Shown here in pieces: positions 1 through 64,000 of a stretch of DNA of 64,000 nucleotides (within the stretch, counting starts at the first letter, position 1; the number at the start of each line of letters is the position of its first letter). The position numbers and the translations under genes were made by a program. The DNA is from Candidatus Gottesmanbacteria bacterium (GTDB taxonomy: Bacteria > Patescibacteriota > Microgenomatia > UBA10105 > UBA927): positions 105,473 through 169,472 of the forward strand of contig CAWEKC010000003.1 of NCBI GenBank assembly GCA_963809665.1. The letters are read 5' to 3'. The notes under the pieces are model-generated. The model saw only the letters and a list, made by a program, of their open reading frames with translations, had not been told where the DNA came from and did no database searches.

Positions 1-23
1 TGATATTTCCTGATGTAAAAGTT

Positions 24-647
24 TTGATTTGGGATTTTGACGGGACATTCTACAAACCCAACCCGGAGTTGTTCCGCGATGTCCGGGAATCCGAATATCG
101 CGCGATCATGGATCTAACCGGGTGGACGCGCGGGAAGACAATAGAGGAGTTTCATAAACTTCATAAAGTGACAATTCAAAGCGCAACTGCGGTTGTTTCA
201 AAATTATGCAATATTTCTATTGCGGCCGCAGCGACTGAATCGGAAAAATATTTTGATAGGAGGAAATATCTTCACCGGGACCCGCGGCTTATAGAGATGT
301 TTGAAAAACTTAAGCACTTCCGGCATTTTATTTTTGCAAACGGGGTGATAGCTCATCATAAGGAAACGCTCGATGTTTTGGGGATACCTGCCGGTACGTT
401 TGAAGAGTTCGTGAGTTCGGAAACAGTCGGTGTCACCAAACCGGATCCCGCGGGATTTTTGTATATTATGAAAAAGACCGGATTGGTGCCCAAAGCACAT
501 CTCATGATCGGGGACAGGGAATTAGTCGATCTGGTACCGGCTAAAGCTCTGGGTATGCACACGTGTTTGGTGTGGAGCGATACACAAAGTACAGTTGCTG
601 ATGTCACACTCCCAAGTGTGTACGATGTAGTACAACTGCTGGTATGA
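24..647 (+). CDS. HAD-superfamily hydrolase
   Basis: N-terminal DxDGT motif (WDFDGTF), HAD motif III-like GDRELVDL near the C-terminus; TTG start; upstream stop at 18-20 bounds the ORF. Confidence 0.55.
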   Translation: MIWDFDGTFYKPNPELFRDVRESEYRAIMDLTGWTRGKTIEEFHKLHKVTIQSATAVVSKLCNISIAAAATESEKYFDRRKYLHRDPRLIEMFEKLKHFRHFIFANGVIAHHKETLDVLGIPAGTFEEFVSSETVGVTKPDPAGFLYIMKKTGLVPKAHLMIGDRELVDLVPAKALGMHTCLVWSDTQSTVADVTLPSVYDVVQLLV

Positions 648-1225
648 AACGCGGGAAACTTATTGTGTTTGAGGGTGTCAGCGGGACGGGAAAAGAGACG
701 CAGGCGAAATTATTGCAGAAATTTTTAACGAAAAAAGGAATTATTTCCCACATTGTTTTTCATCCGTCACCGGAATTGAAAGAAATTCTTTCCAAATGGA
801 GAAAAGACAGGGCAATTGACGAAGTAACGGAAACATATTTACTTCTGGCAGACCGTTCAAGTCGCGTGAGGCAGGATATACTACCGGCGCTAGAAAAAGG
901 GGAGTGGGTGATAAGTTTACGAAATTACGTGAGTGGTTTAGTATATCAGGGAAAAACAGAAGCAAGGCGACGCTGGATTGCGAAAGAGTTTTCGCGTTTT
1001 GAACCGAAACCAGATTTTTTATTTCATTTTGATATTACGCCGAAAGACGCAATGAAACGCATACTCAAGCGCGGTGAACCGCTCGGAAAATTTGAAACGC
1101 CGAATTTACTTAACGAAAAACGAAATAATTATCGAAAAGTATTAAAAAATATTCCACATATTACTATTGACGTCAGTTCGTCTATTAACGAGATTCATCG
1201 CAACATGCTAAAATATATTTTATGA
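644..1225 (+). CDS. Thymidylate kinase-like paralog (divergent; lacks canonical DR[YHF] motif)
   Basis: P-loop FEGVSGTGKETQ; overall Tmk architecture; the position of DR(Y/H/F) reads LRN, lid region YQG retained; overlaps next gene by 4 bp. Confidence 0.55.
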   Translation: MKRGKLIVFEGVSGTGKETQAKLLQKFLTKKGIISHIVFHPSPELKEILSKWRKDRAIDEVTETYLLLADRSSRVRQDILPALEKGEWVISLRNYVSGLVYQGKTEARRRWIAKEFSRFEPKPDFLFHFDITPKDAMKRILKRGEPLGKFETPNLLNEKRNNYRKVLKNIPHITIDVSSSINEIHRNMLKYIL

Positions 1226-1866
1226 AACGCGGATTTTTTATTGTTTTTGAGGGTGGTGAAGGAGCAGGGAAATCGGTCCAGGCTAAAATACTGGGTGACA
1301 GGCTACGGGATGCGGGAAAGATCGTTGTTCTTACGCGCGAGCCCGGCGGAACCCCTATTGGTGAAAAAATCCGTTCTATAACACATGATCCTGAAAACAG
1401 AGACTTAGATCCGGTCGCCGAGGCATATCTTATGGCGGCGTCACGGGCTCAGCATGTACGCGAGGTTATATTGCCGGCGCTCGCGCAGGGGAAAATTGTC
1501 ATTTCAGATCGGTTTGCGGATAGCAGTATTGCTTATCAGGGATATGGAAGGAATTTGGGGCCTAAAGAAATGATGGATCTCAACGAGTTGGCAGTCAACG
1601 GCGCAAAATCAGACCTTGTTATTCTTCTTGATGTACCTCCGGCAGTGGGACGTGTGAGATTTGAAAAAGAACGTAAACAAAAAGATCGTCTTGATATGCA
1701 GCAAAAAGATTTTTACGACCGGGTTCATGCAGGATATTTAACTCTTGCAAAAAATAATTCTTCGCAGTATGTTGTTGTCGACGCGACGCAATCCGTCGAA
1801 GACGTAGCATCTTATATTTGGAAAATTGTTGCAGATTTATTGAGAAAACGAAATGGCAAAGAGTAA
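1222..1866 (+). CDS. tmk: Thymidylate kinase
   Basis: P-loop FEGGEGAGKS, canonical DRF...AYQGYGR motifs, typical length 214 aa. Confidence 0.8.
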   Translation: MKRGFFIVFEGGEGAGKSVQAKILGDRLRDAGKIVVLTREPGGTPIGEKIRSITHDPENRDLDPVAEAYLMAASRAQHVREVILPALAQGKIVISDRFADSSIAYQGYGRNLGPKEMMDLNELAVNGAKSDLVILLDVPPAVGRVRFEKERKQKDRLDMQQKDFYDRVHAGYLTLAKNNSSQYVVVDATQSVEDVASYIWKIVADLLRKRNGKE

Positions 1867-2440
1867 AACTCGAAAAACAGGTAAACTGACGGTTATAGCC
1901 GGACCAATGTTCGCCGGTAAAACAACCAAACTTCTTACACTTTTCAGTGTTTTGTCAAATTTGGGTTACAGCACACTGTGTTTTAAAGCGGAAGCGGTAA
2001 GCAATGGGGGTATGGGACATACCACATCGCATGACGAGCGGCAACTGCCGGTTATTTATATCGACATGAACAAACCCGAAAAGGTTTTGGAATACGTGGA
2101 CGGGCAGGGGATCCGGAAAGTGATTATTGACGCCGTGCATTTTTTCCCGAAACAGGAATTCATAAGTGTCGTTAAAGAATTACTTGCATTAGGAATAGAT
2201 GTGTATGTCAACGGGCTTATTTATGATTATCGTAAACAGGAATACGGCGCCACAAAAACGCTCATGGGCATGGCGGACGAATGCATAGAGCAGTTCAGTA
2301 TATGCGTCAAATGCGGTGCAAAAGCCGCTCACACCGAACGTATTGCCGGAAGTACGAAATTGTCGGAAGGTACGACCGGTAAGATAGCAGCCAAATATAT
2401 AGCCGTCTGTTCCTCCTGCCACAAAATTTACCGGGGATGA
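1853..2440 (+). CDS. tdk: Thymidine kinase
   Basis: P-loop GPMFAGKTT; C-terminal zinc ribbon CVKCG...CSSCH typical of type II TK. Confidence 0.8.
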   Translation: MAKSKTRKTGKLTVIAGPMFAGKTTKLLTLFSVLSNLGYSTLCFKAEAVSNGGMGHTTSHDERQLPVIYIDMNKPEKVLEYVDGQGIRKVIIDAVHFFPKQEFISVVKELLALGIDVYVNGLIYDYRKQEYGATKTLMGMADECIEQFSICVKCGAKAAHTERIAGSTKLSEGTTGKIAAKYIAVCSSCHKIYRG

Positions 2441-3246
2441 ACATCAATACCCAACGCGATGTTATTTTGGTTATCGGTCCTTCGGCCAGCGGAAAAACAC
2501 ACGTGTTGAATCTTCTGCGTAAGGAAATCGCCGGAACATACGGATTACCGCACGAAATAGTTCCGCTTTCCGATTCCCATACCATTCTTGACAGAGTACG
2601 CGAGGATGACCGCCTGGGTGGTCGTCACCATTATCACTCATGGTCCCGCGGTATGGATTCGCACAATCATGCAGATCATCCGGAGATCATACCGTTTACT
2701 CTCGCAGGTGACCGTATAGGACATGCATTTATCCGTGATTTTTTTCAGGGTCTCGCGCAGTTACCCCACACAGGCGTCATCCGGTATGCCGAATGGTCAG
2801 GAGGGAAAAACACGAATCCCCGCGAGGATCGTGCTTCCCTGACAGACCTGTCGTTTCAAACGATTACCCGGCTTATCCGACAGGGCAGGATTTCGGCTGA
2901 AGGATTGGACAGGGTTGTCGCAGCGATTCACGTAGATACTGCCCGCGAATATCGTATGCACCTAAACGAGGATCGTTCGATGCCGACCGCCGATGAAATT
3001 AAATTTGGGTACGCATCATGGCCTTTGGATCAAGCCGGCATGAATATTTTTGGTGAAGATGATTTTTTGAATGACACACCATCATTATTGAATGAGCATA
3101 ATATCCCGTTCATCCGGACACTCCACAATAATCTTGACGGCAGTCTGGATCGTGAACTCCGGCGTGTGTTACCTGAGATAGTTTCTTTGTGGGGAGGCGG
3201 CGAAAATGGACGGCCCGGTTCCGTACAGGAGAGGGACCGGCGATGA
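2437..3246 (+). CDS. P-loop NTPase/kinase-like protein of unknown specificity
   Basis: Walker A VIGPSASGKTHV at N-terminus; His-rich segment GRHHYHSWSRGMDSHNHADH; no recognisable family beyond P-loop; overlaps downstream phosphatase gene by 4 bp (ATGA). Confidence 0.4.
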   Translation: MNINTQRDVILVIGPSASGKTHVLNLLRKEIAGTYGLPHEIVPLSDSHTILDRVREDDRLGGRHHYHSWSRGMDSHNHADHPEIIPFTLAGDRIGHAFIRDFFQGLAQLPHTGVIRYAEWSGGKNTNPREDRASLTDLSFQTITRLIRQGRISAEGLDRVVAAIHVDTAREYRMHLNEDRSMPTADEIKFGYASWPLDQAGMNIFGEDDFLNDTPSLLNEHNIPFIRTLHNNLDGSLDRELRRVLPEIVSLWGGGENGRPGSVQERDRR

Positions 3247-3800
3247 GAACGATCGTCTATCTTATCCGCCACGGGGCGTATGAGAATCCTCAGGAGATTA
3301 TGCCGTATCGAATGCCGGGATTCCATTTGTCAGAAACAGGCAAGTCTGATATAGGAAAACTGGCAGTTACACTGCGCCAACATACTATTGAGGCGGTGTA
3401 TGCCAGCCCGCTGACCCGGACACAGGAAACCGCGCAGATTTTAGCAAAACAATACAATCTTCCGGTCCTGACGGATAACCGGTTAATGGAGGTCAGGTCT
3501 CCGGTGCAGGGGAAGCCCGAAGGTTTTACTGAGTCGATGGGAGGGTGGAAGATATATGAGTCTGACTGGTATAAACAAGGGAAGGGTGAAACACCGGCAG
3601 AAATTTTTTCACGGATGGATTCATTTATGAAAGAAATAATACGGGAACATAGCGGAAAAGAAATTATTGTCGTATCGCATGGGGATCCGATCATGATATA
3701 TATTGCAGGGCACGAAGGTAAGCCGCTAACTGCGCAGAGTTTGTCCACTACCCCGTATATTCAGATGGGGCAGTGTGTTCCCATTTCATTTCCCGCTTGA
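3243..3800 (+). CDS. Histidine phosphatase (phosphoglycerate mutase family)
   Basis: RHG catalytic motif (LIRHGAYEN) at N-terminus, C-terminal SHGD motif; start moved to internal ATG at 3243 that overlaps upstream stop. Confidence 0.65.
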   Translation: MRTIVYLIRHGAYENPQEIMPYRMPGFHLSETGKSDIGKLAVTLRQHTIEAVYASPLTRTQETAQILAKQYNLPVLTDNRLMEVRSPVQGKPEGFTESMGGWKIYESDWYKQGKGETPAEIFSRMDSFMKEIIREHSGKEIIVVSHGDPIMIYIAGHEGKPLTAQSLSTTPYIQMGQCVPISFPA

Positions 3801-3878
3801 CAGAGTTATCCCGTATGGTACACTGGCAAAAAGCGCAGGAAAAAGAAAGCTTTTTTCAGCGCCTTTTTTGTTTTTTAG

Positions 3879-5000
3879 ATGAAAAAGCAAAAAACCGTCT
3901 CCGATGTAGTTCTTCAGAAAATTGTCCCTCACGAGGCCCTCACATTTGACGATATATTGCTCCTTCCGGGATATGCGGATTTCAAGCGTCAGGACGTGGA
4001 TTTGTCTACACAACTCTGTCCCGGTATCCGACTGAAACTTCCGGTTATTTCTTCTCCCATGGATACGGTAACCGAAGAGGCAATGGCCGTGGCACTGGCA
4101 CGCGCCGGAGCGTTGGGCGTGCTACACCGGAATTTATCGGTTGCAAGTCAGGCCCGGATGGTGGCGAAAATAAAACGGTTATGCTTACCGGTTGCGGCCG
4201 CCGTCGGGGTCGGGGAGGATTTTGACGTGCGGGTATCGGCGCTGGTGGCCGCGGGTGTTGATTTGGTTGTGGTGGATTCCGGACACGGGCATACAAAATT
4301 TATTATCGATGCGGTGAAAACAATTAAAAAAACGTATCACCGGCTACCGGTGATGGCGGGGAATATTGCGACATTTGACGGGGCAAAAGCTCTTATCTCG
4401 GCGGGGACTGATATACTGCGCGTCGGCATGGGTCCGGGCAGTATCTGCACAACCCGCATCGTCACAGGTATGGGGGTGCCGCAAATCAGCGCCATTTCTG
4501 CGGTGAAACGCGCCACGGAAGGCACTTCTGTTTCCGTCGTTGCCGACGGCGGCATCCGGCAGATGGGGGATATGGCAAAGGCATTCGCGTTCGGAGCGGA
4601 CGCCGTCATGCTGGGGTCGCTATTGGCACGGCTTACCGAGGCGCCGGGGCGTATTGTCCGGTTGAAGGGAAAACGGTACAAAGAATACCGCGGGATGGGA
4701 TCAATAGCTGCGATGAAAAAAGGCGGAGCTGAACGGTACGGCCAGTCGAGACTCGCTGATACAAAGCAACTCATAGCCGAGGGGGTTGAAGGACTGGTCC
4801 CGCTTAACGGGTCGGCCGCTACGTATCTGACCCAGATTGCGGGGAGTCTAAGGTCATCATTCTATTATATCGGGGCAAGGAATATCCTCGAATTTTTCCG
4901 GAAATCCCGCTGCATCAAGATTTCAAATGCCGGACTTTTGGAAAGTCATCCGCACAGTATCGACATTGTTGATACCGGGACGAATTATTCCCTGAAGTAA
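3879..5000 (+). CDS. guaB: IMP dehydrogenase, CBS-less form
   Basis: Catalytic loop GMGPGSICTTR, flap YRGMGSIAAMKKGGAERYGQ, C-terminal ESHPHSI; no CBS pair inserted (373 aa). Confidence 0.7.
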   Translation: MKKQKTVSDVVLQKIVPHEALTFDDILLLPGYADFKRQDVDLSTQLCPGIRLKLPVISSPMDTVTEEAMAVALARAGALGVLHRNLSVASQARMVAKIKRLCLPVAAAVGVGEDFDVRVSALVAAGVDLVVVDSGHGHTKFIIDAVKTIKKTYHRLPVMAGNIATFDGAKALISAGTDILRVGMGPGSICTTRIVTGMGVPQISAISAVKRATEGTSVSVVADGGIRQMGDMAKAFAFGADAVMLGSLLARLTEAPGRIVRLKGKRYKEYRGMGSIAAMKKGGAERYGQSRLADTKQLIAEGVEGLVPLNGSAATYLTQIAGSLRSSFYYIGARNILEFFRKSRCIKISNAGLLESHPHSIDIVDTGTNYSLK

Positions 5001-5020
5001 AAAAATGGTATGATAATGCC

Positions 5021-6344
5021 ATGATTCTTTCTGCGTCTGATCCTCAAATTGCCCAGTTGATAACCTCCGAGGCCAAACGCCAGGAAGAGGGTTTGGAGAT
5101 GATCCCGTCGGAGAATTATGTATCCGCCGGAATTCGCGAAACGTTGGGTTCGATCCTGACGAACAAATATTCGGAAGGGTATCCGCACAAACGGTATTAT
5201 GGCGGGAATGAGTTTATTGATGAAATAGAGCTTTTAGCCCAAAACCGGGCTAAAAAATTGTTCAATGTTCCGTATGTCAATGTCCAGCCGTATTCAGGAT
5301 CACCGGCGAACCTTGCAGTGTATCTGGCAACCTGTAAGCCCGGGGATACGATCATGGGTTTAAATCTTCTGGACGGCGGTCACCTGACGCACGGGTGGAA
5401 GGTGTCGGCAACGGCAATGTTTTACCGAAGTGTACCGTATCACGTGACCGCGGATGGACATGTGGATATTGATGAAGTGTGGCGGCTGGCCCGTGAGCAT
5501 AAACCTAAATTGATTTGGACCGGTGCCACGGCGTATGTATACCAGTATGAATTTGAAAAATTTGCGGAAATTGCCAATTCAGTAGGTGCGTATCTGGCAT
5601 CGGACGTGGCACATGTTATCGGACTTATCATTGCGGGCGTCCACAAGAGTCCGTTTCCCTGGGCGCACATTGTAACCACGACAACACATAAGACACTTCG
5701 GGGGCCGCGCGGGGGAATGATTATGGTAACAGGTGTAGGCCTCAAAAAAGATCCGGAGTTGGGGGATAAAATGGACCGTGCCGTATTTCCGGGTCTTCAG
5801 GGCGGGCCGCATGATCAACAGACCGGAGCGATAGCGGTTGCTTTGAAAGAAGCGGGGATGCCAGCATTTAAAAAATACGGCCAACAGGTTGTTAAAAATG
5901 CAAAAGTTTTGGCCGAAACGCTCAAGGCCAATGGAATGAAATTAGTCGGGGACGGGACGGAAAACCATTTAATTTTAATAGACCTCGTTCCTACGTTCGG
6001 TGCCGGCGGGGGAATATTTGCACAGGAAGCACTTTCGACTGCCGGTATTACCGTGAACAAAAATACGATTCCGAAAGACCCGGGCAGCCCGTTCTATCCG
6101 TCAGGCATTCGTATCGGGACCCCTGCCATAACAACACGGGGCATGGGGACCGGGTGAAATGAAGATCATTGGCAAGTGGATCGCCACAGCGATCAGCCAA
6201 GTCGCGGATTGCCGATTGCCGTCAACGAAAGAAGAACGGATTGAATATCTTAAGGATTTCCGTCAGTCGGTCGGGAAAAATAAAACACTGGCCGGAATTC
6301 GGAATGATATTAAAACCATGGTCGTCCGCTTCCCTTTACCGTAA
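5021..6344 (+). CDS. glyA: Serine hydroxymethyltransferase, interrupted by apparent +1 indel in a GGGG run near 6145-6148
   Basis: IPSENYVS...KYSEGYP N-terminal SHMT motifs, PLP-Lys region TTTTHKTLRGPRGG; C-terminal ~60 aa (EMKIIGKWIA...) continue in frame 0 after stop at 6157; removing one G restores RGMGPGEMKII. Confidence 0.75.
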
Positions 6345-6433
6345 GGCTGTGCTATAATTCGTTTATTACACACACTCATAGATGTCTTCTTCCCGCAAGG
6401 GCCGTGAGTGGAAGATGAAAAGAAGATACATCA

Positions 6434-6460
6434 CACCAAAGATGTATCTTTGGTGTTTTT
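6434..6460 (+). terminator. Rho-independent terminator-like hairpin (9-bp stem CACCAAAGA/TCTTTGGTG, 5-nt loop, TTTTT)
   Basis: Perfect inverted repeat followed by T5, ending 6 nt before rpsB ATG. Confidence 0.5.
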
Positions 6461-6466
6461 AATATT

Positions 6467-7342
6467 ATGGAAGAAATAACATTACAAGCGCTTCTTGAAG
6501 CCGGTTGTCATTTCGGACACAAAGCCGAACGGTGGCATCCGAAAGCCGCAGGATTCATTTACACGAAAAAAGACGGCATACATATCATAGATTTAGCTAA
6601 AACCAAAATCGGACTGGAAGCGGCTGCGGCATTTGTGAAAGACCTTGCCGGGAGCGGCAAAGAGGTCGTTTTTGTGGGTACCAAACGCCAGGCGTCGGGC
6701 GTCGTCAAACAGGAAGCGGCTGCTGCAGGTGCTCCGTACTTCGTCGAACGCTGGATCGGCGGATTTTTGACTAACTGGGACCAGATTAAAAAGAATATTG
6801 ATAAAATTCTCAAAATGGAAGCAGACAGGGCGTCCGGAGCCTGGAAAAAGTTCCCCAAGCACGAACAGGTGAAAATGGGACGGTATCTGGACCGCATCAA
6901 GATTTATTACGGCGGAGTACTTTCCATCAAAGCGATTCCGCAGGCACTGGTGGTCGTTGACGTCAAGAAAGAAGAACCCGCTGTCCGGGAGGGAAAACGC
7001 GTCGGGGTTCCGGTGGTGGGTATTGTGGATACGAACTCCGATCCCACACCGATTGACTATGTGATTCCGGCAAACGACGATGCTGTCGGTTCCATTCAAT
7101 ACATTATTCACGTTCTCGCGGGCGCTTATGGTGAAGGAAAAGCAGCGTGGGAAAAGGCGAATAAGGAAGAGACGGCAAGAATCGAAGCGGAAAAAGCAAA
7201 AACCGTAAAAGCCGTCCCCGGGGTTAAAGCACCGTTGTGCCGGAGGTTAAAAACAGAAATCGAACCGACGCAAAAGCTAAAGAGGCAAGAATTAAAAAAA
7301 CCTCGCAAAACTGACGAAAGCAGGCGTAAAATAATAGTATGA
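6467..7342 (+). CDS. rpsB: 30S ribosomal protein S2
   Basis: LLEAGCHFGH...RWHPK N-terminus, conserved uS2 core, Lys/Glu-rich C-terminal tail. Confidence 0.9.
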   Translation: MEEITLQALLEAGCHFGHKAERWHPKAAGFIYTKKDGIHIIDLAKTKIGLEAAAAFVKDLAGSGKEVVFVGTKRQASGVVKQEAAAAGAPYFVERWIGGFLTNWDQIKKNIDKILKMEADRASGAWKKFPKHEQVKMGRYLDRIKIYYGGVLSIKAIPQALVVVDVKKEEPAVREGKRVGVPVVGIVDTNSDPTPIDYVIPANDDAVGSIQYIIHVLAGAYGEGKAAWEKANKEETARIEAEKAKTVKAVPGVKAPLCRRLKTEIEPTQKLKRQELKKPRKTDESRRKIIV

Positions 7343-7794
7343 AAATTTCACTTGAACTTCTTAAGAAACTCCGTGCAGCTACTGGTGCCGGTGTGTCGGA
7401 TTGCAGGCAGGCGCTTGAGGATGCCGGAGGCGACTACGCAAAAGCAAAAAAACTCATTATGGAGCGGGGACTGGAAAAAGCCGCGAAAAAGGCAGGACGC
7501 CAAACCCAACAGGGATTAATTGAATCCTACGTACACGCCGGACGCGTCGGGGTACTTGTCGAACTTCGCTGTGAAACGGATTTTGTGGCGCGTACAGGTG
7601 ATTTTAAAAACTTAGCTCACGAACTTGCCCTTCAGATTGCATCCATGAATCCGAAAAACGTAAAGGAATTGCTCGTCAGCCCGTACATCCGTGATGAAGG
7701 GATTACGATTGAAGCGCTCGTCAAACAAACGGTCGCTAAAGTCGGCGAAAACATCACGGTTGCGCGCTTTACACGGATTGCGTTGGGTACATAA
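7339..7794 (+). CDS. tsf: Elongation factor Ts (short form)
   Basis: N-terminal UBA-like LLKKLRAATGAGVSDCRQALEDAGGDYAKA; 151 aa short EF-Ts; overlaps rpsB stop. Confidence 0.85.
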   Translation: MKISLELLKKLRAATGAGVSDCRQALEDAGGDYAKAKKLIMERGLEKAAKKAGRQTQQGLIESYVHAGRVGVLVELRCETDFVARTGDFKNLAHELALQIASMNPKNVKELLVSPYIRDEGITIEALVKQTVAKVGENITVARFTRIALGT

Positions 7795-7813
7795 TCGTGA
7801 TACTATTTTTTCG

Positions 7814-8362
7814 ATGATAGAATCCATTCTCAACACCGCACGGGAGAAGATGAAGAAAGCCCTCGATGTTACGCGCACGGATCTCACCTCCATTCGTTCA
7901 GGCCGTGCCACCCCAGCACTTGTTGAAAATATTTTCATTCTTGCCTATGGCGGAAGCCAGCGTCTTCGCGTGCAGGAAATGGCGACGATAGCCACGATGG
8001 ATTCTAAAACGCTGGTTCTTACCCCGTATGATCCGTCAACGATTGCGGAAATCGAGAAGGGGATTATGGCAGGCAGTTCGGGTCTTACACCCGTCGTTGA
8101 TCGGGAAATCATCCGTATTACGATTCCGATGCTGTCCGAAGAGAGACGTCTCGAATATATCAAACTCGCCAAAGCAAAATTGGAAGGCGGCCGCGTAATG
8201 GTGCGCCAAATCCGCGGAGAGGCCATGAAAGAGCTCAAAAAATTACTCTCTGAAGATGAACAAAAACACGGGGAACGCCTTGTGCAGGAGCTTACCGATG
8301 AAATGGTTGCGGAAATAGACAATCTCGGGACTAAAAAAGAAGCGGAACTCCTTCAGGTATAA
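7814..8362 (+). CDS. frr: Ribosome recycling factor
   Basis: MIESILNTAREKMKKALDVTRTDLTSIRSGRATPALVENI is a typical RRF N-terminus; 182 aa; start set at internal ATG 7814 rather than ORF-track 7691 that overlaps tsf. Confidence 0.85.
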   Translation: MIESILNTAREKMKKALDVTRTDLTSIRSGRATPALVENIFILAYGGSQRLRVQEMATIATMDSKTLVLTPYDPSTIAEIEKGIMAGSSGLTPVVDREIIRITIPMLSEERRLEYIKLAKAKLEGGRVMVRQIRGEAMKELKKLLSEDEQKHGERLVQELTDEMVAEIDNLGTKKEAELLQV

Positions 8363-8365
8363 CCT

Positions 8366-9466
8366 ATGCTACTCACTGCCGTCGTTTTTATCATCATTCT
8401 CAGCATTCTCGTTCTGATCCATGAGTTCGGCCATTTTGCCGTGGCCCGGCTCATCGGAGTGAAAGTGGAAGAATTCGGATTCGGATTGCCGCCGCGCATC
8501 ATCGGGAAAAAGATCCGCGGCATTATCTATTCCCTGAACTGGCTTCCGATCGGCGGGTTTGTCAAACTTGCCGGTGAGGATGATGCCGAATCAACACACC
8601 CTCATATCAAGAACCGAAAGGAATATTTTTTTGCGCGCAGTAAAAAAGAACGCGCAGTCATTCTCCTGGCAGGCGTCACGATGAATTTTCTCTTAGCTGT
8701 CGGGATTACGGCGTATATCTTAACGCAAGGTGTACTGGAACCGACCGGACATGTCCATATTGAGAGTGTCGTTTCCGGCAGTCCAGCCTCCGCGGCGGGA
8801 TTGAAATCGAACGATGTCATTAGCCGTATTACATATCCGAAAGGAGTTCAACCAGCGCCCACGGAATCTAAAAAAATTATCATTCCGACGGATCTTATTG
8901 ATACGGTCAAATCGCATGCAGGTCAACAGGTTGTACTTACCGTAATTCGGGGTTCACAGACCCTGGAACTGCCGGTTATTCCCCGAAAGGAATCTCCCAA
9001 AGGGGAAGGTCCTATGGGTGTCGTGATTTCGGATTTGGAAAACCACGTGTATCCGGTGACACAGGCGCCGTTTGCGGCGATCAAAATTAATCTTGAACGG
9101 GCATGGGCGATGCTTGCTGGAATCGGAACTCTGATCGGTAAGATAGCGACTCTCAAACCGGTGGGCAGCGATGTGGCCGGCCCCATCGGCATTGCCGAGG
9201 TTACGGGGACTGCTGTGAAGTTCGGCTGGAAGGCGGTTCTGGAGTTTATGAGTATCCTATCCCTGAATTTGGCTGTCCTTAATATTTTGCCGATACCGGC
9301 ACTGGACGGCGGAAGACTCGCATTTGTATTTTTGGAAAAAATATTAGGGAAAAAAGTGAAACCCGCGTTTGAGCAATCGACCCACCAGATAGGTATGATA
9401 ATTCTGTTTATTCTCATCATTCTCATCTCCATCAACGATGTCCTTCGCCTCGCCCGCGGCGGGTAA
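8366..9466 (+). CDS. rseP: Site-2 protease (RseP/zinc metalloprotease M50) with PDZ domain
   Basis: HEFGHF zinc motif in first TM helix, PDZ-like segment (SGSPASAAGLKSNDVI), C-terminal LDGG motif. Confidence 0.8.
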   Translation: MLLTAVVFIIILSILVLIHEFGHFAVARLIGVKVEEFGFGLPPRIIGKKIRGIIYSLNWLPIGGFVKLAGEDDAESTHPHIKNRKEYFFARSKKERAVILLAGVTMNFLLAVGITAYILTQGVLEPTGHVHIESVVSGSPASAAGLKSNDVISRITYPKGVQPAPTESKKIIIPTDLIDTVKSHAGQQVVLTVIRGSQTLELPVIPRKESPKGEGPMGVVISDLENHVYPVTQAPFAAIKINLERAWAMLAGIGTLIGKIATLKPVGSDVAGPIGIAEVTGTAVKFGWKAVLEFMSILSLNLAVLNILPIPALDGGRLAFVFLEKILGKKVKPAFEQSTHQIGMIILFILIILISINDVLRLARGG

Positions 9467-9482
9467 TGTATAATAGGGGCAT

Positions 9483-10721
9483 ATGCGGTACAGCCAACTA
9501 TTTCCTAAAACCCAAAAAACCGCTCCGACAGGAGCCGAAAGCGTCAACCATAAACTTCTGGTACGCGCCGGATTTATCGATCAGCTGATGGCGGGAAGTT
9601 GGACGCTCCTGCCCCTGGGTTGGCGCGTGGTGACAAAGATTAATCAGATTATCCGCGAAGAGATGAACGCCATCGGCGGTCAGGAAATGCTCATGCCCCT
9701 GTTGCACCCCAAAGAACTTTGGAATGAAACCGGCCGCTGGGAAAAAGCATCCGGGATTATGTATAAGCTGAAGGATATGCGCGAGCGCGAGTACGCATTA
9801 TCGTTTACTCATGAGGAGATTGTCATGGATTTACTGCGGAAAAACGTCAGGAGTTACCAGGATTTACCGGTATCTGTGTACCATTTTTCAACCAAGTTCC
9901 GTAACGAGCCCCGGGCGCGAAGCGGCATTCTGCGAGGCCGCGAGTTTATGATGAAAGACCTCTATAGCGCCCACGTGAGCGAGAAAGACATGATGGACTA
10001 TTATGAAAAAGTCAAACGCGCATATATCAAAATATTTAAACGGTTAGGGTTTTCCGTCCGTGTCACTGAGGCAAGCGGTGGGGTATTTACAGACAAGCAT
10101 ACGCACGAGTTTCAGGTGTTGACAGAAGGCGGGGAGGATACCATTTATTATTGCGGCAATTGTACATGGGGAGCCAATAAGGAACTGTTCGGTGAAGGGG
10201 GCCCCACGTCGTGTCCTGACTGCGGTAAGAACGATATCCGTCAGTCCCGTGCGATTGAGGTCGGGAATATTTTTCCCTTGGGTACGTGGTACGCCGAAAA
10301 AATGGGCGTTTACTTTGCTGACGAAAAAGGTCTAAGGAAGCCGGTGTGGTTTGCAAGTTATGGTATCGGTCCGACACGCGTTATGGGCGCCTTAGTTGAA
10401 GTCTCTCATGATGAGCGGGGCATCATCTGGTATCCGCAGGTTGCACCATTTGACGTGCATCTCATTTCGTTGCCCGGCGGTGAGAGTAAAGCGGAAGCGC
10501 TGCATAAGTACCTGATAAAGGAGGGAATTGAAGTCTTATGGGATGACCGCACGCAGTCTGCAGGGGTAAAGTTTGCAGATGCAGACCTCATCGGTATACA
10601 CGTCAGGTTGGTAGTATCCAAAAAAACTGGAGATCAGGTTGAGTTTAAACGCAGAAGCGTACAGTCATTTGAACTAATCGGCATCCCCGAAGCAATCAAA
10701 CGTATAAAATCCGCGTCATGA
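9483..10721 (+). CDS. proS: Proline--tRNA ligase (compact form with inserted Cys4 ribbon)
   Basis: YSQLF...GWRV...ETGRWEK class II ProRS motifs, C-terminal anticodon-binding domain; CxxC...CxxC insertion at aa 224-247. Confidence 0.8.
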   Translation: MRYSQLFPKTQKTAPTGAESVNHKLLVRAGFIDQLMAGSWTLLPLGWRVVTKINQIIREEMNAIGGQEMLMPLLHPKELWNETGRWEKASGIMYKLKDMREREYALSFTHEEIVMDLLRKNVRSYQDLPVSVYHFSTKFRNEPRARSGILRGREFMMKDLYSAHVSEKDMMDYYEKVKRAYIKIFKRLGFSVRVTEASGGVFTDKHTHEFQVLTEGGEDTIYYCGNCTWGANKELFGEGGPTSCPDCGKNDIRQSRAIEVGNIFPLGTWYAEKMGVYFADEKGLRKPVWFASYGIGPTRVMGALVEVSHDERGIIWYPQVAPFDVHLISLPGGESKAEALHKYLIKEGIEVLWDDRTQSAGVKFADADLIGIHVRLVVSKKTGDQVEFKRRSVQSFELIGIPEAIKRIKSAS

Positions 10722-11563
10722 AAACTATTGTTGCCCATATCGGGCCGGATTTGGATGCGATAACCAGCATCTGGCTCATCAAAATGTATTTCCCGGGGTG
10801 GGAGGAAGCAATGCTGGCGTTTGTACCCGCAGGCAACACACTGGGCGGGAATCCGCCGGATGATAATCCGGAGATTATCCATGTGGATACGGGGTTCGGG
10901 AAATTTGACCACCATCAAACGGATGCGGACACCTGTGCGTCACTTTTAGTGTATGAAGAAGTGAAACGGACACACGGTCTGACTGCGCAGGCAGGGGCTG
11001 ATAACGCCATGGAGCGGTTACTGGCGGTTGTCAATGATATCGATCATTTCCGCGAAGTATTTTTCCCTAATCCCACCGCAGATTTTTGGGATTTTAGCTT
11101 GGTTACCCAGATAGACGGGTGGAGACTAATATACAGCGACAATCCAATGAAAATCGTTGACCTGGGCATGCAGGCGCTCGACGGGATTTATAAGACATTT
11201 CAGAATAAGGTATGGGCGGAAAAAGAATTAAAGGAGAAGGGCGTTGAATTTGAAACGCAGTGGGGGAAGGGGATAGGTGTTGAAACAACCAACGACGAGA
11301 CCGTTCATCTGGCTCAGAAAATGGGATACGTGGTCGCGGTTCGGAAAGATCCGAAAAAAGGGTATCTTCGCATCAAATCCCTTCCGAAAGATGAGATAGA
11401 TCTTACGTCAGTGTATAATACGCTGAAAGCCGCAGAGCCTGATGCCACGTGGTTTCTCCATGCGAGTCGCCATATGGTGTTAAACGGGAGCAGCAAAAAT
11501 CCCGACATGCGGCCGACGAAAAAAACTCTGGCTCAAATCATCGAGGTGTTACGAAAGTCGTAA
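10718..11563 (+). CDS. DHH-family phosphoesterase
   Basis: Motif I HIGPDLDAITS, motif III DHHQ (FDHHQTD); 281 aa. Confidence 0.55.
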   Translation: MKTIVAHIGPDLDAITSIWLIKMYFPGWEEAMLAFVPAGNTLGGNPPDDNPEIIHVDTGFGKFDHHQTDADTCASLLVYEEVKRTHGLTAQAGADNAMERLLAVVNDIDHFREVFFPNPTADFWDFSLVTQIDGWRLIYSDNPMKIVDLGMQALDGIYKTFQNKVWAEKELKEKGVEFETQWGKGIGVETTNDETVHLAQKMGYVVAVRKDPKKGYLRIKSLPKDEIDLTSVYNTLKAAEPDATWFLHASRHMVLNGSSKNPDMRPTKKTLAQIIEVLRKS

Positions 11564-11566
11564 GGT

Positions 11567-11887
11567 ATGACGACATGTATTTTTTGTGATGTGATAGCGG
11601 GGAGATTACCCGGTACCAAACTGTATGAGGATGATGATGTTGTCGTAATTCGCGATATCCATCCGCAGGCACCGGTGCATTGGCTGGTTATTTCAAAGAT
11701 TCATGTACCGGAATTATTGGATGTACCGGATGGGCTTGCAGGGAAGATGATGGCAGTAGTGAATAAAATCATCCGCGACCAGGGTATACAGAAGTACAGA
11801 ATCGTCATTAACGGGAAAGGGGCGGTGCTTGTTGATCATTTGCATATACATGTTTTAGGGAAAATCGATAAGTTCAGAACGTTGTAA
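11567..11887 (+). CDS. HIT-family (histidine triad) hydrolase
   Basis: CIFCDVIAG N-terminus and HLHIHVLG histidine triad. Confidence 0.8.
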   Translation: MTTCIFCDVIAGRLPGTKLYEDDDVVVIRDIHPQAPVHWLVISKIHVPELLDVPDGLAGKMMAVVNKIIRDQGIQKYRIVINGKGAVLVDHLHIHVLGKIDKFRTL

Positions 11888-11895
11888 GGAGGTGT

Positions 11896-12093
11896 TTGTT
11901 TTTTATGGTATTTGTTAAAGCACAACCGGGAGAGACATCAGATTCTCTTATCAGGAAATTTACGCGGAAAGTTTTGTCCGAGGGTATATTGCAGGATTTG
12001 AAGAAACGTGAGTTTTATCAGAAGCCCGCGGAAGTCCGGAAAGAGAAGAAACGTGAACTTGCCCGGAGGCTTCGTCATCCGAATCGCGGGTGA
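11896..12093 (+). CDS. rpsU: 30S ribosomal protein S21
   Basis: VKAQPGETSDSLIRKFTRKV...KREFYQKPAEVRKEKKRE typical bS21; true start probably ATG at 11905. Confidence 0.8.
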   Translation: MFFMVFVKAQPGETSDSLIRKFTRKVLSEGILQDLKKREFYQKPAEVRKEKKRELARRLRHPNRG

Positions 12094-12548
12094 CCTGTGA
12101 AGGTCATATGCTTATAGACCGCTTACAAACGGATCTCATGACTTCCCTTAAAGGAGGGAAGTCGGCGCGTGTCGAAACAATCCGCTATTTAATTGCCGGG
12201 ATACATAATATCGTGACTTCAAAATATGGCGTTGATTGGGAAAAGAAAATGACGGACGCCGACGTCCTTGATACCGTAAAAAAACAGATTAAGACACACC
12301 GCGAATCCATAGATGCATTTGAAAAGGCGGGGAGGCATGAATTGGTGACAAGGGAAAAAGCACAGCTTACGATACTCGAAGAATTCGCTCCGAAAGAATT
12401 ATCGGATGAAGAACTCAAAAAGATATTGGAGCCGATTGCGAAATCCGGTGAAAAGAATTTCGGTTTATTGATGAAACAGGCAATGGCGGCAGTCAAAGGT
12501 CAGGCAGAAGGCGGAAAAGTATCGGCGATGTTAAAATCCCTTGTATGA
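12090..12548 (+). CDS. yqeY: GatB/YqeY-domain protein
   Basis: LIDRLQTDLMTSLKGG...RYLIAGIHN YqeY N-terminal helix pattern and size (152 aa); start may be internal ATG at 12108. Confidence 0.65.
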   Translation: MTCEGHMLIDRLQTDLMTSLKGGKSARVETIRYLIAGIHNIVTSKYGVDWEKKMTDADVLDTVKKQIKTHRESIDAFEKAGRHELVTREKAQLTILEEFAPKELSDEELKKILEPIAKSGEKNFGLLMKQAMAAVKGQAEGGKVSAMLKSLV

Positions 12549-12943
12549 TCACGGTATTGTTTCAAACAGAATCGCATTTTCCCGTTGACCGCAAAATAAT
12601 AAAAGAAGCAATAACAGCGGCACTGGAAGGGCAGGTCCATCGTGACACAGAGGTAAGCGTGAGTGTTGTCGGGGATCGGAGAATGCGGGAATTGAATAAG
12701 AAATACAGACGGTTGGATATGACGACCGATGTATTATCCTTCGGCCTCAACGACCCGATGGTCAGTATCCCCGCGGAGTTTGTCGAGGCACCGGATGATG
12801 TCTTGCGCTTGGGGGATATTGTGGTATCGTATCCACAGGCGGTTGCTGAAGCGCGTGAGGAAAATAAACTTGTCGACGATCAAATCGTGACACTCGTGCT
12901 TCATGGCCTAAACCATCTTCTGGGCAAACACCACCCGGAATAA
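12545..12943 (+). CDS. ybeY: rRNA maturation endoribonuclease YbeY
   Basis: C-terminal zinc motif HGLNHLLGKHH (H-x3-H-x5-H); 132 aa. Confidence 0.75.
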   Translation: MITVLFQTESHFPVDRKIIKEAITAALEGQVHRDTEVSVSVVGDRRMRELNKKYRRLDMTTDVLSFGLNDPMVSIPAEFVEAPDDVLRLGDIVVSYPQAVAEAREENKLVDDQIVTLVLHGLNHLLGKHHPE

Positions 12944-12962
12944 AAGTAAATAATACATAATT

Positions 12963-14303
12963 ATGTCGTTTTATAGAACCTATCGGCCGCAGGTTATTGA
13001 GGAAATTGATAATGTTGCTGTTCGCGAGCAACTATTATCGCTGCTGACGAAAGAGAAAAAGCAATTGCCGCATGCGTTTCTATTTACCGGTCCCAGGGGA
13101 GCGGGCAAAACAACAGCCGCCAGAATTGTTGCAAAACTGTTTAACTGCACGAAACCAAAAAAATATGGTCCGTGCGGTACATGTCCTCAATGCGTAAGTA
13201 TATCGGAGGGGAGAAATCTCGATGTGCTGGAAATTGATGCAGCCAGCAACCGCGGGATTGATGAGATCCGGCAGCTCCGCGATGCCATTAATTTATCACC
13301 GTCGGGTGCCGCATATAAAGTGTATATTATTGATGAAGTGCATATGCTCACGACAGAAGCATTCAATGCGCTCTTAAAAACATTAGAAGAACCTCCCGCT
13401 CATGCCGTGTTTGTTTTGGCAACGACCGACCCGCAAAAAGTACCCGCGACCATAAAATCCCGATGTGTAAGTATTTCGTTTCACAAGGCTTCCGCTGTTG
13501 AGCTTGCTGCAGCGCTTAAACGGATTGTTACGGCTGAAAAAATAAAAATTGACGAACCGGCATTAACGCTTCTTGCGGCAAGCGTTGACGGGTCTTTCAG
13601 GGATGCAGTGAAATTGCTTGAACAGGTGAGTTTCCACAAAGGGAAAATTTCCGGGGAAGTGGTCCGGTCACTCATTTCGTTAAGTGACGAGTCCGTCATC
13701 ACAACGTTTTTTGAGAGTCTGGCAAAGAAAGACGCACGGACCTCGCTTGCAATGATAGAAGACCTGACGATTCAGGGAAAGGATATAAAAATATTTCTTG
13801 TAGATTGTTTACGGCAGTTGCAAACAAATCTTTTAAAAGGCGTGCCGGACTCCGGAGAGCTCATACGGCGATTTACGGACGCCTACGCGCTGATGAAAGT
13901 CTCGCCCATTACGGAACTTCCCCTTGAGCTCGTTATTGTGGAATATTGTGGCAGCGGAAACGTGTCACCTCAACCACCTTCACCATCAGGAGCGGCACCT
14001 GTAGCGGTAGATTCACCGAGAGACGGTGTAACCCCGGAACTCGGTTTATTGACTCTCGAAAAACTCACGGAACACTGGAGAGATTTTATTGAAGAGCTCA
14101 AACCGTATAATCATTCGATGGCGGGAGTCCTTCGTAGCGCTAGACCAAAAGACGTCAGCCATGGTATAGTAACGATCGAAGCGTTTTATCCGTTCCATAA
14201 GGATAAATTGTCGGAGTCAAAAACGAAAGATGTTCTCATTCACGTTTTTAAAAAATTATTCGGCGAGAAAGTCAAAGTAGAAATCGTTCTCGGTAAAAAA
14301 TAA
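12963..14303 (+). CDS. dnaX: DNA polymerase III subunit gamma/tau
   Basis: Walker A GPRGAGKTT, zinc module CGTCPQC, clamp-loader box VYIIDEVHML, SRC motif. Confidence 0.85.
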   Translation: MSFYRTYRPQVIEEIDNVAVREQLLSLLTKEKKQLPHAFLFTGPRGAGKTTAARIVAKLFNCTKPKKYGPCGTCPQCVSISEGRNLDVLEIDAASNRGIDEIRQLRDAINLSPSGAAYKVYIIDEVHMLTTEAFNALLKTLEEPPAHAVFVLATTDPQKVPATIKSRCVSISFHKASAVELAAALKRIVTAEKIKIDEPALTLLAASVDGSFRDAVKLLEQVSFHKGKISGEVVRSLISLSDESVITTFFESLAKKDARTSLAMIEDLTIQGKDIKIFLVDCLRQLQTNLLKGVPDSGELIRRFTDAYALMKVSPITELPLELVIVEYCGSGNVSPQPPSPSGAAPVAVDSPRDGVTPELGLLTLEKLTEHWRDFIEELKPYNHSMAGVLRSARPKDVSHGIVTIEAFYPFHKDKLSESKTKDVLIHVFKKLFGEKVKVEIVLGKK

Positions 14304-14312
14304 GGAGGCAGT

Positions 14313-14579
14313 ATGATGAATCCATTTAAAGCACTCGGAGATTTGAATGCAATGCGGAAGCAGGCCTCGCAGATTCAGGCGGCTCTGGAGCAGGAGGAAT
14401 TTGAAATCAACGAAGGGAATGTGCGCATTCTCATATCCGGAAATCAGAATGTCAGGGTGGTAGAGATAGACGGCGTTGCCAACGAAACGATAAAGCGCGC
14501 CATTAATGACGCGATTAAAAAATCCCAACAGGCGGCGGCAATGAAACTAACAGAGCTGTCTAAACAGATGGGGCAATGA
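14313..14579 (+). CDS. ybaB: Nucleoid-associated protein YbaB/EbfC
   Basis: 88 aa; MMNPFKALGDLNAMRKQASQIQ...EINEGNVRILISGNQ pattern; conserved position after dnaX. Confidence 0.75.
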   Translation: MMNPFKALGDLNAMRKQASQIQAALEQEEFEINEGNVRILISGNQNVRVVEIDGVANETIKRAINDAIKKSQQAAAMKLTELSKQMGQ

Positions 14580-14914
14580 AGCCGGAACATCACCTCACAG
14601 TTACGGAAATAGGTCAGCATTTAAAACATAAATCGCGTCTTGCGCTTCTTGTTCTTCCGTTGTTTGCACCAGGACTTCCCGAACCGACATCCGATTTTTC
14701 CCGTGAGTTTGCTGACGCGTTTAATATAGTATTCCTTCAGGAGGGCAATCCGGTCTTCGATTTTATGAATAATTTAAACAAACCGGAAAAAGATAAGGTT
14801 ATTAACCTACTTATTCAAGGAGGTATGGCAGGATCAACCTATATATCAGGAGGAATATATTTGGTAATTCCAACTGATGTACAATTGAATTCACCGAATA
14901 ACGGGCGGATATAA
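14576..14914 (+). CDS. Hypothetical protein
   Basis: 112-aa ORF filling the gap after ybaB; no recognisable motifs. Confidence 0.3.
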   Translation: MKPEHHLTVTEIGQHLKHKSRLALLVLPLFAPGLPEPTSDFSREFADAFNIVFLQEGNPVFDFMNNLNKPEKDKVINLLIQGGMAGSTYISGGIYLVIPTDVQLNSPNNGRI

Positions 14915-14918
14915 TTTT

Positions 14919-16116
14919 ATGAATACGTCAGTGCGTTTATCATTGGTTCCTGCGTCACCAATCCGTAAGTTGGTTCCGTTGGCCGCGAAAGCCAAACGGG
15001 AAGGGGTGAAGGTATATCACCTGAATATCGGGGATCCTGACATATCGACACCCGACGTAATGATTGATGTATTACATACTTGGAAAATCAACCCCATCGG
15101 TTATGGGCAGTCCCAGGGAGAGCCGGTGTTTTTGGAAGCGCTACACGCGTACTATCAGCGGATCGGATTCCGTTATATCGAAACGGCACACATACAGGCG
15201 ACTTCAGGAGGATCGGAGGCAATTTCTATGGCGATGTTGGCCGCTTGCGATTCCGGCGACGAAATACTTACGTTTGAGCCTTTATACACGAATTACAATT
15301 CCTATGCCGCGATTACCGGTGTGAAATTAGTTGCCGTACCGACCAATATCGAAACCGGGTTTCATTTACCGCCGAAAATGGATATCGAAAAAAGAATTAC
15401 GAAAAGAACAAGGGCCATACTTTACTGTAACCCGAATAATCCAACCGGGACAGTCTACATTAAGAAAGAAATTGATATGCTTGTATCGATAGCAAAAAAA
15501 TACGGACTGTTCCTTATGGCCGATGAGGTGTACCGCGAATATACGTATGACGGGAGGATTCATACGTCGCTTCTATCGTATATGAAGTCCATTCCCGAAC
15601 ATGCAATAGTTTTGGACAGTATGTCCAAACGGTATAGTCTCTGCGGCATCCGGATCGGAGCGCTGGTGTCGATGAATACTGACATCATGGCAGGGGTACT
15701 GCGAGTGGCCCAAGGCCGGTTGTCGGCAGGTCTTGTGGATCAATATATTGCCGCGCAGCTCGTCGCAGTTCCGAAGAGCTTATCTTCTTAATACTCACCG
15801 GGAATATGAAAAACGCCGTGATGTCTTATATGAAGGACTCAGGAAAATTCCCGGGGTGACGATACCTAAACCCGAAGGGGCCTTTTATACAATTGTCGGT
15901 CTTCCGGTTTCCGACAGCGAACGATTTTGCCGATGGTTACTCACGGATTTTCGTGACCATAACGAAACGGTGATGCTCGCACCTGCCGCCGGATTCTATG
16001 CGACAAAAGGAAAAGGAAAAAATGAAGTACGTATCGCATATGTTCTGAATATAAAAGAATTAAAACGATGTATCGACCTTTTAAGAAGCGCGCTGAAGGT
16101 ATACAATAAAGCGTAA
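14919..16116 (+). CDS. Class I/II (aspartate-type) aminotransferase, split by apparent +1 indel in 15733-15791
   Basis: N-part has PLP-aminotransferase features (LNIGDPD, SMSKRYSLCGIRIG PLP-Lys region); C-part (YLLNTHREYEKRRDVL...RIAY) continues in +1 frame; combined length about 399 aa. Confidence 0.7.
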
Positions 16117-16117
16117 C

Positions 16118-17035
16118 ATGAAAGATTTTCTATTGTTTGCCGGTTCCAGTAACGTCCCGTTAGCCCGGGAGGTAGCAAAACTTCTGAAGATATCTTTGGG
16201 AAAGGTTGAGTTACAGCGATTTGCCGACGGAGAACTGCGTCCGTGGATTCAGCAGGACGTCCGTAATAAAACAGTATTTGTCCTCGAGTCGTTTTCCTAT
16301 CCTATGGATGAACACATCATGGAAATGGTTCTCATGGGAGATGCGATCCGGCGGGGCGCACCGGAAACGATGATTGCAGTCGTACCGTATTTAGGATATG
16401 CCAGGCAGGATAAGATTCACCGTCCGGGCGAACCGGTATCCGCACGCGTGATTGCAAAATTTCTTGAGGTCAGCAAATATAAAGAGGTCATTACTATGGA
16501 TCTGCATAACGATGCGATCGTCGGGTTTTTCCAGGTGCCGGTGACGCACCTGAGCGCATTGGATCTGTTGGCGGGTGAAGTCAAAAAACTTGTATCGTTG
16601 AAAAATTCGATTGTCGTATCACCTGATGTCGGCGGGACGAAGCGCGCACGGAATTTAGCATATGCGCTTGATCTTCCCATTATACTTATGGAAAAAAAGC
16701 GGTATCTTGACCGGTATGACGTAACCGAGTCATATGAAATAATCGGTACGGTGGAAGGAAAAACCGCGATTATAATCGACGACATCATATCAACCGGCGG
16801 GACGATTGCAGACAGTGCGAAATCCCTAAAAGAAGCCGGAGCCAAATCCGTGATTGTGCTTGCGACGCACGGAGTATTAGCCGGCCCGGCGAAAGAAAAA
16901 TTGGTCCGGGCACCGGTAGACTATTTTGTCATTACGGATTCTATTAGCATACCGAAGGAAAAACAATTTCCGAGACTTCGCATCGTTTCGATTGCCCCGA
17001 TCCTTGCAGATGCTATTTCCGGGATAGTGCGCTAA
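16118..17035 (+). CDS. prs: Ribose-phosphate pyrophosphokinase
   Basis: N-terminal FAGSSN...LAREVA, PRPP-binding loop IIDDIISTGGT, 305 aa. Confidence 0.85.
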   Translation: MKDFLLFAGSSNVPLAREVAKLLKISLGKVELQRFADGELRPWIQQDVRNKTVFVLESFSYPMDEHIMEMVLMGDAIRRGAPETMIAVVPYLGYARQDKIHRPGEPVSARVIAKFLEVSKYKEVITMDLHNDAIVGFFQVPVTHLSALDLLAGEVKKLVSLKNSIVVSPDVGGTKRARNLAYALDLPIILMEKKRYLDRYDVTESYEIIGTVEGKTAIIIDDIISTGGTIADSAKSLKEAGAKSVIVLATHGVLAGPAKEKLVRAPVDYFVITDSISIPKEKQFPRLRIVSIAPILADAISGIVR

Positions 17036-17051
17036 AATATAGTCGGCCTAT

Positions 17052-17654
17052 ATGACACGAATCCTTCCGAAAGCGGTATCCAAAGTGATAGAATCATTCG
17101 AGCGGTTGCCTGGGATCGGCCCCAAAACCGCGACGCGGCTCGCATTTTACTTACTGCATGTTCCCGAAGAAGAACTTGTACTGTTTGCCAAGCATCTGAG
17201 CGATCTGAAAGCAAATACCGTACTCTGCTCTGTATGCAAAAACATCGCAGAATCAGATCCGTGCAATATTTGCGGGAACTCTTCCCGCGATCAGACGACA
17301 ATCTGCGTGGTCGAACAGCCCACGGACGTACTCTCGATCGAGCGCACCGGAAAATTTAACGGAGTATATCATGTGTTACACGGTTCTATTGATCCGTTGA
17401 ATAATATTGGTCCGGACGAGCTGTATATTGCCGATTTACTGAAGCGGGTTAAAGGAGTGGATGAAATCATTTTAGCAATGAATCCGAACATGGAAGGGGA
17501 GGCAACCGCTATGTATCTGACGAAACAGATACAGGAAAAAAATAGTAAGGTAGTAATCACCAGGCTTGCTCACGGACTACCGGTCGGAGCCGACATAGAA
17601 TACGCCGATGAAGTCACGCTTTCCCGGGCACTTGAAGGACGGCGGCAACAATAA
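17052..17654 (+). CDS. recR: Recombination protein RecR
   Basis: HhH motif LPGIGPKTATRLAFYLL, Cys4 zinc finger CSVCKNIAESDPCNICG, Toprim domain. Confidence 0.85.
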   Translation: MTRILPKAVSKVIESFERLPGIGPKTATRLAFYLLHVPEEELVLFAKHLSDLKANTVLCSVCKNIAESDPCNICGNSSRDQTTICVVEQPTDVLSIERTGKFNGVYHVLHGSIDPLNNIGPDELYIADLLKRVKGVDEIILAMNPNMEGEATAMYLTKQIQEKNSKVVITRLAHGLPVGADIEYADEVTLSRALEGRRQQ

Positions 17655-17655
17655 T

Positions 17656-17961
17656 ATGGTTGCGAAGAAAGACGTTGAAAACATACTGAAAAAGATTCCC
17701 GATCCGGAAATAGGGGTGTCGCTGTGGGATTTGGGTCTGGTGTATGACATAACTATTGATAAAAAAATGGGCAACGTAGAGATTCTTATGACGCTTACAA
17801 CCGTCGGATGTCCGTTATATGACCAAATAGCCGGGCTGATTCGTCAAAAAGTGGGTACGTTGAAGGGTGTAAAAAAGGTGACCCTGACACTGACGTTTGA
17901 ACCCCCGTGGACGGTCGATCGGATGAGCGATAGTGCGAAAGCGCAGTTGGGTTTTATATAG
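17656..17961 (+). CDS. DUF59/MIP18-family Fe-S assembly-like protein
   Basis: DPEIGVSLWDLGLVYD and TLTTVGCP motifs typical of DUF59; start set at ATG 17656. Confidence 0.6.
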   Translation: MVAKKDVENILKKIPDPEIGVSLWDLGLVYDITIDKKMGNVEILMTLTTVGCPLYDQIAGLIRQKVGTLKGVKKVTLTLTFEPPWTVDRMSDSAKAQLGFI

Positions 17962-17963
17962 AT

Positions 17964-18398
17964 ATGGCAGGAGTTGGAAAACAAATTATCGGGTCGTTTG
18001 AAGATATCGGTAAAGATATTGCTGCTGAAACGGTTCAGGTACCGAAGGATGTTTTGGGACAAGCGCTTGAGAGTCTGGGAACAAGTTCCCAAAAATCTCA
18101 AAAATCCCCAGCGGCCCCGGCCCCCCAAAAACCATCGGAGGGTGAGAAGAAAATCATTCCTCCGCGCGAGTGGCTGGCAGAACTGGCAGGAAAAAATAAA
18201 AGACAGCCGGAACCGACGGTGACCCAACGGTTTGAAAAAGAGCAGCAGGAAAAAAATGAAAAAGAATCAAAGAAAGCGGCAGTTGCACAGCAAATGGCCC
18301 CGATTGTTACCGGCACAAGCAAGCCAAGGAGAGGAAATTTATATGGTATCAGACAAAAATCAAGTTCCGAAATAAGCAAAAACGTCCGACAGGACTGA
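17964..18398 (+). CDS. Hypothetical low-complexity Lys/Glu/Pro-rich protein
   Basis: 144-aa ORF, compositionally biased (QKSQKSPAAPAPQKPSEGEKK). Confidence 0.3.
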   Translation: MAGVGKQIIGSFEDIGKDIAAETVQVPKDVLGQALESLGTSSQKSQKSPAAPAPQKPSEGEKKIIPPREWLAELAGKNKRQPEPTVTQRFEKEQQEKNEKESKKAAVAQQMAPIVTGTSKPRRGNLYGIRQKSSSEISKNVRQD

Positions 18399-18413
18399 TG
18401 ATATAATTATTTT

Positions 18414-19820
18414 ATGTTACAGCTTTATAACACGCTTACAAAAAAAGTTGAACCGTTTTCACCCCGCGACCCGAAGCTTGTGACCGTATACTGCTGCGGA
18501 CCGACGGTATACGACTATGCGACCATCGGAAATTTCCGAACCTATATGATGACAGATATCCTTGTCCGAACACTGCGCCATGTTGGGTATATCGTTAAAT
18601 TTGTCATGAATATTACAGACGTCGGACATCTTGTTTCTGATGAGGATACCGGTGAGGACAAGATGGAAAAGGGGGCGAAGCGTGAAGGAAAAACGGCATG
18701 GGATATTGCAAAATTTTATACGGAAGCGTTTTTAACCGATAGCAGGAAATTAAATCTTATAGATCCCGACGTACGTCCGAAACCGACTGAACATATTCCC
18801 GATCAAATCGCTCTGGTACAGGTGTTGCTTGATAAGGGATATGCATATCAAATAGATGACGGCATCTATTATGACACCGGTAAATTTCCGACCTACGGAC
18901 AGCTTACCGGTCAACGACTAGATGAACTAAAAGCGGGTGCGAGGGTGGAACCGAATCCACAGAAAAAGAATCCCACGGATTTTGCACTTTGGAAGTTCAG
19001 CCCGAAAGGAAAAAAACGCGATATGGAGTGGGAAAGCCCGTGGGGTATGGGATTTCCGGGATGGCACATCGAATGTTCCGCGATGAGCCGGAAGCATTTG
19101 GGAGAACAGATAGATATACATACGGGAGGAGTAGATTTAATTCCGGTTCATCATACGAACGAAATTGCCCAGAGTGAGGCGGCGTGGGGCAAGTCGCCGT
19201 TTGTACGATTTTGGGTGCACGGACAATTTCTCCTGGTGGACGGTCAAAAAATGACTAAGAGTAAAAATAATTTTTACCGCCTTTCGGATGTTGAAGAAAA
19301 AGGATTTAATCCTCTCGCACTCCGGTATTTGTACCTGACTGCCCATTACCAGACGTTTTTAAATTTTACATGGGAGGGGTTGACGGCCGCAAAAAATTCA
19401 CTTACGGAACTGCGGAATCATATGAAAATATTACGTGCTGACGGAAGAAATACGCTCTCCAGAGAAAAAGTGGATAAAATTGATGAGTTCCGTGATACAT
19501 TTGATGCGGCAATCTCGGATAATCTCAATACCCCTCAGGCTCTTGCAGTCGTGTGGGAAGTCGTCAAAAGTAATATTCCCGCTCCGGATAAATACGATCT
19601 CCTTATTGATTTTGATGAAGTGCTTGGGCTGAATCTGAAAGAAGTTACGGGTGTCTCAAACGTAGAAATTCCTTCAGACATTCAGGATCTTGCCAAAAAG
19701 CGGGACCAACTTCGCGCTCAGAAGAAATTCGCTGACGCAGATATTATTCGTCAGGAAATTGAGTCAAAAGGGTATGTTCTTGAAGATACTCCGGCGGGAG
19801 CATTACTTTCCCGGAGTTAA
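18414..19820 (+). CDS. cysS: Cysteine--tRNA ligase
   Basis: CGPTVYDYATIGNFRTY (HIGH-region), KMTKSKNN (KMSKS), zinc-binding Cys. Confidence 0.9.
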   Translation: MLQLYNTLTKKVEPFSPRDPKLVTVYCCGPTVYDYATIGNFRTYMMTDILVRTLRHVGYIVKFVMNITDVGHLVSDEDTGEDKMEKGAKREGKTAWDIAKFYTEAFLTDSRKLNLIDPDVRPKPTEHIPDQIALVQVLLDKGYAYQIDDGIYYDTGKFPTYGQLTGQRLDELKAGARVEPNPQKKNPTDFALWKFSPKGKKRDMEWESPWGMGFPGWHIECSAMSRKHLGEQIDIHTGGVDLIPVHHTNEIAQSEAAWGKSPFVRFWVHGQFLLVDGQKMTKSKNNFYRLSDVEEKGFNPLALRYLYLTAHYQTFLNFTWEGLTAAKNSLTELRNHMKILRADGRNTLSREKVDKIDEFRDTFDAAISDNLNTPQALAVVWEVVKSNIPAPDKYDLLIDFDEVLGLNLKEVTGVSNVEIPSDIQDLAKKRDQLRAQKKFADADIIRQEIESKGYVLEDTPAGALLSRS

Positions 19821-20216
19821 TGTGAGCGCGGACACTTGATGACTCGCGACATTGAATGTGGCGGCATCAACACCGATTGTGACGGTCATCCCAGGCGAGA
19901 CTGACGCAAAGTTAAATGCGGGTGGTGCAGTAACCGTCCATTCGCCATAATTTTGCGCTTCACCTGAACGACTGTTTTCGGCAAGCTGCATGCCCGCCAC
20001 TTGAAGAGTACCTGTTGCTTCATCAATAGAAGCGACAACACCGACGAGCTTGAGTGCATTTTGGGTGCCTGCCCGTGCGCGGATATCGCTGGAGGATCCC
20101 GTCGGAACGGCCTTCCCGATAATTGCAACAAGCGCTACACCGAGGAGGATAAGTATAATACTGCCGAAAATAAGTACGTATGTTTTATTTTTCATCTCTA
20201 CCTCGCATTTTTCCAT
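19803..20216 (-). CDS. Hypothetical membrane-anchored/secreted protein
   Basis: N-terminal hydrophobic helix YVLIFGSIILILLGVALVAII then Ala/Gly/Ser/Thr-rich domain. Confidence 0.35.
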   Translation of the reverse strand: MEKCEVEMKNKTYVLIFGSIILILLGVALVAIIGKAVPTGSSSDIRARAGTQNALKLVGVVASIDEATGTLQVAGMQLAENSRSGEAQNYGEWTVTAPPAFNFASVSPGMTVTIGVDAATFNVASHQVSALTLTPGK

Positions 20217-20258
20217 GATACGACGGTGTCTGTCAAGTATCGTGGTACAATTGAGTGC

Positions 20259-21221
20259 ATGAAATCGTTTTGGCAGGATCTCCCGAAGCCTATTCTGGCG
20301 CTTGCACCGATGGAAGACGTCACGGATACGGTATTCCGACGAATCGTCGCTTCATGCGCCCGTCCGTCTGTATTTTTTACGGAGTTTACCAGCGTAGACG
20401 GATTGTTTTCCCGCGGTCACGAAGAGGTAATTCACAGGTTTGATTTCGGTGAAACAGAGCATCCGATTGTTGCCCAGATTTGGGGAAATACGCCGGCTTT
20501 GTTTTACAAAGCGGCAAAATTAATAGAAGAAATGAAATTTGACGGTATAGATATCAACGCAGGGTGCCCGGAGAAAAACATTATCTCCCATGGCGGGGGA
20601 GCCTGTCTCATTCAGGATCCGCCGCGTATGAAAGAAATTATTCATGCGACCAAAGATGGGGCCGGTAACCTGCCGGTCAGCGTCAAGACGCGTCTCGGAT
20701 ACAAAAAGATTTCAGAGGGCTGGATACGGTTTTTACTCGAACAGGATTTGGATGCACTTACGATTCACGGGCGCACGGCGGCGGAACTATCCAAGGTTCC
20801 CGCAAACTGGGATGAAATTGCCAAGGCAGTGCACCTTCGTAAAGAACTTAGTAAGGATACCGTAATTATCGGAAACGGTGATGTTGCGGATTACGCTGAT
20901 GCAGTTTCAAAATGTAGTAATTCAGGCGCAGACGGGGCAATGATCGGCAGGGGTATATTTTATAATCTTTGGGCTTTCGATAAGACCGGTATTACCCATA
21001 TGGATGATAGACGTACATTAGAACGTATCATGCGGGAACATATAAGGTTGTTTGATCAGACATGGGGCAAGAGGAAGAACTTTGCCGTCATGAAAAAGTT
21101 TTTCAAAATCTACATACAGGGATTCCCTCACGCAAGTGAAATCCGTGAGCGGCTTATGGAAACCAATAACCTGAAGGATGCAGAAGCAATCCTTGAAAAC
21201 TTATATGAAATGATGCACTAA
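20259..21221 (+). CDS. dus: tRNA-dihydrouridine synthase
   Basis: LALAPMEDVTD N-terminus, FMN-binding TIM-barrel motifs (DINAGCP, GRTAAE...NGDV); start set at ATG 20259. Confidence 0.8.
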   Translation: MKSFWQDLPKPILALAPMEDVTDTVFRRIVASCARPSVFFTEFTSVDGLFSRGHEEVIHRFDFGETEHPIVAQIWGNTPALFYKAAKLIEEMKFDGIDINAGCPEKNIISHGGGACLIQDPPRMKEIIHATKDGAGNLPVSVKTRLGYKKISEGWIRFLLEQDLDALTIHGRTAAELSKVPANWDEIAKAVHLRKELSKDTVIIGNGDVADYADAVSKCSNSGADGAMIGRGIFYNLWAFDKTGITHMDDRRTLERIMREHIRLFDQTWGKRKNFAVMKKFFKIYIQGFPHASEIRERLMETNNLKDAEAILENLYEMMH

Positions 21222-23726
21222 TTTTTTGCGGACTTCCGACGTCACGAGAAGTACGGATGAAAGAAGAATAACGGTTACAAGCTGAGTTGCGGAAATATGG
21301 GCAACATGAAAGATGGAAGATAGTATGGGAACATATAAAAGGAACAGCTGGAGGACGAGCGGGGTGAAAAAGGTAAAGAGGAACATAGAGTCTCTCAAGA
21401 GGTTCCGTTGAAGAATTGAATGTTCGCGTACCCGCACATCCCAAAAGATGAAGTGTTGGACGAGAATTATTGTGGTGAATGCAAACGCACGCGCCACTTC
21501 CAGTTGCTGAGTTTTGTTCCCAATCCAAAAGGCAACAAGGGTAGTTCCTGCGGTTAAAAAAGATACCTCAATAAACCATACCAGATCCAGACGGTCAAAT
21601 ATATTGCGGGATGTTCTGGGTTTCAGTTTCATAATTCGGTCATGTTTTGGTGTGAGCGCAAGCGCTATGGCAGGCATTCCGTCAGTGACGAGGTTTATAT
21701 AAAGTAGTTGGAGAGGGGTAAGAATGAGCGGCCAACCCAACAACATGCCCACCACGACTGCCAGGATTTCTCCGATGTTGCACCCTACGAGGTACTTAAT
21801 TGCGGCCTTGATATTATCAAAAATAGTCCTGCCCTCTTCAACCGCCGTCACCAGGGTTGCGTAATTGTCATCGGTTAAAATCATATCCGATGCCTCTTTG
21901 GCAACATCTGTTCCGGTGATACCCATAGCCACTCCCACGTCCGACTGCTTTAAGGCGAGAGCATCGTTTACACCGTCGCCGGTCACTGCAACGATGTGCC
22001 CCATCCGCTGTAGGAGTTGTACGATACGTAGTTTTTGATCAGGTGTAGTTCGTGCAAATATCCGGATCATCGGCAGTCGCCCGAGGGCTTGTTCGTCGGA
22101 TAACTGGGAAAACTGGGTTCCGGTAATCACTTCGTCGTCTTTGCCGAGAAGCCCGATTTTTTTGCCGATGGCGCGTGCGGTAAGTTCGTTATCGCCGGTG
22201 ATCATTATGGTTCTGATGCCCGCGGATTGGGCGATAGCTATGGCATCGTGTACTTCTTCGCGTGCCGGGTCGGCGATACCGACAAAGCCGAGGAATGTCA
22301 GATCCTTTTCCGCGTCTTCGCGGTTCCGGGGTATATCCGACACCTTCTTTTGAGCCAAAGCGATAACCCTCAGTCCGCGACGGGCAAACTCCTGAAATGA
22401 TAGTTGAATAATCTTTTTCTTGGCGGGCGCAAGTCGCGAACATTTCGCAAGTACAGACTCCGGCGCACCCTTCGTATATACCGTACGGTTTCCGTTATTG
22501 TCCCAAACGACACTCATCATCTTGAGTGTCGGATCAAAAGCAAACTCTTCGAGAAGTGTACCGTCCTGTTTTACTTGTTCCGCGGTAATACCATGGTCTT
22601 GTGCCAACAGGAGAAGCGCTCCCTCCGTCGTGTCCCCTAAAACGTCAACGGAAGTATGATCTTCTTTGTAAATCAGGCTCGCATTGTTGCACAGTACTCC
22701 TGTTGTAATAAGCTCCTGAAACACCGGGCGGGCTGGTGTGAGCATTGTATCTTTCGTCCCGAACGTTTTGCCTTCCGTCCACAAGCTGACGACATGCATC
22801 TGGTTTTTAGTAAGTGTACCCGTTTTGTCTGTGGCAATTATCGTGATACTGCCCAACGCTTCTATCGAAGACAGTTTACGAAGTATAGCTTTTTTTCTGG
22901 CCATCCTTTGCATACCGACAGCCAGAGTAATGGTGATGACTGCCGGCAGTCCCTCGGGTACGGCGGCAACGGCAAGACTGATGCTGGTGAGAATCATCTC
23001 TATAAGGGGTTGGTGTGAGAAATATCCGATGAAAAACACAATAGCACTTGCCGTTAAAGCCAGCCCGCCTAACTGTTTGCCTAATAGAGCCAATTTTTTC
23101 TGCAGAGGAGTCTCTTCTTCCGCGATAGTAGCCAGCGAAGCGGCAATAGCGCCGAATTTTGTCTGCATACCCGTAGTTTCGACAAGTGCTTTGGCTCTGC
23201 CTTTGACAAGTATCGTTCCCAGAAAAATATGCTTCTTATCCTCGTCGCGGGTATTTTTTTCGACCGGCATGGATTCACCGGTAAGTGACGCTTCATTTGC
23301 CTCAAGATGAAGACTTTCAAAAAGCATGCAATCCGCCGGGATTTTATCACCCTCCTCAAGGATTATTACGTCTCCGGGAACCAACAGCCGGCTGTCCATT
23401 TTATGTTCCGCACCGTTTCGTATAACCCGTACGGGGGAAACTGTCATTTTTTTGAGAGCCTCGATTGCTTTTTCCGCTTTGTATTCCTGGATGAATCCTA
23501 AAATTCCGTTCAGAATGACAATAAGTAAAATGAATATCCCGTCAAGGAGATCGCCGAAAAATAATGAAGCGACTGCCGCAGCCATCAATAGAATAATCAG
23601 AAGACTGGTAAATTGGGTAAGAAAAATCTGCAACGGCGTTGTCCGCGGCCGGTCGACAATTTCATTGGATCCGTACTTAATAAATCGTTTTTTAGCTTCG
23701 TGATCCGACAATCCGACCGGTTTCAT
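21201..23726 (-). CDS. P2-type cation-transporting ATPase (Ca2+/Mg2+-type)
   Basis: DKTGTLT phosphorylation motif, TGES, PEGLP, MITGDN, TGDGVNDA hinge; 10 predicted TM helices; start trimmed to MKPVGLSDHEAKKR. Confidence 0.85.
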   Translation of the reverse strand: MKPVGLSDHEAKKRFIKYGSNEIVDRPRTTPLQIFLTQFTSLLIILLMAAAVASLFFGDLLDGIFILLIVILNGILGFIQEYKAEKAIEALKKMTVSPVRVIRNGAEHKMDSRLLVPGDVIILEEGDKIPADCMLFESLHLEANEASLTGESMPVEKNTRDEDKKHIFLGTILVKGRAKALVETTGMQTKFGAIAASLATIAEEETPLQKKLALLGKQLGGLALTASAIVFFIGYFSHQPLIEMILTSISLAVAAVPEGLPAVITITLAVGMQRMARKKAILRKLSSIEALGSITIIATDKTGTLTKNQMHVVSLWTEGKTFGTKDTMLTPARPVFQELITTGVLCNNASLIYKEDHTSVDVLGDTTEGALLLLAQDHGITAEQVKQDGTLLEEFAFDPTLKMMSVVWDNNGNRTVYTKGAPESVLAKCSRLAPAKKKIIQLSFQEFARRGLRVIALAQKKVSDIPRNREDAEKDLTFLGFVGIADPAREEVHDAIAIAQSAGIRTIMITGDNELTARAIGKKIGLLGKDDEVITGTQFSQLSDEQALGRLPMIRIFARTTPDQKLRIVQLLQRMGHIVAVTGDGVNDALALKQSDVGVAMGITGTDVAKEASDMILTDDNYATLVTAVEEGRTIFDNIKAAIKYLVGCNIGEILAVVVGMLLGWPLILTPLQLLYINLVTDGMPAIALALTPKHDRIMKLKPRTSRNIFDRLDLVWFIEVSFLTAGTTLVAFWIGNKTQQLEVARAFAFTTIILVQHFIFWDVRVREHSILQRNLLRDSMFLFTFFTPLVLQLFLLYVPILSSIFHVAHISATQLVTVILLSSVLLVTSEVRKKLVHHFI

Positions 23727-23760
23727 AGGTACAAGTATACTAAGTTTTACGTCACGTGTC

Positions 23761-24327
23761 GTGATACAATTCACGATAATGATACGGACACCTGATAAAG
23801 ACACGTTGCGGAAGCTATATGAATCGCTTCGCCATATGATACCGGCGGCGGAGCGGGTGAAAGCTGATCAGAAAATTACCGATTGCGTGATGGGCAGACC
23901 GGAATGGAAAAATGCGGAAACAATATGTCTCTACATGTCTACGCCGGACGAGGTGGATACCAAGTTGTTATTGGCCACGGCTCTGAATGCCGGAAAAACC
24001 GTTGTATTCCCGCGGGTTGAAGACGATAGATTAATACTTCATAAAGTTCAGTCGGTAGGGGATTTTACGCGCGGGTCGTATCAAATTCTTGAGCCGAAAA
24101 AATCGAATCCGATCGTTGATCCAAAATCAGTTGACGTATATATCGTACCCGGAATTGTCTTCGATAAGGACGGATTCCGGCTTGGATATGGGAAGGGGTA
24201 TTACGACAGATTGCTTGCTGGAATTTCGGCTCCGAAAATCGGTTTAGCCTATGCAGTACAAACGGTTGCAGAAGTTGCTCATACATCGTATGATGTCCCG
24301 GTGACGACCGTCGTGACGGAAAAATGA
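23761..24327 (+). CDS. 5-formyltetrahydrofolate cyclo-ligase
   Basis: VYIVPGIVFDKDGFRLGYGKGYYDRLL signature of MTHFS family; 188 aa. Confidence 0.8.
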   Translation: MIQFTIMIRTPDKDTLRKLYESLRHMIPAAERVKADQKITDCVMGRPEWKNAETICLYMSTPDEVDTKLLLATALNAGKTVVFPRVEDDRLILHKVQSVGDFTRGSYQILEPKKSNPIVDPKSVDVYIVPGIVFDKDGFRLGYGKGYYDRLLAGISAPKIGLAYAVQTVAEVAHTSYDVPVTTVVTEK

Positions 24328-25274
24328 AAACCCACACACATCCCGAATATCAGTATCTCGATCTCATGGCCGACATTATGAAACATGGGCATTGGAAGGT
24401 GAGCCACTCAACAGGGGTAAAGCTTAAAAGCGTTTTCGGGCGCATCTGCAGATACGATTTATCCAAAGGTCTGCCGGTTCTTACAACGAAAAAAGTTTTT
24501 ACGAGGGGTATCATCCATGAACTTCTGTGGTTTTTATCGGGCGAGAGCAACATTAAATATTTACTGGATAACAACGTACATATCTGGGATGAATGGGCAT
24601 ACAAAAAATTTGAATGGGCGGTCCGCGATCACAAGGCACAACCCATGACGTTTGAGGCATTCATGGAAAAAGCAAAAACGGATCCGAAATTTTTGAAAAA
24701 ATGGGGAGAATTGGGGCCGGTGTACGGGGTGCAGTGGAGGAAGTGGCCGGTTAACCATACACGTACGGTAGACCAGCTCGGGTGGGCGATTGAAAAAATC
24801 AAAAAGTTTCCGATGAAGAAACACTATATAATCAGCGCCTGGAATGCCGGTTGCATCTACGAAATGTCAGGCTCTCATGCAGCCTCGATGGTGATCGCAC
24901 CGTGCCACACGATGTTCCACATTAATATTACCGGTGATAAATTATCGTTACTGTTGTATCAGCGCAGCGCCGATTTATTTTTAGGCGTGCCGTTTAATAT
25001 CGCTTCCTATGCGCTATTAACCATGATGCTTGCACAGGTAACGGGATATAAACCCGGTGAGTTCGTGCACGTATTCGGCGATGTGCATATTTATGAAAAC
25101 CACCTGAAACAGTGCCGGGAACAGTTGCAGCGGAAACCAAGAAAATTTCCGACAATTAAAATAAATCCGAAAGTTAAATCAATCGACGGATTTAAATTTG
25201 AGGATTTTGAATTGGTTGGCTATAATCCGCATCCTCCTATCAAGGGAGACATTACTGTAGTGGGTGGATTTTGA
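24324..25274 (+). CDS. thyA: Thymidylate synthase (316-aa form with L. casei-type insert)
   Basis: IHELLWFLSG, IWDEWA, catalytic IAPCHTMF, YQRSADLFLGVPFNIASYALL; about 35-aa insertion after IWDEWA. Confidence 0.9.
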   Translation: MKTHTHPEYQYLDLMADIMKHGHWKVSHSTGVKLKSVFGRICRYDLSKGLPVLTTKKVFTRGIIHELLWFLSGESNIKYLLDNNVHIWDEWAYKKFEWAVRDHKAQPMTFEAFMEKAKTDPKFLKKWGELGPVYGVQWRKWPVNHTRTVDQLGWAIEKIKKFPMKKHYIISAWNAGCIYEMSGSHAASMVIAPCHTMFHINITGDKLSLLLYQRSADLFLGVPFNIASYALLTMMLAQVTGYKPGEFVHVFGDVHIYENHLKQCREQLQRKPRKFPTIKINPKVKSIDGFKFEDFELVGYNPHPPIKGDITVVGGF

Positions 25275-25298
25275 AAAACAGAACGAAATTAGAATGTT

Positions 25299-25324
25299 AG
25301 TGTATTAACATGTTAATACACTAT
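25299..25324. promoter_or_regulatory. 26-bp perfect palindrome TAGTGTATTAACATGTTAATACACTA, putative operator 8 bp upstream of folA start
   Basis: Perfect dyad symmetry read directly; shares TATTAAC-AT-GTTAATA core with palindromes at 38361-38394. Confidence 0.6.
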
Positions 25325-25331
25325 CGGGGAT

Positions 25332-25811
25332 ATGTTATCCATAATTGCAGTTATCGGAAAGAATAGAGAAATCGGAAAAGATAACGGTCTTATCTGGCAT
25401 TTGTCGGGCGACCTTAAACGGTTTCGCACCATTACAAACGGACATCCGGTAGTCATGGGGCGTAAAACATTCCAATCTATCGGACGGCCGCTGCCGAACC
25501 GTTCAAATTTTGTCATAACCCGCGACCCGTTATTCAAGTCAGAAGGAATCATGGCAGTCTCATCACTTGAGGAAGCCATTGAAAAAGCGAAATCCGCACC
25601 GGGGTCGGAAGAAATATTCATTATCGGCGGGGGATCGGTATACGCGCAGGCAATTGATACAGCAGACCGGTTATATTTAACAATAGTCGACGCGGCGGCA
25701 CCCGATGCCGATGCTTTTTTCCCCGATTACCCGCAGTTCACAAACGTTATAGAGGAATCCGGGCACGAAGAACAGGGGATTAGCTACACCTACCGTACAC
25801 TTGAAAAGTAA
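25332..25811 (+). CDS. folA: Dihydrofolate reductase
   Basis: IIAVIGKNREIGKDNGLIWHLSGDLKRFRTIT...VMGRKTFQSIG classic DHFR N-terminus, GGG motif. Confidence 0.9.
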   Translation: MLSIIAVIGKNREIGKDNGLIWHLSGDLKRFRTITNGHPVVMGRKTFQSIGRPLPNRSNFVITRDPLFKSEGIMAVSSLEEAIEKAKSAPGSEEIFIIGGGSVYAQAIDTADRLYLTIVDAAAPDADAFFPDYPQFTNVIEESGHEEQGISYTYRTLEK

Positions 25812-25836
25812 ATGCAGAGTGCTATAGTTTAAGTAT

Positions 25837-26946
25837 ATGAAACTGAAAACGGTCTTTTTTCTTCTCGTATTCACACTTTTCGGTTTTGCTACGGCTGCTC
25901 CCGTCCATGCATTTGAGATTATGGAGGGGGACCAGAGGAATGGTATTACTGTTGCCAAAGATACGGTCGTGAAAGGGTCGCTGCTTGCTGCCGGTAATTC
26001 GGTGGTTATCGACGGAACGATACAAGGCGATCTATATTGCGCCGGGCAAACGATAATCGTGCGCGGCACGGTAACGGGTGATGTTCTGTGTGTCGGACAA
26101 ACGCTTGATATCAGCGGGTCTGTCGGCGGAAATATCCGTTCCATGGGTCAGCTCCTTACGATTGCGGGGCCCGTACAACGTAACGTCGTAATAGCAGGTC
26201 AAACGGTAAGCGTCGCACCGGAAGCGGCAATCACCGGGGAACTTCTTGCCGCAGGACAGACGGTTAATCTTAATAGTTCTATCGGCGGCGATGTGAATGC
26301 TGCAGCTGAATCTATCCTGTTGGGTGAAAAAGCCAAAATAGCCGGAAACTTTACGTATACAAGCCCGAATGCAGCTGAAGAAGCGACCGGTGCTGCGGTT
26401 ACCGGAAAAGTATCTCACATCATTTCAAAAAAACTGGAACCGAAGCCGTTAACCCCCAGAAGTTTGCTGCCTAAAGCTCAGCCGTGGCCGGTGAATGCGA
26501 TAGGATCGATAGTTTTTTACCTCATTATCGGGGCGATAGTTGTACTTTTAGCAAAAGAGAAAGTATTGAGAACCGTTTCCCAGATGCTTGCGCGTCCCTG
26601 GTTTGACGGATTTGTGGGCTTTTTGACAATAATTGCCGCTCCCATAATCATCGTGATGGTTGCCATTACAATTATCGGGATACCGGTGGCCCTTATTCTC
26701 GGCGTTATATTTGCGGTGATGATTGTGCTATCGCGGATCTATGTTTCCGTAATTATCGGGGAGAAACTATTGTCCGCGACCGGCAGAACGAAATCCGGAT
26801 TGCTGTTGCAGATGATCATAGGTGTCATCATTATCGAATTATTGGTTAAAATTCCGGTTTTAGGATTTTTCGTATCCGCCGCCGCCGTACTTTGGGGATT
26901 AGGCGGTATCGTCATGAATTTCGGGAAACGGAAAGCGGCAAAATAA
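25837..26946 (+). CDS. Bactofilin-like beta-helical repeat protein with signal peptide and C-terminal multi-TM region
   Basis: N-terminal signal-like helix; repeated G-x-(V/I/L)-x-G-(D/N)-(V/I) units (residues about 50-200); four hydrophobic helices in C-terminal 150 aa. Confidence 0.45.
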   Translation: MKLKTVFFLLVFTLFGFATAAPVHAFEIMEGDQRNGITVAKDTVVKGSLLAAGNSVVIDGTIQGDLYCAGQTIIVRGTVTGDVLCVGQTLDISGSVGGNIRSMGQLLTIAGPVQRNVVIAGQTVSVAPEAAITGELLAAGQTVNLNSSIGGDVNAAAESILLGEKAKIAGNFTYTSPNAAEEATGAAVTGKVSHIISKKLEPKPLTPRSLLPKAQPWPVNAIGSIVFYLIIGAIVVLLAKEKVLRTVSQMLARPWFDGFVGFLTIIAAPIIIVMVAITIIGIPVALILGVIFAVMIVLSRIYVSVIIGEKLLSATGRTKSGLLLQMIIGVIIIELLVKIPVLGFFVSAAAVLWGLGGIVMNFGKRKAAK

Positions 26947-26949
26947 CGG

Positions 26950-27222
26950 TTACGTAATGTCCCGTTTCATTTCTAAAAATTCCCGCTTGGTGATTTCACC
27001 TTTTGCGTAGCGCTTTTTAAGTATTTGAAGAGCCGTTTCTTCACCTTGTAAATCCTTCCCGTTGTCGCTCATGTCGTCACTTTCCGACCGGTGAGCGGCA
27101 ATTGCCCAAATGAGAAGTATAACTCCGATAATGATAAGGATCGGAAACAACCCGAACTCGAAAAAACCTCCGTTTCCGATTGGATACATATGGCCGTAAT
27201 ATCCCCACATCATGATCTTCAC
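26950..27222 (-). CDS. SHOCT-domain small membrane protein
   Basis: N-terminal TM helix, C-terminal RYAKGEITKREFLEMKRDI matches SHOCT. Confidence 0.55.
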   Translation of the reverse strand: MKIMMWGYYGHMYPIGNGGFFEFGLFPILIIIGVILLIWAIAAHRSESDDMSDNGKDLQGEETALQILKKRYAKGEITKREFLEMKRDIT

Positions 27223-27315
27223 CTACTTTCTATACAAAATATACCCTAACATTCTGAGAAAACGCTGAAAACTTTTTTCATATGTACATTTGTGGGATAA
27301 TATGTCAACAATTTT

Positions 27316-27969
27316 ATGAATTCGAAAGAAACGGTACGGGATGCATATTCGTTTTTGACCCTGCAGGCTTCATCTCGATTGCACAGGAAGACACCCGAAT
27401 CGTACGCGGAACATAAGCAGGCATTACCCGCCATAATCCTAATTCCTGGGTTTTTCGAACACTGGGGAATGTTGCGGAAAATTTCGGATACGCTTTCAGA
27501 CAGAGGATATGATATTTTTACCGTCCCGAAATTAGGGGAAAACCTATCCGATATAAAAACTACGGCTGATAAAATAGAGGAAACAACTCAGCGGAATCAT
27601 CTTCTTTGGAAGGTGTATCTCGGTCACAGCTATGGGGGTATTATGGCCTATTATATGGCGCGTTTCCACGAATCATCAAGGGCGATTGCCATTGCGGCAC
27701 CTTTTTTGGGATCGGATTTAGCGGAACATGCCCGTTTAATCCGGATTGCCCGCACAATGGCTCCACATAGCCCGGTCTTACAGGAACTGATAGACTATAT
27801 TGGGGATACAAATTCACGCGTCGTTTCGATCTATCCCAAGTCGGATAATATTATCCCGAACGGTAGTTATCTTGATGGTGCTGAAAATATAGAGATCAAT
27901 ACGGTTGGGCATCATAATATATTACGACACGTGGATGTCCGTCGGGACGGATTATTCGGTCAAACTTGA
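27316..27969 (+). CDS. Alpha/beta-fold hydrolase (esterase/lipase-like)
   Basis: Nucleophile elbow GHSYGG (G-x-S-x-G), 217 aa. Confidence 0.55.
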   Translation: MNSKETVRDAYSFLTLQASSRLHRKTPESYAEHKQALPAIILIPGFFEHWGMLRKISDTLSDRGYDIFTVPKLGENLSDIKTTADKIEETTQRNHLLWKVYLGHSYGGIMAYYMARFHESSRAIAIAAPFLGSDLAEHARLIRIARTMAPHSPVLQELIDYIGDTNSRVVSIYPKSDNIIPNGSYLDGAENIEINTVGHHNILRHVDVRRDGLFGQT

Positions 27970-28006
27970 ATTTTGGGAAGCAGAAAGGCTACAAAGGCAG
28001 TAATAT

Positions 28007-29063
28007 ATGAATTTGAAAATCGGGATCGTCGGACTGGCAAACGTGGGGCAAGTCAACGCTGTTCAATGCGCTGCTGAAAAAACAGCTTGCGTTTGCTGCA
28101 AATTATCCGTTTGCGACGATTGAACCGAATATCGGCGTCGTACCGGTTCCGGACGACCGGCTCGCGCGTCTTGCGGATATTGTTGAAAAAGAAGAGGGAA
28201 CGAGACCTCCCCTGCGGCCTGCGACCGTTGAGTTTGTGGATATCGCGGGACTGGTGAAGGGGGCATCGGAAGGACAGGGACTCGGCAATAAATTCCTTTC
28301 GCATATCCGTGAGGTACATATTATTTGCCACCTCGTCCGTCTTTTCCCGAACCCCGACATCGTTCATGTGATGGGAGATATTGATCCGGCCCGTGACCGG
28401 GAAATCGTGGAAACCGAACTGATGCTGGCCGACATGCAAACGCTTACCAAACAGACGGAACCGAATCAAACGGCTTCAAAAGAGGAGAGGGCGCGGTGGA
28501 ATGTTATTGCAAAACTAAAAGACGGTCTTAATGTAGGTAAGCTTGCCAGACTGGTCGTTACCGATGCTGAGGAACGTTTATTGGTTCGTGACCTTCAACT
28601 CTTAACGATGAAACCGATGCTGTATGTCGCAAACGTATCGGAAAATCAATTAAAAGAGAAAAACGATATGCTCGCCATATGCGCTGAAACGGAATCACAA
28701 CTGGCAGGGTTGACCGGAACAGAACAGAAAGAATATCTGCAGTCTTTGGGGCTTGAAGCGTCCGGTCTTGACCGGCTTATTCAGAAAGCCTACGAAATGC
28801 TCGGGCTCATTTCCTTCCTTACCTGCGGGGGTATCGAGGCGCGTGCCTGGACGATAGAAAACGGGACAAAAGCGCCGCAGGCGGCGGGAGTTATCCACAC
28901 GGATTTTGAGAAAAAGTTTATTAAAGCAGATTGCATATCGTTTAAGGAGTTTGTAGCGGTGGGGGGCTGGAAAAAAGCCAGAGAGCTTGGCAAAGTGCGG
29001 GTTGAGGGCAAAGAATATGTCATGCAGGATGGAGATGTGGTTGAGTTTAAGGTCGGAACATGA
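28007..29063 (+). CDS. ychF: Ribosome-binding ATPase YchF, interrupted by extra G in GGGG run at 28045-28048
   Basis: ATG at 28007 gives MNLKIGIVGLANVG; removing one G restores GKSTLFNALL...ANYPFATIEPN...VEFVDIAGLVKGASEGQGLGNKFL; TGS domain at C-terminus. Confidence 0.8.
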
Positions 29064-29356
29064 TAATATTAGCCTCTATGCAGAGAGTATATGAGCTTAT
29101 GTTGGTGCTCCGGCCGGATTTTGGCGTGGAGGAAAAAACGGCCCGCGATTTAGTTGAAAAGCTTATCGGAGATAAGAAGATTAAAGAACTGACGGTTATG
29201 GGGAAAAAACGGCTTGCGTATCCCATCAAAAAGCAGTCTGAAGGGGTGTATGTTGTAGCGATTATTACCGGGAGTCCTATGAATATAGGGGCTTTTGAAA
29301 AACAGATAAAATTAGGCACGGACGTATTACGGTTCCTGCTCACGGTAAAGGAGTAA
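29060..29356 (+). CDS. rpsF: 30S ribosomal protein S6
   Basis: YELMLVLRPD...EEKTARDLVEKL pattern of bS6; likely true start ATG 29078. Confidence 0.75.
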   Translation: MIILASMQRVYELMLVLRPDFGVEEKTARDLVEKLIGDKKIKELTVMGKKRLAYPIKKQSEGVYVVAIITGSPMNIGAFEKQIKLGTDVLRFLLTVKE

Positions 29357-29360
29357 GACT

Positions 29361-29888
29361 ATGTCGTCACGAAGTTTAAACAAAGTTCAGCTGATCGGTA
29401 ATCTCACCCGCGACCCCGAGTTACGGTATACGCCAACAGGGGCCGCGGTTTGTACAATAGGATTGGCAACCAACAGGTCGTGGACAACGGAAGCAGGCGA
29501 AAAGAAGGAAGAGACGGAGTTTCATAGAGTGGTTGCATGGAATAAGCTTGCGGAACTTTGCAGCCAGCTTTTGGTCAAAGGAAGAAAGATTTACGTTGAA
29601 GGGAGACTCCGGACGAACACCTGGCAAACGACTGACGGTCAGCCCAGGAGTACAACGGAAATCGTTATTGAGGATATGATTATTTTGGATTCGCGTCGGC
29701 CCGGTGTGACGCCCGGAACGAGTGAAGAGGGAGCAGGAAGCGGAGAAACACCTGCTGCCAATACGTCACAACCGGGGCCAAGTGCAACGACGTATGCGCA
29801 ACCCGCGGTGAAAAAAAACGTCAAAAAGACCGAAGAAAAAACAGAAAGCGCGTCAGAAGAAGTAAATCCTGATGACATTCCGTTTTAA
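29361..29888 (+). CDS. ssb: Single-stranded DNA-binding protein
   Basis: OB-fold N-terminus (LNKVQLIGNLTRDPELRYTPTGAAV...FHRVVAWNKLAE), Gly/Pro/Thr linker, acidic tail ending DDIPF. Confidence 0.9.
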   Translation: MSSRSLNKVQLIGNLTRDPELRYTPTGAAVCTIGLATNRSWTTEAGEKKEETEFHRVVAWNKLAELCSQLLVKGRKIYVEGRLRTNTWQTTDGQPRSTTEIVIEDMIILDSRRPGVTPGTSEEGAGSGETPAANTSQPGPSATTYAQPAVKKNVKKTEEKTESASEEVNPDDIPF

Positions 29889-29897
29889 TGACACACC

Positions 29898-30140
29898 ATG
29901 ATGAAACGAAGATTTGATAAGAGACGTGAACGACCGGTGGCCAAAAACTGTCCGTTCTGCGCCAATAAAACGGAACCGGATTATAAAGATACCGGTGTTT
30001 TAAATAAATATATTACCGAACGCGGAAAATTATTGAGCCGCGCCCGGACGGGTTTATGTGCGCGCCATCAGCGGGGGATTACCGCTGCCGTCAAACGTGC
30101 GAGGCTCGTTGCCCTTCTTCCGTTTATCGTCCGTGCATAA
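29898..30140 (+). CDS. rpsR: 30S ribosomal protein S18
   Basis: CPFC...[42 protein letters not shown] typical bS18. Confidence 0.85.
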
Positions 30141-30221
30141 ATTCAGCAATATCTCAGGATTTTTTTCTATACTTTCTCCATTTACTGGTATTCGATTTCC
30201 TGATAGTATGGAAGACGTCCT

Positions 30222-31499
30222 ATGAAATCGTTTCGTTTCACGAATATCCGGCTTTTCGTCATCATTGCAGCCCTCTGTATCCTCACTGGGGGTATTGGAT
30301 ATAACCTGGGTGAGCGGAAAACTTCCATTAGTTTGAGCCCGGATAAACGGATCATAGTTAATCAAAGTCCACCGGCCGGCATAACGGTGGATTTTTTCCT
30401 GTTTTGGGACGTATGGCAACGGTTAAACAGATCATACATTGACCGCGCAAGTATCGATCCGCAGAAAATGGTGCAGGGCGCAATTGCCGGAATGGTGAAC
30501 TCATTGGGTGACCCGTATACGACGTATCTGACCGCGCAGGATAATACGGATTTCAAACAGAATTTGGGGGGTGCCTTTGAAGGAATCGGGGCACAGTTGG
30601 GGATGAAAGACAACCGTGTAATGGTTATAGCTCCACTGAAGGGTACACCGGCGGAAGCGGCGGGAATTGTAGCTGGTGATTTTATAATGAAAGTGGACGC
30701 GGCGGATACGACCGGCTGGACTGTAAACGAAACGGTTAATAAAATCAGGGGTCCGAAAGGGACGGCTGTTAAACTTTCTATTCTTCATCCGAACGGTACA
30801 GCACCTGTTGATATTTCTATTGTGCGCAACACTATTAACGTCCCCTCCGTGGTTTCGTGGATAAAACCCGTTAACCAAATTACGGAAATTGCAGGTGTGG
30901 ACGCTACCAAAACATTACCGCAAAACGGGAATATCGCGTACATCCAGTTGTCACAATTCGGGGATAATACAAACGCAGAATGGGATAAGACTGTTACAGA
31001 TGTGATTACCTCAGGAAGTTCGGTCAAAGGATTAGTTTTGGATTTACGAAATAACCCGGGGGGATATCTGGAAGGCGCGGTTTATATTGCAAGCGAATTT
31101 ATTAAAAGCGGTACGGTCGTGTCTCAGGTAAATAGCGACGGGACGAAGCAGGATTATCCCGTGGACCGGCAGGGAAGACTTCTGACGATCCCGATGGTTG
31201 TACTTATAAATAAAGGAACCGCTTCAGCCGCGGAAATTGTTTCCGGAGCACTGCGGGATTACAAACGGGCAACGCTGGTCGGGGAAACGTCGTTCGGGAA
31301 AGGGTCGGTTCAGACACCGGAAGATTTACAAGATGGTTCAAGCGTCCACATTACAACAGGCAAATGGTTGTTGCCCAACGGGGATTCGATAAGTAAAAAA
31401 GGCATTATCCCGGATATTGTTATCACGTCGGATACAACAACCACTACCGCGACTGCCGACGCTCAGCTGGAAAAAGCTGCGGAATTATTATTAAAATAA
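30222..31499 (+). CDS. ctpA: Carboxyl-terminal processing protease (S41 family) with PDZ domain
   Basis: N-terminal TM anchor, PDZ segment, LDLRNNPGGYLEGAV and catalytic Ser/Lys region (GTASAAEIVSGAL). Confidence 0.8.
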   Translation: MKSFRFTNIRLFVIIAALCILTGGIGYNLGERKTSISLSPDKRIIVNQSPPAGITVDFFLFWDVWQRLNRSYIDRASIDPQKMVQGAIAGMVNSLGDPYTTYLTAQDNTDFKQNLGGAFEGIGAQLGMKDNRVMVIAPLKGTPAEAAGIVAGDFIMKVDAADTTGWTVNETVNKIRGPKGTAVKLSILHPNGTAPVDISIVRNTINVPSVVSWIKPVNQITEIAGVDATKTLPQNGNIAYIQLSQFGDNTNAEWDKTVTDVITSGSSVKGLVLDLRNNPGGYLEGAVYIASEFIKSGTVVSQVNSDGTKQDYPVDRQGRLLTIPMVVLINKGTASAAEIVSGALRDYKRATLVGETSFGKGSVQTPEDLQDGSSVHITTGKWLLPNGDSISKKGIIPDIVITSDTTTTTATADAQLEKAAELLLK

Positions 31500-31517
31500 T
31501 CATTTCAACTTCCGGAG

Positions 31518-32375
31518 GTGATGTATATGAAGAAACTTCCCATCATCTTACTTACAGTATTCTTTGGGCTTGTTATAGTTAACGCATTCATATCGTTTGA
31601 TGGAAAAATACCTCAAACAGAGAAGACAACAACTCCCCAGGGTTCAGTACGGGTCGTATCGGAGGAATCAGTCATTATTGATGCCGTGAAGAAAGCCTCT
31701 CCTGCTGTTGTAACAGTATCCGTTACCCAAACACAACCGTCGGGGGTCGAGTATCAAATAGACCCGTTTAATCCGTTTGCGCCGATTATTCCTTTACCAC
31801 GCGGTAGCAACCAAAACACCCAACAGAATATCGGAAGCGGTTTTATCGTTGACAAAAACGGCCTTATTATCACAAATAAACACGTGGTTTCCGATACGAC
31901 TGCGACCTACAGTATCATCACGAACGATAATAAAACGTATGCGGTTACTCAGATTTACCGGGATCCGAGTAATGACCTGGCAGTGTTAAAAATTAATCCA
32001 CCGGCCGGCGGTCTCCCGACCGTTCAGTTAGGGGATTCCAATTCCATTCAGGTAGGACAACTTGCCATTGCAATCGGTACAGCGCTCGGACAATTCCGTT
32101 CGACCGTGACAACCGGTGTGGTATCAGGGGTGGGCCGCGGTATTACTGCCGGCGACCCGTTTGCGGGAGCCGCCGAACAGTTGGATAACGTCATTCAAAC
32201 ATCAGCGGCTATCAATCCCGGTAATTCCGGCGGGCCGCTATTGAACAGCGCAGCCCAAGTTGTCGGCATTAATGTCGCCGTATCAGCACAGGGTCAAAAT
32301 ATCGGGTTTGCGCTTCCCATCAATGTCGTGAAAAGGGCACTGATTAATTTCGAAAAGACAGGTCAATTGCAGTAA
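31518..32375 (+). CDS. Trypsin-like serine protease (HtrA/DegP-like, no PDZ)
   Basis: Catalytic triad context GSGFIV...NKHVV, NDLAVLKI, NPGNSGGPLLN; N-terminal TM anchor. Confidence 0.75.
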   Translation: MMYMKKLPIILLTVFFGLVIVNAFISFDGKIPQTEKTTTPQGSVRVVSEESVIIDAVKKASPAVVTVSVTQTQPSGVEYQIDPFNPFAPIIPLPRGSNQNTQQNIGSGFIVDKNGLIITNKHVVSDTTATYSIITNDNKTYAVTQIYRDPSNDLAVLKINPPAGGLPTVQLGDSNSIQVGQLAIAIGTALGQFRSTVTTGVVSGVGRGITAGDPFAGAAEQLDNVIQTSAAINPGNSGGPLLNSAAQVVGINVAVSAQGQNIGFALPINVVKRALINFEKTGQLQ

Positions 32376-32377
32376 TA

Positions 32378-33085
32378 TTATAACCCTATAGATGCGGTGA
32401 CGGGATAATGATCGGAGAACCGTGTCCGCTCGAGTGAAAGAGAAGAAAGCGTGCATCGTTTTACAAACACATAATCCAGTTGATATCTCCATAGTGCCAT
32501 CCTATATGTTGACAACCGCGTCGCGGTGGTTTGAAACCCGATTTTTTTCATACGTCGGATTAGTGTATCTTTTGCACGAATTCTCGGGATATTAAAATCA
32601 CCGGTTATAATAAGCCCGTGGTTGTGCGTAGCCAAATGATCGGTAATGAGACGGAGCTGTTTATAGCGTGACCGGTTAGCGGCAAGAAACACTAAATGGG
32701 TGTTTGCGACGGTAATAGTTTTACGGCCGACGCGGAATGTCGTCAGAAGACAACTTTTTTCCATCGGATTTTTCAACAATGATTTTTCCATTGGGTGGAC
32801 TCCCATAAGAAGCGTTTTTGAATGCATCAAACGTAGTTTTTTTTTCCGGAATAATGTTACAATTCCGAATATTTTTTTTCTGAAGATAAATGAATCTGTG
32901 AACCGATGTCCCCAGTCACGGGAGAGTGACCGGTAAAATGTCGTAAGATATACAACGGGAAATTCCTGGAGACAAATAATATCTGCGTCGGTCTGGTTTT
33001 CGATCCAGGAAATAATATCAATGAGTCGTTTTCCGAAATGAATGTTGTATGTAACAACGCGTAACATTTTAGACGTGTGAGGCAA
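32378..33085 (-). CDS. Endonuclease/exonuclease/phosphatase (EEP) family protein
   Basis: VVTYNIHFG N-terminus, DIICLQEF, C-terminal SDHYPV motif. Confidence 0.7.
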   Translation of the reverse strand: MPHTSKMLRVVTYNIHFGKRLIDIISWIENQTDADIICLQEFPVVYLTTFYRSLSRDWGHRFTDSFIFRKKIFGIVTLFRKKKLRLMHSKTLLMGVHPMEKSLLKNPMEKSCLLTTFRVGRKTITVANTHLVFLAANRSRYKQLRLITDHLATHNHGLIITGDFNIPRIRAKDTLIRRMKKIGFQTTATRLSTYRMALWRYQLDYVFVKRCTLSSLSLERTRFSDHYPVTASIGL

Positions 33086-33776
33086 GGAGAGCTTCAGTAA
33101 TTTTTCCCATTTTCCCTTCGATAATGTCGTCCAGATTATGCCAGGATTTTCCGATACGGTGGTCGGTCACACGGTTTTGCGGAAAGTTGTACGTCCGGAT
33201 TTTTTCCGCACGCATACCGCGGCCGATGATGCTTCGTGCAGCTCCTAACGCCGCGGCGGCTTTCGTTTCTTCAAGTTCCCATAATTTTGCCCTCAGCATT
33301 GAGAGGGCTACCTGGCGGTTTTGATATTGATCCCGTTCAGTCTGGCAGGTGACGACAATACCGGTTAGTTTATGCCGTATGCGCACTGCCGAACTTACTT
33401 TATTTACATTCTGCCCGCCTTTGCCGCCGCTCCGGTAAAATTCCAACTCAATATCTTCCGGGCGGATGATAACGTCAGTTTCAGGAATTTCTGGAAGTAC
33501 TGCGACGGTTGCCGTGGATGTATGAATCCGTCCGGCGCGTTCGGTCGAGGGCACACGCTGTACGCGGTGGGTTCCCGCTTCATACTGTAATTTCGTGAAT
33601 ACCTGCAGCCCGCGTAGCCGGATAGCCATATCCGAGATAGCCTGTGTTTTCCAGCCCGATATACCAGCGTACCGAAGATACATTCGCATAAGATCGGCTG
33701 CCCATATACGGGCTTCTTCGCCGCCCGGCCCGGGCCTGAATTCCATAATTGCGACATCCGGGTTCACAGAATTCAT
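33069..33776 (-). CDS. prfA: Peptide chain release factor 1 lacking N-terminal domain 1
   Basis: RVQRVPSTE (PxT tripeptide context of RF1), GGQ motif (SGGKGGQNVNK), RTYNFPQNRVTDHR; only 235 aa; upstream gene rpmE abuts at 33786 leaving no room for domain 1. Confidence 0.75.
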   Translation of the reverse strand: MNSVNPDVAIMEFRPGPGGEEARIWAADLMRMYLRYAGISGWKTQAISDMAIRLRGLQVFTKLQYEAGTHRVQRVPSTERAGRIHTSTATVAVLPEIPETDVIIRPEDIELEFYRSGGKGGQNVNKVSSAVRIRHKLTGIVVTCQTERDQYQNRQVALSMLRAKLWELEETKAAAALGAARSIIGRGMRAEKIRTYNFPQNRVTDHRIGKSWHNLDDIIEGKMGKITEALLASHV

Positions 33777-33785
33777 ACGGAAGAT

Positions 33786-34094
33786 CTACTTTAAGCCCAT
33801 TAACATGTCTTTGAGGGATTTCGGATTGCGGAGTGACTCGGCACGTTCCAGTTTCTTTTTCTTCCGTGCGGCCAGTACCGTTGATTGGGCAGCAGCTGTT
33901 TTTACTTTTTTCTGGAATCGTTCGACGCGGCCCATCGTATCAACAAATTTCATTTCCCCGGTAAAAAATGGATGGCATTTGCCGCAGATTTCCACGCGAA
34001 GCTCCGGCTTGGTGGCGCCTACCGTAAACCGGTTACCGCAGGCGCACGTAACGACCGCGTCCGGATACCATGTTGGGTGAATCGATTTTTTCAT
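33786..34094 (-). CDS. rpmE: 50S ribosomal protein L31 with C-terminal basic extension
   Basis: [23 protein letters not shown]...[10 protein letters not shown] zinc-ribbon bL31. Confidence 0.85.
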
Positions 34095-34119
34095 ACGAGA
34101 GAAGTATTATATCATTTCA

Positions 34120-35153
34120 TCAGTTCTTTTGAAAGATTGAAGCGAGGACTTCCTTTTTTTTGAGCTTGGTATGGGGCGGAATAGCAGATTGAGGAATAAT
34201 GGGAACCGCGGCTTTTTCGACGGATTTTCCAAGCAACATCAACTTTCTGATCGGGTGATAATGGATGCGGCCTTCAGCTAAGAATATGCCGCCGAAGATG
34301 AGGATTGCCCCGCCCAAAAAGGGAGAGTGATTGGTTCGTGTAAAATCAGTGCGCCCGCCACCGTACCTACGAGAGGATCAACATATGCAAACATTGCGGT
34401 ATCGGTGGCAGAGATTTTGGACAGACCCCAGGCAAATAAGCCATACGCGATGGTACTGCTGAAAATCGCCCCATACGCGATACCTACATAGCCGCGCCAA
34501 TCTAAGAGGGCATACAGATGAGGTATACGTACATATTCATAGAAAGCTAATGGGAGAAAGCTTGCCGCTCCGACCAAAAACGCCCAAAACGTGAATGCCC
34601 ACGGATTATATTTATTGACAATCCTTTTGCCGACAATGGTTTGGCCGACAGCGGCGAGTGTTGCGATCAGGAGATAGAGATTTCCAAGGACCGATCCGTC
34701 TACACCGCGAAGCAATAATGGTTCGATGATGATGAGAAGAATGCCCAATGTCCCCAATACCATTCCAAAGAATTTTTTCAGTTTAAATCCTTCGTGAAGA
34801 AAGAGTATCGCAAAAAAAAGTATGAGAATCGGTTGCGCGCTTGCGATAACAGGGGAATTAATAGACAAAGTGAGTTTCAGTCCCCAGAAGAAAAAAATAA
34901 TATTAAGCGTAATGCCTAAAAAACCATAGAGAAACAGAAGTATCGCATCTTTCCTGCTGGTGAGTGGAAGTGCAACCTTTTTGCGGATTATGATAAGTAT
35001 CATAATGGCACCCAGGAAAAAGCGCCAGAAGGCGAGTGTAAACGGAGGGATATTCTCTAAGCTTAACTTAAATATTGCCGCGGCCGCGCCCCAGATGATG
35101 TTGGCAATGATAAGTGCCAAAAAAGCTTTTTGGACAGTCGTGAGCGATTTCAT
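34120..35153 (-). CDS. EamA/DMT-family transporter, interrupted by homopolymer indel near 34308-34320
   Basis: Ten hydrophobic helices with two EamA repeats; last helix (GGAILIFGGIFLAEG) encoded in -1 frame after CCTTTTTGGGCGGGG run. Confidence 0.65.
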
Positions 35154-35156
35154 GAA

Positions 35157-36371
35157 TTAATTTGCCCGGAGTTTTTCAATCAGTTTCTCAACAGAAAATT
35201 CTTCCTGTTTTTTCGTTCCCATATTTTTCAGTTTCACAACGTTCCGTTTTACTTCATCAGGTCCCGCAATTACGACATACGGAATTCCCTTTTTATCGGC
35301 ATATTTCAGTTGTTTGTCAAGTTTTGCCGACGTATCGACGTAGACTTCCGCATTAAGTCCGGCCCGGCGTAAGGAACTCGTGAGTTCAAGCGATGATCCT
35401 AACTGCTCCGGCGAAAAAATTGTGACCAATAGTTGTGTAGCAGTTGGTTGAACCGGCAACAAGTTAAATTCACCCAACGCCTCTACTATGCGGTCAAAAC
35501 CGAACGCAATGCCTACCGCAGGGACATCCTGGCCGGAAAATTGACCGATCAGTCCGTCGAACCGCCCTCCGCCGGCGAGCGATCCGCTTGTATACGCACC
35601 GGCTTTCAATTCAAATATCGTGCTTGTGTAGTATTCCAGTCCCCGGGCTAAAAACCGGTTGAACCGGAAATCCACATCCTCTTTGTATCCCAGACGCTTG
35701 AGCGCTTCGAAAATTTTCCAGATCCGTTCGGTCGGCTTGGAATTTTTCAGTGAAGCAATAAGATCTTTTGCATTTTTCCTCCCGTCGGCTTCCAATTCCC
35801 GAATGACTTCCTCGACCCCGATTTTATAGAGTTTATCGATGATGGTAATTTCCTTTTTGGTAAGCTTAAGGTCGTCGAATATCGTCCGGTCGTTGACATC
35901 CATGATAATGCCTGAGAACCCGAGTTGTTTAAACGTATTAAGGGAGCAATCAATAATTTCCGCGTCGGCAAGGGGAGAATCCGACCCGATTGTATCAATG
36001 TCGCACTGCATAAATTCGCGGAACCTGCCTTTCTGCGTATTTTCCGCGCGCCACACAGGCTGGATTTGATAGCGCTTGAACGGTTTGGGAAGTTCCGGAT
36101 ATTGGGCAACAACGCGCGAGAGGGGAACGGTCTGGTCATAGCGAAGGCCCACGTTCCGTTTTCCGTTATCGCGAAATAGATATAATAATTTATCCGCCTC
36201 GCCGCCGTATTTTCCCATGAGCGTTTCAGCGTATTCCAACGCAGGTGTTTCTAACGGGTCAAATCCGTACCGTTCAAATACTGCCCTGATTTTCCCCACG
36301 ACAATTTGTCGCGCGAGGGCGGCTGAAGGCAAAAAATCCCGAAATCCTTTCAATGTTTGTGCTTTGATCAT
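35157..36371 (-). CDS. hisS: Histidine--tRNA ligase
   Basis: KGFRDFLP, class II motifs (FRYDQTVP-like RYDQTVPLSR, GGRFDGL), C-terminal anticodon-binding domain. Confidence 0.9.
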   Translation of the reverse strand: MIKAQTLKGFRDFLPSAALARQIVVGKIRAVFERYGFDPLETPALEYAETLMGKYGGEADKLLYLFRDNGKRNVGLRYDQTVPLSRVVAQYPELPKPFKRYQIQPVWRAENTQKGRFREFMQCDIDTIGSDSPLADAEIIDCSLNTFKQLGFSGIIMDVNDRTIFDDLKLTKKEITIIDKLYKIGVEEVIRELEADGRKNAKDLIASLKNSKPTERIWKIFEALKRLGYKEDVDFRFNRFLARGLEYYTSTIFELKAGAYTSGSLAGGGRFDGLIGQFSGQDVPAVGIAFGFDRIVEALGEFNLLPVQPTATQLLVTIFSPEQLGSSLELTSSLRRAGLNAEVYVDTSAKLDKQLKYADKKGIPYVVIAGPDEVKRNVVKLKNMGTKKQEEFSVEKLIEKLRAN

Positions 36372-36372
36372 A

Positions 36373-36576
36373 TTAATTTCCTTTTAATACTACCAATGCT
36401 TTTTCTTTATCTTTTTTTTGTACGGATAACCGTATTCCTTCCGTCATGGACGGGTACATACCGCCGGCATCGTCCCCCTCGATAAAAGCCGCAATCCCGC
36501 TTCCCTCAAGAACACTTTTGGCAACTTCCGCTTCCAGTCTTCTCGTATATGTCGCGATGACAACCACCTCCGGCAT
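36373..36576 (-). CDS. DUF2007-like small protein
   Basis: 67 aa, pattern VVVIATYTRRLEAEVAKSVLEGSGIAAFIEGDD typical of DUF2007. Confidence 0.45.
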   Translation of the reverse strand: MPEVVVIATYTRRLEAEVAKSVLEGSGIAAFIEGDDAGGMYPSMTEGIRLSVQKKDKEKALVVLKGN

Positions 36577-36637
36577 GTATTAAGCGTACCAAATCCCAGG
36601 CGCGAATACCAGCGTGATATTGTACCGAGATTCTATA

Positions 36638-37645
36638 CTATTCGGGTGTCCAATAGGCTGCCATATTAAGTAATCTCTGCTCTTTATTTTTGATGGTTTT
36701 TCTTACTGTTAACCCTGGTTCATCTAATCCGGGTGAACTGACACGGATTGGTAGGTCAACCAAATCTTCAGGACGAATAAGAATAAAGTTTTGTTCTTCC
36801 ATATTTTCATATATTTTGTCGGCCATATTCCAACAGGCACAGCTAAAACTCCACCAATCAACGCTGCTTATGCTTGCCCACTTCGCCATTTGTTCTTTGC
36901 TTGCGTCAGGTGCAATATACGGGAACGCTCTGGAAAGCTTGCCGGATGTAAGCGGTTCGTTAATCACTCTTCCAGATAAGGGTACAAAGGGGATAAAATC
37001 CCTTGCCTCAATCCAATCAACTGGCGTGCCGATATTTGTTTTTGTAATTGTAAGAATTCCATTAGACCGCAACGTACGAATCGATTCGTCAGTAGCGATA
37101 CCGAGCACAGCGGTATTGACTTTGATGTTCTCTTTAGCTAACTTTTGTGCTAGATCAACCAAAGAGCCTCCGGAATATGCGCCAACATCTATAACGCAAA
37201 TATCGCGTTTATCACCCAGTAGATAGTTAAGCTGTTGAATCTGCGTAATAATATCTGGATACCCAGGACGCGCAATTTCTGCAATGGAAAAATCCGCATT
37301 AAGTCCACGGGTGATATTCAGACATGCATCGGCTTCGTCTGCACCGTAAATCGGATCTAGTGACACAATGGGATAGCCAAGTTGTTTAACTCGAGCTACG
37401 TCCGTTTGGATATTTTTCTGAATTATTTCAGCATTCAGTACAGTAAGCGGAACCGGTCGAATAGTCTTTTCTAATTCTTCCGTTAAATCCGTTTGTACTT
37501 TGCGATATACATCAGCGGACGGCGGTTTCCAGCCCTTATACCTACACAGTGCGTTCATAAGTACCGGAACATCCCATGACAACACATATGACGGTGTCGG
37601 TTCGAGTTCTTTTGGACGAAATTCAATTTTTTCACTATTTACCAT
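36638..37645 (-). CDS. Hypothetical protein with PRTase-like PRPP-binding loop (ICVIDVGAYSGGS)
   Basis: 335 aa; hhhhD-x-G-x-x-S-G-G-S resembles type I phosphoribosyltransferase loop; 6-bp gap to upstream LOG-like gene suggests operon. Confidence 0.35.
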   Translation of the reverse strand: MVNSEKIEFRPKELEPTPSYVLSWDVPVLMNALCRYKGWKPPSADVYRKVQTDLTEELEKTIRPVPLTVLNAEIIQKNIQTDVARVKQLGYPIVSLDPIYGADEADACLNITRGLNADFSIAEIARPGYPDIITQIQQLNYLLGDKRDICVIDVGAYSGGSLVDLAQKLAKENIKVNTAVLGIATDESIRTLRSNGILTITKTNIGTPVDWIEARDFIPFVPLSGRVINEPLTSGKLSRAFPYIAPDASKEQMAKWASISSVDWWSFSCACWNMADKIYENMEEQNFILIRPEDLVDLPIRVSSPGLDEPGLTVRKTIKNKEQRLLNMAAYWTPE

Positions 37646-37651
37646 ATATTT

Positions 37652-38191
37652 TCACCTTCTTTCTAAAGGCTGTATTAAAGTTAAGGCCATATGTACTGCT
37701 TCTTTGGGAGTACGCGCCGCTTTTACCTTGATTCTTTTTCTACCATCTAAATATTGTCCCGCGAGTTTTTCACTCCATCCACCAGTGCCGATAAGTACGA
37801 CCACGGGAATGTTTGCCTGATAGGCAATTGCAATTTCCGTGAGCGTTCCCGATCCGCCGCTTATGCAAATAATTGCGTCGCAGCTTAACACTAGAGCGAG
37901 CTCGCGCCCCCCGCCACGTTCGAGGCCAGACGCAATCACGACATCGACGTTTTTTTCGACAATTTTTAACCCTTTCCCGTACGTGACGCCCACAGTAAGA
38001 CCGCCTGCATTTTTTGCACCTCGACCTGCTGCTGTAGAAAGCGAGTCAAAGTCTTTTTCAGCACCGAAAAGAAGCGTTGCGTTGTTTTTTGCAACCCAAT
38101 AGCCGACTTCTTCCGCAAGCCGTTCAATAGTTTTCGTGTATTTCAGATCCGAGCAGGATCCCATAACACCGATTTGAAATTTTCTTTTCAT
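37652..38191 (-). CDS. LOG/TIGR00725-family (SLOG) Rossmann-fold protein
   Basis: IGVMGSCSD...AAGRGAKNAGGLTVGVT and ISGGSGTLTE (PGGxGTxxE-like) motifs; 179 aa. Confidence 0.6.
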   Translation of the reverse strand: MKRKFQIGVMGSCSDLKYTKTIERLAEEVGYWVAKNNATLLFGAEKDFDSLSTAAGRGAKNAGGLTVGVTYGKGLKIVEKNVDVVIASGLERGGGRELALVLSCDAIICISGGSGTLTEIAIAYQANIPVVVLIGTGGWSEKLAGQYLDGRKRIKVKAARTPKEAVHMALTLIQPLERR

Positions 38192-38197
38192 ATATAC

Positions 38198-38226
38198 ATT
38201 CGCAGAACAATAAAACCTGCGAATGG
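38198..38226. promoter_or_regulatory. Perfect 9-bp stem hairpin (CATTCGCAG-N11-CTGCGAATG) 7 nt upstream of LOG-like start codon
   Basis: Inverted repeat read directly; lies in the 5' leader of the minus-strand operon. Confidence 0.35.
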
Positions 38227-38360
38227 GAGAGGGGAGAGGATTTAGTTAAAATTAGAAATTAAAAATTGATGAAGGTCTCGCCTCGACCACGCGTAGGTTT
38301 AAATCAGGCGATGATGAAGCCCGCAAGAAGAAGAAAACGATGATAAACAAAAGTATTTCA

Positions 38361-38394
38361 TATTAACGCGTTAATATATTAACATGTTAATATA
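38361..38394. promoter_or_regulatory. Two overlapping perfect palindromes TATTAACGCGTTAATA and TATATTAACATGTTAATATA (half-site TATTAAC)
   Basis: Dyad symmetry verified base by base; in promoter region of LOG-like operon and 14 bp beyond the stop codon of the TrpR-like gene. Confidence 0.6.
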
Positions 38395-38407
38395 ACTATG
38401 TCAAGGA

Positions 38408-38785
38408 TTACATTTGGAAGGGGTTTTTCATACCGCGGAGCTTGCCGCTTTTGAACCGGGGATGTGTGTGATAATCCTGGGTTGCCCGATCGTCAAATAT
38501 GCGGGAGGCGATCGTTGCATATCCGCCCCGACCTTTTTTCAGCCAGCGGGCGACACGGGTGACGGTCGCTGTAGACACATTAAGTTTCTTGGCGATATCT
38601 GCGTATGATTCGTGGCGAATGAGCAATTTAACCATCTGCCATCGGTTCGCAAATTCGGTAAGTTCAGGTAACGTAAGAAGATCGCGGAAAAAATTGACTG
38701 CTTCTTCTTTCGATTTTATTTCCCGTACTGCGTCGAACAATTCATTCATTTCCGGGGTAGGATACATGAGTGTCTGTCTTTTCAT
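38408..38785 (-). CDS. TrpR-like/YerC-YecD family DNA-binding protein
   Basis: LLTLPELTEFANRWQMVKLL...IAKKLNVSTATVTRVARWLKKG matches Trp-repressor-like HTH family. Confidence 0.6.
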   Translation of the reverse strand: MKRQTLMYPTPEMNELFDAVREIKSKEEAVNFFRDLLTLPELTEFANRWQMVKLLIRHESYADIAKKLNVSTATVTRVARWLKKGRGGYATIASRIFDDRATQDYHTHPRFKSGKLRGMKNPFQM

Positions 38786-38815
38786 ATTAATACGTTAATA
38801 TATTAATGAAGAAAT
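38786..38815. promoter_or_regulatory. Imperfect copy of TATTAAC-N-TTAATA inverted repeat in promoter of TrpR-like gene
   Basis: ATATTAATACGTTAATATATTAAT immediately upstream of the regulator start codon. Confidence 0.4.
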
Positions 38816-38820
38816 TGCAA

Positions 38821-39555
38821 TTACGGTGTGGGGGTGGGTTTGGGTGTTACTTTCAGAGTAGCAGACGGGGATGCTATTTTTGTGGGAGTCGGTGTCGGAG
38901 TAGCCCCGGTACGGTTGCCGATGTCGAGTATCCGTATGGCACTCAGGCGATTTTCCACGTTGGCTTCCGGCGTTTCCAATACATGAACGGTATCTCCCAC
39001 GATTAACTGGGAAAATCCGGCTTTTAGAACTCCCTTGTCTTTTGTCCAGTGAAAATTTTTCGTTGTTGTTTCAAAATCGACAATATATGATTGTCCTTCC
39101 TGCGTTGCCACGGTTATCGTGTAGTTTATTTTGCTGACGGCTGTGATCGTGCCGGATATACGCTCCGGAATGCTTCCCTGGATAAAAATGACCTGCGCTT
39201 TTAGGATATCGAGGTTCGTGTCGTAATCGCCGAACACGACCACATCGTCGCCTTTTGTCACTTGATCGGTCGTGAGTTCAGTTCGTTTGCCTTTCAGTAT
39301 TTGAAAGACGGAAATGCTGTCCGTCAGTTCAATTTTTATATCGCTTGTTTTTGTACTCACGGTTATTGTTGAAACGGATGTCGTTTTTACCGTACCGTAT
39401 ATCGCGCGCTTCTGTGACTGTTTCAGTTGCGTAGCCGCCGATGCCAACCGGTCCTTGAGCGTATCTAATTTTTGCTGTGCGTCGGGTGTTGCCGTTTGGG
39501 CATACACGGATGATGCCACAAAAAACGCACTGATGATAAGTATGATTTTTTTCAT
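38821..39555 (-). CDS. Secreted protein with TP-repeat linker
   Basis: Signal peptide MKKIILIISAFFVASSVYA; C-terminal TPTPTPTKIASPSATLKVTPKPTPTP. Confidence 0.45.
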   Translation of the reverse strand: MKKIILIISAFFVASSVYAQTATPDAQQKLDTLKDRLASAATQLKQSQKRAIYGTVKTTSVSTITVSTKTSDIKIELTDSISVFQILKGKRTELTTDQVTKGDDVVVFGDYDTNLDILKAQVIFIQGSIPERISGTITAVSKINYTITVATQEGQSYIVDFETTTKNFHWTKDKGVLKAGFSQLIVGDTVHVLETPEANVENRLSAIRILDIGNRTGATPTPTPTKIASPSATLKVTPKPTPTP

Positions 39556-39998
39556 AAACTTTCCGGCGTATAGTACACAGTGATCGTCTTATTTGCCTGT
39601 TTTGTTTCCAGGTATGACGTGACAATAATATCGTTTTTCCCCTCTGCGAGTGTAATCTTTCCCGCATATTTACCGTCGGCCTGAGCCGTAGAGACCGTAT
39701 CGTCAACCGATCCTGCGATTACTACAGTAGATTCCGGGAAGGTGACACCGGATACCAGGAGATCGGTAGTATTTTCAATAGCATCTGCAAGCGGACTTTC
39801 AATAGTGACGCCGAATTCCGACGGGGTGGGGGTAGGAGTTGCCGACGGGTTTTTTTCCTGCGGTTGGAGAAATGAGACGGTCGGCAGAGTAATTTTCGGT
39901 AATGATTTTGTAATATTGGGACCAAGCAAAAGAAGACCAGTGATGAGAAGTCCGATGCCGAACCCGATTAATGTCGCCAGTATCGCGTCTTTATTCAT
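39552..39998 (-). CDS. Secreted/membrane-anchored protein with TP-repeat linker
   Basis: N-terminal TM helix, PSATPTPTPS linker; 4-bp overlap with downstream gene. Confidence 0.4.
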   Translation of the reverse strand: MNKDAILATLIGFGIGLLITGLLLLGPNITKSLPKITLPTVSFLQPQEKNPSATPTPTPSEFGVTIESPLADAIENTTDLLVSGVTFPESTVVIAGSVDDTVSTAQADGKYAGKITLAEGKNDIIVTSYLETKQANKTITVYYTPESL

Positions 39999-40050
39999 GA
40001 GGTGTTGCTAAGGATAGCCAAATCTGCTATAAATTGCAAGTATCGATACT

Positions 40051-40698
40051 ATGGAAATCACATACCTAGGTCATGCAGCGTTCCGTTTGAAAGGAAAATC
40101 TGCCACTGTTGTGACTGATCCGTACGCGCCGGAACTGGTAGGTCTGAAATTTCCTAAACATATAACCGCTGATATCGTGACCGTTTCACATGATCACCCT
40201 GATCATAATGCAATCCGCCAAGTTGAAGGATCAGCCTATGTGGTGAACGGTCCCGGAGAATATGAAATCAAGGGCGTCGGTGTCATCGGCCTCTCAACGT
40301 TTCACGATGAAGAAAAAGGCGCAAAGCGCGGGAAAAATACGATATACCGTATTGAAATGGACGGATTAACATTGGTTCACCTGGGGGATTTGGGTCATAC
40401 ATTATCAGCAGACGAAGTAGATATTCTGGACGGTGTGGACGTTCTTATGATTCCGGTCGGTGGATTGTATACAATAGATCCGGCTGCGGCCGTATCGGTT
40501 ATAAACGAAATTGAACCCTCGATTGTGCTGCCCATGCATTATGGAAGACCGGAACTCTCCGCAAAAACGTTCGGAAACCTTGCTACACGGGATGCATTTT
40601 TGAAAGAAATCGGCGGGGACACTGTCATTCCGCAACCCAAACTTACCGTAACCCGCGACAAACTGCCGGAACAAATGCAAGTGATAATACTTGAGTAA
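40051..40698 (+). CDS. Metallo-beta-lactamase-fold hydrolase (UPF0173 family)
   Basis: MEITYLGHAAFRLKG...VSHDHPDHN motif. Confidence 0.7.
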   Translation: MEITYLGHAAFRLKGKSATVVTDPYAPELVGLKFPKHITADIVTVSHDHPDHNAIRQVEGSAYVVNGPGEYEIKGVGVIGLSTFHDEEKGAKRGKNTIYRIEMDGLTLVHLGDLGHTLSADEVDILDGVDVLMIPVGGLYTIDPAAAVSVINEIEPSIVLPMHYGRPELSAKTFGNLATRDAFLKEIGGDTVIPQPKLTVTRDKLPEQMQVIILE

Positions 40699-40762
40699 TA
40701 AAAATTTTCTTTTCCCCAATTTTCAACCGAAAATTAGAAATTGAAAATTAAAAAATTAACAT

Positions 40763-42106
40763 ATGGCAGATGTCAAAATTCCACCGCATGATGATGTCGC
40801 AGAGCAATCGGTTTTAGGGGCAATTCTTATCGACAAAGATGCGATGATCGACGTCGCGGAGTTTTTGCGGCCCGAACATTTTTATATGGATGCAAATGCG
40901 GCAATTTTTGCCGCGATGATCACGCTCTATGATGCGCATGAACCGCTGGATGTTGTTTCCGTTTCGGCCCAATTAAAAAAAGACGGAACGCTTAAACGGG
41001 TTGGCGGCGCTCCGTATGTATCCGGACTTCTTAATGTCGTTCCCACGTCGGCGCACGCGCAAAAATATGCGCGTATCATCCAGGAACACTATACAAAACG
41101 CCGGTTGATCGAACTCGGTGCCAAGGTGACGGAACTTGCTTTTAAGGAACAGGGAGATGCCAAGGAAATACTGGACAATGCCGAACAGGAAATTTTTGCT
41201 ATTTCCCAGCAAACGACCAAACGGGATTTTATTCCCATCAAGGACGCACTTGCATCTTCCTTTGACCGGTTGGATGAACTGCATAAGCGTGCCGGGGGAT
41301 TGCGGGGCGTTCCGACTGGTTTTAATGATCTGGACTTCCGTCTTGCAGGTATGCAGGATGCAAACCTTCTGATTCTTGCCGCCCGGCCGGGTACCGGAAA
41401 AACTGCAATGATCCTGAACATTGCTCAGTATGCTGCGGTAAAGGAAAAAATTCCGGTCGGCGTGTTTTCGCTGGAAATGAGCAAAGAGGAAGTTGTGGAC
41501 CGGTTGTTGGTCGCGCAGGCAGACATCGATTCGTGGAAATTAAAAACCGGGAAATTGTCGGACGATGATTTTACCAAACTCTCCGAGGCAATGGGAGAGT
41601 TGGCGGAAGCGCCGATTTATATCGACGACACACCGGGCCTGAATATCCTTGAAATGCGTACCAAAGCGCGGCGCCTTCAGGTGGAACACGGAGTGAAACT
41701 TATAATTGTTGACTACCTCCAGCTTGCCGATTCCGGACGGAAATTTGATAATCGCGTACAGGAAGTATCCGTCATTTCCCAAAGCCTGAAAAATCTCGCG
41801 CGTGAACTGAGGCTGCCGGTGTTAGCATGTTCGCAGCTTAACCGGGCAGTTGAGTCCCGCGGCACACGGGTACCGGAACTCTCCGATCTTCGTGAATCCG
41901 GCTCCATTGAACAGGATGCTGATGTCGTTATGTTTTTGTACCGTGAGGAAGGTGACCAGACACAGTGGGGCGCGCAGATCCCGACGAAACTGCGTATTGC
42001 CAAACACCGGAACGGCCCGCTTGGAGAAGTAGATCTTATCTTCCGCGGTGACCGCATCCGTTTTTACGGCATCGAGCGGAAGCGCGAAGAAACCCCGTCT
42101 AAATGA
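40763..42106 (+). CDS. dnaB: Replicative DNA helicase DnaB
   Basis: PHDDVAEQSVLGAIL N-terminus, Walker A ARPGTGKT, Walker B IIVDYLQL, arginine finger region. Confidence 0.9.
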   Translation: MADVKIPPHDDVAEQSVLGAILIDKDAMIDVAEFLRPEHFYMDANAAIFAAMITLYDAHEPLDVVSVSAQLKKDGTLKRVGGAPYVSGLLNVVPTSAHAQKYARIIQEHYTKRRLIELGAKVTELAFKEQGDAKEILDNAEQEIFAISQQTTKRDFIPIKDALASSFDRLDELHKRAGGLRGVPTGFNDLDFRLAGMQDANLLILAARPGTGKTAMILNIAQYAAVKEKIPVGVFSLEMSKEEVVDRLLVAQADIDSWKLKTGKLSDDDFTKLSEAMGELAEAPIYIDDTPGLNILEMRTKARRLQVEHGVKLIIVDYLQLADSGRKFDNRVQEVSVISQSLKNLARELRLPVLACSQLNRAVESRGTRVPELSDLRESGSIEQDADVVMFLYREEGDQTQWGAQIPTKLRIAKHRNGPLGEVDLIFRGDRIRFYGIERKREETPSK

Positions 42107-42145
42107 TATAATACCAGGAGAGTACTGCCTGCCTGCGCAGACATG

Positions 42146-42231
42146 GCCTGGGTGGCGGAATTGGTAGACGCGCAGCTCTCAAAAAGCTGTGAAGCTAACA
42201 CTTCATGAGAGTTCGAGTCTCTCCCTAGGCA
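42146..42231 (+). tRNA. tRNA-Leu (anticodon CAA)
   Basis: 7-bp acceptor GCCTGGG/CCTAGGC, D-arm GCG-GAATTGGTAGA-CGC, anticodon stem CAGCT/AGCTG with loop CTCAAAA, long variable arm, T-arm GAGAG-TTCGAGT-CTCTC. Confidence 0.85.
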
Positions 42232-42233
42232 CT

Positions 42234-42659
42234 ATGAAAAACTTTGAAACAGTTTCGTTGCGTTCGCCATCGGCTGATGTGTTAGACTGGATAACTTCAT
42301 CGTCTGTTTTTTCGCTTGAAAAAGTCACGGTTTTCGCGAAGAATAATGGCTTATCGGATCAAATATACAGGTATGACCGTCTGAAAAGTTTCATCCAGAG
42401 TGATCTATTTAGAAAAAGTTTTGAGGATCAATGGAAATACGAAACGGACAGTAAGTGGGTGGGGAGGCCCGTTAAGAAAGCCGTACGCGAAACGATATTG
42501 CATACGATTAGCAACTTAGCGGAGGATGCCCAGTTGGAAAGCATGGGAATACGAAACGGCCAGTTTCCGGGTTTGGATAAAGTACAGGTACATGAGATGG
42601 ATAAACAATTACGATTTTTAGCCGAGTATTATCGGGAGTATTGGAAAGGAGCAATATGA
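42234..42659 (+). CDS. Hypothetical protein
   Basis: ORF trimmed to ATG 42234 to avoid overlap with tRNA; no recognisable motifs. Confidence 0.35.
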   Translation: MKNFETVSLRSPSADVLDWITSSSVFSLEKVTVFAKNNGLSDQIYRYDRLKSFIQSDLFRKSFEDQWKYETDSKWVGRPVKKAVRETILHTISNLAEDAQLESMGIRNGQFPGLDKVQVHEMDKQLRFLAEYYREYWKGAI

Positions 42660-43618
42660 TGACACTTGGGGCAATTTATACGTTAGCAATAGAGATGGGT
42701 ATTAAAGCAGACCCGCGCGGAGCGGAAGGTGTAAAGAAATTTTTGGCGCGCAGAAAAAAAGAATACGAAGAGATGTCCGCATCAAAGCAGAAGGAATTTG
42801 ACATCGAGGATCTCGTAAATCCCTATACGGATTCGCGAATATTTTTGGGAAACAAAAATTTGAAAGTCGATCAGATACTCGCGGGTATTGATATAGATGC
42901 CTCCGAGGTGCTCCTCGCGGACCGTTTGAACCAGAAAGGCAGGGGGATTGATCTACTCCTTGCACATCACCCGGAGGGTGGTTCTTTAGCATCCCTGTAC
43001 GGAGTCATGGAGGTTCAGGCGGACATCTGGGCTAAATACGGGGTACCGATCAATATTGCCGAAGGCGTAATGCACGACCGGATCGGCGAAATTCACAGGA
43101 GGATAAGTCCTGCCAACCACAATCAGGCCGTAGATGCAGCACGCCTTTTAGGTTTTGCATTCATGGGTACGCACACGATTACGGATAATCTCGTCCATAC
43201 GTATATGGAAAATTTATTTAAAAAGAAAAATCCGGAGACTGTCGGTGAAGTTCTTGATGTGCTAAAAGGAGAGCCGGAATATCAGGAGGCAATGAAAGGC
43301 AAAGCGGGGCCTATGATTTTTGCAGGTGATCCAAAAAACCGGGCCGGGAAGGTTGCACCGATAGAATTTACCGGCGGGACGGAACCTTCACATATTATTT
43401 ACGAGAAACTTGCGATGGCGGGCGTTGGTACGGTCGTCGGCATGCATGCCGGAGAAGAGCACCGGAAAGAAGCCATCAAGTATCATATTAATCTAGTTAT
43501 TGCCGGGCATATGAGTTCGGATAGTCTGGGAATGAACTTACTTCTGGATGAAATTGAAAAAAATGGCGTCAATATAATCCCTTGCTCCGGTCTAATCCGC
43601 ATACGACGAAGAGCCTGA
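42641..43618 (+). CDS. Nif3-like dinuclear metal centre protein (tentative)
   Basis: LLLAHHPEG and C-terminal AGHMSSDSLG resemble Nif3/YqfO motifs; 325 aa. Confidence 0.4.
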   Translation: MERSNMMTLGAIYTLAIEMGIKADPRGAEGVKKFLARRKKEYEEMSASKQKEFDIEDLVNPYTDSRIFLGNKNLKVDQILAGIDIDASEVLLADRLNQKGRGIDLLLAHHPEGGSLASLYGVMEVQADIWAKYGVPINIAEGVMHDRIGEIHRRISPANHNQAVDAARLLGFAFMGTHTITDNLVHTYMENLFKKKNPETVGEVLDVLKGEPEYQEAMKGKAGPMIFAGDPKNRAGKVAPIEFTGGTEPSHIIYEKLAMAGVGTVVGMHAGEEHRKEAIKYHINLVIAGHMSSDSLGMNLLLDEIEKNGVNIIPCSGLIRIRRRA

Positions 43619-43704
43619 TGCACGGATATGTCCACTCGTGTTTTGCGGGTTAACGGGATTAGTCAGTCTGGTAATTACCAAGACTCCCCTCATATAATAG
43701 ACAT

Positions 43705-44640
43705 ATGGAGTTATCAATTACTCTTTTTGTCATCGGAGCGATCCTACTTCTTTTATCCACACAGGTATTCATCAAACAGGCTGAACGTGTATCAGTTTCA
43801 CTCAAGCTTTCACCGCTCATTATCGGATTGACAATTGTATCCATCGGGACATCACTTCCTGAGCTTACGGTTTCCACTATTGCTGCTGCTCGTGGCGACA
43901 TGGGGTTGGCGATGGGGAATCTTATCGGTTCGAATATCGTTAACGTATTTTTAGTCTTGGGAGTTGGCATGCTGATGGGAAAACTTCGGGTTGGCACCAC
44001 CAAAACCCAAAGGAATATCTTCATACTGTCCGGAATCACGGGATTATTTTTACTTTTATATTTTTTGGGATTATCAAATTTTATTGCCGGGGGTATTTTG
44101 CTAGCAATTGCACTGATAGTAACATTTGATGAATATATCTGGGGGGTCAACGGAAGAACACATGAAGACACCAAAATGTACGTCAAACGAAAATACTGCA
44201 GGTTTTCCGTTAAAGACGTCGGTACATTAATTGCCTCTCTTATAGGAGTTGTAGTGGGAGGGTTATTAACGGTTTCATCCGTGGAACAATTATCCGTGCT
44301 TTTGGGTTTTTCTACAACTATACTGGGTTTATCGATTTCAGCGATCGTAACTTCCTTACCTGAGTTATTGACTACGATATTTAGTCAGGAGGATGGAGAG
44401 GTGAAAATTACAATCGGAAATCTTATTGGAAGCAATATCTACAATCTTGCGCTTATAGGTGGAATCGTATTACTTTTTTCGCCTTGGAAAGCTTTATCGA
44501 CATACGAAATCATGATGCTGATATTCGCAACACTTACGTTTACCGTAGTTGTAGTCGGGAATAAAGGAAAAGTAATTCCGAAATATAACGGATTTTTACT
44601 GCTTTGCTTATTTGTCGCTTATATTTATTTTCTTAAATAG
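43705..44640 (+). CDS. Ca2+/Na+ antiporter (CaCA family)
   Basis: Two alpha-repeats GTSLPEL (VSIGTSLPELTVS and VTSLPELLTT), 10 TM helices. Confidence 0.8.
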   Translation: MELSITLFVIGAILLLLSTQVFIKQAERVSVSLKLSPLIIGLTIVSIGTSLPELTVSTIAAARGDMGLAMGNLIGSNIVNVFLVLGVGMLMGKLRVGTTKTQRNIFILSGITGLFLLLYFLGLSNFIAGGILLAIALIVTFDEYIWGVNGRTHEDTKMYVKRKYCRFSVKDVGTLIASLIGVVVGGLLTVSSVEQLSVLLGFSTTILGLSISAIVTSLPELLTTIFSQEDGEVKITIGNLIGSNIYNLALIGGIVLLFSPWKALSTYEIMMLIFATLTFTVVVVGNKGKVIPKYNGFLLLCLFVAYIYFLK

Positions 44641-44648
44641 CGCCGTAA

Positions 44649-45122
44649 TTATTTAAGAAGCAGAAGAAAAAACGCGACGGTTACGACCTGGGTAATCAGT
44701 CCAAATGGGAAATCGGCTTTCGCATGAATTACATTCTCCCGGCGGTAGATACGGTAGCTGAAGCGCTCCCAGAACCCGGCCCCTTTAGAAACCCCATGTG
44801 AGTTGGGACGTGCAAAAAAGATATACCACGGTGCCTCAAGCCAATCAGGAAGTTCGCTGGCTACGATAGTTGAAAGGAGCAGTGGCGTTTCAACCTTTCC
44901 CCGGAACAGAAAATATGCTAGCGTAATACCAAGTACGGTTTCCGAAACCGCAAGAAGTCCGGTCACTGTTTTTGACCGGTCGCGCCAGTCTGCCCCGAGA
45001 TCCCAATGCGGGATAGCGTCCATGATAAAATGAGACGTTATTGCAAGCGGTATGGCAAGATATGGGTTGGGAACAGCGCGTGCAATGGCACCGGCGACAA
45101 GAGCGTGAGCGGTAGCAGTCAT
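44649..45122 (-). CDS. Membrane-bound metal-dependent hydrolase (YdjM/DUF457-like)
   Basis: His-rich TM N-terminus HALVAGAI...TSHFIMDAIPHWD pattern. Confidence 0.45.
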   Translation of the reverse strand: MTATAHALVAGAIARAVPNPYLAIPLAITSHFIMDAIPHWDLGADWRDRSKTVTGLLAVSETVLGITLAYFLFRGKVETPLLLSTIVASELPDWLEAPWYIFFARPNSHGVSKGAGFWERFSYRIYRRENVIHAKADFPFGLITQVVTVAFFLLLLK

Positions 45123-45142
45123 TCAGTAATTGTAGCAAACAT

Positions 45143-46402
45143 ATGACGACTGATGCAAATACGGATACAAAGCCCTCTTCCTATTCGGAAGTGCTTACTA
45201 TACGCCCGTTCCGTTCCCTCTGGTTCGCCCAAATTTTTTCGCAGCTTGCAATCAACACGCTTCTTTTTGTGCTGGGACTCCGGATTTATCAAAACACGGG
45301 AAGTAACACCGCAGTCTCCGGTTTATTTTTGGCTTACGGTATTCCGAGTGTGTTTTTCGGCATGGTTGCCGGAACGGCAGTCGACCATTTAGACAAACGC
45401 AGAGTACTCATGTACTGCGATATTTTGCGGGGTGTACTTGTATTTTTTCTGTTATTTGTTTCCAGTAACATCATTCTGGTGTATCTGGTCATGTTTATCA
45501 ATGCGGTTATCACTCAGTTTTATGTCCCCAGTGAAGCGCCTCTTATCCCAAAACTTATTCCGAGTGCCCTGCTCGTTCCGGCAAACAGCTTATTTTCATT
45601 TACGTTTTACAGCAGTCTTGCCGTTGGAACGGTATTATCCGGGCCATTACTTCGCGGATTGGGTCCGCAATGGGTATTTCTTTTCATCAGCGCGTTGTTT
45701 TTCGGTGCCGTATGGTTTGAATCCCGCCTTCCGTCCCAGGCGGCAGATGTCCTCGGATTTAAGAATATATTCCGATATGAGGTAAGACATATGGTAACAC
45801 GGATATTTGAAGAACTATTTGACGGAATCCGTTATGTCCGGCAAATACCGGCACTTCTGGACAGTTTACTCCTCTTAACCGGTACGCAGATTATTTTTGC
45901 GATGCTGGGGACGCTCGGTCCCGGTTTTGCGGACACGGTGATGCATATAGATGTACGTGACGCATCGCTCTACATCGTCGGACCGGCGGTCCTCGGAATT
46001 ATTGCAGGAGCGCTCTGGGTGGGATCATACGGGTATACGCTGAAACGCGGACGCCTCATTAAATTTGGGGTGACAGGCGCCGGCGTCGTTCTACTTCTTA
46101 TTTCCCTCATTGTCCGGGTACACGTGTCCATCCTTATCGCGATGTCGTTATTTTTCTTGCTCGGAGCAACCAATAGTCTCTTGGATGCGCCGGCGAACAG
46201 TATTTTACAGGACGAAGCGAAAGGATCGATGCGCGGTCGAGTCTACGGCATGCTCACCGCATCAGTCGGCGGAGTGGGGATATTACCAGTCATTATCGGC
46301 GGGGTGCTGGCGGATGCCGTCGGGGTCGGGCGCGTCATATTATTGTTAGGTCTCGTGATCCTTTCATACGGTATCTGGCGGATGAAGTATAATAAGGACT
46401 GA
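45143..46402 (+). CDS. MFS transporter
   Basis: 12 predicted TM helices, MFS-like loop DKRRVLMYCDILRG between TM2-3. Confidence 0.65.
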   Translation: MTTDANTDTKPSSYSEVLTIRPFRSLWFAQIFSQLAINTLLFVLGLRIYQNTGSNTAVSGLFLAYGIPSVFFGMVAGTAVDHLDKRRVLMYCDILRGVLVFFLLFVSSNIILVYLVMFINAVITQFYVPSEAPLIPKLIPSALLVPANSLFSFTFYSSLAVGTVLSGPLLRGLGPQWVFLFISALFFGAVWFESRLPSQAADVLGFKNIFRYEVRHMVTRIFEELFDGIRYVRQIPALLDSLLLLTGTQIIFAMLGTLGPGFADTVMHIDVRDASLYIVGPAVLGIIAGALWVGSYGYTLKRGRLIKFGVTGAGVVLLLISLIVRVHVSILIAMSLFFLLGATNSLLDAPANSILQDEAKGSMRGRVYGMLTASVGGVGILPVIIGGVLADAVGVGRVILLLGLVILSYGIWRMKYNKD

Positions 46403-46406
46403 CTCT

Positions 46407-47219
46407 ATGTATCCATTACTCGTAAGTTTCGGCGCTTTTCATCTGTATAGTTTCAGCGTTTTCCTGGTATTGGCGTGGCTAATGTTTTCTTTCTTGTTCT
46501 GGCGCGCGCTGCGCAGTCAGGGTGTTGATGAAGAGCACATTTTTAACCTGACGTTTTATAGCACGCTTTCCGCATTTATCGTTGCCCGGCTAGTATTTGT
46601 TCTTCTTAATATGGAGTTATTCCGCGATTCGCCGTTAAAGATTGTTGCTTTATGGATTCAACCGGGTATGTCACTCTATGGAGCGCTGATCGGAGGACTT
46701 TTGGTTCTCGTCTCTCTCTGCCGGAGATATAAAGTGCGCGTGGGTCACGTTCTTGATGCCATAGGTCCCGCATACGGCGTTGCATTTATTATCGGTACGC
46801 TGGGGGCATTTTTGGACGGGACGTATGTCGGGACTGAAACAAATCTTCCGTGGGCGGTGCGTTTTGTGGGGCATCTTGGGAGGCGTCACCCGGTAGAATT
46901 ATATGAAATTGCGGCGATGATAGGAATTTTACTATTAATTGCGGTGTTATCTCACCGCGGATCGCAAAAAAAATGGCCGTACGGATTACTCGGATTATGG
47001 TTTTTCGCCAGTACCAGCACGATTATGTTTCTCCTTGAATTTTTTAAGGATACTCGTGTATACTTGAATTCCTTACGCGCTAACCAGTGGATTCTTGTTG
47101 CAATATTTGCTGAAACGATTGGCGCGTTTTACGTTCGGGGAGGGGGGCGGGAAGCAATCCGTCCGCTCGTGAACCGATTAAAAACATATGCAAAGTTTTC
47201 CAAGCGAACTGCTGAATGA
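46407..47219 (+). CDS. lgt: Prolipoprotein diacylglyceryl transferase
   Basis: Lgt signature GRRHPVELYE (H-P-x-x-LYE) and YGALIGG. Confidence 0.75.
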   Translation: MYPLLVSFGAFHLYSFSVFLVLAWLMFSFLFWRALRSQGVDEEHIFNLTFYSTLSAFIVARLVFVLLNMELFRDSPLKIVALWIQPGMSLYGALIGGLLVLVSLCRRYKVRVGHVLDAIGPAYGVAFIIGTLGAFLDGTYVGTETNLPWAVRFVGHLGRRHPVELYEIAAMIGILLLIAVLSHRGSQKKWPYGLLGLWFFASTSTIMFLLEFFKDTRVYLNSLRANQWILVAIFAETIGAFYVRGGGREAIRPLVNRLKTYAKFSKRTAE

Positions 47220-47580
47220 GTTACGTCTGCATCTGGAATCGGAAAAAAGGAAACTGGTCAGGCAGATGAGTGAGCTCTCCGCACAGGATCCGTTCTCCGA
47301 TCCGGATCGTGTCAACGATAATGCTGCATCCGATTCCGAAGCCAGTGAGGAGTCCAGTCATGACCGGTTTGCGGCATTGCTCGATGCTCTGAAAGCCAAA
47401 GTGTCCGACATCGATTCCGCGCTGACCAGAATTGACAGCGGGACATATGGGTTCTGTTCCAATTGCGGTGAGATGATTGATACGGATCGCCTTGCGATTT
47501 TACCCACAGCAACCCTGTGCCTTTCCTGCGAACGGAAAAAATCCGCCCAAGGCGGATCCGCCTCTGGCGGAAAAAAATGA
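47188..47580 (+). CDS. DksA/TraR-family C4 zinc-finger protein
   Basis: C-terminal CSNCGEMID...CLSCE four-Cys finger after coiled-coil region. Confidence 0.7.
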   Translation: MQSFPSELLNELRLHLESEKRKLVRQMSELSAQDPFSDPDRVNDNAASDSEASEESSHDRFAALLDALKAKVSDIDSALTRIDSGTYGFCSNCGEMIDTDRLAILPTATLCLSCERKKSAQGGSASGGKK

Positions 47581-48275
47581 ACATCCCCGTATTGTTTGAA
47601 GATACTTCGATGCTTGCGGTCAATAAACCTCCCGGAATTGTTGTCAATCGCGCTGAGTCGGTTAAAGGGGAGACGGTTCAGGATTGGGTGGAAAAAACAT
47701 ATCGGATATTTATTGAAAACAGAGCGGGCATTGCGCACAGGATTGATAAAGAAACCTCGGGAATCCTTTTGATTGCCAAAACTCCCGAAGCATTTACAGA
47801 GCTTCAGCGGCAATTTAAAGAACGGATGATCCATAAAACGTATATGGCAATTGTTCACGGCGCACTGGTGCCGGATACGGGGGAAATCCGTGCGCCCGTC
47901 GGGCGCCTCCCATGGAATCGGGAACGGTTCGGTATCGTTCCGGGTGGAAAAGAATCCGTAACGAGGTATAAGGTTGTTAAACTTTTTGAACGGTCCAAGG
48001 GGAAGCAATCAGAAAAATATTCCCTCGTTGAATTATATCCGGAGACCGGCCGTACCCATCAAATCCGTGTGCATCTGAAATATATTAACCACCCTATTGT
48101 CGGCGATTACCTTTACGCGGGCCGTAAGACCGCCAGAGACGACCGTGTGTGGGCCCCGCGCGTTATGTTGCACGCCTGGAAGGTCACCTGCGTACACCCC
48201 GCAAGCGGTGAGACGCTTGCAATCGAGGCGCCGATACCGGATGATATGAATGGTATCATTCATGGACGCGAATAG
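47577..48275 (+). CDS. rluA: RluA-family pseudouridine synthase
   Basis: LAVNKPPGIVV and catalytic HRIDKETSGILLIAKT motif; start set at ATG 47577. Confidence 0.8.
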   Translation: MNIPVLFEDTSMLAVNKPPGIVVNRAESVKGETVQDWVEKTYRIFIENRAGIAHRIDKETSGILLIAKTPEAFTELQRQFKERMIHKTYMAIVHGALVPDTGEIRAPVGRLPWNRERFGIVPGGKESVTRYKVVKLFERSKGKQSEKYSLVELYPETGRTHQIRVHLKYINHPIVGDYLYAGRKTARDDRVWAPRVMLHAWKVTCVHPASGETLAIEAPIPDDMNGIIHGRE

Positions 48276-49992
48276 CCTTTCACTCATCTCTACATTACTT
48301 CTCGTATTCAGCGCTGCGATTATCGGGGGCGCGATTGCGAAAATCTTCAAACAACCGACCCTGCTGGGATACATAGCCGCGGGCGTATTGTTCGGGAATA
48401 TATTTCCGCGGGCTACAGACGCTACGTTTTTAAAAGGGATAGGGGATATCGGGGTAACGTTACTGCTCTTTACAATCGGCGTTGAGTTTTCCTTTCGCCG
48501 GTTAAAGACGCTCCTCGGTACGCTGCCTTGGGCAGCTATAGCCCAGTTGGTCCTGTGCATTTTCCTGTTCCTGCTGCTTACGATGTTTCTCGGATTTCCG
48601 TTTTTGGCAGCTTTAGTCATTTCCATTGCGGGTTCGCTTTCCTCAACAGCGGTCATTGTGAAGGTACTCTCCGAGCGCGGGGAACTGGATTCCGTACCCG
48701 GTGAAGTGATGACCGGATGGTCAGTGGTGCAGGATTTGGCTGTCATTCCGATAATGATTCTGCTTCCGGTTGTCATCGCCAGCGCCACAACCGGAAATAT
48801 CACGGTACCGTCCGTCGTTACATCACTGGCTTTCGGCATCCTTAAGGCAGCCGTTGCGCTGGGTCTTATTATTTTTCTGGGGAAAACGGTGGTGCCCAAG
48901 GCGTTGGGGAAAGTGGCAGATCTCGGTAACCGTGAAATATTTATGCTTGTCACAGTAGGGCTTGTGATGTTATCCGCCGCCACGACCTATGTCCTGGGGC
49001 TCTCGGCTGCTCTTGGAGCTTTTGTGGCGGGACTTTTAATATCCGAAACGAGCCAGAATCATGCGATTTTCGCTGAAGTCCGGCCGCTACGGGATCTCTT
49101 CGTCGTCATATTTTTTGTCTCCATCGGGATGGGAGTACCGGGCTCTTATTTACTCCGGTCGGCCGGAATTCTGGCGATCCTGGCAATAGTCATACTTGCC
49201 GTTAAATGGTTTGTGGTTATGGGGTTGATGCGGTTTATGGGGTATCACCGAAAAACTTCGTTTCTTGTTGCCGTGGGACTTACGCAAATGAGCGAATTCG
49301 GGTTTATCATCGCCAGCCAGGGGTGGAGTTCTGGGCGCCCTGACCCGTGATCAATACACGCTGTTGGTTTCTCTGACATTTCTCACGATTTTGGTATCCA
49401 CGCCGTTTTTTTCACAGGGACACAGGTTGTATTATGGTCTGCATGGGTGGTTGGACAAATATATGCCGAAAGTATTCCATATATCCGCGGGCAGGCGGAG
49501 AAACAGGAAGAATTACCATACCGGGATCATATTGTGCTCTGCGGGTACGGGAGGGTAGGGAAGTATATCGGCAGGGCACTGGAAATGGCCGAAATTCCTT
49601 TCGTTGTTGTTGATTACAATAACGCGACAATTGCGGCATTGAAGATTAAAGGAATTCCCGTCGTTTATGGTGACCCTGCGGATAAAGGCGTTTTAGATTG
49701 GGCTCAGGTGGATTATGCAAAAGCCATTATTATTGCCATTCCGGACCGGCATACGCAGGAACTGGTGATTGCTCATGCCCAGACGCTTAACCGCCGTATT
49801 AAAATAATCTGCCGGACGCATCATGAGGAGGATCAAAAATACCTTAAGTCCCTGGGGGTGGATGCCGTGATACAACCGGAGTTTGAAGCGGCGCTATCCA
49901 TCGTAGAACGGTTGTTGCCGTCCTTCGGTGTCGCGGATGCAGATGTCGCCGGCAAAATTTCACGTCTCAAGATCGAACACGGTGTAGGGTAA
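48250..49992 (+). CDS. CPA2 (KefB-like) cation:proton antiporter with C-terminal RCK/TrkA-N domain, split by two homopolymer indels (about 49320 and 49489)
   Basis: Membrane domain in frame 1 to 49350, linker (GVLGALTRDQYTLLVSLTFLTILVSTPFF) in frame 2, RCK domain (HIVLCGYGRVGKYIGRAL) back in frame 1 from 49447; shifts at GGGG and GGG runs. Confidence 0.7.
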
Positions 49993-50013
49993 AAGTTAAA
50001 AGTGGCAATTCAG

Positions 50014-50391
50014 TTATGCTTCTTTATTTTGTATACATCCAGTAGCAGCTTCCTGCGGGAAGGAAAGTCCTGCATTTCTCAGAGATTGTGCCAAACAGGT
50101 TCCATGTGCTCGGTTTCCATCATTGAAGCATCTACACATAAGAGTTGTATCCACTTTTACATTTCCATCCTGCTGGTCTAGGTAATTTACGATGACGGCT
50201 TCACCGACTTTTATAGCTACCATCGCTCCTGTCTGTTCTGCCTGTGCAGCAGGAACAGTTTTGGAAAAAGTAATTTTGACAGCGCAATGTTCCGTTTTTG
50301 GCATACGATGACTTTGGAGTGTACATCCCTCTTTTAGCTTTGTCAATAAAAAGCCTGTTACAATAAGCTGTATGCAGGGTTTTAGCTTCAA
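50014..50391 (-). CDS. Hypothetical Cys-rich small protein (C-x-C-x9-HGTC cluster)
   Basis: 125-aa ORF in lower-GC segment; MCRCFNDGNRAHGTC metal-site-like cluster; no family recognised. Confidence 0.3.
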   Translation of the reverse strand: MKLKPCIQLIVTGFLLTKLKEGCTLQSHRMPKTEHCAVKITFSKTVPAAQAEQTGAMVAIKVGEAVIVNYLDQQDGNVKVDTTLMCRCFNDGNRAHGTCLAQSLRNAGLSFPQEAATGCIQNKEA

Positions 50392-50430
50392 ACAGCTTCA
50401 GTTCAAAATCGAACTCGACGCAGGGTGAAG

Positions 50431-50973
50431 TTATTTTTTAACGGTGATATTATATGCTGAAGTCCGTAAATTTTTCATATCTTTACTAATCCATTCTGAA
50501 TAAGATGTGCCTAAATTATTCATTTCCTCCGATGACATTTTTTGGAAATTCACCGGTTTAAAACCATGCTCGACAGCACAATCAATAATTAAAACGTGTG
50601 GCACCGAAATTAATGTCGGTTTGCCGTGCACAAATATTCCCTGGTTCCCACAAAACGGAACGTCCACAATTATAGAAACGTCAGCGTTTTTTTTGGTCAC
50701 ACGATAAATTTCATTCCAAATGTTAGATGTAAACCCCGTGAGATCATAGAGAAGCTCATCATGTGGAAGTACCATATCAACATGTTTAAATATACCGGTA
50801 ACGAACGGCAATGCCATTTCTGCATTCGCCTGGATTAATTTGACCTTATCAGTTATTTGCGAAAGCTGTAATGACAAGCGATCATAATCTAAACCAATCG
50901 TTGTTCCGTGATTATTGCGGAGGTAGGTACCGCCATAGCCTATGCCAATGTCTAACGTGAGTTCTTTTTTCAT
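50431..50973 (-). CDS. Small class I SAM-dependent methyltransferase
   Basis: Motif I LDIGIGYGGT, acidic beta2 end (GLDYD), motif III-like KLIQANAEMALPF; 180 aa. Confidence 0.5.
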   Translation of the reverse strand: MKKELTLDIGIGYGGTYLRNNHGTTIGLDYDRLSLQLSQITDKVKLIQANAEMALPFVTGIFKHVDMVLPHDELLYDLTGFTSNIWNEIYRVTKKNADVSIIVDVPFCGNQGIFVHGKPTLISVPHVLIIDCAVEHGFKPVNFQKMSSEEMNNLGTSYSEWISKDMKNLRTSAYNITVKK

Positions 50974-50990
50974 GAGATGTTTTTACCCGT

Positions 50991-51293
50991 TCACGATTTG
51001 GTTAACCTGTTGGTGACGATTTCCAAAATACCATTGATCATTGCTTCTTTCGCATCATCCGGTATCTGATCGATTAATATGGTATTAACCCTGTTCTCAA
51101 GTTTATCGTTGTTAGACCTTTCGGTAAAAAGTTGTACCCATATCGACGGGGTATCTTTGCTGACATCGATTTGTATTTTGTTTTCAGAATGAAACCGTGA
51201 GTTGGCAAGTTCAACAAGGTTTGATTCATCCGGCAGAGGAAAATCAGCACCGCGAAGTTCCAAATTGTACTTATTTTTAATACGTACCACCAC
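50991..51293 (-). CDS. Hypothetical protein
   Basis: 100-aa ORF in lower-GC segment, no motifs. Confidence 0.3.
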   Translation of the reverse strand: MVVRIKNKYNLELRGADFPLPDESNLVELANSRFHSENKIQIDVSKDTPSIWVQLFTERSNNDKLENRVNTILIDQIPDDAKEAMINGILEIVTNRLTKS

Positions 51294-51738
51294 TCCTTGG
51301 TCAAAGATAATGGGTTATCATAAATGGAGGCAATAGATAAAAATTCTCTTCCGTAAGGGTCGATTGTATCTTCGGCTAATGCTTTTAAATCATGTACAAC
51401 TGATTTTGTCGGAAGAATGACACTGCGGGAATCTCTTCCCGCATGCTCGAATACGGGATCGGATTGAAGTGATACGAAAATACCCTCTGCAGATCTCTTT
51501 CAGGTTCATTTTGTGCCTGTCACTTCACCATTCGAAGTGTCTCGAGTGCATAATATAGTACGATCGCCAATGTATCACCGTTGTGCGCTGCTCTGATCAG
51601 TTTGGCACAGAGCGGTCCGATCCTCAGTCGTAATGACGTCTAACATGTCTATTTCTTCCGGGGTTAAAGGTTCAAAGTTTTTGGGCATTTTGGGCGATTC
51701 AACAGGGTTATTCATAGGTTGGTACTATATCATTTTTT
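51294..51738 (-). pseudogene. Gene-free stretch with short decayed ORF fragments (for example 49-aa ORF 51566-51715)
   Basis: No ORF of 60 aa or more on either strand over 445 bp in an otherwise tightly packed genome; short fragments in several frames. Confidence 0.3.
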
Positions 51739-51777
51739 GTGTGTTTTATCAATCCGGGACGTGCTAAAATAGGGGAC

Positions 51778-52914
51778 ATGGCCGTATTTAGCTTCAGGCA
51801 GCTTCATAAAGACAAGAAAACACAGGCACGGACAGGGGAAATACACACGCCCCACGGTATAATTCAAACTCCTGCGTTTGTACCGGTGGGTACACAGGCA
51901 ACGGTAAAAAGCCTCACACCCGAAGAATTGGATACAATTGGTGTTCAATTATTTTTCGTGAATACCTATCATATGTACCTGCGGCCGGGGATTGAAGTTG
52001 TCAAAAAAGCGGGAGGGTTGCATAAATTTATGAATTGGAAAAGTCCGCTTATGACGGATTCCGGGGGATTCCAGATATTTTCATTGGCGCGAAAAGCCTC
52101 TCTGGTAAAGATCACCGATAACGGGGTTGAATTTCAGTCCCATTGGGATGGCACGAAACACCTGTTTACACCGGAGACAAGTATGCAGTGGCAAACCGCC
52201 TTAGGCAGCGATATTCACATTGCGTTTGATGACTGCACCCCATACCCGGTCACGCACGAGAAGGCAAAAAAATCCATGGAGCGGACTCATGAATGGGCAA
52301 AAAGAAGTCTTGCGGAACATAAAAAAATAAATAATAAAAATATTGCTGCAAAAAAATCAAATCAGGCTTTATATGGCTCAATTCAGGGGAGTGTATTTGA
52401 GGATTTGCGGCAGGAGTCGACGAAATTTATCACTTCTATGGATTTTGACGGGATTGCAATCGGCGGCGTATCGGTAGGGGAAAGTAAAAAGGAAATGGAA
52501 CGGGTAGTACGGTGGGTTGTTCCGCTTTTGCCTGGAGAGAAACCCCGCCATCTTCTGGGGGTGGGGGAGGTAGATGATATTTTTACTCTTGTGGCGTACG
52601 GCATGGATACGTTTGACTGCGTCCAACCCACGAGACTTGCACGCGTCGGGAAGCTATATGTAAAACATAGCCACATTGATATCATGAAAGCTGTATTTGC
52701 CCGGGATTTCGGACCGATTGAACGGGGCTGCACGTGTTATACGTGTACAAATTTTACCCGTGCATACATTCATCACCTGTTTCACGTCCGGGAACTATTG
52801 GCGTATAGACTGGCAACAATCCATAATCTTTATTTCATCCACACGCTTGTCGGGGATATCCGGAAAAGTATTGCGGACAATTCGTTCCTTGAACTCTCTC
52901 ACGCGTGGCTTTAG
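51778..52914 (+). CDS. tgt: Queuine/preQ1 tRNA-ribosyltransferase
   Basis: GIIQTPAFVPVGTQA, zinc site CTCYTCTNFTRAYIHHL (CxCxxC...H), DSGGFQ; start set at ATG 51778. Confidence 0.85.
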   Translation: MAVFSFRQLHKDKKTQARTGEIHTPHGIIQTPAFVPVGTQATVKSLTPEELDTIGVQLFFVNTYHMYLRPGIEVVKKAGGLHKFMNWKSPLMTDSGGFQIFSLARKASLVKITDNGVEFQSHWDGTKHLFTPETSMQWQTALGSDIHIAFDDCTPYPVTHEKAKKSMERTHEWAKRSLAEHKKINNKNIAAKKSNQALYGSIQGSVFEDLRQESTKFITSMDFDGIAIGGVSVGESKKEMERVVRWVVPLLPGEKPRHLLGVGEVDDIFTLVAYGMDTFDCVQPTRLARVGKLYVKHSHIDIMKAVFARDFGPIERGCTCYTCTNFTRAYIHHLFHVRELLAYRLATIHNLYFIHTLVGDIRKSIADNSFLELSHAWL

Positions 52915-52936
52915 AATACGGGAAGGAGGAAATACT

Positions 52937-53086
52937 ATGCCGTCATTCGGTGATTATACTAACGATAAAAAGAAGAAACTGAAAAAATCTGTGCTGGAAA
53001 AAAAGGCGCAAAAACAAATGAACAACTCCGGCGCATGGCAGATGCCGCAGGTTGAAATTATCAAAAAGGGCAAGAAAGACTGGTAA
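52937..53086 (+). CDS. Small Lys-rich protein (49 aa) with strong Shine-Dalgarno
   Basis: GGAAGGAGGA 7 nt upstream of ATG 52937; highly basic; function unknown. Confidence 0.35.
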   Translation: MPSFGDYTNDKKKKLKKSVLEKKAQKQMNNSGAWQMPQVEIIKKGKKDW

Positions 53087-54028
53087 ATGACAGGCAGACG
53101 CCGACATTCACATTCTTTTATCTGGATTTTCGTCATTCTCGTCATTGTATCGATCGGGTTATGGACGCTTTTTTCCGGTAGATCTAATCCCTACGGGAGG
53201 GAAACGTATGTCCTCGTATCCGATCCGACGGTCGTTGCATCTTGGAGTCCTGTCGATAACGTTTTGACTCTTATTTCATTTCCATCAGATATGTTAGCTG
53301 AAGGGACGCACGGGTACGGCATTTATTCGCTTGCCGCGTTTTGGCGTCTGGGAGAAATAGACAAAAAGGACGGTACGGTCCTCGCAGAAAGTATGAGTGA
53401 AGCTCTGGGGATTCCCGTTGACGGATATATCGGGCCGCAATCCGGTGTAATTACCGGTACGGATGCGCTGGAGACAGCGAAATCCGCATTTTCGCTGAAA
53501 AATATTTTTGGTTTTCTGGGGGGGCGGTTTAGGACAAATATCCCGCTCGGGAAATTTATTTCGTTTGCGTGGCGCCTAAATTTTTCCAGACCTGATAGAG
53601 TCAACACCTATGATTTCACACACAATATAGCAGCTGTTGCAGTTGATTCGGTGTTGCCGGACGGGACAACCGTACAGATTCTGGACCCTCAGAGGCTGGA
53701 CTCCCAATTGAATACCGTTTTTGAGGACGAGACGGCACGGCGTGAATCCGTAACGGTTGCGGTTTACAACACGACGGACATGCCATCGCTGGGCAATAGA
53801 GTGGGCAGGCTTTTGACCAATCTCGGCGTTTCGGTTGTGACAGTCGGCAACGATACCCCTGAGGTGGATGCATGCACTATAGTTGGGGACACAGAAGCCC
53901 TTAAAAGCAAAAGTGCGCAGATTATTGAAGCTGTGCTGGGATGCAAAAGCATAGCGGGGGAGGGAATACGAGCGGACCTGGTCATTCGAATCGGTGAGTC
54001 CTATGCAAAAAGATTCCTGCCAAATTAA
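53087..54028 (+). CDS. LytR-CpsA-Psr (LCP) family protein
   Basis: N-terminal TM anchor, LCP core (LISFPSDM...GYGIYSLAAF), C-terminal LytR_C-like segment. Confidence 0.55.
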   Translation: MTGRRRHSHSFIWIFVILVIVSIGLWTLFSGRSNPYGRETYVLVSDPTVVASWSPVDNVLTLISFPSDMLAEGTHGYGIYSLAAFWRLGEIDKKDGTVLAESMSEALGIPVDGYIGPQSGVITGTDALETAKSAFSLKNIFGFLGGRFRTNIPLGKFISFAWRLNFSRPDRVNTYDFTHNIAAVAVDSVLPDGTTVQILDPQRLDSQLNTVFEDETARRESVTVAVYNTTDMPSLGNRVGRLLTNLGVSVVTVGNDTPEVDACTIVGDTEALKSKSAQIIEAVLGCKSIAGEGIRADLVIRIGESYAKRFLPN

Positions 54029-54029
54029 C

Positions 54030-54833
54030 CTATGATGACTCACCCTCTTCAGCAGCAGTATCGCTGTCCGCATCTTCGCCTGTCGGGGTCATATCCGGAG
54101 TTTCGCGCGTTCCTGATTTTGCAAACGATACGTAACTGGTCGTACTCGTAAAAGAAGGCTGTTTGGCAAATTTTTTTCCCCGGGTAAGCTCCCTCAACAT
54201 CACTTTAACTGATTTCTTCTCGACGCCTTTCACGATAGTCTGGTAAGTGTTGCCTCCGGCCATCATTTTATTGAGTTTAAATGACATGTCATCAGGAAGC
54301 GCAGCGATATATGTATTACTGCTCGTTCTCACTTCGATGGCATGAGGTTTTGGTTTTAAGAAAACCTCCTGTCCCGCCGAAAGAGTCGAGAGCACGTGGG
54401 AGGGTGCAACGTGGACGCATTCGACGATTTTCGTTTTGCCGGGTTCTTCGAGGAATATCATTGGAGACATGTACGTGCAGGCTTCATTCGCCATATCCTT
54501 TTTTTTAAGAGTTGACATTTTTTTGAGATTTTTAGATGCAATCTGGTTGTATTTATCCAGTAACAGTACTTTTTGGTAGGTTCGTTTTGCGGTAAGAATT
54601 TGTCCGGTTTTGAGGTAGGCGAATGCCAACCGACATAACGCCTCGAGGTCGCTTTTATCAGATTTGACGATCGCAAGATTAATTCGGATAGCCTCTTTCC
54701 AATCCTGAGCAAGTGCGGCGGCAATCGCTGTATCCGCCGTAGGATGATCGGATATCATAACGGGCAGTGTACCCATTTCTTGAGAAAAGTCAATATAGGA
54801 AGTAGAATAGGTCAGTATGAGCGGACATTCCAA
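54030..54833 (-). CDS. Hypothetical TPR-containing protein with Ser/Thr/acidic tail
   Basis: TPR-like helices (LAFAYLKTGQILTAKRTYQKVLLLD); no enzyme motifs. Confidence 0.3.
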   Translation of the reverse strand: MECPLILTYSTSYIDFSQEMGTLPVMISDHPTADTAIAAALAQDWKEAIRINLAIVKSDKSDLEALCRLAFAYLKTGQILTAKRTYQKVLLLDKYNQIASKNLKKMSTLKKKDMANEACTYMSPMIFLEEPGKTKIVECVHVAPSHVLSTLSAGQEVFLKPKPHAIEVRTSSNTYIAALPDDMSFKLNKMMAGGNTYQTIVKGVEKKSVKVMLRELTRGKKFAKQPSFTSTTSYVSFAKSGTRETPDMTPTGEDADSDTAAEEGESS

Positions 54834-55536
54834 GTGGTCAAAAGTGAAACATCAGAAAGCGACGACCGATGTGGTGAAGAGTTTTGCATTTACGAAAGCA
54901 ACGCGCGCTATCGCTGTGGCCGTCCGCGAGGGCGGGGGAATTACTGATCCAGAGAGCAATTTCCATCTTCGCCTGGCTATTGAGAAAGCACACGACGTGA
55001 ACATGCCCAAAGAAAACATAGTACGGGCCATTGCAAAAGCGTCGGGGGAGGGAGCCGCGGCTTATGAACAGATTATGTACGAAGGCTACGGCCCAGGGGG
55101 TGTTGCGTTTCTCATTGAGACGGCAACGGACAATAAACAACGTACCGTTTCTCAGGTAAAGAACGCGCTGGAGCGGTTTGGCGGAACCCTTGCCTCCCCG
55201 GGCGCAGTCAGTTTTCAATTCATCAGGCGGGGTCTTTTAACCGTTCCGAAACAGGGGATTGACTACGATAAACTACTTTCCGCCGCTATCGATGCAGGGG
55301 CCGAAGATGTTACGGAAACCACGAATCTCTACGAAGTTTATACAAAAGATTCGGACCTTTCTCGTGTTAAAAAATCTCTGGAAACGGTAAAAATTCCGAT
55401 TGAAACAACGGCGCGTATTATGCATGCCACGAGCCCGATAGAAACGGAAGAAGAAATTCATGCAAAAACAGATGATTTGGTGGCAGCCCTTGAGGAATTA
55501 GACGATGTGCAGACGGTTTTCACTAATCTTACGTAA
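54817..55536 (+). CDS. yebC: YebC/PmpR-family transcriptional regulatory protein
   Basis: MSGHSKWSKVKHQKATTD N-terminus diagnostic of YebC family. Confidence 0.85.
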   Translation: MSGHSKWSKVKHQKATTDVVKSFAFTKATRAIAVAVREGGGITDPESNFHLRLAIEKAHDVNMPKENIVRAIAKASGEGAAAYEQIMYEGYGPGGVAFLIETATDNKQRTVSQVKNALERFGGTLASPGAVSFQFIRRGLLTVPKQGIDYDKLLSAAIDAGAEDVTETTNLYEVYTKDSDLSRVKKSLETVKIPIETTARIMHATSPIETEEEIHAKTDDLVAALEELDDVQTVFTNLT

Positions 55537-55560
55537 TCAATATTATGAATACAAAAATTA

Positions 55561-56385
55561 TTGATGCCGGTACGCAGATGGTTTATTAGATCTCAGCGTC
55601 ATTTTTCGCTCACAAAACGCCAACAGTTCGTCGGAGTGACGATAATACTTACTGTCGGGTTACTATTAACACAGTTGGTTACCGGAGAAACAAGGTACCC
55701 CCTGGTATTTGTCGTATCACTCGTGGCGTGCGGGTTGTCCGCATTGGTATTCCGGCGGGAAATCCGGGGCGTGGAATGGCTTACAATCCTCACGCTGCCC
55801 ACCTTGTTTACCACAGCGGTAGCGCTTTTCTATTTCCTGCTGCCGGTGCGTTGGCTTACCCGGCTGCCGGTGGCCCTCCTATACGGCGTAGGAATGTACG
55901 CGCTTCTTTTAACCGAGAATATCTATACGATTGCCGCTGACCGTACGATTGCACTACTTCGGGCCGCGCATTCCGTCGGGTTCCTTCTGACGCTCCTCAC
56001 ATACTTCTTGTTGGTACAGACGGTATTGGCATTCCGGTTTATTGCACCAGTACAGATGGTCCTCATCGGGATTATAAGTTTTTTCCTTGTGTTGCAGTCG
56101 GTATGGTCTATGGAACTATCGGAAAAGCTGGGTAGGCGAGTGTGGCATATTAGTATCGCCACAGCTGTTTTTCTGACACAACTCGTATGGGTATTTTCAT
56201 TCCTTCCGACAAAAACGACGCTTCTTGCGCTTCTTTTTACCACCGCGTTCTATAGCACGGTGGGTGCCTCCCAGCAATATCTGGTAGAAAAGCTATATAA
56301 AAAAACCGTCATTGAATTTTTTGCCGTCGCAGCAATTGTATTTATTATTACACTCGCGGCAACTTCCTGGCGCGGATCCGCATAG
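55561..56385 (+). CDS. Hypothetical polytopic membrane protein
   Basis: About 8 predicted TM helices; no motifs. Confidence 0.4.
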   Translation: MMPVRRWFIRSQRHFSLTKRQQFVGVTIILTVGLLLTQLVTGETRYPLVFVVSLVACGLSALVFRREIRGVEWLTILTLPTLFTTAVALFYFLLPVRWLTRLPVALLYGVGMYALLLTENIYTIAADRTIALLRAAHSVGFLLTLLTYFLLVQTVLAFRFIAPVQMVLIGIISFFLVLQSVWSMELSEKLGRRVWHISIATAVFLTQLVWVFSFLPTKTTLLALLFTTAFYSTVGASQQYLVEKLYKKTVIEFFAVAAIVFIITLAATSWRGSA

Positions 56386-57398
56386 ACACGAAGTGGGGGA
56401 GGAGGGTAGTCTTGTACCTGCGGGGGTGATATAGTTTGATATACACTATCCTATAATATCCTATAGCAATGTGGATAATTCTTTTCACGGAATACTATAG
56501 TCTCATTTCACGCTCCTCAGCTACTCCGCAATAGAGCATGAGGTACCCCTCCCTTGAGTACACAATGTGTGCGTATTTTTAGAAGTTTGGATTGTCAGTA
56601 CGCTCTATTTATGCGTACTAACGGTGTAGATTATCGTTCATTTTCAGCCTCAAAAATTGACGTTTGGAGCATTATACGGCGCTAAAAAAACCCGAAAGCC
56701 ATTTTTTATTACTGCTCGTGACTAGGGAGTGCTTACGTGAGGCTAATATTACTAGTTTGTCGCATAATAACGGGCTAAACTCTCTTTATCCCTGCCCGAT
56801 ACGTATGTCCGAACAGGATAGTGATAGGCTCGAAACTAATGATTTGGAGCATATTAATGCGCTATCTGTGATTGCACCAGAGACTGCAGGGAGTAAGAGC
56901 TTTACATGGTATTGCATACTGCATTTATGGCTGCATAGTAGCGTAAACATGTAAGTATAACTGTTTCACCGTTTCCCCGGGAGAGGGGTTTTTGAGGCTA
57001 CTTACGCCCCCTGTCAAGGTATGCCATATGGACCAATTGTCCGGGTCCGTTTTGCCTGGATTTCTACCGTGGGGAATCTTGACCTATGTAGTCGCACAAT
57101 AATACTTTTGCGACGTTAACCACGGGTATTCCGGAAGGGCGTATCTTTTAGCTATTTTGTTTTCTTCCACATATTAGTTATAATTTCTATTTCCAATTCT
57201 TTGTATTGTTCCCGTATTCTCTCTTTACTATTATATTCATAATTTTCTGTTATCCGGGTTTTTCCGTTTTTCGCGTGGTTATAGCCCAAACTATCGTATA
57301 GGTGTTATGTATAGATGAACAACTGGGCATGCCCTGACTAAACAAGCCGTCCTGAGGCAATACAGAGGCTTCCAGCCGAGGCTAACTCGTAGCTAACC

Positions 57399-58370
57399 TT
57401 ATTCGGTCAAAACGCCGGCTTTTTCGAGGATTCCCCTTGCCAAAATATAATTTTTGACATGGTCTTTTTTCGGTTCAACCAATATGAACATATCGTTGCG
57501 GTTTTGAAAAAGTTTCAGCAGTTTGATCATTTCTGTTTTATCAGGAATTGCGGCGTCGGTATTCAAAACCGGATTTTCCAGCGAATCATGGATATCAACG
57601 CCGTTATACGGCGGCACGGTAAACCCAAGATGAATAAGTCGTGTGGCAGGCGCTAAGACTTTGGTTGTTTTATACAAAAACCTCCAGACGGCGCCACGAT
57701 CATCCGAAATCATATTACAGGCGGTATGGCAAAAGTCATTGGCTATGGCAAATCCGCGATGCCCAAGCTCCAATTGGACGGTTATCGGCAGCTGGTGCAG
57801 GTTGATGACACCGGTCCGGGTCCTGTTGACGCTCCAGCTTGCTGTGTCGCGCTGCGGGATTGTTTCGACGGTCAATAGCACTCCGCGGTCGCCGGCGTAT
57901 TCGTTTAGGCGTGTAATATTTTCCGTAAACGTCCGGGTGCACATATCAAGATCAGCAGGTTCTGATGCGACAGATACATTCAACGTGGCAAAATTGACGT
58001 TCACGAGCGCCCGCATGTCGGTATGGACATTCACATAGGTAAAATGATTATGTGCGGCAACGTCAATTGTGGCTTTCATAAGCTCCAAAGACGGTTTAAT
58101 GATATCCGCATCAGGATATGCGATATTTGTAAGTATTCCGTTAGGCAGCGCGCCCCAATAATGTAAACCTACATCCATAGGCCGGCGCTTCATGAAGTCA
58201 AACAGATTGGTATAGTCATCTTTTTTGGTTACATTAAACCAGACTTCAGCCATGGCGGGACGGGTGGCTGTGATATCCGCACTACTGTTACGGTCCAAAC
58301 TCACTTTGATACCGAGTTTCATAGGATCTAAGTATAACAGACTATTGACAAATAGTTCGATGTCGTACAA
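57399..58370 (-). CDS. TIM-barrel protein, xylose isomerase-like/AP-endonuclease family 2-like (tentative)
   Basis: Weak motif similarity to Nfo-type barrels (LLTVETIP, NDFCHTA, IHLGF); 323 aa. Confidence 0.3.
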   Translation of the reverse strand: MYDIELFVNSLLYLDPMKLGIKVSLDRNSSADITATRPAMAEVWFNVTKKDDYTNLFDFMKRRPMDVGLHYWGALPNGILTNIAYPDADIIKPSLELMKATIDVAAHNHFTYVNVHTDMRALVNVNFATLNVSVASEPADLDMCTRTFTENITRLNEYAGDRGVLLTVETIPQRDTASWSVNRTRTGVINLHQLPITVQLELGHRGFAIANDFCHTACNMISDDRGAVWRFLYKTTKVLAPATRLIHLGFTVPPYNGVDIHDSLENPVLNTDAAIPDKTEMIKLLKLFQNRNDMFILVEPKKDHVKNYILARGILEKAGVLTE

Positions 58371-58384
58371 TCTAGATTGTAGAC

Positions 58385-59317
58385 ATGGATTTGGACAAAT
58401 TAATAAAAGATTTTCTGGAATATCTTGAAATTGAGCGGAATGTTTCGCAGTTGACTATCCGCAACTACGCCCATTATTTGCACCGGTTTCTGGGCTTCCT
58501 GAAGACCCAAATCCCCTCCCCCGCGCCTACAACCCGCGATATTACGTCAGATTCAATCCGTGAATACCGGTTATATTTATCGCGGTTCGTTGATGAGCAC
58601 GGGATCAGTTTAAAACGCGTAACGCAGAATTACCATTTGATTGCGTTACGGTCATTCCTAAAATATTGTCTGAAGCGGGATATTTCAGTTGTCGCCCCGG
58701 AAAAAATTGATCTGCCGAAAGCGGAAAGCCGTTCCATAAAATTCCTGGAACGGGAACAGGTTGAACGGTTGTTAAATATGCCGGAAATATCCAAAGCCGA
58801 CGGTCTTCGGGATAAAGCGATTTTGGAAACGCTGTTTTCTACGGGACTTCGGGTATCGGAACTCACGAAACTCAACCGCGACCAGATCAATTTTGACCGG
58901 AAAGAATTCGGTGTCATCGGAAAAGGCCGCCGCGCCCGCGTGGTTTTTTTATCAGACAGTTCGGTCGAGTGGTTGCAGCGGTATCTCAAAGACCGGACCG
59001 ACGAGAGTATTGCGCTTTTTATCCGGTACGCCGGTAAAAAACCCGACATTGATGATAAAAACGGTGAATCATTCCGCCTGACACCGCGAAGCGTCCAGCG
59101 CTTAGTGGAAAAATATGTAAAGAAAGCGCGCCTGCCCGTAAAAATTACGCCGCACGGCTTGCGGCATAGTTTTGCCACAGACCTCTTAACCGGAGGCGCG
59201 GATCTGCGGGCTATACAGGAAATGCTCGGACATAAAAACGTGTCAACGACCCAAATTTATACCCATATTACCAATCCGCAGCTCAAGGAAATCCACGCAA
59301 GATACCACAGAAAATGA
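58385..59317 (+). CDS. xerC: Tyrosine recombinase XerC/XerD
   Basis: SAM-like N-domain; catalytic R...HGLRHSFAT...LGHKNVSTTQIYTH with active-site Tyr. Confidence 0.85.
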   Translation: MDLDKLIKDFLEYLEIERNVSQLTIRNYAHYLHRFLGFLKTQIPSPAPTTRDITSDSIREYRLYLSRFVDEHGISLKRVTQNYHLIALRSFLKYCLKRDISVVAPEKIDLPKAESRSIKFLEREQVERLLNMPEISKADGLRDKAILETLFSTGLRVSELTKLNRDQINFDRKEFGVIGKGRRARVVFLSDSSVEWLQRYLKDRTDESIALFIRYAGKKPDIDDKNGESFRLTPRSVQRLVEKYVKKARLPVKITPHGLRHSFATDLLTGGADLRAIQEMLGHKNVSTTQIYTHITNPQLKEIHARYHRK

Positions 59318-60330
59318 AACAACCCGCCCACATTGCAGTAGTGTATAGTTTGCCCACCAAACGGGCCCTGGGGAGCCCCTACGCGGATACAGAACAGGAT
59401 ACCGTGGATTCCGCAGAAGAGGTGTGTGCTGCCCTGAAAGAAAAAGGTGCTCATGCATTCCTTGTGCCGGTAGCGGAAGATTCCATCGGGGCTATTTCCG
59501 GTGTTCGGGCTGATTGCATGGTAAACCTCATCGACTGGACGGGGTTGGATTTGCCGTTATCAGATGTTGCTTTTACGGCAATTGAGCATACCGGTATCCC
59601 GTTTACAGGAGCGACCCGCGAAAATTATCTGACGACATCCGACAAGATTTTGATGAAAAAGGCCCTTGACGCACATAAACTTCCTACCCCGCGGTGGCAG
59701 CTTTTTGAGATCGGGACGGAACCGGTACGCGGCGACTTTACCTATCCCGTGATAGTAAAGCTGGCATTTGAACATTGCAGTATCGGACTTACCCATGATG
59801 CAGTTGTTACGACTCCTGCGGAATTGGCGATACGGGCTGCCGAGCGCATCAGGACGTTCGGGGAGCCGGTTATTGCCGAGGAGTTTATCATCGGGCGGGA
59901 GTTTCAGGTGACTGTCATAGAGACGGCCGGCCGGGTCCTTATTCTGCCGCCAGCGGAAATTCTATTTAACACGCAGGGACCGGAATCACTGCTGACCTTC
60001 GATAGCAGGTGGAACGAAACGACTGCAGATTATGCTTCGTCCCGCGTGGGGCTCCCCATATTACCCGCAGATTTTGCCGGTAAGATTGCTGCGGTAGCCA
60101 AAAAAACATTTAAGGAATTAGGATTCCGTGATTATGCGCGCTTAGATATCAGGACTATCGGTAATTCAATATTTATTTTAGAGTCCAACAGTAACCCCGG
60201 CCTTTCGGATTCGGATGAGTATGGGATGACGGTATCCTACAAAGCAGCCGGAATGACATTTGCCGATTTTATATGGATGATAGTGAGTTCCTCACTGAGG
60301 CGGTTCAGTCAATCGTTTGCCCGGGCGTGA
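59314..60330 (+). CDS. ddl: D-alanine--D-alanine ligase family ATP-grasp enzyme
   Basis: Collinear with DdlB (IPFTGATRENYLTTSDKILMK, YPVIVKLAFEHCSIG, LESNSNPGLS); canonical HGxxGEDG replaced by IDWTGLDLP. Confidence 0.6.
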   Translation: MKQPAHIAVVYSLPTKRALGSPYADTEQDTVDSAEEVCAALKEKGAHAFLVPVAEDSIGAISGVRADCMVNLIDWTGLDLPLSDVAFTAIEHTGIPFTGATRENYLTTSDKILMKKALDAHKLPTPRWQLFEIGTEPVRGDFTYPVIVKLAFEHCSIGLTHDAVVTTPAELAIRAAERIRTFGEPVIAEEFIIGREFQVTVIETAGRVLILPPAEILFNTQGPESLLTFDSRWNETTADYASSRVGLPILPADFAGKIAAVAKKTFKELGFRDYARLDIRTIGNSIFILESNSNPGLSDSDEYGMTVSYKAAGMTFADFIWMIVSSSLRRFSQSFARA

Positions 60331-60913
60331 AAACATGACTCGTATCGATGGTAAATTTCGGAAGATGTGAGGTTTCCCTAGCCATGACAAATAACATTTG
60401 CTGCTGCCATTTCCGGATAAGCCGGAAATGTTTTTTTCTCTTGCCGATGTTCCTCCGTTTTAGATCATAATCCATCCACCGTGAACGGAAATCCGCCCAA
60501 TCGTAGGATTTTTTTTGGGCGCTTGAGCTGTCAAACAGTACAATTCTGCTTTTGCTGGCACTGAAGGAAGATACTGCCGCCCAGTGTCCGGAGTCTACAT
60601 GCGGACGGTCTTTTTCATCTAAATCATATAAGTACGAAACAAGGATCGCGCGATGCTGGTTCGGATTATATTTCAATGCACTTTGCAGGTGATGAAGCGT
60701 TGCGTATTCAACGACGAGGACGGTATATCCGAGTTTGTTGGCGGCACGGATCATGTTTTTGGTGCTTGTACCGTTTCTGTTCGTACCGCAGAGTTCCATA
60801 AGATGCGTCAGTGATGTACGTTTGCCGAATACCGACAATGCATGTTTGAGCGCTGCGGGTCCGCAGGTAGTATCGTCCGGTTGCTGGATTGGGGTAACGT
60901 GGCTTCTGCCCAT
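60305..60913 (-). CDS. Stand-alone C39-like papain-fold cysteine peptidase
   Basis: Q-x5-TCGPAAL catalytic Cys context and downstream GHWAAV His motif; 202 aa; 3' end overlaps ddl 3' end by 26 bp (convergent). Confidence 0.5.
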   Translation of the reverse strand: MGRSHVTPIQQPDDTTCGPAALKHALSVFGKRTSLTHLMELCGTNRNGTSTKNMIRAANKLGYTVLVVEYATLHHLQSALKYNPNQHRAILVSYLYDLDEKDRPHVDSGHWAAVSSFSASKSRIVLFDSSSAQKKSYDWADFRSRWMDYDLKRRNIGKRKKHFRLIRKWQQQMLFVMARETSHLPKFTIDTSHVFTPGQTID

Positions 60914-60994
60914 TAGTACGGGTAATTCTACACTTGTCGGGGAGGTCTGACAAGACCTATAAGAAGGCCATATTCAGCCTCAAATGAGGCTAAA

Positions 60995-61726
60995 TTATTG
61001 GATTTGATAGCTTAACGTGACCGTGACTATGATCTCGTTTGTGCCTGTTTCAATCTGGGTCGGTGCACCTGCCCCGAGTCCTTTATCGGCAGTTGCCAGC
61101 ATCGGGACCGGCCGCGGATTATTGCCGAAATCTTCGGAGTAATTTATGATTTTTCCGAGAGAAAATCCGGCAATTTTCGCGGCATTGACGGCTTTGGTTT
61201 TAGCATCATTAACCGCCAGGATACGTGCCTCATTCTGCGCTTTGGTTTTATCATCCACGTCAAATGTTATACCGCCGATCTGGTTGGCACCGGCCGCGGT
61301 TGCCGCGTCGATAACCGCATTCGCATTGTCTATCGCACGGACTTTGATCGAAAGGTTTGTACTCGCCTGATACCCGGTGATCCGCGGCGTCCCCGCGCCA
61401 TAATCGTACATCGGATTAATATTGTAGCCCGTCGTCTGAATATCCTTATCCGCAACTCCGGCTTTTTTGACGGCCGCCGTCACTGCATTGATGGATTTGT
61501 TAAGCTGGTCCTGTACAAGTTTCACCGTTGCCGCCTGCGCCTGGACGCCTGCCGATACTACTGCAATATCGGGTACTTCGTAAACTTTTCCTTCACCGGT
61601 GACGGTGAACGTATCGGTTTTGGTGGTGGTGATCTGGTTTACGCTAAACGGGATAGGCCCAGCCAGTTTGGTATATGCGAACAATGCGATGAAGAATAGA
61701 ACTACAGCGCCTCCGATTTTGTCCAT
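60995..61726 (-). CDS. SIMPL/BP26-domain protein (DUF541)
   Basis: N-terminal TM/signal helix, characteristic Ala/Thr/Lys-rich two-lobed pattern, 243 aa. Confidence 0.6.
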   Translation of the reverse strand: MDKIGGAVVLFFIALFAYTKLAGPIPFSVNQITTTKTDTFTVTGEGKVYEVPDIAVVSAGVQAQAATVKLVQDQLNKSINAVTAAVKKAGVADKDIQTTGYNINPMYDYGAGTPRITGYQASTNLSIKVRAIDNANAVIDAATAAGANQIGGITFDVDDKTKAQNEARILAVNDAKTKAVNAAKIAGFSLGKIINYSEDFGNNPRPVPMLATADKGLGAGAPTQIETGTNEIIVTVTLSYQIQ

Positions 61727-61741
61727 AGTGATCCCCTTTCG

Positions 61742-62548
61742 TTATTTTATTGTACATGTCTTTACAAGATTTTGCATAAGACACGCAATGTTTAACGGTC
61801 CCACACCTCCGGGTGTCGGCGTATAAAATGATGCGATATTTTTAACATCCTCTTCCTCGTAATCCCCATGGAGTTTCCCGTCCTCCCCGCGCGTGATCCC
61901 CACAGAGATAAGAATTACACCCGGTTTAATGGCATCGGCTGTGACGATTTTCCTTTTACCGACGCAACTGATGATAATATCCGCACGCTGCGTTATTTCT
62001 TGAGGATTGGGCGTACTGCTTGTAATTATAGACGTCGCACATTGTTGCTTTTCAAAAGCCTCGGCGATAGGTTTTCCGGCAGTTTCCCCTCTTCCGATGA
62101 TAACAACTTTTTTATGTTTCGCGTTGATTCCTATATGTTTTAAAATTGAAAATATCGCCATGGCAATCGGCACCTCGAAGGGCGAATTATTCACAAATCC
62201 GTCAATATCTTTTTTCCGGCTGACCGTTTGACCCACTGATGCATCGATGTGCGGCGGCAGCGGGCGCTGGACAATAAGAGCGTGGGTTGCGGGGTCGCGG
62301 TTATACATGTCAACCCGAGCGGCGAGCTCCCTGGGAAGTGTCGCTTTGGGAAGTTGCTCAAATATGAACCTACCCCCGATTTTTTCCGTGGCTATCTGTT
62401 TTTGGCGGATATACGAAAGAGACTCCGGATTATCACCGACCAATAGAACCGCCAGCGTGGGCGTTATATCTTTCTGTTTGAGGCGTGAGACTTGTTTTGT
62501 GAGGTCCGTAAGTATGGCATCCGCGATAGCCTTCCCGTCGATTTTCAT
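61742..62548 (-). CDS. folD: Bifunctional methylenetetrahydrofolate dehydrogenase/cyclohydrolase
   Basis: IDGKAIA N-terminus, YIRQKQIA, GRGETAGKPIA nucleotide-binding and PGGVGP motifs. Confidence 0.85.
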   Translation of the reverse strand: MKIDGKAIADAILTDLTKQVSRLKQKDITPTLAVLLVGDNPESLSYIRQKQIATEKIGGRFIFEQLPKATLPRELAARVDMYNRDPATHALIVQRPLPPHIDASVGQTVSRKKDIDGFVNNSPFEVPIAMAIFSILKHIGINAKHKKVVIIGRGETAGKPIAEAFEKQQCATSIITSSTPNPQEITQRADIIISCVGKRKIVTADAIKPGVILISVGITRGEDGKLHGDYEEEDVKNIASFYTPTPGGVGPLNIACLMQNLVKTCTIK

Positions 62549-62590
62549 ACACGCATTTTATCACACTGTATAGGCGGAGCGAGGTATTGT

Positions 62591-62842
62591 TTATTTAGAT
62601 TCTATATTTCTTTTCTCAATGAGTTCGTCAGGATTTGCTCCCTGTGCTTCGATGAGTCCGCGTATAACGTTGATCGCTTTCAGCACGGGTCCACCATGTG
62701 TTGTATTATATGTTTTTGTTTGTTCTATAAGATGGGTTGTAAGTTCCTCCGGATCGGCATCTTGAAGCCCTTTTAAATATAAATCTATGAGGGTGTATGC
62801 CGCTTTATCATTTTTAAACTGCTCCGGTTTGGGAGAAGCCAT
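62591..62842 (-). CDS. Hypothetical small protein
   Basis: 83-aa ORF between folD and gyrA, no motifs. Confidence 0.3.
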   Translation of the reverse strand: MASPKPEQFKNDKAAYTLIDLYLKGLQDADPEELTTHLIEQTKTYNTTHGGPVLKAINVIRGLIEAQGANPDELIEKRNIESK

Positions 62843-62843
62843 A

Positions 62844-64000
62844 TTATTTTGTGAGGCAGGTTGCCGCGGCGATGGTGTCGGATTTATCGGCGAAGCGCAT
62901 GAGAATGACGCCGCTTGTTGCGCGTCCGAGACGGGGAACTGAATTAATAGGAAGTTTCACAACCTGCCCCTTCATCGACGTTAAAATGACGCTGTCGGTC
63001 TCTGCCGGTACTATTTGGGATACGACGACTTTACCGGTCCGGTCTTTGACCTCTGCGACTTTTACGCCCTGCCCGCCGCGTTTCTGTTTGGGAAAATCGC
63101 GGATCGCAGTTTTTTTGCCGATACCCTTTTCCATGATAGTGAGAAAGTCATTCTTTTTTGTTTCGGCGTTGATGACATCGACGCTCACCACAAAATCCGT
63201 GCCCTTCAAAAGTATGCCGCGGACGCCCATGGTATCGCGGGCTGTCGGCCGGACTTCCGTTTCAATAAACCGGATAGACTTGCCTTCGTGAGAGACCAGG
63301 AGTATGTCATCCGCCCCCCCTGTAAGTCTGGCCCACGTCAGTTCGTCGTCTTTTTCCAATTTAATTGCCACGAGGCCGCTTCGCCGGATATTTTCGTACT
63401 CGGTTAAACGGGATTTTTTAATGGTACCGTGTTTTGTTGCCATGAGAATAAACTTCACACCTGATTCTTTCTGTTCATCGCGCTTAAGACTGTAGGTTAA
63501 TACCGACGTCACCTTTTCTCCCGATTCGATATTGATAAGGTTGACGACCGCCTGTCCTTTGGCTTGCCGGCTGGTTTCAGGGATATCCCATACGCGCACC
63601 TGGTATACCCGGCCGCGGTCGGTAAAGAAAAGCATGTTGTCGTGGGTCTGCGCGGTTAAAATTTTATCGATCGTATCTTCCTCTTTTGTGGTCATGCCGA
63701 TGACGCCTTTGCCGCCGCGCTCCTGCATCTTGAACGTGCCGCGCGGGAGCCGCTTAATATATCCCGATTCGCTCATGGTGATCAGGACGTTCTCGTTGGC
63801 AATGAGCTGTTCCTCGCTGAATTCGCCTACTTTACTTTTGAACACTCTTGTTTTCCGCTGGTCGCCGTATTTTTCTTTTAATTTGGTCAGTTCATCTTTG
63901 ACGACTTTGAGGATTTTCGTCGGGTGCGCCAGCAGATCTTCAAGATACGAAATGGTCTCACGAACCATTTCGAGTTCGTCCTCAATTTTCTGTCTCTCAA
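62844..64000 (-). CDS. gyrA: DNA gyrase subunit A, C-terminal beta-pinwheel part (5' portion lies beyond window end)
   Basis: Repeated GyrA-CTD blades (GKGV...GIRFIE...GVILMRF); reading frame stays open to the last base of the window. Confidence 0.8.
   Translation of the reverse strand, partial: ERQKIEDELEMVRETISYLEDLLAHPTKILKVVKDELTKLKEKYGDQRKTRVFKSKVGEFSEEQLIANENVLITMSESGYIKRLPRGTFKMQERGGKGVIGMTTKEEDTIDKILTAQTHDNMLFFTDRGRVYQVRVWDIPETSRQAKGQAVVNLINIESGEKVTSVLTYSLKRDEQKESGVKFILMATKHGTIKKSRLTEYENIRRSGLVAIKLEKDDELTWARLTGGADDILLVSHEGKSIRFIETEVRPTARDTMGVRGILLKGTDFVVSVDVINAETKKNDFLTIMEKGIGKKTAIRDFPKQKRGGQGVKVAEVKDRTGKVVVSQIVPAETDSVILTSMKGQVVKLPINSVPRLGRATSGVILMRFADKSDTIAAATCLTK

Follow-up and report, generated by a model that had tools for sequence, protein, structure and literature searches.

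Locus and transcription unit

Two genes lie side by side on the minus strand of the window (the whole 64,000-nt stretch of DNA that was analysed), separated by a spacer of exactly 6 nt (37646-37651). Both are real at the positions originally predicted for them, and the first carries the predicted motif, ISGGSGTLTE. We refer to them as SLOG4 and PRTL, and three further genes follow on the same strand.

37652..38191, minus strand: SLOG4 gene, 179 aa; SLOG cluster-4 (LOG-like) protein, putative ribotide N-ribohydrolase
36638..37645, minus strand: PRTL gene, 335 aa; divergent protein of type I phosphoribosyltransferase fold, with putative PRPP loop ICVIDVGAYSGGS
36373..36576, minus strand: DUF2007-like gene, 67 aa; Pfam E-value 1.7e-5, 25.3 bits, just under the cutoff of 25.7
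35157..36371, minus strand: hisS (histidyl-tRNA synthetase), 404 aa, identified by its Pfam families
34278..35153, minus strand: EamA-family transporter gene

The gaps downstream of PRTL are 61 nt to the DUF2007-like gene, 1 nt to hisS and 3 nt to the EamA gene. The pair had been described as a two-gene operon; the pairing stands, but the transcription unit is most likely longer and extends through DUF2007, hisS and EamA, with hisS probably sharing a unit with the DUF2007-like gene. The hisS product appears to be a complete HisRS, anticodon-binding domain included, and the gene order hisS-EamA-L31 is common to the window and the related loci L012 and L013. The salvage genes that had been listed for the window (two tmk, tdk, prs and an IMPDH of 373 aa) are correctly identified. 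The window also holds tgt; queuine salvage, considered in view of this gene and of the Q34 carried by tRNA-His, was set aside as not histidine-specific and with nothing further in its support.

A HisR-like repressor and its predicted operators

Upstream of the pair we found a repressor gene, a promoter and three palindromes.

38408..38785, minus strand: hisR-like repressor gene (TrpR family, YerC/YecD type), 125 aa
38376..38404, minus strand: sigma-70-type operon promoter TTGACA-17-TAATAT, 10/12 matches, TG-extended
38376-38393 and 38360-38377, no strand assigned: two overlapping 18-bp operator palindromes, ATATTAACATGTTAATAT and ATATTAACGCGTTAATAT
38784..38801, no strand assigned: third operator-like palindrome, ATATTAATACGTTAATAT, before the hisR-like gene, with 0 mismatches to ATATTA-N6-TAATAT

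The hisR-like protein, whose true start may be the second methionine (~38767), scores above the curated cutoffs of both Pfam Trp_repressor (75.6 bits; cutoff 27) and NCBIfam TIGR02531 yecD_yerC (64.4 bits; cutoff 42.2). YerC corresponds to HisR, a histidine-dependent repressor with a 20-bp operator of 7-6-7 layout and the consensus cacTTTA-N6-TAAAgtg, and histidine-dependent DNA binding has been described for the HisR of Ruminococcus gnavus (PMC9413887). We assume that histidine is the effector of the HisR-like protein as well.

The two overlapping palindromes both read ATATTA-N6-TAATAT and span the promoter spacer, the -10 element and the start of a leader ORF, and the TTGACA of the promoter is invariant in 5/5 group-2 leaders. 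These palindromes combine the HisR-type 7-6-7 layout with lineage-specific half-sites and are conserved in the related loci L008, L012, L013 and L009. The position of the third palindrome is likewise occupied in L008 and L013, and the hisR-like gene is probably autoregulated through this predicted site. A scan allowing at most one mismatch to ACTTTA-N6-TAAAGT or ATATTA-N6-TAATAT returned 75 operator-type matches in 1.15 Mb, most of them just upstream of hisR-like, SLOG4 or PRTL genes. The features of a HisR system, i.e., a regulator above the TIGR02531 cutoff and predicted palindromic operators before both the targets and the regulator's own gene, are found together here. Palindromic operators of a TrpR-like regulator had been proposed earlier; they are genuine and shared with related loci, but the YerC/HisR-type link to histidine had been missed.

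As in the Firmicutes HisR regulon, a TrpR-family regulator is combined with a 20-bp 7-6-7 palindrome and with sites before the regulator gene, and the published consensus recurs with its core, ACTTTA-N6-TAAAGT, in many CPR loci (PMC9413887). The targets differ, being histidine biosynthesis and uptake genes in Firmicutes and SLOG4, PRTL and hisS in CPR, and the half-sites of the window's lineage, ATATTA-N6-TAATAT, are unlike the published ones.

A histidine leader peptide and mutually exclusive RNA helices

The region between the promoter and SLOG4 contains a short ORF followed by three complementary segments.

38299..38361, minus strand: leader ORF, 20-aa peptide MKYFCLSSFSSSCGLHHRLI, closed by a stop codon
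38276..38298, minus strand: attenuator segment A (ACCUACGCGUGGUCGAGGCGAGA), abutting the leader stop codon
38216..38237, minus strand: attenuator segment B (UCUCCCCUCUCCCAUUCGCAGG), whose 3' half is the 5' arm of a 9-bp hairpin
38197..38205, minus strand: attenuator segment C (CUGCGAAUG), the 3' arm of the same hairpin

The leader peptide contains two consecutive histidines, encoded by CAT CAT at 38316-38311, three codons before the stop. Orthologous leaders end in HHHRLP, HHHRLI, HHTLN and HHSSV, each directly before the stop codon: conservation covers the His codons and their spacing from the stop, and the flanking residues vary. The 9-bp hairpin is perfect (arms 38225-38217 and 38205-38197, 11-nt loop, dG -13.6 kcal/mol, z = -3.3), as had been noted, but it ends 5 rather than 7 nt before the SLOG4 ATG and is the arm of an attenuator rather than an isolated structure. 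In L008, L013 and L009, read directly, a hairpin occupies the equivalent place and keeps its pairing despite a different sequence. Of the 18 pairs between segments A and B, 5 show compensatory changes, and the proportion of paired cells is 98.6%, as compared with 43-61% in slid controls; pairing of B with C excludes the proximal half of A:B. The window therefore has consecutive His codons near the end of a short ORF and mutually exclusive helices (A:B versus B:C), which are the features of a his-type attenuator, and the 9-bp hairpin is, as predicted from these elements, its 3:4-type element.

No U-run terminator was called after the window hairpin, where the sequence is UAUAUAUG. The missing U-tail, together with the abutting start codon, suggests translational rather than transcriptional control. 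In the proposed mechanism, when histidine is sufficient the ribosome would reach the leader stop codon and mask segment A, leaving B to pair with C and form the hairpin 5 nt before the SLOG4 start. A ribosome stalled at the His codons would instead allow A to pair with B, so that C would stay single-stranded and SLOG4-PRTL-DUF2007-hisS-EamA would be expressed. In single-sequence minimum-free-energy folds the hairpin stays under all masking conditions and the switch is not seen; it appears only in co-transcriptional folding with ribosome masking. The case for the switch in the window group combines a co-transcriptional (kinetic) argument with evidence from just four or five related leaders. For the 190-nt leader a riboswitch was considered and rejected, there being no relevant Rfam match, the His leader family included, at E<=5 for the window or at the gathering score for 8 related loci.

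In the main CPR group, which takes in most of the other lineages, the leader contains His-His-His, lies directly before PRTL and is followed by a U-tailed terminator. These leaders have four mutually complementary segments (1:2/3:4 versus 2:3), and U-run intrinsic terminators are present in loci such as L064, L047, L066, L019 and L021. Runs of at least three histidines occur in 13/72 PRTL upstream regions, and such runs of any other amino acid, taken as a specificity control, in at most one. Altogether, more than 20 loci have a His-codon attenuator in front of PRTL.

The hisL-type attenuator of Proteobacteria similarly places a short leader ORF, with a run of His codons near its stop, before mutually exclusive helices, and has in common with the main CPR group a U-tailed intrinsic terminator as its last helix. 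It controls the histidine biosynthesis operon, whereas the CPR attenuator controls an orphan PRTase-like gene and hisS. The CPR leaders also differ in having only 2-3 His codons and in matching no Rfam family, and the window in its final hairpin, which lacks the U-tail and abuts the start codon.

SLOG4 belongs to SLOG cluster 4

The 179-aa protein had been assigned to the LOG/TIGR00725 family, which the curated cutoffs do not bear out: it scores 86.4 bits against TIGR00725 in NCBIfam (cutoff 106.9) and falls below the thresholds of the LOG models (PF03641, 18 against 27 bits; TIGR00730, 23.9 against 96.35; NF058542, 21.6 against 300). It belongs instead to SLOG cluster 4, passing PF18306 LDcluster4 with 104.5 bits (cutoff 26.3; 5e-30) over profile positions 1-150 of 151. 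The SLOG clusters were reportedly defined by Burroughs et al. in 2015. The LOG-type PGGxGTxxE motif and the Arg-containing element upstream of it are both present in SLOG4: the SGGSGTLTE of ISGGSGTLTE aligns to PGGIGTLEE of LOG structure 3qua, and GLERGGGRE to its MRERKRE. E118 is invariant, and E90, R91, R95 and E96 are conserved at 90% or more; going by structural work on LOG enzymes, we take the aligned Arg and Glu residues to be catalytic positions.

In sister loci, the place of SLOG4 is taken by a HAD phosphatase and a nucleoside hydrolase (IU_nuc_hydro), with the leader on one side and the PRTL-M24-hisS-EamA flank on the other remaining the same. This replacement in place supports a putative N-ribohydrolase role for SLOG4. 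SLOG4 is a member of the superfamily of the LOG/PpnN N-ribohydrolases and has their GGxGTxxE motif as well as the Arg/Glu element upstream of it, and the swap for a nucleotidase and a nucleoside hydrolase argues for the same, putative, chemistry; it differs in scoring below all LOG cutoffs and in its nearest solved relatives, TM1055 and the Moco carrier proteins, which are ligand binders and not LOG enzymes. This kinship counts against the ribohydrolase reading.

PRTL is a divergent type I phosphoribosyltransferase-fold family

The 335-aa PRTL protein has the type I PRTase core fold, a parallel beta-sheet core with flanking helices, in agreement with the original prediction. Its closest folds are APRT, OPRT, XPRT and UPRT, and PurR and PyrR are among its structural and sequence matches. 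The family profile matches OPRT at 4e-5, with the Arg of the PRTL flexible loop aligned to the OPRT catalytic loop. The loop ICVIDVGAYSGGS corresponds in position to the PRPP loop, as originally read. A PRPP loop comprises a hydrophobic strand, two acidic residues and a small-residue S/T-G-x-S/T turn, and the rest of the family has the canonical V-DD-V-FSG, or else EDG-F-TG-T, at this position (54-sequence alignment). The window protein itself has a single acidic residue in a D-[VA]-G form common to its 7-locus subfamily, which has lost the second one; activity or donor use could differ in this subfamily. UPRTases have D-P at the equivalent loop position.

Nothing significant was found for the window PRTL in Pfam, NCBIfam, PADLOC or PDB sequence searches, and ten family members scanned singly stayed below cutoff (Pribosyltran at most 19.9 against 26.3 bits, PRTase-CE at most 19.2 against 27). 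In the 54-member alignment, scored by E-value and not by bit score, 27 members at E<=0.01 match Pribosyltran (PF00156; best match 4.9e-6), 12 match UPRTase (PF14681) and 8 match PRTase-CE (PF24390); weak NCBIfam matches to APRT or archaeal HPT models occur in 25/54, and weak matches to ComF or GntX models in 2 and 4 of the 54. The cutoff of a canonical PRTase model was reached by no member in the Pfam and NCBIfam scans.

Members are ~300-335 aa long. The terminal regions, previously described as long and unrelated, turn out to be conserved, structured parts of the family: an N-terminal extension is retained, and the C-terminal region carries the family-specific motifs D..ERDF.PG.P.SGR and WAS. 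Against the core fold, predicted PRPP loop and flexible-loop Arg that PRTL has in common with APRT, OPRT and UPRT stand these terminal parts, the failure to reach any curated model at threshold and, in the window subfamily, D-V-G where type I PRTases have D-D-V. The family has no name and comprises ~1,000 sequence clusters; a cluster look-up gave no names, and a word-indexed homology search with the family alignment gave only 13 proteins with uninformative ones. A HAD-PRTL fusion also exists (P0076).

The gene pair is embedded in histidine-related neighbourhoods

Related loci were examined for gene content around PRTL. SLOG4 is near PRTL in 63/83 of them and adjacent in 43; because the PRTase fold was found and the pair is conserved as neighbours, the original prediction holds on both of these points. 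The gene cluster built around SLOG4 and PRTL is widespread among the ultra-small CPR/Patescibacteria, occurs almost only in their genomes and is undescribed (with Burroughs et al. 2015 outside this comparison).

A hisS gene is found at most four genes away from PRTL in 30/83 loci, often as a direct neighbour predicted to be co-transcribed behind one attenuator, and tRNA-His accounts for 23 of the 39 tRNA genes located up to 4 kb from PRTL. A true hutH is found near PRTL in at least 10 loci. The genes hisG and hisE cluster with PRTL, hisG co-occurring with it in three loci, and no other histidine biosynthesis gene was found in any PRTL locus. GNAT and ArgE-like M20 genes are co-located as well, and the accessory genes include a uridine-phosphorylase-like protein, a RihA/C-like nucleoside hydrolase, a pyrimidine-5'-nucleotidase-like HAD and a PfkB sugar/nucleoside kinase. 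Multiple PRTL paralogue groups can share one locus. A further protein (cluster 19, ~300 aa, possibly a kinase) belongs to no detectable family.

Proposed function

In comparative sequence analysis, the dominant signal is a predicted histidine-specific control of the operon, shown by the HisR-type repressor, the His-codon leader and the his-linked neighbours. We propose, with a probability of roughly 0.6, that SLOG4 and PRTL form the core of a histidine-starvation operon, controlled by HisR and a histidine leader, and act as a PRPP-based ribosylation/de-ribosylation module. PRTL would carry out PRPP-dependent ribosylation of a nitrogen acceptor, and SLOG4, as a LOG-like N-ribohydrolase, would convert a 5'-ribotide to base and ribose 5-phosphate; in sister lineages the HAD phosphatase and the nucleoside hydrolase would do the same job in two steps. 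The net effect would be base mobilisation or exchange serving histidine supply or histidyl-tRNA charging, not general nucleotide salvage. One objection to this explanation is that a PRTase working alongside a ribotide hydrolase on one base would amount to a futile cycle. According to published descriptions, the CPR bacteria as a group have neither amino-acid biosynthesis nor de novo nucleotide synthesis (PMC10768705). The reported absence of amino-acid biosynthesis counts against a PRTase that relieves histidine shortage.

Our preferred guess for the PRTL acceptor, put forward tentatively and itself well short of probable, is histidine or a close imidazole derivative. In its full form, which we hold to be equally doubtful, PRTL would ribosylate the imidazole of histidine or of a derivative (urocanate, N-acetyl-histidine) and, with SLOG4 or the HAD and hydrolase, would constitute a ribotide/riboside cycle. 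It would be induced when His-tRNA runs short, and through it scarce histidine would be captured, mobilised or signalled in bacteria unable to synthesise it. Such a cycle would explain why enzymes of the 'nucleoside' type sit inside a histidine regulon, why the cluster takes in hutH and genes for amino-group chemistry (GNAT, ArgE-like M20) and why it is PRTL in particular that has the attenuator before it.

CPR/Patescibacteria represent a very large, mostly uncultivated share of bacterial diversity, and many of them carry two predicted histidine-sensing devices, a HisR-type repressor and a ribosome-stalling leader peptide, both aimed at an uncharacterised enzyme pair and hisS. The locus yields a concrete, testable CPR regulatory circuit for the shortage of a single amino acid. 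Its regulation predicts a role in histidine supply for the PRTL family and offers a way to approach the function of the SLOG cluster 4 proteins, to which we found none assigned. If the acceptor is non-canonical, the pair would represent a new reaction in phosphoribosyl-transfer chemistry and show a route by which epibiotic bacteria get an essential amino acid.

The base-exchange or salvage module originally proposed is possible but, in our view, unlikely. SLOG4 would here split an NMP into base and ribose 5-phosphate, and PRTL would re-attach a canonical purine or pyrimidine base to PRPP; the histidine link would reflect shared regulation with hisS, or adjustment of the PRPP or nucleotide pool in amino-acid starvation, for which the ppGpp-activated PpnN of E. 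coli offers a parallel. The nearest folds of PRTL and the weak APRT/archaeal HPT matches are consistent with this, as are the salvage-rich window and the co-existing paralogue groups, which are expected if base specificities differ; the pyrimidine-nucleoside-like accessory genes fit ordinary salvage just as well. However, the dominant histidine-specific control is left unexplained, namely the placement of PRTL behind His-codon attenuators and the co-location of hutH, hisG/hisE, tRNA-His, GNAT and ArgE-like M20 genes. Moreover, no PRTL member reaches a canonical cutoff, and the motif D..ERDF.PG.P.SGR is absent from known base PRTases. PRTL could also be a non-enzymatic, PRPP- or nucleotide-sensing regulatory subunit that modulates HisRS or translation in histidine shortage, which we regard as very unlikely. 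PurR and PyrR, both PRTase-fold regulators, are among its matches, HisZ-HisG offers a case in which a paralogue of HisRS is paired with a PRTase, hisS is often the direct neighbour of PRTL behind one attenuator, and the window subfamily lacks the second acidic loop residue. Yet the canonical PRPP loop and the flexible-loop Arg are retained across the wider family, HAD phosphatases, kinases and nucleoside hydrolases are found in its fusions and operons, which points to a small-molecule pathway, and Pfam scans detected no nucleic-acid-binding domain in PRTL.

SLOG domains have been described as sensors or processors of nucleotide signals, with one YpsA branch coupled to a PRTase gene (PMC6459960). 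These roles and the weak ComF and GntX matches would accord with a module for nucleotide signalling or conflict, as proposed for SLOG-PRTase pairs, or with a counterpart of the DNA-uptake pair DprA/ComFC, which joins a SLOG-superfamily protein to a PRTase-like one, but we consider this reading highly improbable. A defence or conflict system was rejected on the lack of any PADLOC match for SLOG4 or PRTL at E<=1, on the housekeeping context (hisS, tRNA-His, ribosomal genes) and on the strong conservation of SLOG4, which at 58-77% identity across CPR lineages is unlike diversifying conflict genes; the histidine-specific control argues in the same direction. ComFC has a zinc finger; such a finger is not evident in PRTL, since neither the first-hit alignment nor the 54-sequence alignment contains a conserved Cys cluster, and SLOG4 has no match to a DprA model in Pfam. 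The YpsA pairs likewise join a SLOG gene to a PRTase gene in a conserved manner, but with a SLOG clade other than cluster 4 and another PRTase family, and the accessible part of the source mentions neither histidine-specific regulation nor linkage to hisS or tRNA-His (PMC6459960, which cites Burroughs et al. 2015 for these pairs).

The histidine-starvation reading also has a counterpart in HisZ-HisG(short), where a PRPP-using transferase is coupled to a HisRS-type protein under histidine control. The CPR partner, however, looks like a complete HisRS, and HisG has the type IV rather than the type I PRTase fold. PRTL is not simply a substitute for HisG, because the two co-occur in three loci; as an ATP-PRT replacement it was judged unlikely, with hisG and PRTL in one operon in L061 and the other histidine biosynthesis genes absent. 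The presence of hutH, a catabolic gene, in a starvation operon appears contradictory; the contradiction is apparently resolved at least in L018, L019 and L029, because hutH lies upstream of the leader there and PRTL downstream of it.

A conserved gene pair in CPR genomes

The genes of the window locus follow one another on the minus strand (ORF calls):

38408-38785, minus: TrpR-family gene, 125 aa
37652-38191, minus: SLOG4, a LOG-like protein of SLOG cluster 4, 179 aa
36638-37645, minus: PRTL, a phosphoribosyltransferase-fold protein, 335 aa, 6 nt beyond the SLOG4 ORF
36373-36576, minus: DUF2007-like ORF, 67 aa
35157-36371, minus: hisS
34278-35153, minus: EamA transporter gene

The EamA gene encodes 291 aa in the window frame and 344 aa on an independent assembly with an identical PRTL protein, and a 65-aa ORF (34120-34317) continues it in another frame; there may be a frameshift or a sequencing difference near 34280-34320.

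Both motifs quoted in the original prediction, ISGGSGTLTE and ICVIDVGAYSGGS, were found in the window ORFs, and the PRTase fold that it assigned to the 335-aa protein is borne out by an AlphaFold model built from eight homologues (pLDDT 77.7, pTM 0.77). As a query, the window PRTL matched nothing in Pfam, NCBIfam, PADLOC or PDB sequences. A word-indexed search returned only eight clusters of homologues, and an exhaustive profile search returned 995 representatives (E <= 1e-3), mostly of 290-330 aa. No Pfam or NCBIfam model is dedicated to this family and none of 10 individually scanned members reached a curated threshold; half of 54 members matched Pribosyltran at E <= 0.01, and the family profile matches human OPRT at 4e-5. 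The PRPP-loop consensus is the canonical V-L-V-D-D-V-x-F-S-G, accompanied by family-specific invariant positions (R113, D210, D216, G225, Y243) and a family-specific motif, VID.ICERDF.PGVPLSGR. The window protein falls in a small subfamily, represented by seven loci, whose loop has lost its second acidic residue (D-[VA]-G-A-Y-S-G-x-S). Because UPRTases carry D-P at this position, the loss need not, by analogy, abolish activity.

Scanning one genome per species yielded 80 PRTL loci, nearly all in Patescibacteria (CPR) genomes, with up to three paralogues per locus. Many contigs labelled "uncultured Gammaproteobacteria bacterium" (loci L012, L013, L015, L019, L021 and others) have CPR gene content and a CPR-type cluster, and L081 carries an Alphaproteobacteria label; the assembled genomes have probably been assigned to the wrong taxon. 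Two or three paralogues of different subgroups share a cluster in L048 (6709-13303), and multi-PRTL clusters also occur in L014, L015, L026, L036, L040, L078 and L080. Their PRPP loops read EDG.F[ST]G.T, DDG.WTG.T or DDV.FSG, and a His leader was seen only ahead of the DDV-type copy.

SLOG4 exceeds the threshold of Pfam PF18306 (SLOG cluster 4; 104.5 bits) and falls short of the TIGR00725 cutoff and, by a wide margin, of every LOG model in Pfam and NCBIfam, so the LOG/TIGR00725 label given to it originally is not retained. Among solved structures, Thermotoga TM1055 (1rcu) and the Moco carrier proteins are closest to it, LOG enzymes being more distant (1e-6 to 1e-9, family profile); the conserved elements GLERGGGRE and SGGSGTLTE align to MRERKRE and PGGIGTLEE of LOG structures. 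Identity among lineages is 58-77% for SLOG4 as compared with 22-28% for PRTL.

Within the window's PRTL subfamily, the slot between leader and PRTL holds either SLOG4 (window, L008) or a HAD phosphatase with an IU_nuc_hydro nucleoside hydrolase (L001, L009, L011, L012, L013). The leader is common to both arrangements, and so are most of the downstream genes (PRTL ... hisS-EamA-L31), except that the window has DUF2007 where the sister loci have M24. A LOG-type enzyme converts a ribotide to base and ribose(-phosphate) in a single step; a nucleotidase and a nucleoside hydrolase together achieve this in two. This replacement in place is the best available evidence on SLOG4 function, and argues for a putative N-ribohydrolase rather than a mere ligand carrier.

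Histidine-related genes surround the pair

The gene neighbourhood was surveyed in 83 non-redundant loci: ORFs were predicted, their products grouped by BLAST, and representatives of the groups annotated.

Loci, out of 83, carrying each gene type at most 4 genes from PRTL
SLOG4: 63 (adjacent to PRTL in 43)
hisS: 30
TrpR/YerC-type gene: 28
Pyrimidine-5'-nucleotidase-like HAD: 18
Cof-type HAD: 17
hutH above equivalog cutoff: 10 (14 by gene maps)
GNAT: 8 (also fused to PRTL in family member P0016)
PfkB kinase: 8
Rih-like nucleoside hydrolase: 6
Uridine-phosphorylase-like protein: 6
ArgE-like M20 deacylase: 5
M24 peptidase: 4
hisG (with or without hisE): 3

By these counts the pair is conserved as neighbours, contrary to what would have refuted the original prediction. 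A HAD-PRTL fusion also occurs (P0076). Of the 74 tRNA genes in PRTL loci, 30 encode tRNA-His; among the 39 that lie within 4 kb of PRTL the number is 23. This strong enrichment of tRNA-His (GUG) beside PRTL/SLOG4 clusters is seen, for example, at L019 10270-10344, L022 2797-2871, L082 9713-9787, L061 8146-8221 and L002 6661-6738, among others; the window has no tRNA-His, its sole tRNA being tRNA-Leu (42146-42232).

Long-form hisG and hisE lie beside SLOG4 in CPR contigs (L002 8440-10166, with the same layout in L003-L007), with further hisG/hisE sites at L061 5207-6856, where a short His-His leader ORF precedes hisG, and L045 4898-5767. No other histidine biosynthesis gene occurs in any locus, and an ATP-PRT/PR-ATP pyrophosphatase pair left on its own in this way implies a use for PR-AMP, or for a derivative of it, outside histidine synthesis. 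A few genes from the SLOG4-hisE-hisG operon of L003, an unusual 664-aa product (7936-9253) joins adenylate kinase domains to GTP cyclohydrolase II (Pfam ADK, ADK_lid, GTP_cyclohydro2).

Other recurrent neighbours include a radical-SAM-like protein with a CxxxCxxC motif (cluster 53; L086, L082) and a protein resembling LD-carboxypeptidase/MccF by eye from its N-terminus (cluster 55; L086, L057, L088), jointly at L086 9173-11278, L057 9865-10866, L088 10061-11035 and L082 3866-4963. A conserved protein of ~300 aa (cluster 19), matching nothing in Pfam, NCBIfam or PDB sequences, directly precedes PRTL in HutH-HAD-HAD-c19-PRTL-SLOG4 operons (L019 6782-7663, L014 13161-14072, L058 6206-7147; also L082, L029, L038).

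Putative HisR operators and histidine leader attenuators

The window regulator exceeds the NCBIfam TIGR02531 (yecD_yerC) cutoff. YerC is HisR, a member of the TrpR family that represses histidine genes, and its Ruminococcus gnavus representative requires histidine to bind a 20-bp palindrome; the published operator consensus is cacTTTA-N6-TAAAgtg (PMC9413887). Two 18-mer patterns, scanned across the loci (1.15 Mb) with at most 1 mismatch, gave 75 matches, most of them just upstream of hisR-like, SLOG4 or PRTL genes and often in tandem. The putative operator is ACTTTA-N6-TAAAGT in most lineages and ATATTA-N6-TAATAT in the window's. The palindromes originally described in the window are present and overlap a near-consensus promoter (TTGACA-17-TAATAT, 38404-38376), with two operator-type sites over the promoter and one ahead of the hisR-like gene. 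Immediately downstream of PRTL there are also perfect ACTTTA-N6-TAAAGT sites (L076 8874, L044 8903, L030 3578), which may be roadblock sites or control the next gene.

In the main family, comprising most other CPR lineages, short leader ORFs (e.g., MNLKNKVSINVHHHNRLFLEEIGCG*) occur 60-145 nt before PRTL, GNAT-PRTL or GNAT-M20-PRTL-hisS. Behind them come four complementary segments (CTCTTCC, GGAAGAGATTGG, CAATCCCTTCC and GGAAGGGATT) and a U-run, the textbook design of a leader-peptide attenuator. The 2:3 pairing has 6 compensatory pairs. At least three consecutive His codons were present in a short ORF in 13 of 72 PRTL upstream regions, as compared with at most one region for any other amino acid. 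Since the attenuator sits between SLOG4 and PRTL (e.g., L064, L037, L047), or between hutH and PRTL (in at least L018, L019, L029), PRTL is predicted to be the gene specifically induced by His-tRNA shortage in these lineages. No Rfam family matched the leader of the window (E <= 5) or those of 8 related loci (gathering score).

The window's own lineage has a different leader:

38361-38299: leader ORF, encoding MKYFCLSSFSSSCGLHHRLI*
38298-38276: segment A, directly after the leader stop
38237-38216: segment B, the RNAalifold partner of A
38205-38197: segment C, the 3' arm of a 9-bp hairpin, abutting the SLOG4 start codon

The leader peptides of four related loci finish with HHHRLP*, HHHRLI*, HHTLN* and HHSSV*; both the His codons and their spacing to the stop are kept. 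The RNAalifold A:B helix has 18 pairs, 5 with compensatory changes, and 98.6% of cells are paired, as compared with 43-61% in controls with a slid partner. Segment B also supplies, with its 3' half, the 5' arm of the perfect hairpin reported originally, which we recovered (38225-38217 with 38205-38197; dG -13.6 kcal/mol, z = -3.3 vs shuffles) 5 nt, rather than 7 nt, before the ATG. When the nascent transcript was folded to the end of B with the ribosome absent or stalled at the second His codon, the complete A:B helix formed; a ribosome occupying the stop codon masked the proximal half of A and left the hairpin arm free. In computed folds of the full-length leader RNA the two states lie 3.6 kcal/mol apart. 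Because no U-tail follows the window hairpin, it would occlude translation initiation rather than terminate transcription.

Possible functions of the module

Comparison of sequences establishes the conserved SLOG4/PRTase-fold pair, confined almost wholly to CPR genomes, its HisR-type operators, its His-codon leader attenuators and its linkage to hisS, tRNA-His, hutH and hisG/hisE. Beyond that, PRTL would use PRPP, SLOG4 would hydrolyse a ribotide, and the module would serve histidine supply or charging. Ordinary base salvage or exchange, as originally proposed, is possible, in that the neighbours resemble pyrimidine-nucleoside enzymes, but it leaves the histidine regulation unexplained. A conventional biosynthetic role is unlikely, because amino-acid biosynthesis is reported to be missing from CPR bacteria (PMC10768705) and only hisG and hisE among the his genes occur in the loci. 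Within the proposed role in histidine supply or charging, histidine or an imidazole is a speculative, low-probability candidate for the PRTL acceptor, one that would, if true, account at once for the nucleoside-type enzymes, hutH, the regulation and the amino-group enzymes (GNAT, M20).

The PRTase fold, the LOG-like fold, HisR and the leader-peptide attenuator are of known kinds, and SLOG-PRTase gene pairs are already noted for the YpsA clade (PMC6459960). What is new is the combination of parts, its target, and its occurrence in a group reported without amino-acid biosynthesis. The literature searched held no account of the PRTL family, its regulation or CPR leader-peptide attenuators; the 2015 SLOG-cluster paper, which was outside that search, may mention the neighbourhood.

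The salvage genes reported elsewhere in the window (two tmk, tdk, prs and a 373-aa IMPDH) were all confirmed. A compact nucleotide-metabolism block at the window start (3-3800) includes a 269-aa P-loop-like protein without a Pfam match (2437-3246), two adjoining thymidylate kinase paralogues, thymidine kinase, a His_Phos_1 phosphatase and a HAD hydrolase of the same type as that of the PRTL clusters.

Follow-up and report, generated by a model that had tools for sequence, protein, structure and literature searches.

Positions 50014 to 51738 of the window (the whole stretch of 64,000 nucleotides that we analyzed) are best explained as an ordinary variable, AT-rich accessory slot that contains a modestly novel methyltransferase. 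We estimate the probability of this explanation, taken as a whole, at roughly 60%. The host belongs to the candidate phyla radiation: it is a Microgenomates bacterium that is related to Gottesmanbacteria. The slot itself spans 49993 to 51777: it is bounded by the end of kefB and by the start of tgt, which is most likely the ATG at 51778 (MAVFSFRQLHKD, the same in the related locus L001). A string of minus-strand genes converges with kefB and diverges from tgt. It begins at a promoter-like site that is conserved and encodes, in order, a 68-aa-type small protein, a conserved hypothetical protein of 174 aa, and a stand-alone methyltransferase; next is a strain-specific 96-aa ORF that contains several cysteines and has a promoter-like site of its own. 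We infer that the string is cotranscribed.

The composition of the slot is unusual. The GC content of 50014 to 51738 is 40.3%, as compared to an average of 47.0% across the window (standard deviation of 2.1% for 1,725-bp windows; z = -3.5), and no other stretch of 1,725 bp in the window falls below 42.6%. The dip is larger than the chance variation within the window, and the AT-rich composition that the first-pass annotation reported between kefB and tgt holds up in a sliding-window comparison. GC at third codon positions is also lowered: it is 0.37 for the methyltransferase and 0.30 for the cysteine-containing ORF, versus 0.49 ± 0.05 for 55 long ORFs. The value for the cysteine-containing ORF is below that of all 55 (minimum, 0.36). 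Homologs of the methyltransferase and of the 174-aa gene in related genomes are likewise AT rich relative to their own flanks, with one exception, the methyltransferase homolog in L091.

The content of the slot varies between the same flanking genes. In L002 and L004, kefB directly adjoins tgt, an arrangement that the first-pass annotation had proposed looking for. In L082 to L085, the slot contains just a 175-aa gene; in L081, it contains 68-aa and 173-aa genes and an unrelated 186-aa gene; in L090, the methyltransferase is alone between tgt and kefB; and in L001, the slot contains an unrelated ORF of 315 aa. L088 and L093 lack tgt but retain the methyltransferase in the slot, so its proximity to tgt is coincidental, as the first-pass annotation had suspected. 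In L088, an AbiEii-type gene and a GHKL-like ATPase lie beside it, and the slot of L093 includes a HATPase_c gene. Deviant composition together with variable content between conserved flanks is what is expected of an island or variable hotspot. As in other variable accessory or defense hotspots, the flanks (kefB, and tgt or lytR) are conserved, close relatives differ in content, the GC content is low, and one equivalent slot (in L088) contains an AbiEii gene. Unlike those hotspots, this slot lacks an integrase, a tRNA, and direct repeats. In particular, no integrase was found among the ORFs of the window, the slot contains no tRNA or Rfam element (the only tRNA in the window is at 42146), and the slot is not surrounded by meaningful repeats.

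To the first-pass annotation, the islet looked either horizontally acquired or decaying. Horizontal acquisition describes it only in part: the cysteine-containing ORF alone is unique to this strain. The 174-aa gene and the methyltransferase recur across the clade (the former in the slots of L081 to L086, and the latter in those of L088, L090, and L093, among others), so they are not one-off cargo; they are long-term slot residents that are retained patchily.

Both flanking genes are conserved. tgt (queuine tRNA-ribosyltransferase; 51778 to 52914, plus strand) is intact (Pfam TGT, E = 3e-145) and is 81% identical to its counterpart in L081 and 68% identical to that of L001, which is from a "Candidatus Gottesmanbacteria" genome. 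kefB (48250 to 49992, plus strand) encodes a K+/H+ antiporter with the Pfam domains Na_H_Exchanger and TrkA_N. It is intact, at 564 to 579 aa, in L001, L081, L082, L088, and L093. In the window, it is spread over three frames (+1 near 49329 and -1 near 49485) and reads as ORFs of 366, 64, and 181 aa.

The ORF map of the first-pass annotation was accurate for the methyltransferase (50431 to 50973), the cysteine-containing ORF (50014 to 50391), and a 100-aa ORF (50991 to 51293), but the fourth and smallest ORF is at 51575 to 51715 (46 aa) rather than at 51566 to 51715 (49 aa). Between the 100-aa ORF and the long ORF of tgt are 445 bp with only short ORFs. The 100-aa ORF had been taken for an orphan, and the 445 bp had been suspected to be the remnants of a methyltransferase or restriction endonuclease partner. 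Neither idea survives comparison to the related loci. The 100-aa ORF (minus strand) is the C-terminal part of the conserved hypothetical 174-aa gene (50983 to 51509, minus strand), and the 445 bp comprise the 5' part of this gene and the 68-aa-type gene. Homologs of the 174-aa gene are present at the same locus in L081 to L086, and the intact ones (P0083, P0084, and P0085) have 173 to 175 aa. Relative to L081, the DNA of this gene is 83% identical, and the protein, after repair of the reading frame, is 80% identical. The indels that break it are near 51495 (+1), 51325 (+1), 51308 (+1), and 51013 (-1).

The small gene (51512 to 51715, minus strand; MNNPVESPK..NFEPLTPEEID..) is frameshifted after 46 open codons (51575 to 51715). 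Over 43 aa, it shares 77% identity with the 68-aa gene of L081, and in L086 the identity is 66% over 35 aa; the homology resumes in another frame (AKLIRAAHNGDTLA.. in the window versus AKLVESAQKGDPLA..). In L081, the stop codon of the 68-aa gene and the ATG that starts the 173-aa gene overlap. The promoter-like site lies 5' of the small gene and is divergent from tgt (51724 to 51752, minus strand; TTGATA-17-TATAGT with a TG, which is a consensus match only); it is almost identical in L081.

Neither the 174-aa protein nor the 68-aa protein has a match in Pfam, NCBIfam, PADLOC, PHROGs, or the PDB, and the same is true of the 186-aa protein of L081 and the 315-aa protein of L001. We considered whether the 174-aa protein might be a small relative of GHKL proteins, but it is unrelated to the 387-aa and 403-aa neighbors of the methyltransferase in L088 and L093. 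It is not related to the 315-aa protein of L001 either. That the 186-aa gene of L081 might encode a methyltransferase was also ruled out.

Are the broken genes really decaying, as the first-pass annotation suggested? The 174-aa gene carries four uncompensated indels, kefB carries two, and the small gene carries several, which is the kind of frame disruption that defines pseudogenes. If the decay is real and ongoing, then all three genes would be true pseudogenes around an intact insert of the methyltransferase and the cysteine-containing ORF. The location of the indels fits with this: they cluster at the variable cassette, and the six other flanking genes that we compared (lgt, dksA, rluD, tgt, lytR, and a 267-aa gene) have unbroken, near-full-length alignments to their relatives. 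Also, in the assembled sequence, the indels are not clearly linked to homopolymers, and several lie outside them.

However, other evidence argues against decay. First, if this many indels were neutral, then many unconstrained substitutions would be expected as well. We looked for relaxed selection (dN/dS moving towards 1) in the repaired 174-aa gene and did not see it: dN/dS relative to L081 is 0.21, which is similar to the values for pairs of intact orthologs (0.18 for L086 versus L081, and 0.38). Second, the out-of-frame segment of kefB still translates as the kefB protein. Third, a Logan contig from ERR12037368 encodes methyltransferase and 96-aa proteins that are identical to those of the window, with the same spacings. 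The frame of the intact 174-aa gene is interrupted in the window, but in this contig it yields an ORF with a length of at least 157 aa, whose stop codon is 9 nt before the ATG of the methyltransferase, and the ORF is open through three of the four indel sites. Thus, at the level of ORFs, the frame disruptions of the window are not reproduced in the second assembly.

Given the low dN/dS and the open ORF in the second assembly, the indels in the 174-aa gene, the small gene, and kefB are probably consensus errors, or at most very recent, and do not reflect long-term decay; we consider real decay to be somewhat unlikely. Since the indels are confined to 2.3 kb and are not spread over the window, they require a local cause, which may be heterogeneity among strains. 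Consensus errors would arise at a spot that varies among strains. Users of this metagenome-assembled genome should treat 49.3 to 51.7 kb as low-quality consensus before inferring that genes were lost. What looked like an orphan gene and the debris of pseudogenes resolves into two conserved genes that, like kefB, probably contain consensus indels.

The cysteine-containing ORF is the only gene in the slot that is unique to this strain, and it is putatively coding. If it starts at a TTG codon, it spans 50014 to 50391 (minus strand) and encodes 125 aa; the gene callers in two assemblies chose the ATG at 50304 instead, which gives 96 aa (50014 to 50304, minus strand) with five cysteines (C7, C57, C59, C70, and C90). 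In a word-prefiltered search of 5.8 billion proteins, it matched only itself. The 96-aa protein has no match in Pfam, NCBIfam, PADLOC, PHROGs, or the PDB; the ORF is missing from all 95 of the loci that we fetched, including the nine other loci that contain the methyltransferase (L087 to L095); and viral contigs did not include related loci for either this ORF or the methyltransferase. A second promoter-like site (TTGACA-17-TACACT, again a consensus match only) lies at 50318 to 50346 on the minus strand, just 5' of the ATG.

The first-pass annotation also raised the possibility of a modification or RiPP-like pair, made up of the methyltransferase and the small cysteine-rich protein. Their genes are neighbors on one strand, and the five cysteines include a CxC motif, but the ORF is missing from all nine of the other methyltransferase loci. 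The two genes are separated by 126 nt, with the promoter-like site of the ORF in between; the slot has no gene for a YcaO, LanM, or radical-SAM protein, for a protease, or for a transporter; and RiPP methyltransferases score below the Kam enzymes that are discussed below. We consider a RiPP-like pair to be extremely unlikely.

The methyltransferase (50431 to 50973, minus strand; 180 aa) is a compact class I SAM-dependent enzyme from an undescribed family. A word-prefiltered search for homologs returned only the query itself; an exhaustive search of representative sequences identified a family of about 80 representatives, and the residue counts given here are from 48 of these. A search for related loci with four sequences from the family found just one partial metagenome locus. 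The methyltransferase recurs in the slot in five related loci, with 36 to 46% identity, versus about 90% identity for kefB.

Several features indicate that this is an intact class I enzyme. Motif I is L7-D8-I-G10-I-G12-Y-G14-G15; D8 is present in 46 of the 48 sequences, and G10, G14, and G15 are invariant. D29, the acidic residue that ends beta2, where the ribose of SAM is bound, is also present in 46 of 48. An AlphaFold 2 model that was built from the alignment has the seven-stranded beta-sheet of class I methyltransferases, with a pLDDT of 95 (a single-sequence model reached only 37). To judge from its sequence, the protein would bind SAM via D8, G10, G12, and G14, via D29, and via T156, which is at the position of the serine that contacts the SAM carboxylate in Kam enzymes. 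T156 (threonine in 44 of 48 and serine in the other 4) aligns with that serine in NpmA, S195, and is followed in the model by a helix (157 to 168). In the Kam enzymes, the serine belongs to an expanded beta6/7 linker, which caps the pocket for SAM.

The closest sequence profile and the closest fold are those of NpmA and KamB, which methylate 16S rRNA at A1408 (m1A1408). Among proteins with solved structures, NpmA is the top sequence match, with residues 7 to 167 aligned; a single-sequence search of the PDB gave only noise, and a fold search of BFVD gave only generic methyltransferases. We compared the family to Pfam PF24675 and to the structures of KamB (3MQ2), NpmA (3MTE and 4OX9), CacKam (4X1O), and NpmB1 (7EHF). 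The class I fold and the order of its elements are the same, D8 and D29 align with D30 and D55 of NpmA, LPF and FP motifs are shared, and the helix of the beta6/7 linker has T/S-x-aromatic where NpmA has S195-x-W197. The fold is that of the Kam/NpmA rRNA adenine-N1 methyltransferases, and the architecture of the beta6/7 linker would be theirs as well.

These similarities raise the question of whether this is a genuine 16S rRNA m1A1408 methyltransferase that gives aminoglycoside resistance. A patchy, fast-evolving, accessory distribution would suit a resistance gene. However, two tryptophans of the Kam/NpmA enzymes (W107 and W197 in NpmA) are described as universally conserved and essential, and they sandwich the flipped A1408 (PMC4705659). 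Neither tryptophan is found in any of the 48 members of the family: the position of W107 is H71 in the window's protein and is otherwise histidine or variable, and the position of W197 is Y158 (phenylalanine in 26 of 48 and tyrosine in 13). The protein is also about 35 to 40 residues shorter. The N-terminal beta-hairpin (beta-N1/N2) is missing, as beta1 of the model begins at residue 5 and just 7 residues precede the aspartate of motif I (5 to 12 in 43 of 48 members), compared to about 29 in NpmA. A 7-residue gap opposite KKPSKGG of NpmA shortens the beta2/3 linker. In NpmA, this linker is basic and docks on 16S rRNA via K66, K67, K70, and K71; the corresponding segment of the window's protein, LQLSQITDKVKL, has two lysines and is not basic, but the segment is basic in some members of the family. 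Furthermore, the protein scores 26.7 bits against PF24675 (the gathering threshold is 60) and 13.1 bits against the NCBIfam model for WarA (threshold of 305), and the family is from Patescibacteria-type contexts rather than from antibiotic producers or plasmids. Thus, a genuine Kam/NpmA enzyme is very unlikely.

We also compared the family to two other groups of methyltransferases. No members match Methyltransf_4 (PF02390; E ≤ 0.01), the Pfam model for TrmB, the tRNA (guanine46-N7)-methyltransferase (1YZH and 3DXX), and the motifs of TrmB were not identified. The generic models Methyltransf_11 and Methyltransf_25, which cover enzymes with small-molecule or unknown substrates, share motif I and the W/L-x-E-x-x-R-V-L-K that follows motif IV. 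They match 28 of the 48 members, with E values down to 2e-8, and Pfam's NpmA model also matches 28. However, the C-terminal beta6/7-linker segment and the alignment coverage fit the Kam enzymes better, and the window's protein does not reach the gathering scores of the generic models either (17.9 versus 21.2 bits and 15.1 versus 27 bits).

Another proposal was that the islet is a degraded restriction-modification system or another kind of defense cassette, in a defense hotspot. The fast evolution of the methyltransferase and its neighbors in L088 and L093 are what such a cassette might show. However, no islet protein has a match in PADLOC, and the methyltransferase lacks both the (D/N/S)PP(Y/F/W) or PCQ motifs of DNA methyltransferases (its motif IV is L-P70-H-D-E) and a target-recognition domain; at 180 aa, it is too short to include an additional domain. 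Rather than remnants of nucleases, the broken ORFs are conserved hypothetical genes, and mobility genes, tRNAs, and flanking repeats are absent from the slot. This makes a defense cassette highly unlikely.

In the slot, which is otherwise ordinary, only this rare, compact methyltransferase family is mildly new; its nearest relatives in structure are the m1A1408 enzymes of aminoglycoside resistance, but it lacks their defining residues. We suspect that its target would be a base of a structured RNA, either rRNA or tRNA, and that it would not use the two-tryptophan mechanism of the Kam enzymes. The median pI of the family is 6.3, which does not support RNA binding, and no conserved neighbor points to a substrate. 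A more speculative idea, which we consider rather improbable, is that it may found a new family of rRNA or tRNA base methyltransferases: a stripped-down cousin of Kam/NpmA, with histidine or a variable residue and phenylalanine or tyrosine in place of the two tryptophans, which is kept as a fast-diversifying hotspot gene of Patescibacteria and protects translation from an antibiotic or toxin of neighbors, hosts, or phages. If the enzyme does act on rRNA or tRNA, then a new mechanism would be added to the Kam-type fold, and the fold would be extended to organisms whose genes for resistance or for the protection of translation are barely known.

All of the ORFs that the first-pass annotation listed between kefB and tgt were recovered by an ORF scan of the window. 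Those on the minus strand include a small cysteine-containing ORF (the Cys ORF; 125 amino acids from a TTG start; 50014-50391), a class I SAM methyltransferase (180 amino acids; 50431-50973), and a 100-amino-acid ORF (50991-51293). The 445 bp between the last of these and the long tgt ORF (51739) holds short ORFs only, such as one of 46 amino acids (51575-51715). To the left is a kefB-type antiporter (48250-49992, plus strand) with Na_H_Exchanger and TrkA_N domains, and to the right is tgt, which matches the TGT family (E = 3e-145). The long tgt ORF opens with GTG; as judged by comparison with a Candidatus Gottesmanbacteria locus (L001), the true start is most likely the ATG at 51778, in which case the slot between kefB and tgt would be 49993-51777. 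This start would also leave a 62-nt divergent promoter region common to tgt and a small gene on the minus strand.

The islet (50014-51738) was correctly described as AT-rich: its GC content is 40.3%, versus a mean of 47.0% for the window (z = -3.5). It is the lowest-GC stretch of 1,725 bp in the 64 kb, and no other falls below 42.6%. GC3 is 0.37 for the methyltransferase and 0.30 for the Cys ORF, versus 0.49 ± 0.05 for 55 long ORFs. Three other ORFs in the window have low GC or GC3 (644-1225, 39.0% GC; 36638-37645, GC3 of 0.36; and 43705-44640, 39.3% GC), and these may be further accessory genes.

We then considered what relatives carry in this slot. The tgt protein is 68% identical to that of Candidatus Gottesmanbacteria and 59 to 64% identical to those of other Patescibacteria. 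Closer relatives were retrieved through exact-protein look-ups: the housekeeping proteins of loci L081, L082 to L085, L086, L087, L088/L089, L090, and L093 are 70 to 96% identical to the window's. The gene order is conserved (lgt, dksA, rluD, kefB, the slot, tgt, a 49-amino-acid gene, and lytR). The lysine-rich 49-amino-acid gene (MPSFGDYTNDKKKKLKKSVLEKKAQKQ...KKGKKDW; 52937-53086, plus strand) is retained as a gene of 49 to 51 amino acids in L082, L088, and L090.

Because the content of the slot differs among these relatives, we consider it a variable accessory slot. In L002 and L004, it is empty and kefB adjoins tgt, an arrangement that the annotation had proposed to look for. L001 has an unrelated 315-amino-acid ORF (6986-7933, minus strand), which has no family match and is 36.7% GC, versus 49% for its locus. 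L082 to L085 have only a 175-amino-acid gene; L081 has genes of 68 and 173 amino acids and an unrelated gene of 186 amino acids. The methyltransferase is alone in L090, shares the slot with a 92-amino-acid gene in L087 (where it is cut by the contig end), is accompanied by a GHKL-like gene of 387 amino acids and small genes in L088/L089, and accompanies a HATPase_c gene in L093. The suspicion that proximity to tgt is coincidental was borne out: tgt is missing from the locus in L088, L089, and L093, and the methyltransferase keeps its place in the slot in L088 and L093.

The supposed orphan turned out to be part of a conserved gene. The conceptual translation of 50991-51715 matched three intact proteins of 173 to 175 amino acids, which are encoded at the same locus in relatives and which span the 100-amino-acid ORF and about 70 residues from another frame upstream. 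From tgt through this 174-amino-acid gene, the window's DNA aligns with L081 at 83% identity. The window's copy (50983-51509, minus strand) has uncompensated indels near 51495 (+1), 51325 (+1), 51308 (+1), and 51013 (-1), as well as a compensated pair (51476/51472) and an in-frame insertion of 3 nt. The 46-amino-acid ORF is the beginning of a small gene (68-amino-acid type), which L081 and L086 also have and which continues in another frame in the window; a promoter-like site (51752-51724, minus strand; consensus match) lies in a block that is nearly identical in L081. Thus, the 445 bp that were read as gene remnants are the 5' part of the 174-amino-acid gene and the 68-amino-acid-type gene, and domain, PADLOC, and PDB searches of the orphan and remnant stretch found no resemblance to a methyltransferase or nuclease partner. 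Beyond this gene, 990 nt of the window (49993-50982, the methyltransferase and Cys ORF segment) are swapped exactly for 597 nt of L081 (1981-2577, the 186-amino-acid gene). The limits of the swap are the stop codons of the 174-amino-acid gene and kefB, and the junctions have no repeats.

Are these breaks real? kefB is also split, into ORFs of 366, 64, and 181 amino acids, by a +1 break near 49329 and a -1 break near 49485; it is intact in five relatives (564 to 579 amino acids). The roughly 50 codons in between still encode KefB sequence when translated in the shifted frame, so the split is probably a consensus error. If the 174-amino-acid gene were a real pseudogene, its 527 nt should have gathered many unconstrained substitutions along with the four neutral indels, but dN/dS for the repaired gene versus L081 is 0.21, which lies between the values for intact pairs (0.18 for L086/L081 and 0.38 for L082/L081). 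Furthermore, a Logan contig from run ERR12037368 encodes exactly the same methyltransferase and 96-amino-acid protein (the shorter form of the Cys ORF), with the same spacings of 126 and 21 nt. Upstream of the methyltransferase, and ending 9 nt before its ATG, this contig contains an open frame of 157 or more amino acids, the same frame that the intact gene uses (..VNQIVNG*). That frame is open for just 22 or so codons in the window, so the two assemblies must differ at three or more indel sites. Six other flanking genes (lgt, dksA, rluD, tgt, lytR, and a 267-amino-acid gene) align with relatives over nearly their full length. Together, these results argue against long-standing decay, and we consider real pseudogenes unlikely. 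The indels are concentrated around a strain-variable cassette, which suggests that the consensus is poor there. From the sequence comparisons, we estimate a probability of about 0.75 that the breaks are an artefact or a very recent change.

The view of the islet as accessory DNA holds in that the slot is variable, although two of the genes in it have resided there for a long time. In relatives, too, the methyltransferase and the 174-amino-acid gene are richer in AT than the DNA around them (apart from the methyltransferase homolog in L091), so low GC is a lasting trait of these accessory genes and not proof of recent import. Slot methyltransferases are 36 to 46% identical between genomes (62% for one pair), while the C-terminal domains of KefB there are 72 to 91% identical. 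The methyltransferase has no conserved partner across the loci compared, and in L090 it is the lone gene of the slot. A degraded restriction-modification or defense cassette is not supported, as there are no DNA methyltransferase motifs, no PADLOC hits, and no nuclease-derived debris. In L088 and L093, the slot does contain AbiEii and GHKL-like genes, which may give it some flavor of a defense hotspot. The AbiEii-type nucleotidyltransferase of L088 scores 24.9 bits, which is above the cutoff. The GHKL/HATPase_c-like genes (387 to 403 amino acids) adjoin the methyltransferase homolog in L088 (4080-7441), L089, and L093 (3131-5010), and two of their proteins are barely alike.

A word-prefiltered search with the methyltransferase returned only the query itself; an exhaustive search found 80 cluster representatives (37 at E ≤ 1e-10), nearly all of 175 to 210 amino acids and mostly singletons from metagenome assemblies. 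The family alignment has a canonical motif I (LDxGIGxGGxY), the beta2 Asp (D29), LPF, an invariant Pro in motif IV, and a T-x-F/Y motif near the C terminus. We compared it to Kam/NpmA, the 16S rRNA m1A1408 methyltransferases of aminoglycoside resistance, whose defining features are a beta-hairpin at the N terminus, a basic beta2/3 linker, expansion of the beta5/6 and beta6/7 linkers, and two universally conserved and essential tryptophans (PMC4705659). The slot methyltransferase lacks the hairpin, and its beta2/3 linker is 7 residues shorter. None of 48 aligned members has tryptophan at either position: NpmA's W107 is replaced by His or is variable, and W197 is replaced by Phe or Tyr. T156 aligns with the Ser that contacts the SAM carboxylate. 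The protein is thus the Kam family's closest relative without being a member of it. By resemblance, the substrate could tentatively be a base in a structured RNA. Distant homologs lie in unrelated contexts: one is beside TPR genes (L091), and another, P0012, is two genes downstream of an RsgA-type GTPase of 30S biogenesis (L094 2063-4522, and L095). The latter position fits a ribosome-related role, although it may be coincidence.

For the Cys ORF, gene callers choose a 96-amino-acid form (start 50304, minus strand), which has a promoter-like consensus match 13 nt upstream of its ATG and five cysteines (C7, C57, C59, C70, and C90). Word-prefiltered protein, Pfam, NCBIfam, PADLOC, PHROG, PDB, and viral-contig searches, and the 95 loci, yielded no relatives. 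Its GC3 is lower than in any of the 55 long ORFs compared, and it occurs with the methyltransferase in this strain only. A 125-codon open frame is unlikely to arise by chance at this composition (per frame start, we estimate about 5e-4). The ORF could be a genuine gene confined to this strain, or it could be noncoding. Without co-conservation or a core enzyme, the proposed RiPP or modification pair finds no support.

Overall, the locus is an ordinary variable slot of a candidate-phyla-radiation genome, and it holds a modestly novel methyltransferase family along with what is likely an assembly-quality problem.

Follow-up and report, generated by a model that had tools for sequence, protein, structure and literature searches.

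A conserved non-coding locus with a polar repeat array and a candidate Xer core site in a Gottesmanbacteria-like lineage

The analyzed window, a stretch of 64 kb from a contig of a Candidatus Gottesmanbacteria bacterium, contains an interval of 1013 bp (positions 56386–57398) without a credible open reading frame (ORF). This gap is bounded by two convergent genes, the DUF5656 gene (55564–56385, + strand), which encodes a membrane protein, and a TIM-barrel gene (57399–58322, − strand), both of which end with their stop codons at the gap edges. The original prediction of a gene-free interval of 1 kb between convergent genes was borne out by the ORF lists and by an independent gene call on the identical public contig, which reproduced the empty interval. 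It is the largest intergenic gap in the window. The accompanying statement that genes elsewhere are only a few bases apart was overstated, because other gaps reach up to 445 bp, the length of the runner-up. A 96-aa ORF within the gap (56664–56954), described as featureless, is present and spans units 2 to 4 of the repeat array described below; it has no Pfam match, and its reading frame is not conserved. The base composition of the gap shows nothing unusual.

A set of 63 related loci was gathered, consisting of one genome locus, 50 metagenome loci and 12 loci obtained via homologue look-ups. The TIM-barrel protein has graded homologues, which carry the names Candidatus Gottesmanbacteria or Patescibacteria. 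The order YebC, DUF5656, gap, TIM-barrel gene and Xer is shared by about 40 related Patescibacteria loci, with gaps of 0.7–1.4 kb. About 30 complete loci retain the full gene order, and in these the ORF-poor gap between the DUF5656 and TIM-barrel genes, corresponding to 56386–57398, measures 716–1406 bp. In most loci the flanking proteins show identities of 38–60% (TIM-barrel), 44–71% (DUF5656) and 42–64% (YebC). The Xer protein is far better kept than its neighbors, with 63–87% identity over full-length matches in the loci; the matches returned by the xer homologue search all had at least 69% identity. Conservation across the gap is patchy, being strong at 56426–56700 and 57066–57125 and moderate near 57346–57370. 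The suspicion that the interval harbors a functional non-coding element is supported by its retention in about 40 relatives with flanking proteins at 38–60% identity. Judged from these comparisons, the gap is not junk but a lineage-conserved non-coding locus of an uncultivated Gottesmanbacteria-like group.

The left part of the gap contains several conserved motifs. Directly after the DUF5656 stop codon, the alignment of 32 loci revealed a purine-rich motif of the GGGGAGAGGGAAGTGG type (56395–56410, + strand); akin motifs also come after the repeat array and after a highly conserved 26-bp block termed the island. Next are the tandem motifs TGATATAGT and TGATATACA (56427–56445), which have a period of 10 bp and the look of an extended −10 element, followed by CCTATAAT. 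This segment (56427–56457, + strand) is kept in most loci and presumably has promoter function. Both tandem motifs are almost exact matches to TGATATACT, the −10 element in the promoter of the TIM gene (TTGTCA-N17-TGATATACT, read in TIM orientation). A block of the form TGTGGATAATTCTTTTCACGG-N14-ATTTCACGC (56470–56513, + strand) is near-invariant across 23 aligned loci. It includes the sole DnaA box of the gap, a perfect 9-mer on the − strand (56470–56478), and DnaA boxes are not enriched in the window. According to the locus alignments, a conserved TTGAGTACACAATGTGTGCGTA (56554–56575, + strand) then runs into the first repeat unit.

An imperfect direct repeat had been noticed in the gap, and its two copies (56649–56683 and 56829–56863) are identical at 24 of 35 positions, lie 180 bp apart and are similar beyond chance. 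They form units 2 and 4 in an array of four, whose dyads start at 56586, 56663, 56756 and 56843. On the + strand of the window, the plan of a unit is an AGCCTC(aaaa) box, 11 nt and a 24-bp dyad TTTRGMGC-N8-GCKCYAAA. Unit 1 is represented by a degenerate dyad, TTTGGATT-N8-GCTCTATT (56586–56609, + strand). Unit 2 (56646–56686, + strand; nhmmer E=3.5e-11) consists of an AGCCTC box, 11 nt and the dyad TTTGGAGC-N8-GCGCTAAA, and a conserved ACCCGAAAG (56690–56698) comes after it. Unit 3 (56739–56779, + strand) has the inverted box GAGGCT, 11 nt and the dyad TTTGTCGC-N8-GGGCTAAA; unit 4 (56826–56866, + strand; nhmmer E=7.6e-9) has an AGGCTC box, 11 nt and the dyad TTTGGAGC-N8-GCGCTATC. The recurring GAGGCTA words that had been pointed out are located at 56739–56745, 56994–57000 and 57378–57384. 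They repeat, in inverted form, the AGCCTC box that lies ahead of each dyad, and one of them arises from the inverted box of unit 3. A pattern resembling a CIRCE/HrcA operator between units 2 and 3 was rejected, as the consensus is not matched at up to three mismatches (by eye, four were counted) and only two loci keep the pattern.

The dyad motif does not occur elsewhere in the 64 kb. A unit HMM applied to 441,570 bases of window and related loci gave matches confined to the orthologous gap, except for a few weak or partial ones that fall within or close to the TIM gene in six loci. Full-length matches have one orientation throughout, which makes the array polar. There are 2–5 significant units per locus, and their periods fall into discrete classes of 76–79, 84–89 and 91–96 bp, followed by about 105, 116 and 128 bp. 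Units are approximately 60–85% alike inside one genome and orthologous between genomes. The repeats pointed out initially do matter, and three familiar kinds of repeat were rejected as explanations. A CRISPR array does not fit the limited similarity of the units within a genome and their orthology between genomes, and no cas gene was found among the scanned neighbors. REP or BIME elements would be dispersed, whereas the motif, if the weak matches in or near the TIM gene are set aside, is restricted to the gap both in the 64 kb and across 441 kb of related sequence. An integron attC array is opposed by periods of 77–95 bp, too short for cassettes, and by the scores of both recombinases of these loci (see below), which are far under the integron-integrase cut-offs.

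The symmetry of the dyads is not accompanied by a pairing constraint. In a set of 111 distinct dyads, standard pairs between the arms account for 75.7% of the cells, compared with 78.0% after shuffling of the columns of 3' letters, and the covariation score is lower than in 499 of 500 shuffles. At positions 4/21 and 6/19 the joint counts equal the product of the marginals. As the arms pair no better than the shuffles, they represent two independently evolving half-sites. We infer that the dyads are double-stranded DNA half-sites for a symmetric dimeric protein and not an RNA helix.

The last unit is separated from the island by a spacer of 224 bp (56867–57090), which is conserved in length but poorly so in sequence, as indicated by low blastn coverage. 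The median distance between array and island is 225 bp, with values of 221–228 bp in 17 of 38 loci. The AGGGG...CCCCT stem that had been predicted is present in this spacer (56984–56988 and 57008–57012), where it encloses the inverted box at 56994–57000, and is also kept in the relative L057.

The island, GTCGCACAAT AATA CTTTTGCGAC GT (57091–57116; 26-mer GTCGYACAATAATACTTTTRCGACGT), is a candidate Xer core site. In 37 distinct sequences 20 of its 26 positions are invariant, including the center, and conservation ends sharply at both edges. Each of 41 loci has exactly one copy of it, and so does the 64-kb window. Sites of the dif type comprise two partly dyad-symmetric arms of about 11 bp and a center of 6–8 bp, with a total of about 28–31 bp (PMC5357621). 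Together with two flanking nucleotides, the − strand of the island (57089–57116) reads ACGTCGCAAAA GTATTA TTGTGCGACTA, an 11-6-11 layout whose arms have 8 of 11 positions in common. The conserved block itself has 26 nt. With its partially dyad-symmetric arms, the island conforms to the arm-and-center definition of dif and other Xer core sites. The only common variants are C or T at position 5 and G or A at position 20. These two positions would pair in a hairpin, yet they vary independently: the combinations CG, CA, TG and TA were found 14, 11, 7 and 5 times, respectively (Fisher p=1). The occurrence of all four combinations at independence indicates that the island arms evolve as separate half-sites.

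To the right of the island, the purine motif CCGGAAGGGCG is followed by a T-rich low-complexity stretch (57131–57300, + strand) without a conserved ORF or an excess of ORFs. The weak UCCGGAAGG match reported in this region lies at its predicted place, but its reading as SRP RNA could not be upheld, since TCCGGAAGG at 57130–57138 is part of the recurring purine motif. None of the small ORFs after the island is conserved, and the conserved ATGTGGATAAT... opens no conserved ORF. Terminators after the island were considered and rejected, as the T-runs accompany the sequence motif and not stems. The gap ends with the conserved block CAACTGGGCATGCCCTGA ... CCGTCCTGAGGCAATACAGAGGC ... GAGGCTAA (57320–57398), which includes a unit-like element in inverted orientation.

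Next to the TIM-barrel gene lies a gene for a tyrosine recombinase of the Xer family (58385–59317, + strand), assigned by Pfam and by the NCBIfam models XerC (249 bits) and XerD (246 bits). It also scores 224.5 bits against XerA_Arch, above the cut-off of 220. The distance between island and xer is 1.27 kb in all island-type loci that include xer, so that candidate site and recombinase gene are genetically linked. A second palindrome, site B (GTCGTACAAT CTAG ATTGTAGAC; 58362–58384), abuts the xer ATG at 58385, upstream of the TIM promoter, and carries the same half-site as the island, ACGTCGYACAAT. Its right arm ATTGTRCGACGT is kept in all loci; the center and often the other arm are variable. 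Single-recombinase Xer systems in which the site is located beside the recombinase gene have been described, as has the 11-6-11 layout (PMC5357621).

Eight loci (L057/58, L007, L017, L011, L020, L021 and L051) lack the island and harbor a second Xer-family gene, xer2, instead. Its product of 338 aa scores 193 bits for XerC and 186 bits for XerD of NCBIfam, and the module contains an additional 178-aa ORF without a family match. The gene is preceded by a promoter of the form TTGACA-N17-TATTAT, and a perfect 11-6-11 palindrome, ATCGAGTATAA TATCCC TTATACTCGAT, abuts the xer2 ATG. The loci of the xer2 type retain the array, the left core and the right-end block of about 80 bp, which is thus common to both locus types. 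The xer2 palindrome is located 208–245 bp from the last array unit. Both kinds of core, island and xer2 palindrome, lie about 225 bp from the array, and this similar distance indicates that two Xer-type sites share one position. The first xer gene is still present in xer2-type loci, and the island is absent from those locus sequences. Consequently, the island is not indispensable wherever that gene exists, which counts against its reading as an Xer site.

Taken as a whole, the locus is likely to consist of protein-binding DNA and not of an RNA gene or decayed sequence. We tentatively read the gap as an Xer-type core site plus an accessory protein-binding array. The two 10–11-bp arms of the island around its A/T-rich center of 4–6 bp would be bound by the Xer protein encoded 1.27 kb away. 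The island would probably be recombined by this neighboring Xer, as a dif-like dimer-resolution site or as another kind of Xer site. Each dyad of the array would bind a dimer of a protein; as units and island have no sequence in common, a second protein must be assumed. By holding the core site in a set nucleoprotein geometry, like the accessory sequences at cer/psi or at the Tn4430 site, the array could work with whichever core is present, the island or the xer2 palindrome. In this scheme we infer both the identity of the binding proteins and the occurrence of recombination from the sequence. The half-site common to the island and the palindrome at the xer start codon argues for the Xer reading, although a repressor operator would explain it equally well. 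The strong conservation of the neighboring recombinase and the replacement of the island by a second xer gene with its own palindrome, at a similar distance from the array, also speak for this reading.

The main candidates offered at the outset, an unrecognised structured RNA, a divergent tmRNA or 6S-like RNA, or the wreck of a gene or mobile element, found no support. A novel structured RNA, a divergent tmRNA, 6S, RNase P or SRP RNA, or a repeat-bearing RNA serving as a protein sponge would agree with the promoter-like element at the left end, but is very unlikely. The Rfam scan that had been suggested as a check identified no known RNA family in the gap at the gathering score (Rfam 15), the only match in the window being a tRNA elsewhere; at E<=10 the gap gave just two chance-level eukaryotic matches. 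Rfam found no match in 15 orthologous loci either, and ARAGORN detected no tmRNA. The alignment of relatives, proposed to distinguish covariation from decay, revealed conservation but not covariation. Sliding-window RNAalifold analysis of nine close relatives on both strands yielded structure conservation indices of 0–0.45 and consensus energies near zero, with the exception of the island palindrome. In the best-conserved block (56470–56612; 23-locus alignment), none of the 11 pairs predicted by RNAalifold showed compensatory changes, and dyads that are symmetric but under no constraint to pair indicate double-stranded DNA. Some lineage-specific GC-rich hairpins with a few compensatory changes, which would be in line with an RNA, occur between conserved blocks, and none is general. 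Remains of a decaying gene or mobile element, or a neutral spacer, are suggested by the T-rich, low-complexity right part and by the recombinase module in the same gap of relatives, which is the sole tie to mobile elements. This explanation is extremely improbable, as motif order, spacing and a near-invariant block of 26 bp survive deep divergence. Six-frame comparison among the gaps gave no protein-level signal, no remnants of the recombinase or the 178-aa gene of the relatives were found in the window gap, and open frames are not in excess over shuffles (median p=0.35). Phage, plasmid and viral collections contain nothing similar to the locus.

Control of transcription, in which the island and site B are operators of a single repressor (the recombinase or another factor), is conceivable but rather unlikely. 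The tandem TGATATAGT motifs would then be rightward promoters and the array a group of operators or architectural sites located upstream, acting on the second xer operon in relatives and on a non-coding or antisense transcript in the window. The near-identity of TGATATAGT with the −10 element of the TIM promoter fits this explanation, as do the overlap of site B with the divergent xer/TIM promoters, the operator-like variation of its center, and the location of the array upstream of the xer2 promoter, towards which it points. The promoter-like TTGACC-N16-AATACT that overlaps the island in the window would also agree, but its −35-like hexamer is kept only in close relatives. In addition, the flanking genes of window-type loci are convergent, which leaves no gene to regulate; there is no conserved ORF or structured RNA downstream, and the invariant island center is atypical of operators. 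A role in chromosome organization, as a centromere-like or ParB/KorB-like array or as a polar replication-fork barrier, would account for the polarity, locus specificity and fixed spacings of the array and for the inverted unit-like block at the far end, opposite to units that otherwise point right. The dyad arms TTTAGC/GCTAAA also resemble the half-sites of the KorB operator, and gene orientation is convergent towards the gap, across more than 60 kb of the window and within ±10 kb in three relatives. Nevertheless, such a role is doubtful, as third-position GC skew does not switch at the gap, the 8-bp dyad spacer is unlike known ParB-type sites, and no gene for a partition or terminator protein was found among the scanned neighbors or in the Pfam-listed flanks of three relatives. 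The gene convergence hints at a terminus, which was rejected in view of the skew at third codon positions (GC3). Bulk GC skew drops from +0.08 to +0.02 across the gap and is ambiguous. In the window, top-strand GC3 skew is 0.120 for + genes and 0.048 for − genes on the left, and 0.128 for − genes and 0.067 for + genes on the right; in L052, L053 and L055, which have the opposite orientation, values are negative to the left and to the right. As the sign does not change across the gap, there is no origin or terminus switch within ±6–10 kb. Within this distance, the window and these three loci do not have the terminus location of a classical dif; the terminus may lie farther away. A chromosomal replication origin would match the conserved perfect DnaA box, the AT-rich stretch, the presence of gyrB/gyrA within 10 kb, and the repeats, small repeat arrays being said to be typical of origins (PMC7111523). 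It is scarcely credible and was rejected as an identification, given the single DnaA box, genes that are convergent instead of divergent, and GC and GC3 skews that are positive on the left without a switch of sign.

The locus was also compared with the closest known systems. Like XerS/difSL, XerH/difH and archaeal XerA/dif, the locus links an Xer-family gene to two imperfect inverted arms of about 11 bp with an A/T-rich center, and the arms of the island end in an A-run beside the center, as do the arms quoted for difSL and difH. In contrast to these single-recombinase modules, the island is located 1.27 kb from xer with one gene between, a partial second site is present at the xer ATG, no terminus signal is nearby, and an array of unrelated dyads is added. 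The ColE1 cer, pSC101 psi and Tn4430 TnpI sites combine a core site with one-sided, protein-binding accessory DNA at a fixed distance, an arrangement that the candidate core and the putative accessory array of the locus resemble. Such a layout presumably makes resolution selective. Unlike in those systems, the putative accessory region comprises about 280–450 bp of polar units of 77–95 bp, lies about 225 bp from the core and belongs to a chromosomal, lineage-specific locus. The centromere-like or operator arrays of F sopC and RK2 KorB similarly consist of direct repeats each with a dyad, but differ from the present array, which has an 8-bp dyad spacer, a single chromosomal locus and no ParA/ParB-type gene among the scanned neighbors. 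What the locus has in common with structured RNAs such as tmRNA, 6S, RNase P, SRP and the large Rfam non-coding RNAs is a long, conserved stretch devoid of genes in a compact genome, whereas it lacks a family match, a conserved fold and covariation.

A more far-reaching version of the core-and-array reading, which we consider unlikely, is that chromosome dimers would be resolved, or another Xer reaction controlled, in these CPR bacteria independently of terminus position and FtsK guidance, via a dedicated array of protein-bound dyad sites that acts as a chromosomal "topological filter" at a fixed distance of about 225 bp from an exchangeable core cassette, either the island or a second xer gene with its own site. 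As a variant, the polar units and the inverted copy at the end may surround the site as a compact trap for replication forks. Hardly any work has been devoted to cis-acting DNA in the small, dense genomes of CPR/Patescibacteria. If the interpretation as an Xer site with an accessory array is true, the locus would give a CPR lineage its first candidate site for Xer recombination, together with an unusual accessory array and a natural case in which one recombinase/site cassette has been swapped for another at a fixed position. The filter mechanism, if true, would represent a new, modular way of organizing site-specific recombination on the chromosome. Even under another mechanism, the array would be a new predicted binding motif for a lineage-wide DNA-binding protein, and long conserved gaps in such genomes need not be RNA genes.

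The half-site of the island, a 26-bp near-invariant block and candidate Xer core site (57091-57116) in the gene-free gap (56386-57398), also occurs in a palindrome, GTCGTACAAT CTAG ATTGTAGAC, at 58362-58384. This palindrome directly adjoins the start codon of the Xer-family recombinase gene xer (58385-59317, + strand) and is located upstream of the promoter of the divergent TIM-barrel gene. It may act as an operator for autoregulation, or else as a second Xer site. In the orthologous loci L009, L012, L015, L019, L025, L027, L028, L029 and L042, the island's half-site (GCAAAAGTA / CATTTTGC) recurs in inverted extra copies between the island and the TIM-barrel stop codon, where these copies make long inverted repeats. 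Genome by genome, the variants in these copies agree with the variant of that genome's own island. Enlarged intergenic regions between xer and the TIM-barrel gene also harbor similar half-site copies in some loci.

A second Xer-family recombinase (338 aa), accompanied by a 178-aa ORF without a family match in Pfam and NCBIfam, occupies the orthologous gap of L057 (5016-6565). This module, which has a promoter of its own and, at the ATG, a perfect 11-6-11 palindrome, is patchily distributed across relatives and was also found in L058, L007, L017, L011, L020, L021 and L051.

The gap itself contains smaller motifs. Between units 2 and 3 of the repeat array left of the island, an ACTC-N9-GAGTGCTWA-like element (56712-56735) looks like the right-hand half of CIRCE, the heat-shock operator, but with four mismatches to the consensus as counted by eye. 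A purine-rich motif related to GGAGAAGTGG is present on the + strand past the DUF5656 stop codon (56395-56410), past the array (about 56888-56900) and past the island (57131-57141), and this arrangement recurs in many loci.

The TIM-barrel protein (57399-58322, - strand) contains nine invariant H/E/D residues (H54, H100, E153, D196, H199, H231, D243, H245 and E283), whose order and spacing match those of the metal-binding residues in endonuclease IV. The protein scores below the Pfam AP_endonuc_2 cut-off, so it may be a divergent AP endonuclease.

According to the original prediction, genes elsewhere in the window overlap or are only a few bases apart. However, four other intergenic gaps reach 300-445 bp (6158-6466, 7343-7690, 29889-30221 and 51294-51738), and thus gene packing is not uniformly tight. 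Genes converge on the gap across tens of kb in the window (1-64000) and in L052, L053 and L055. Despite this convergence, GC3 skew retains one sign on both sides of the gap in all four. In several genomes, transcription of the xer-side block of gyrB, H+-PPase, gyrA and folD thus appears to run head-on against replication.
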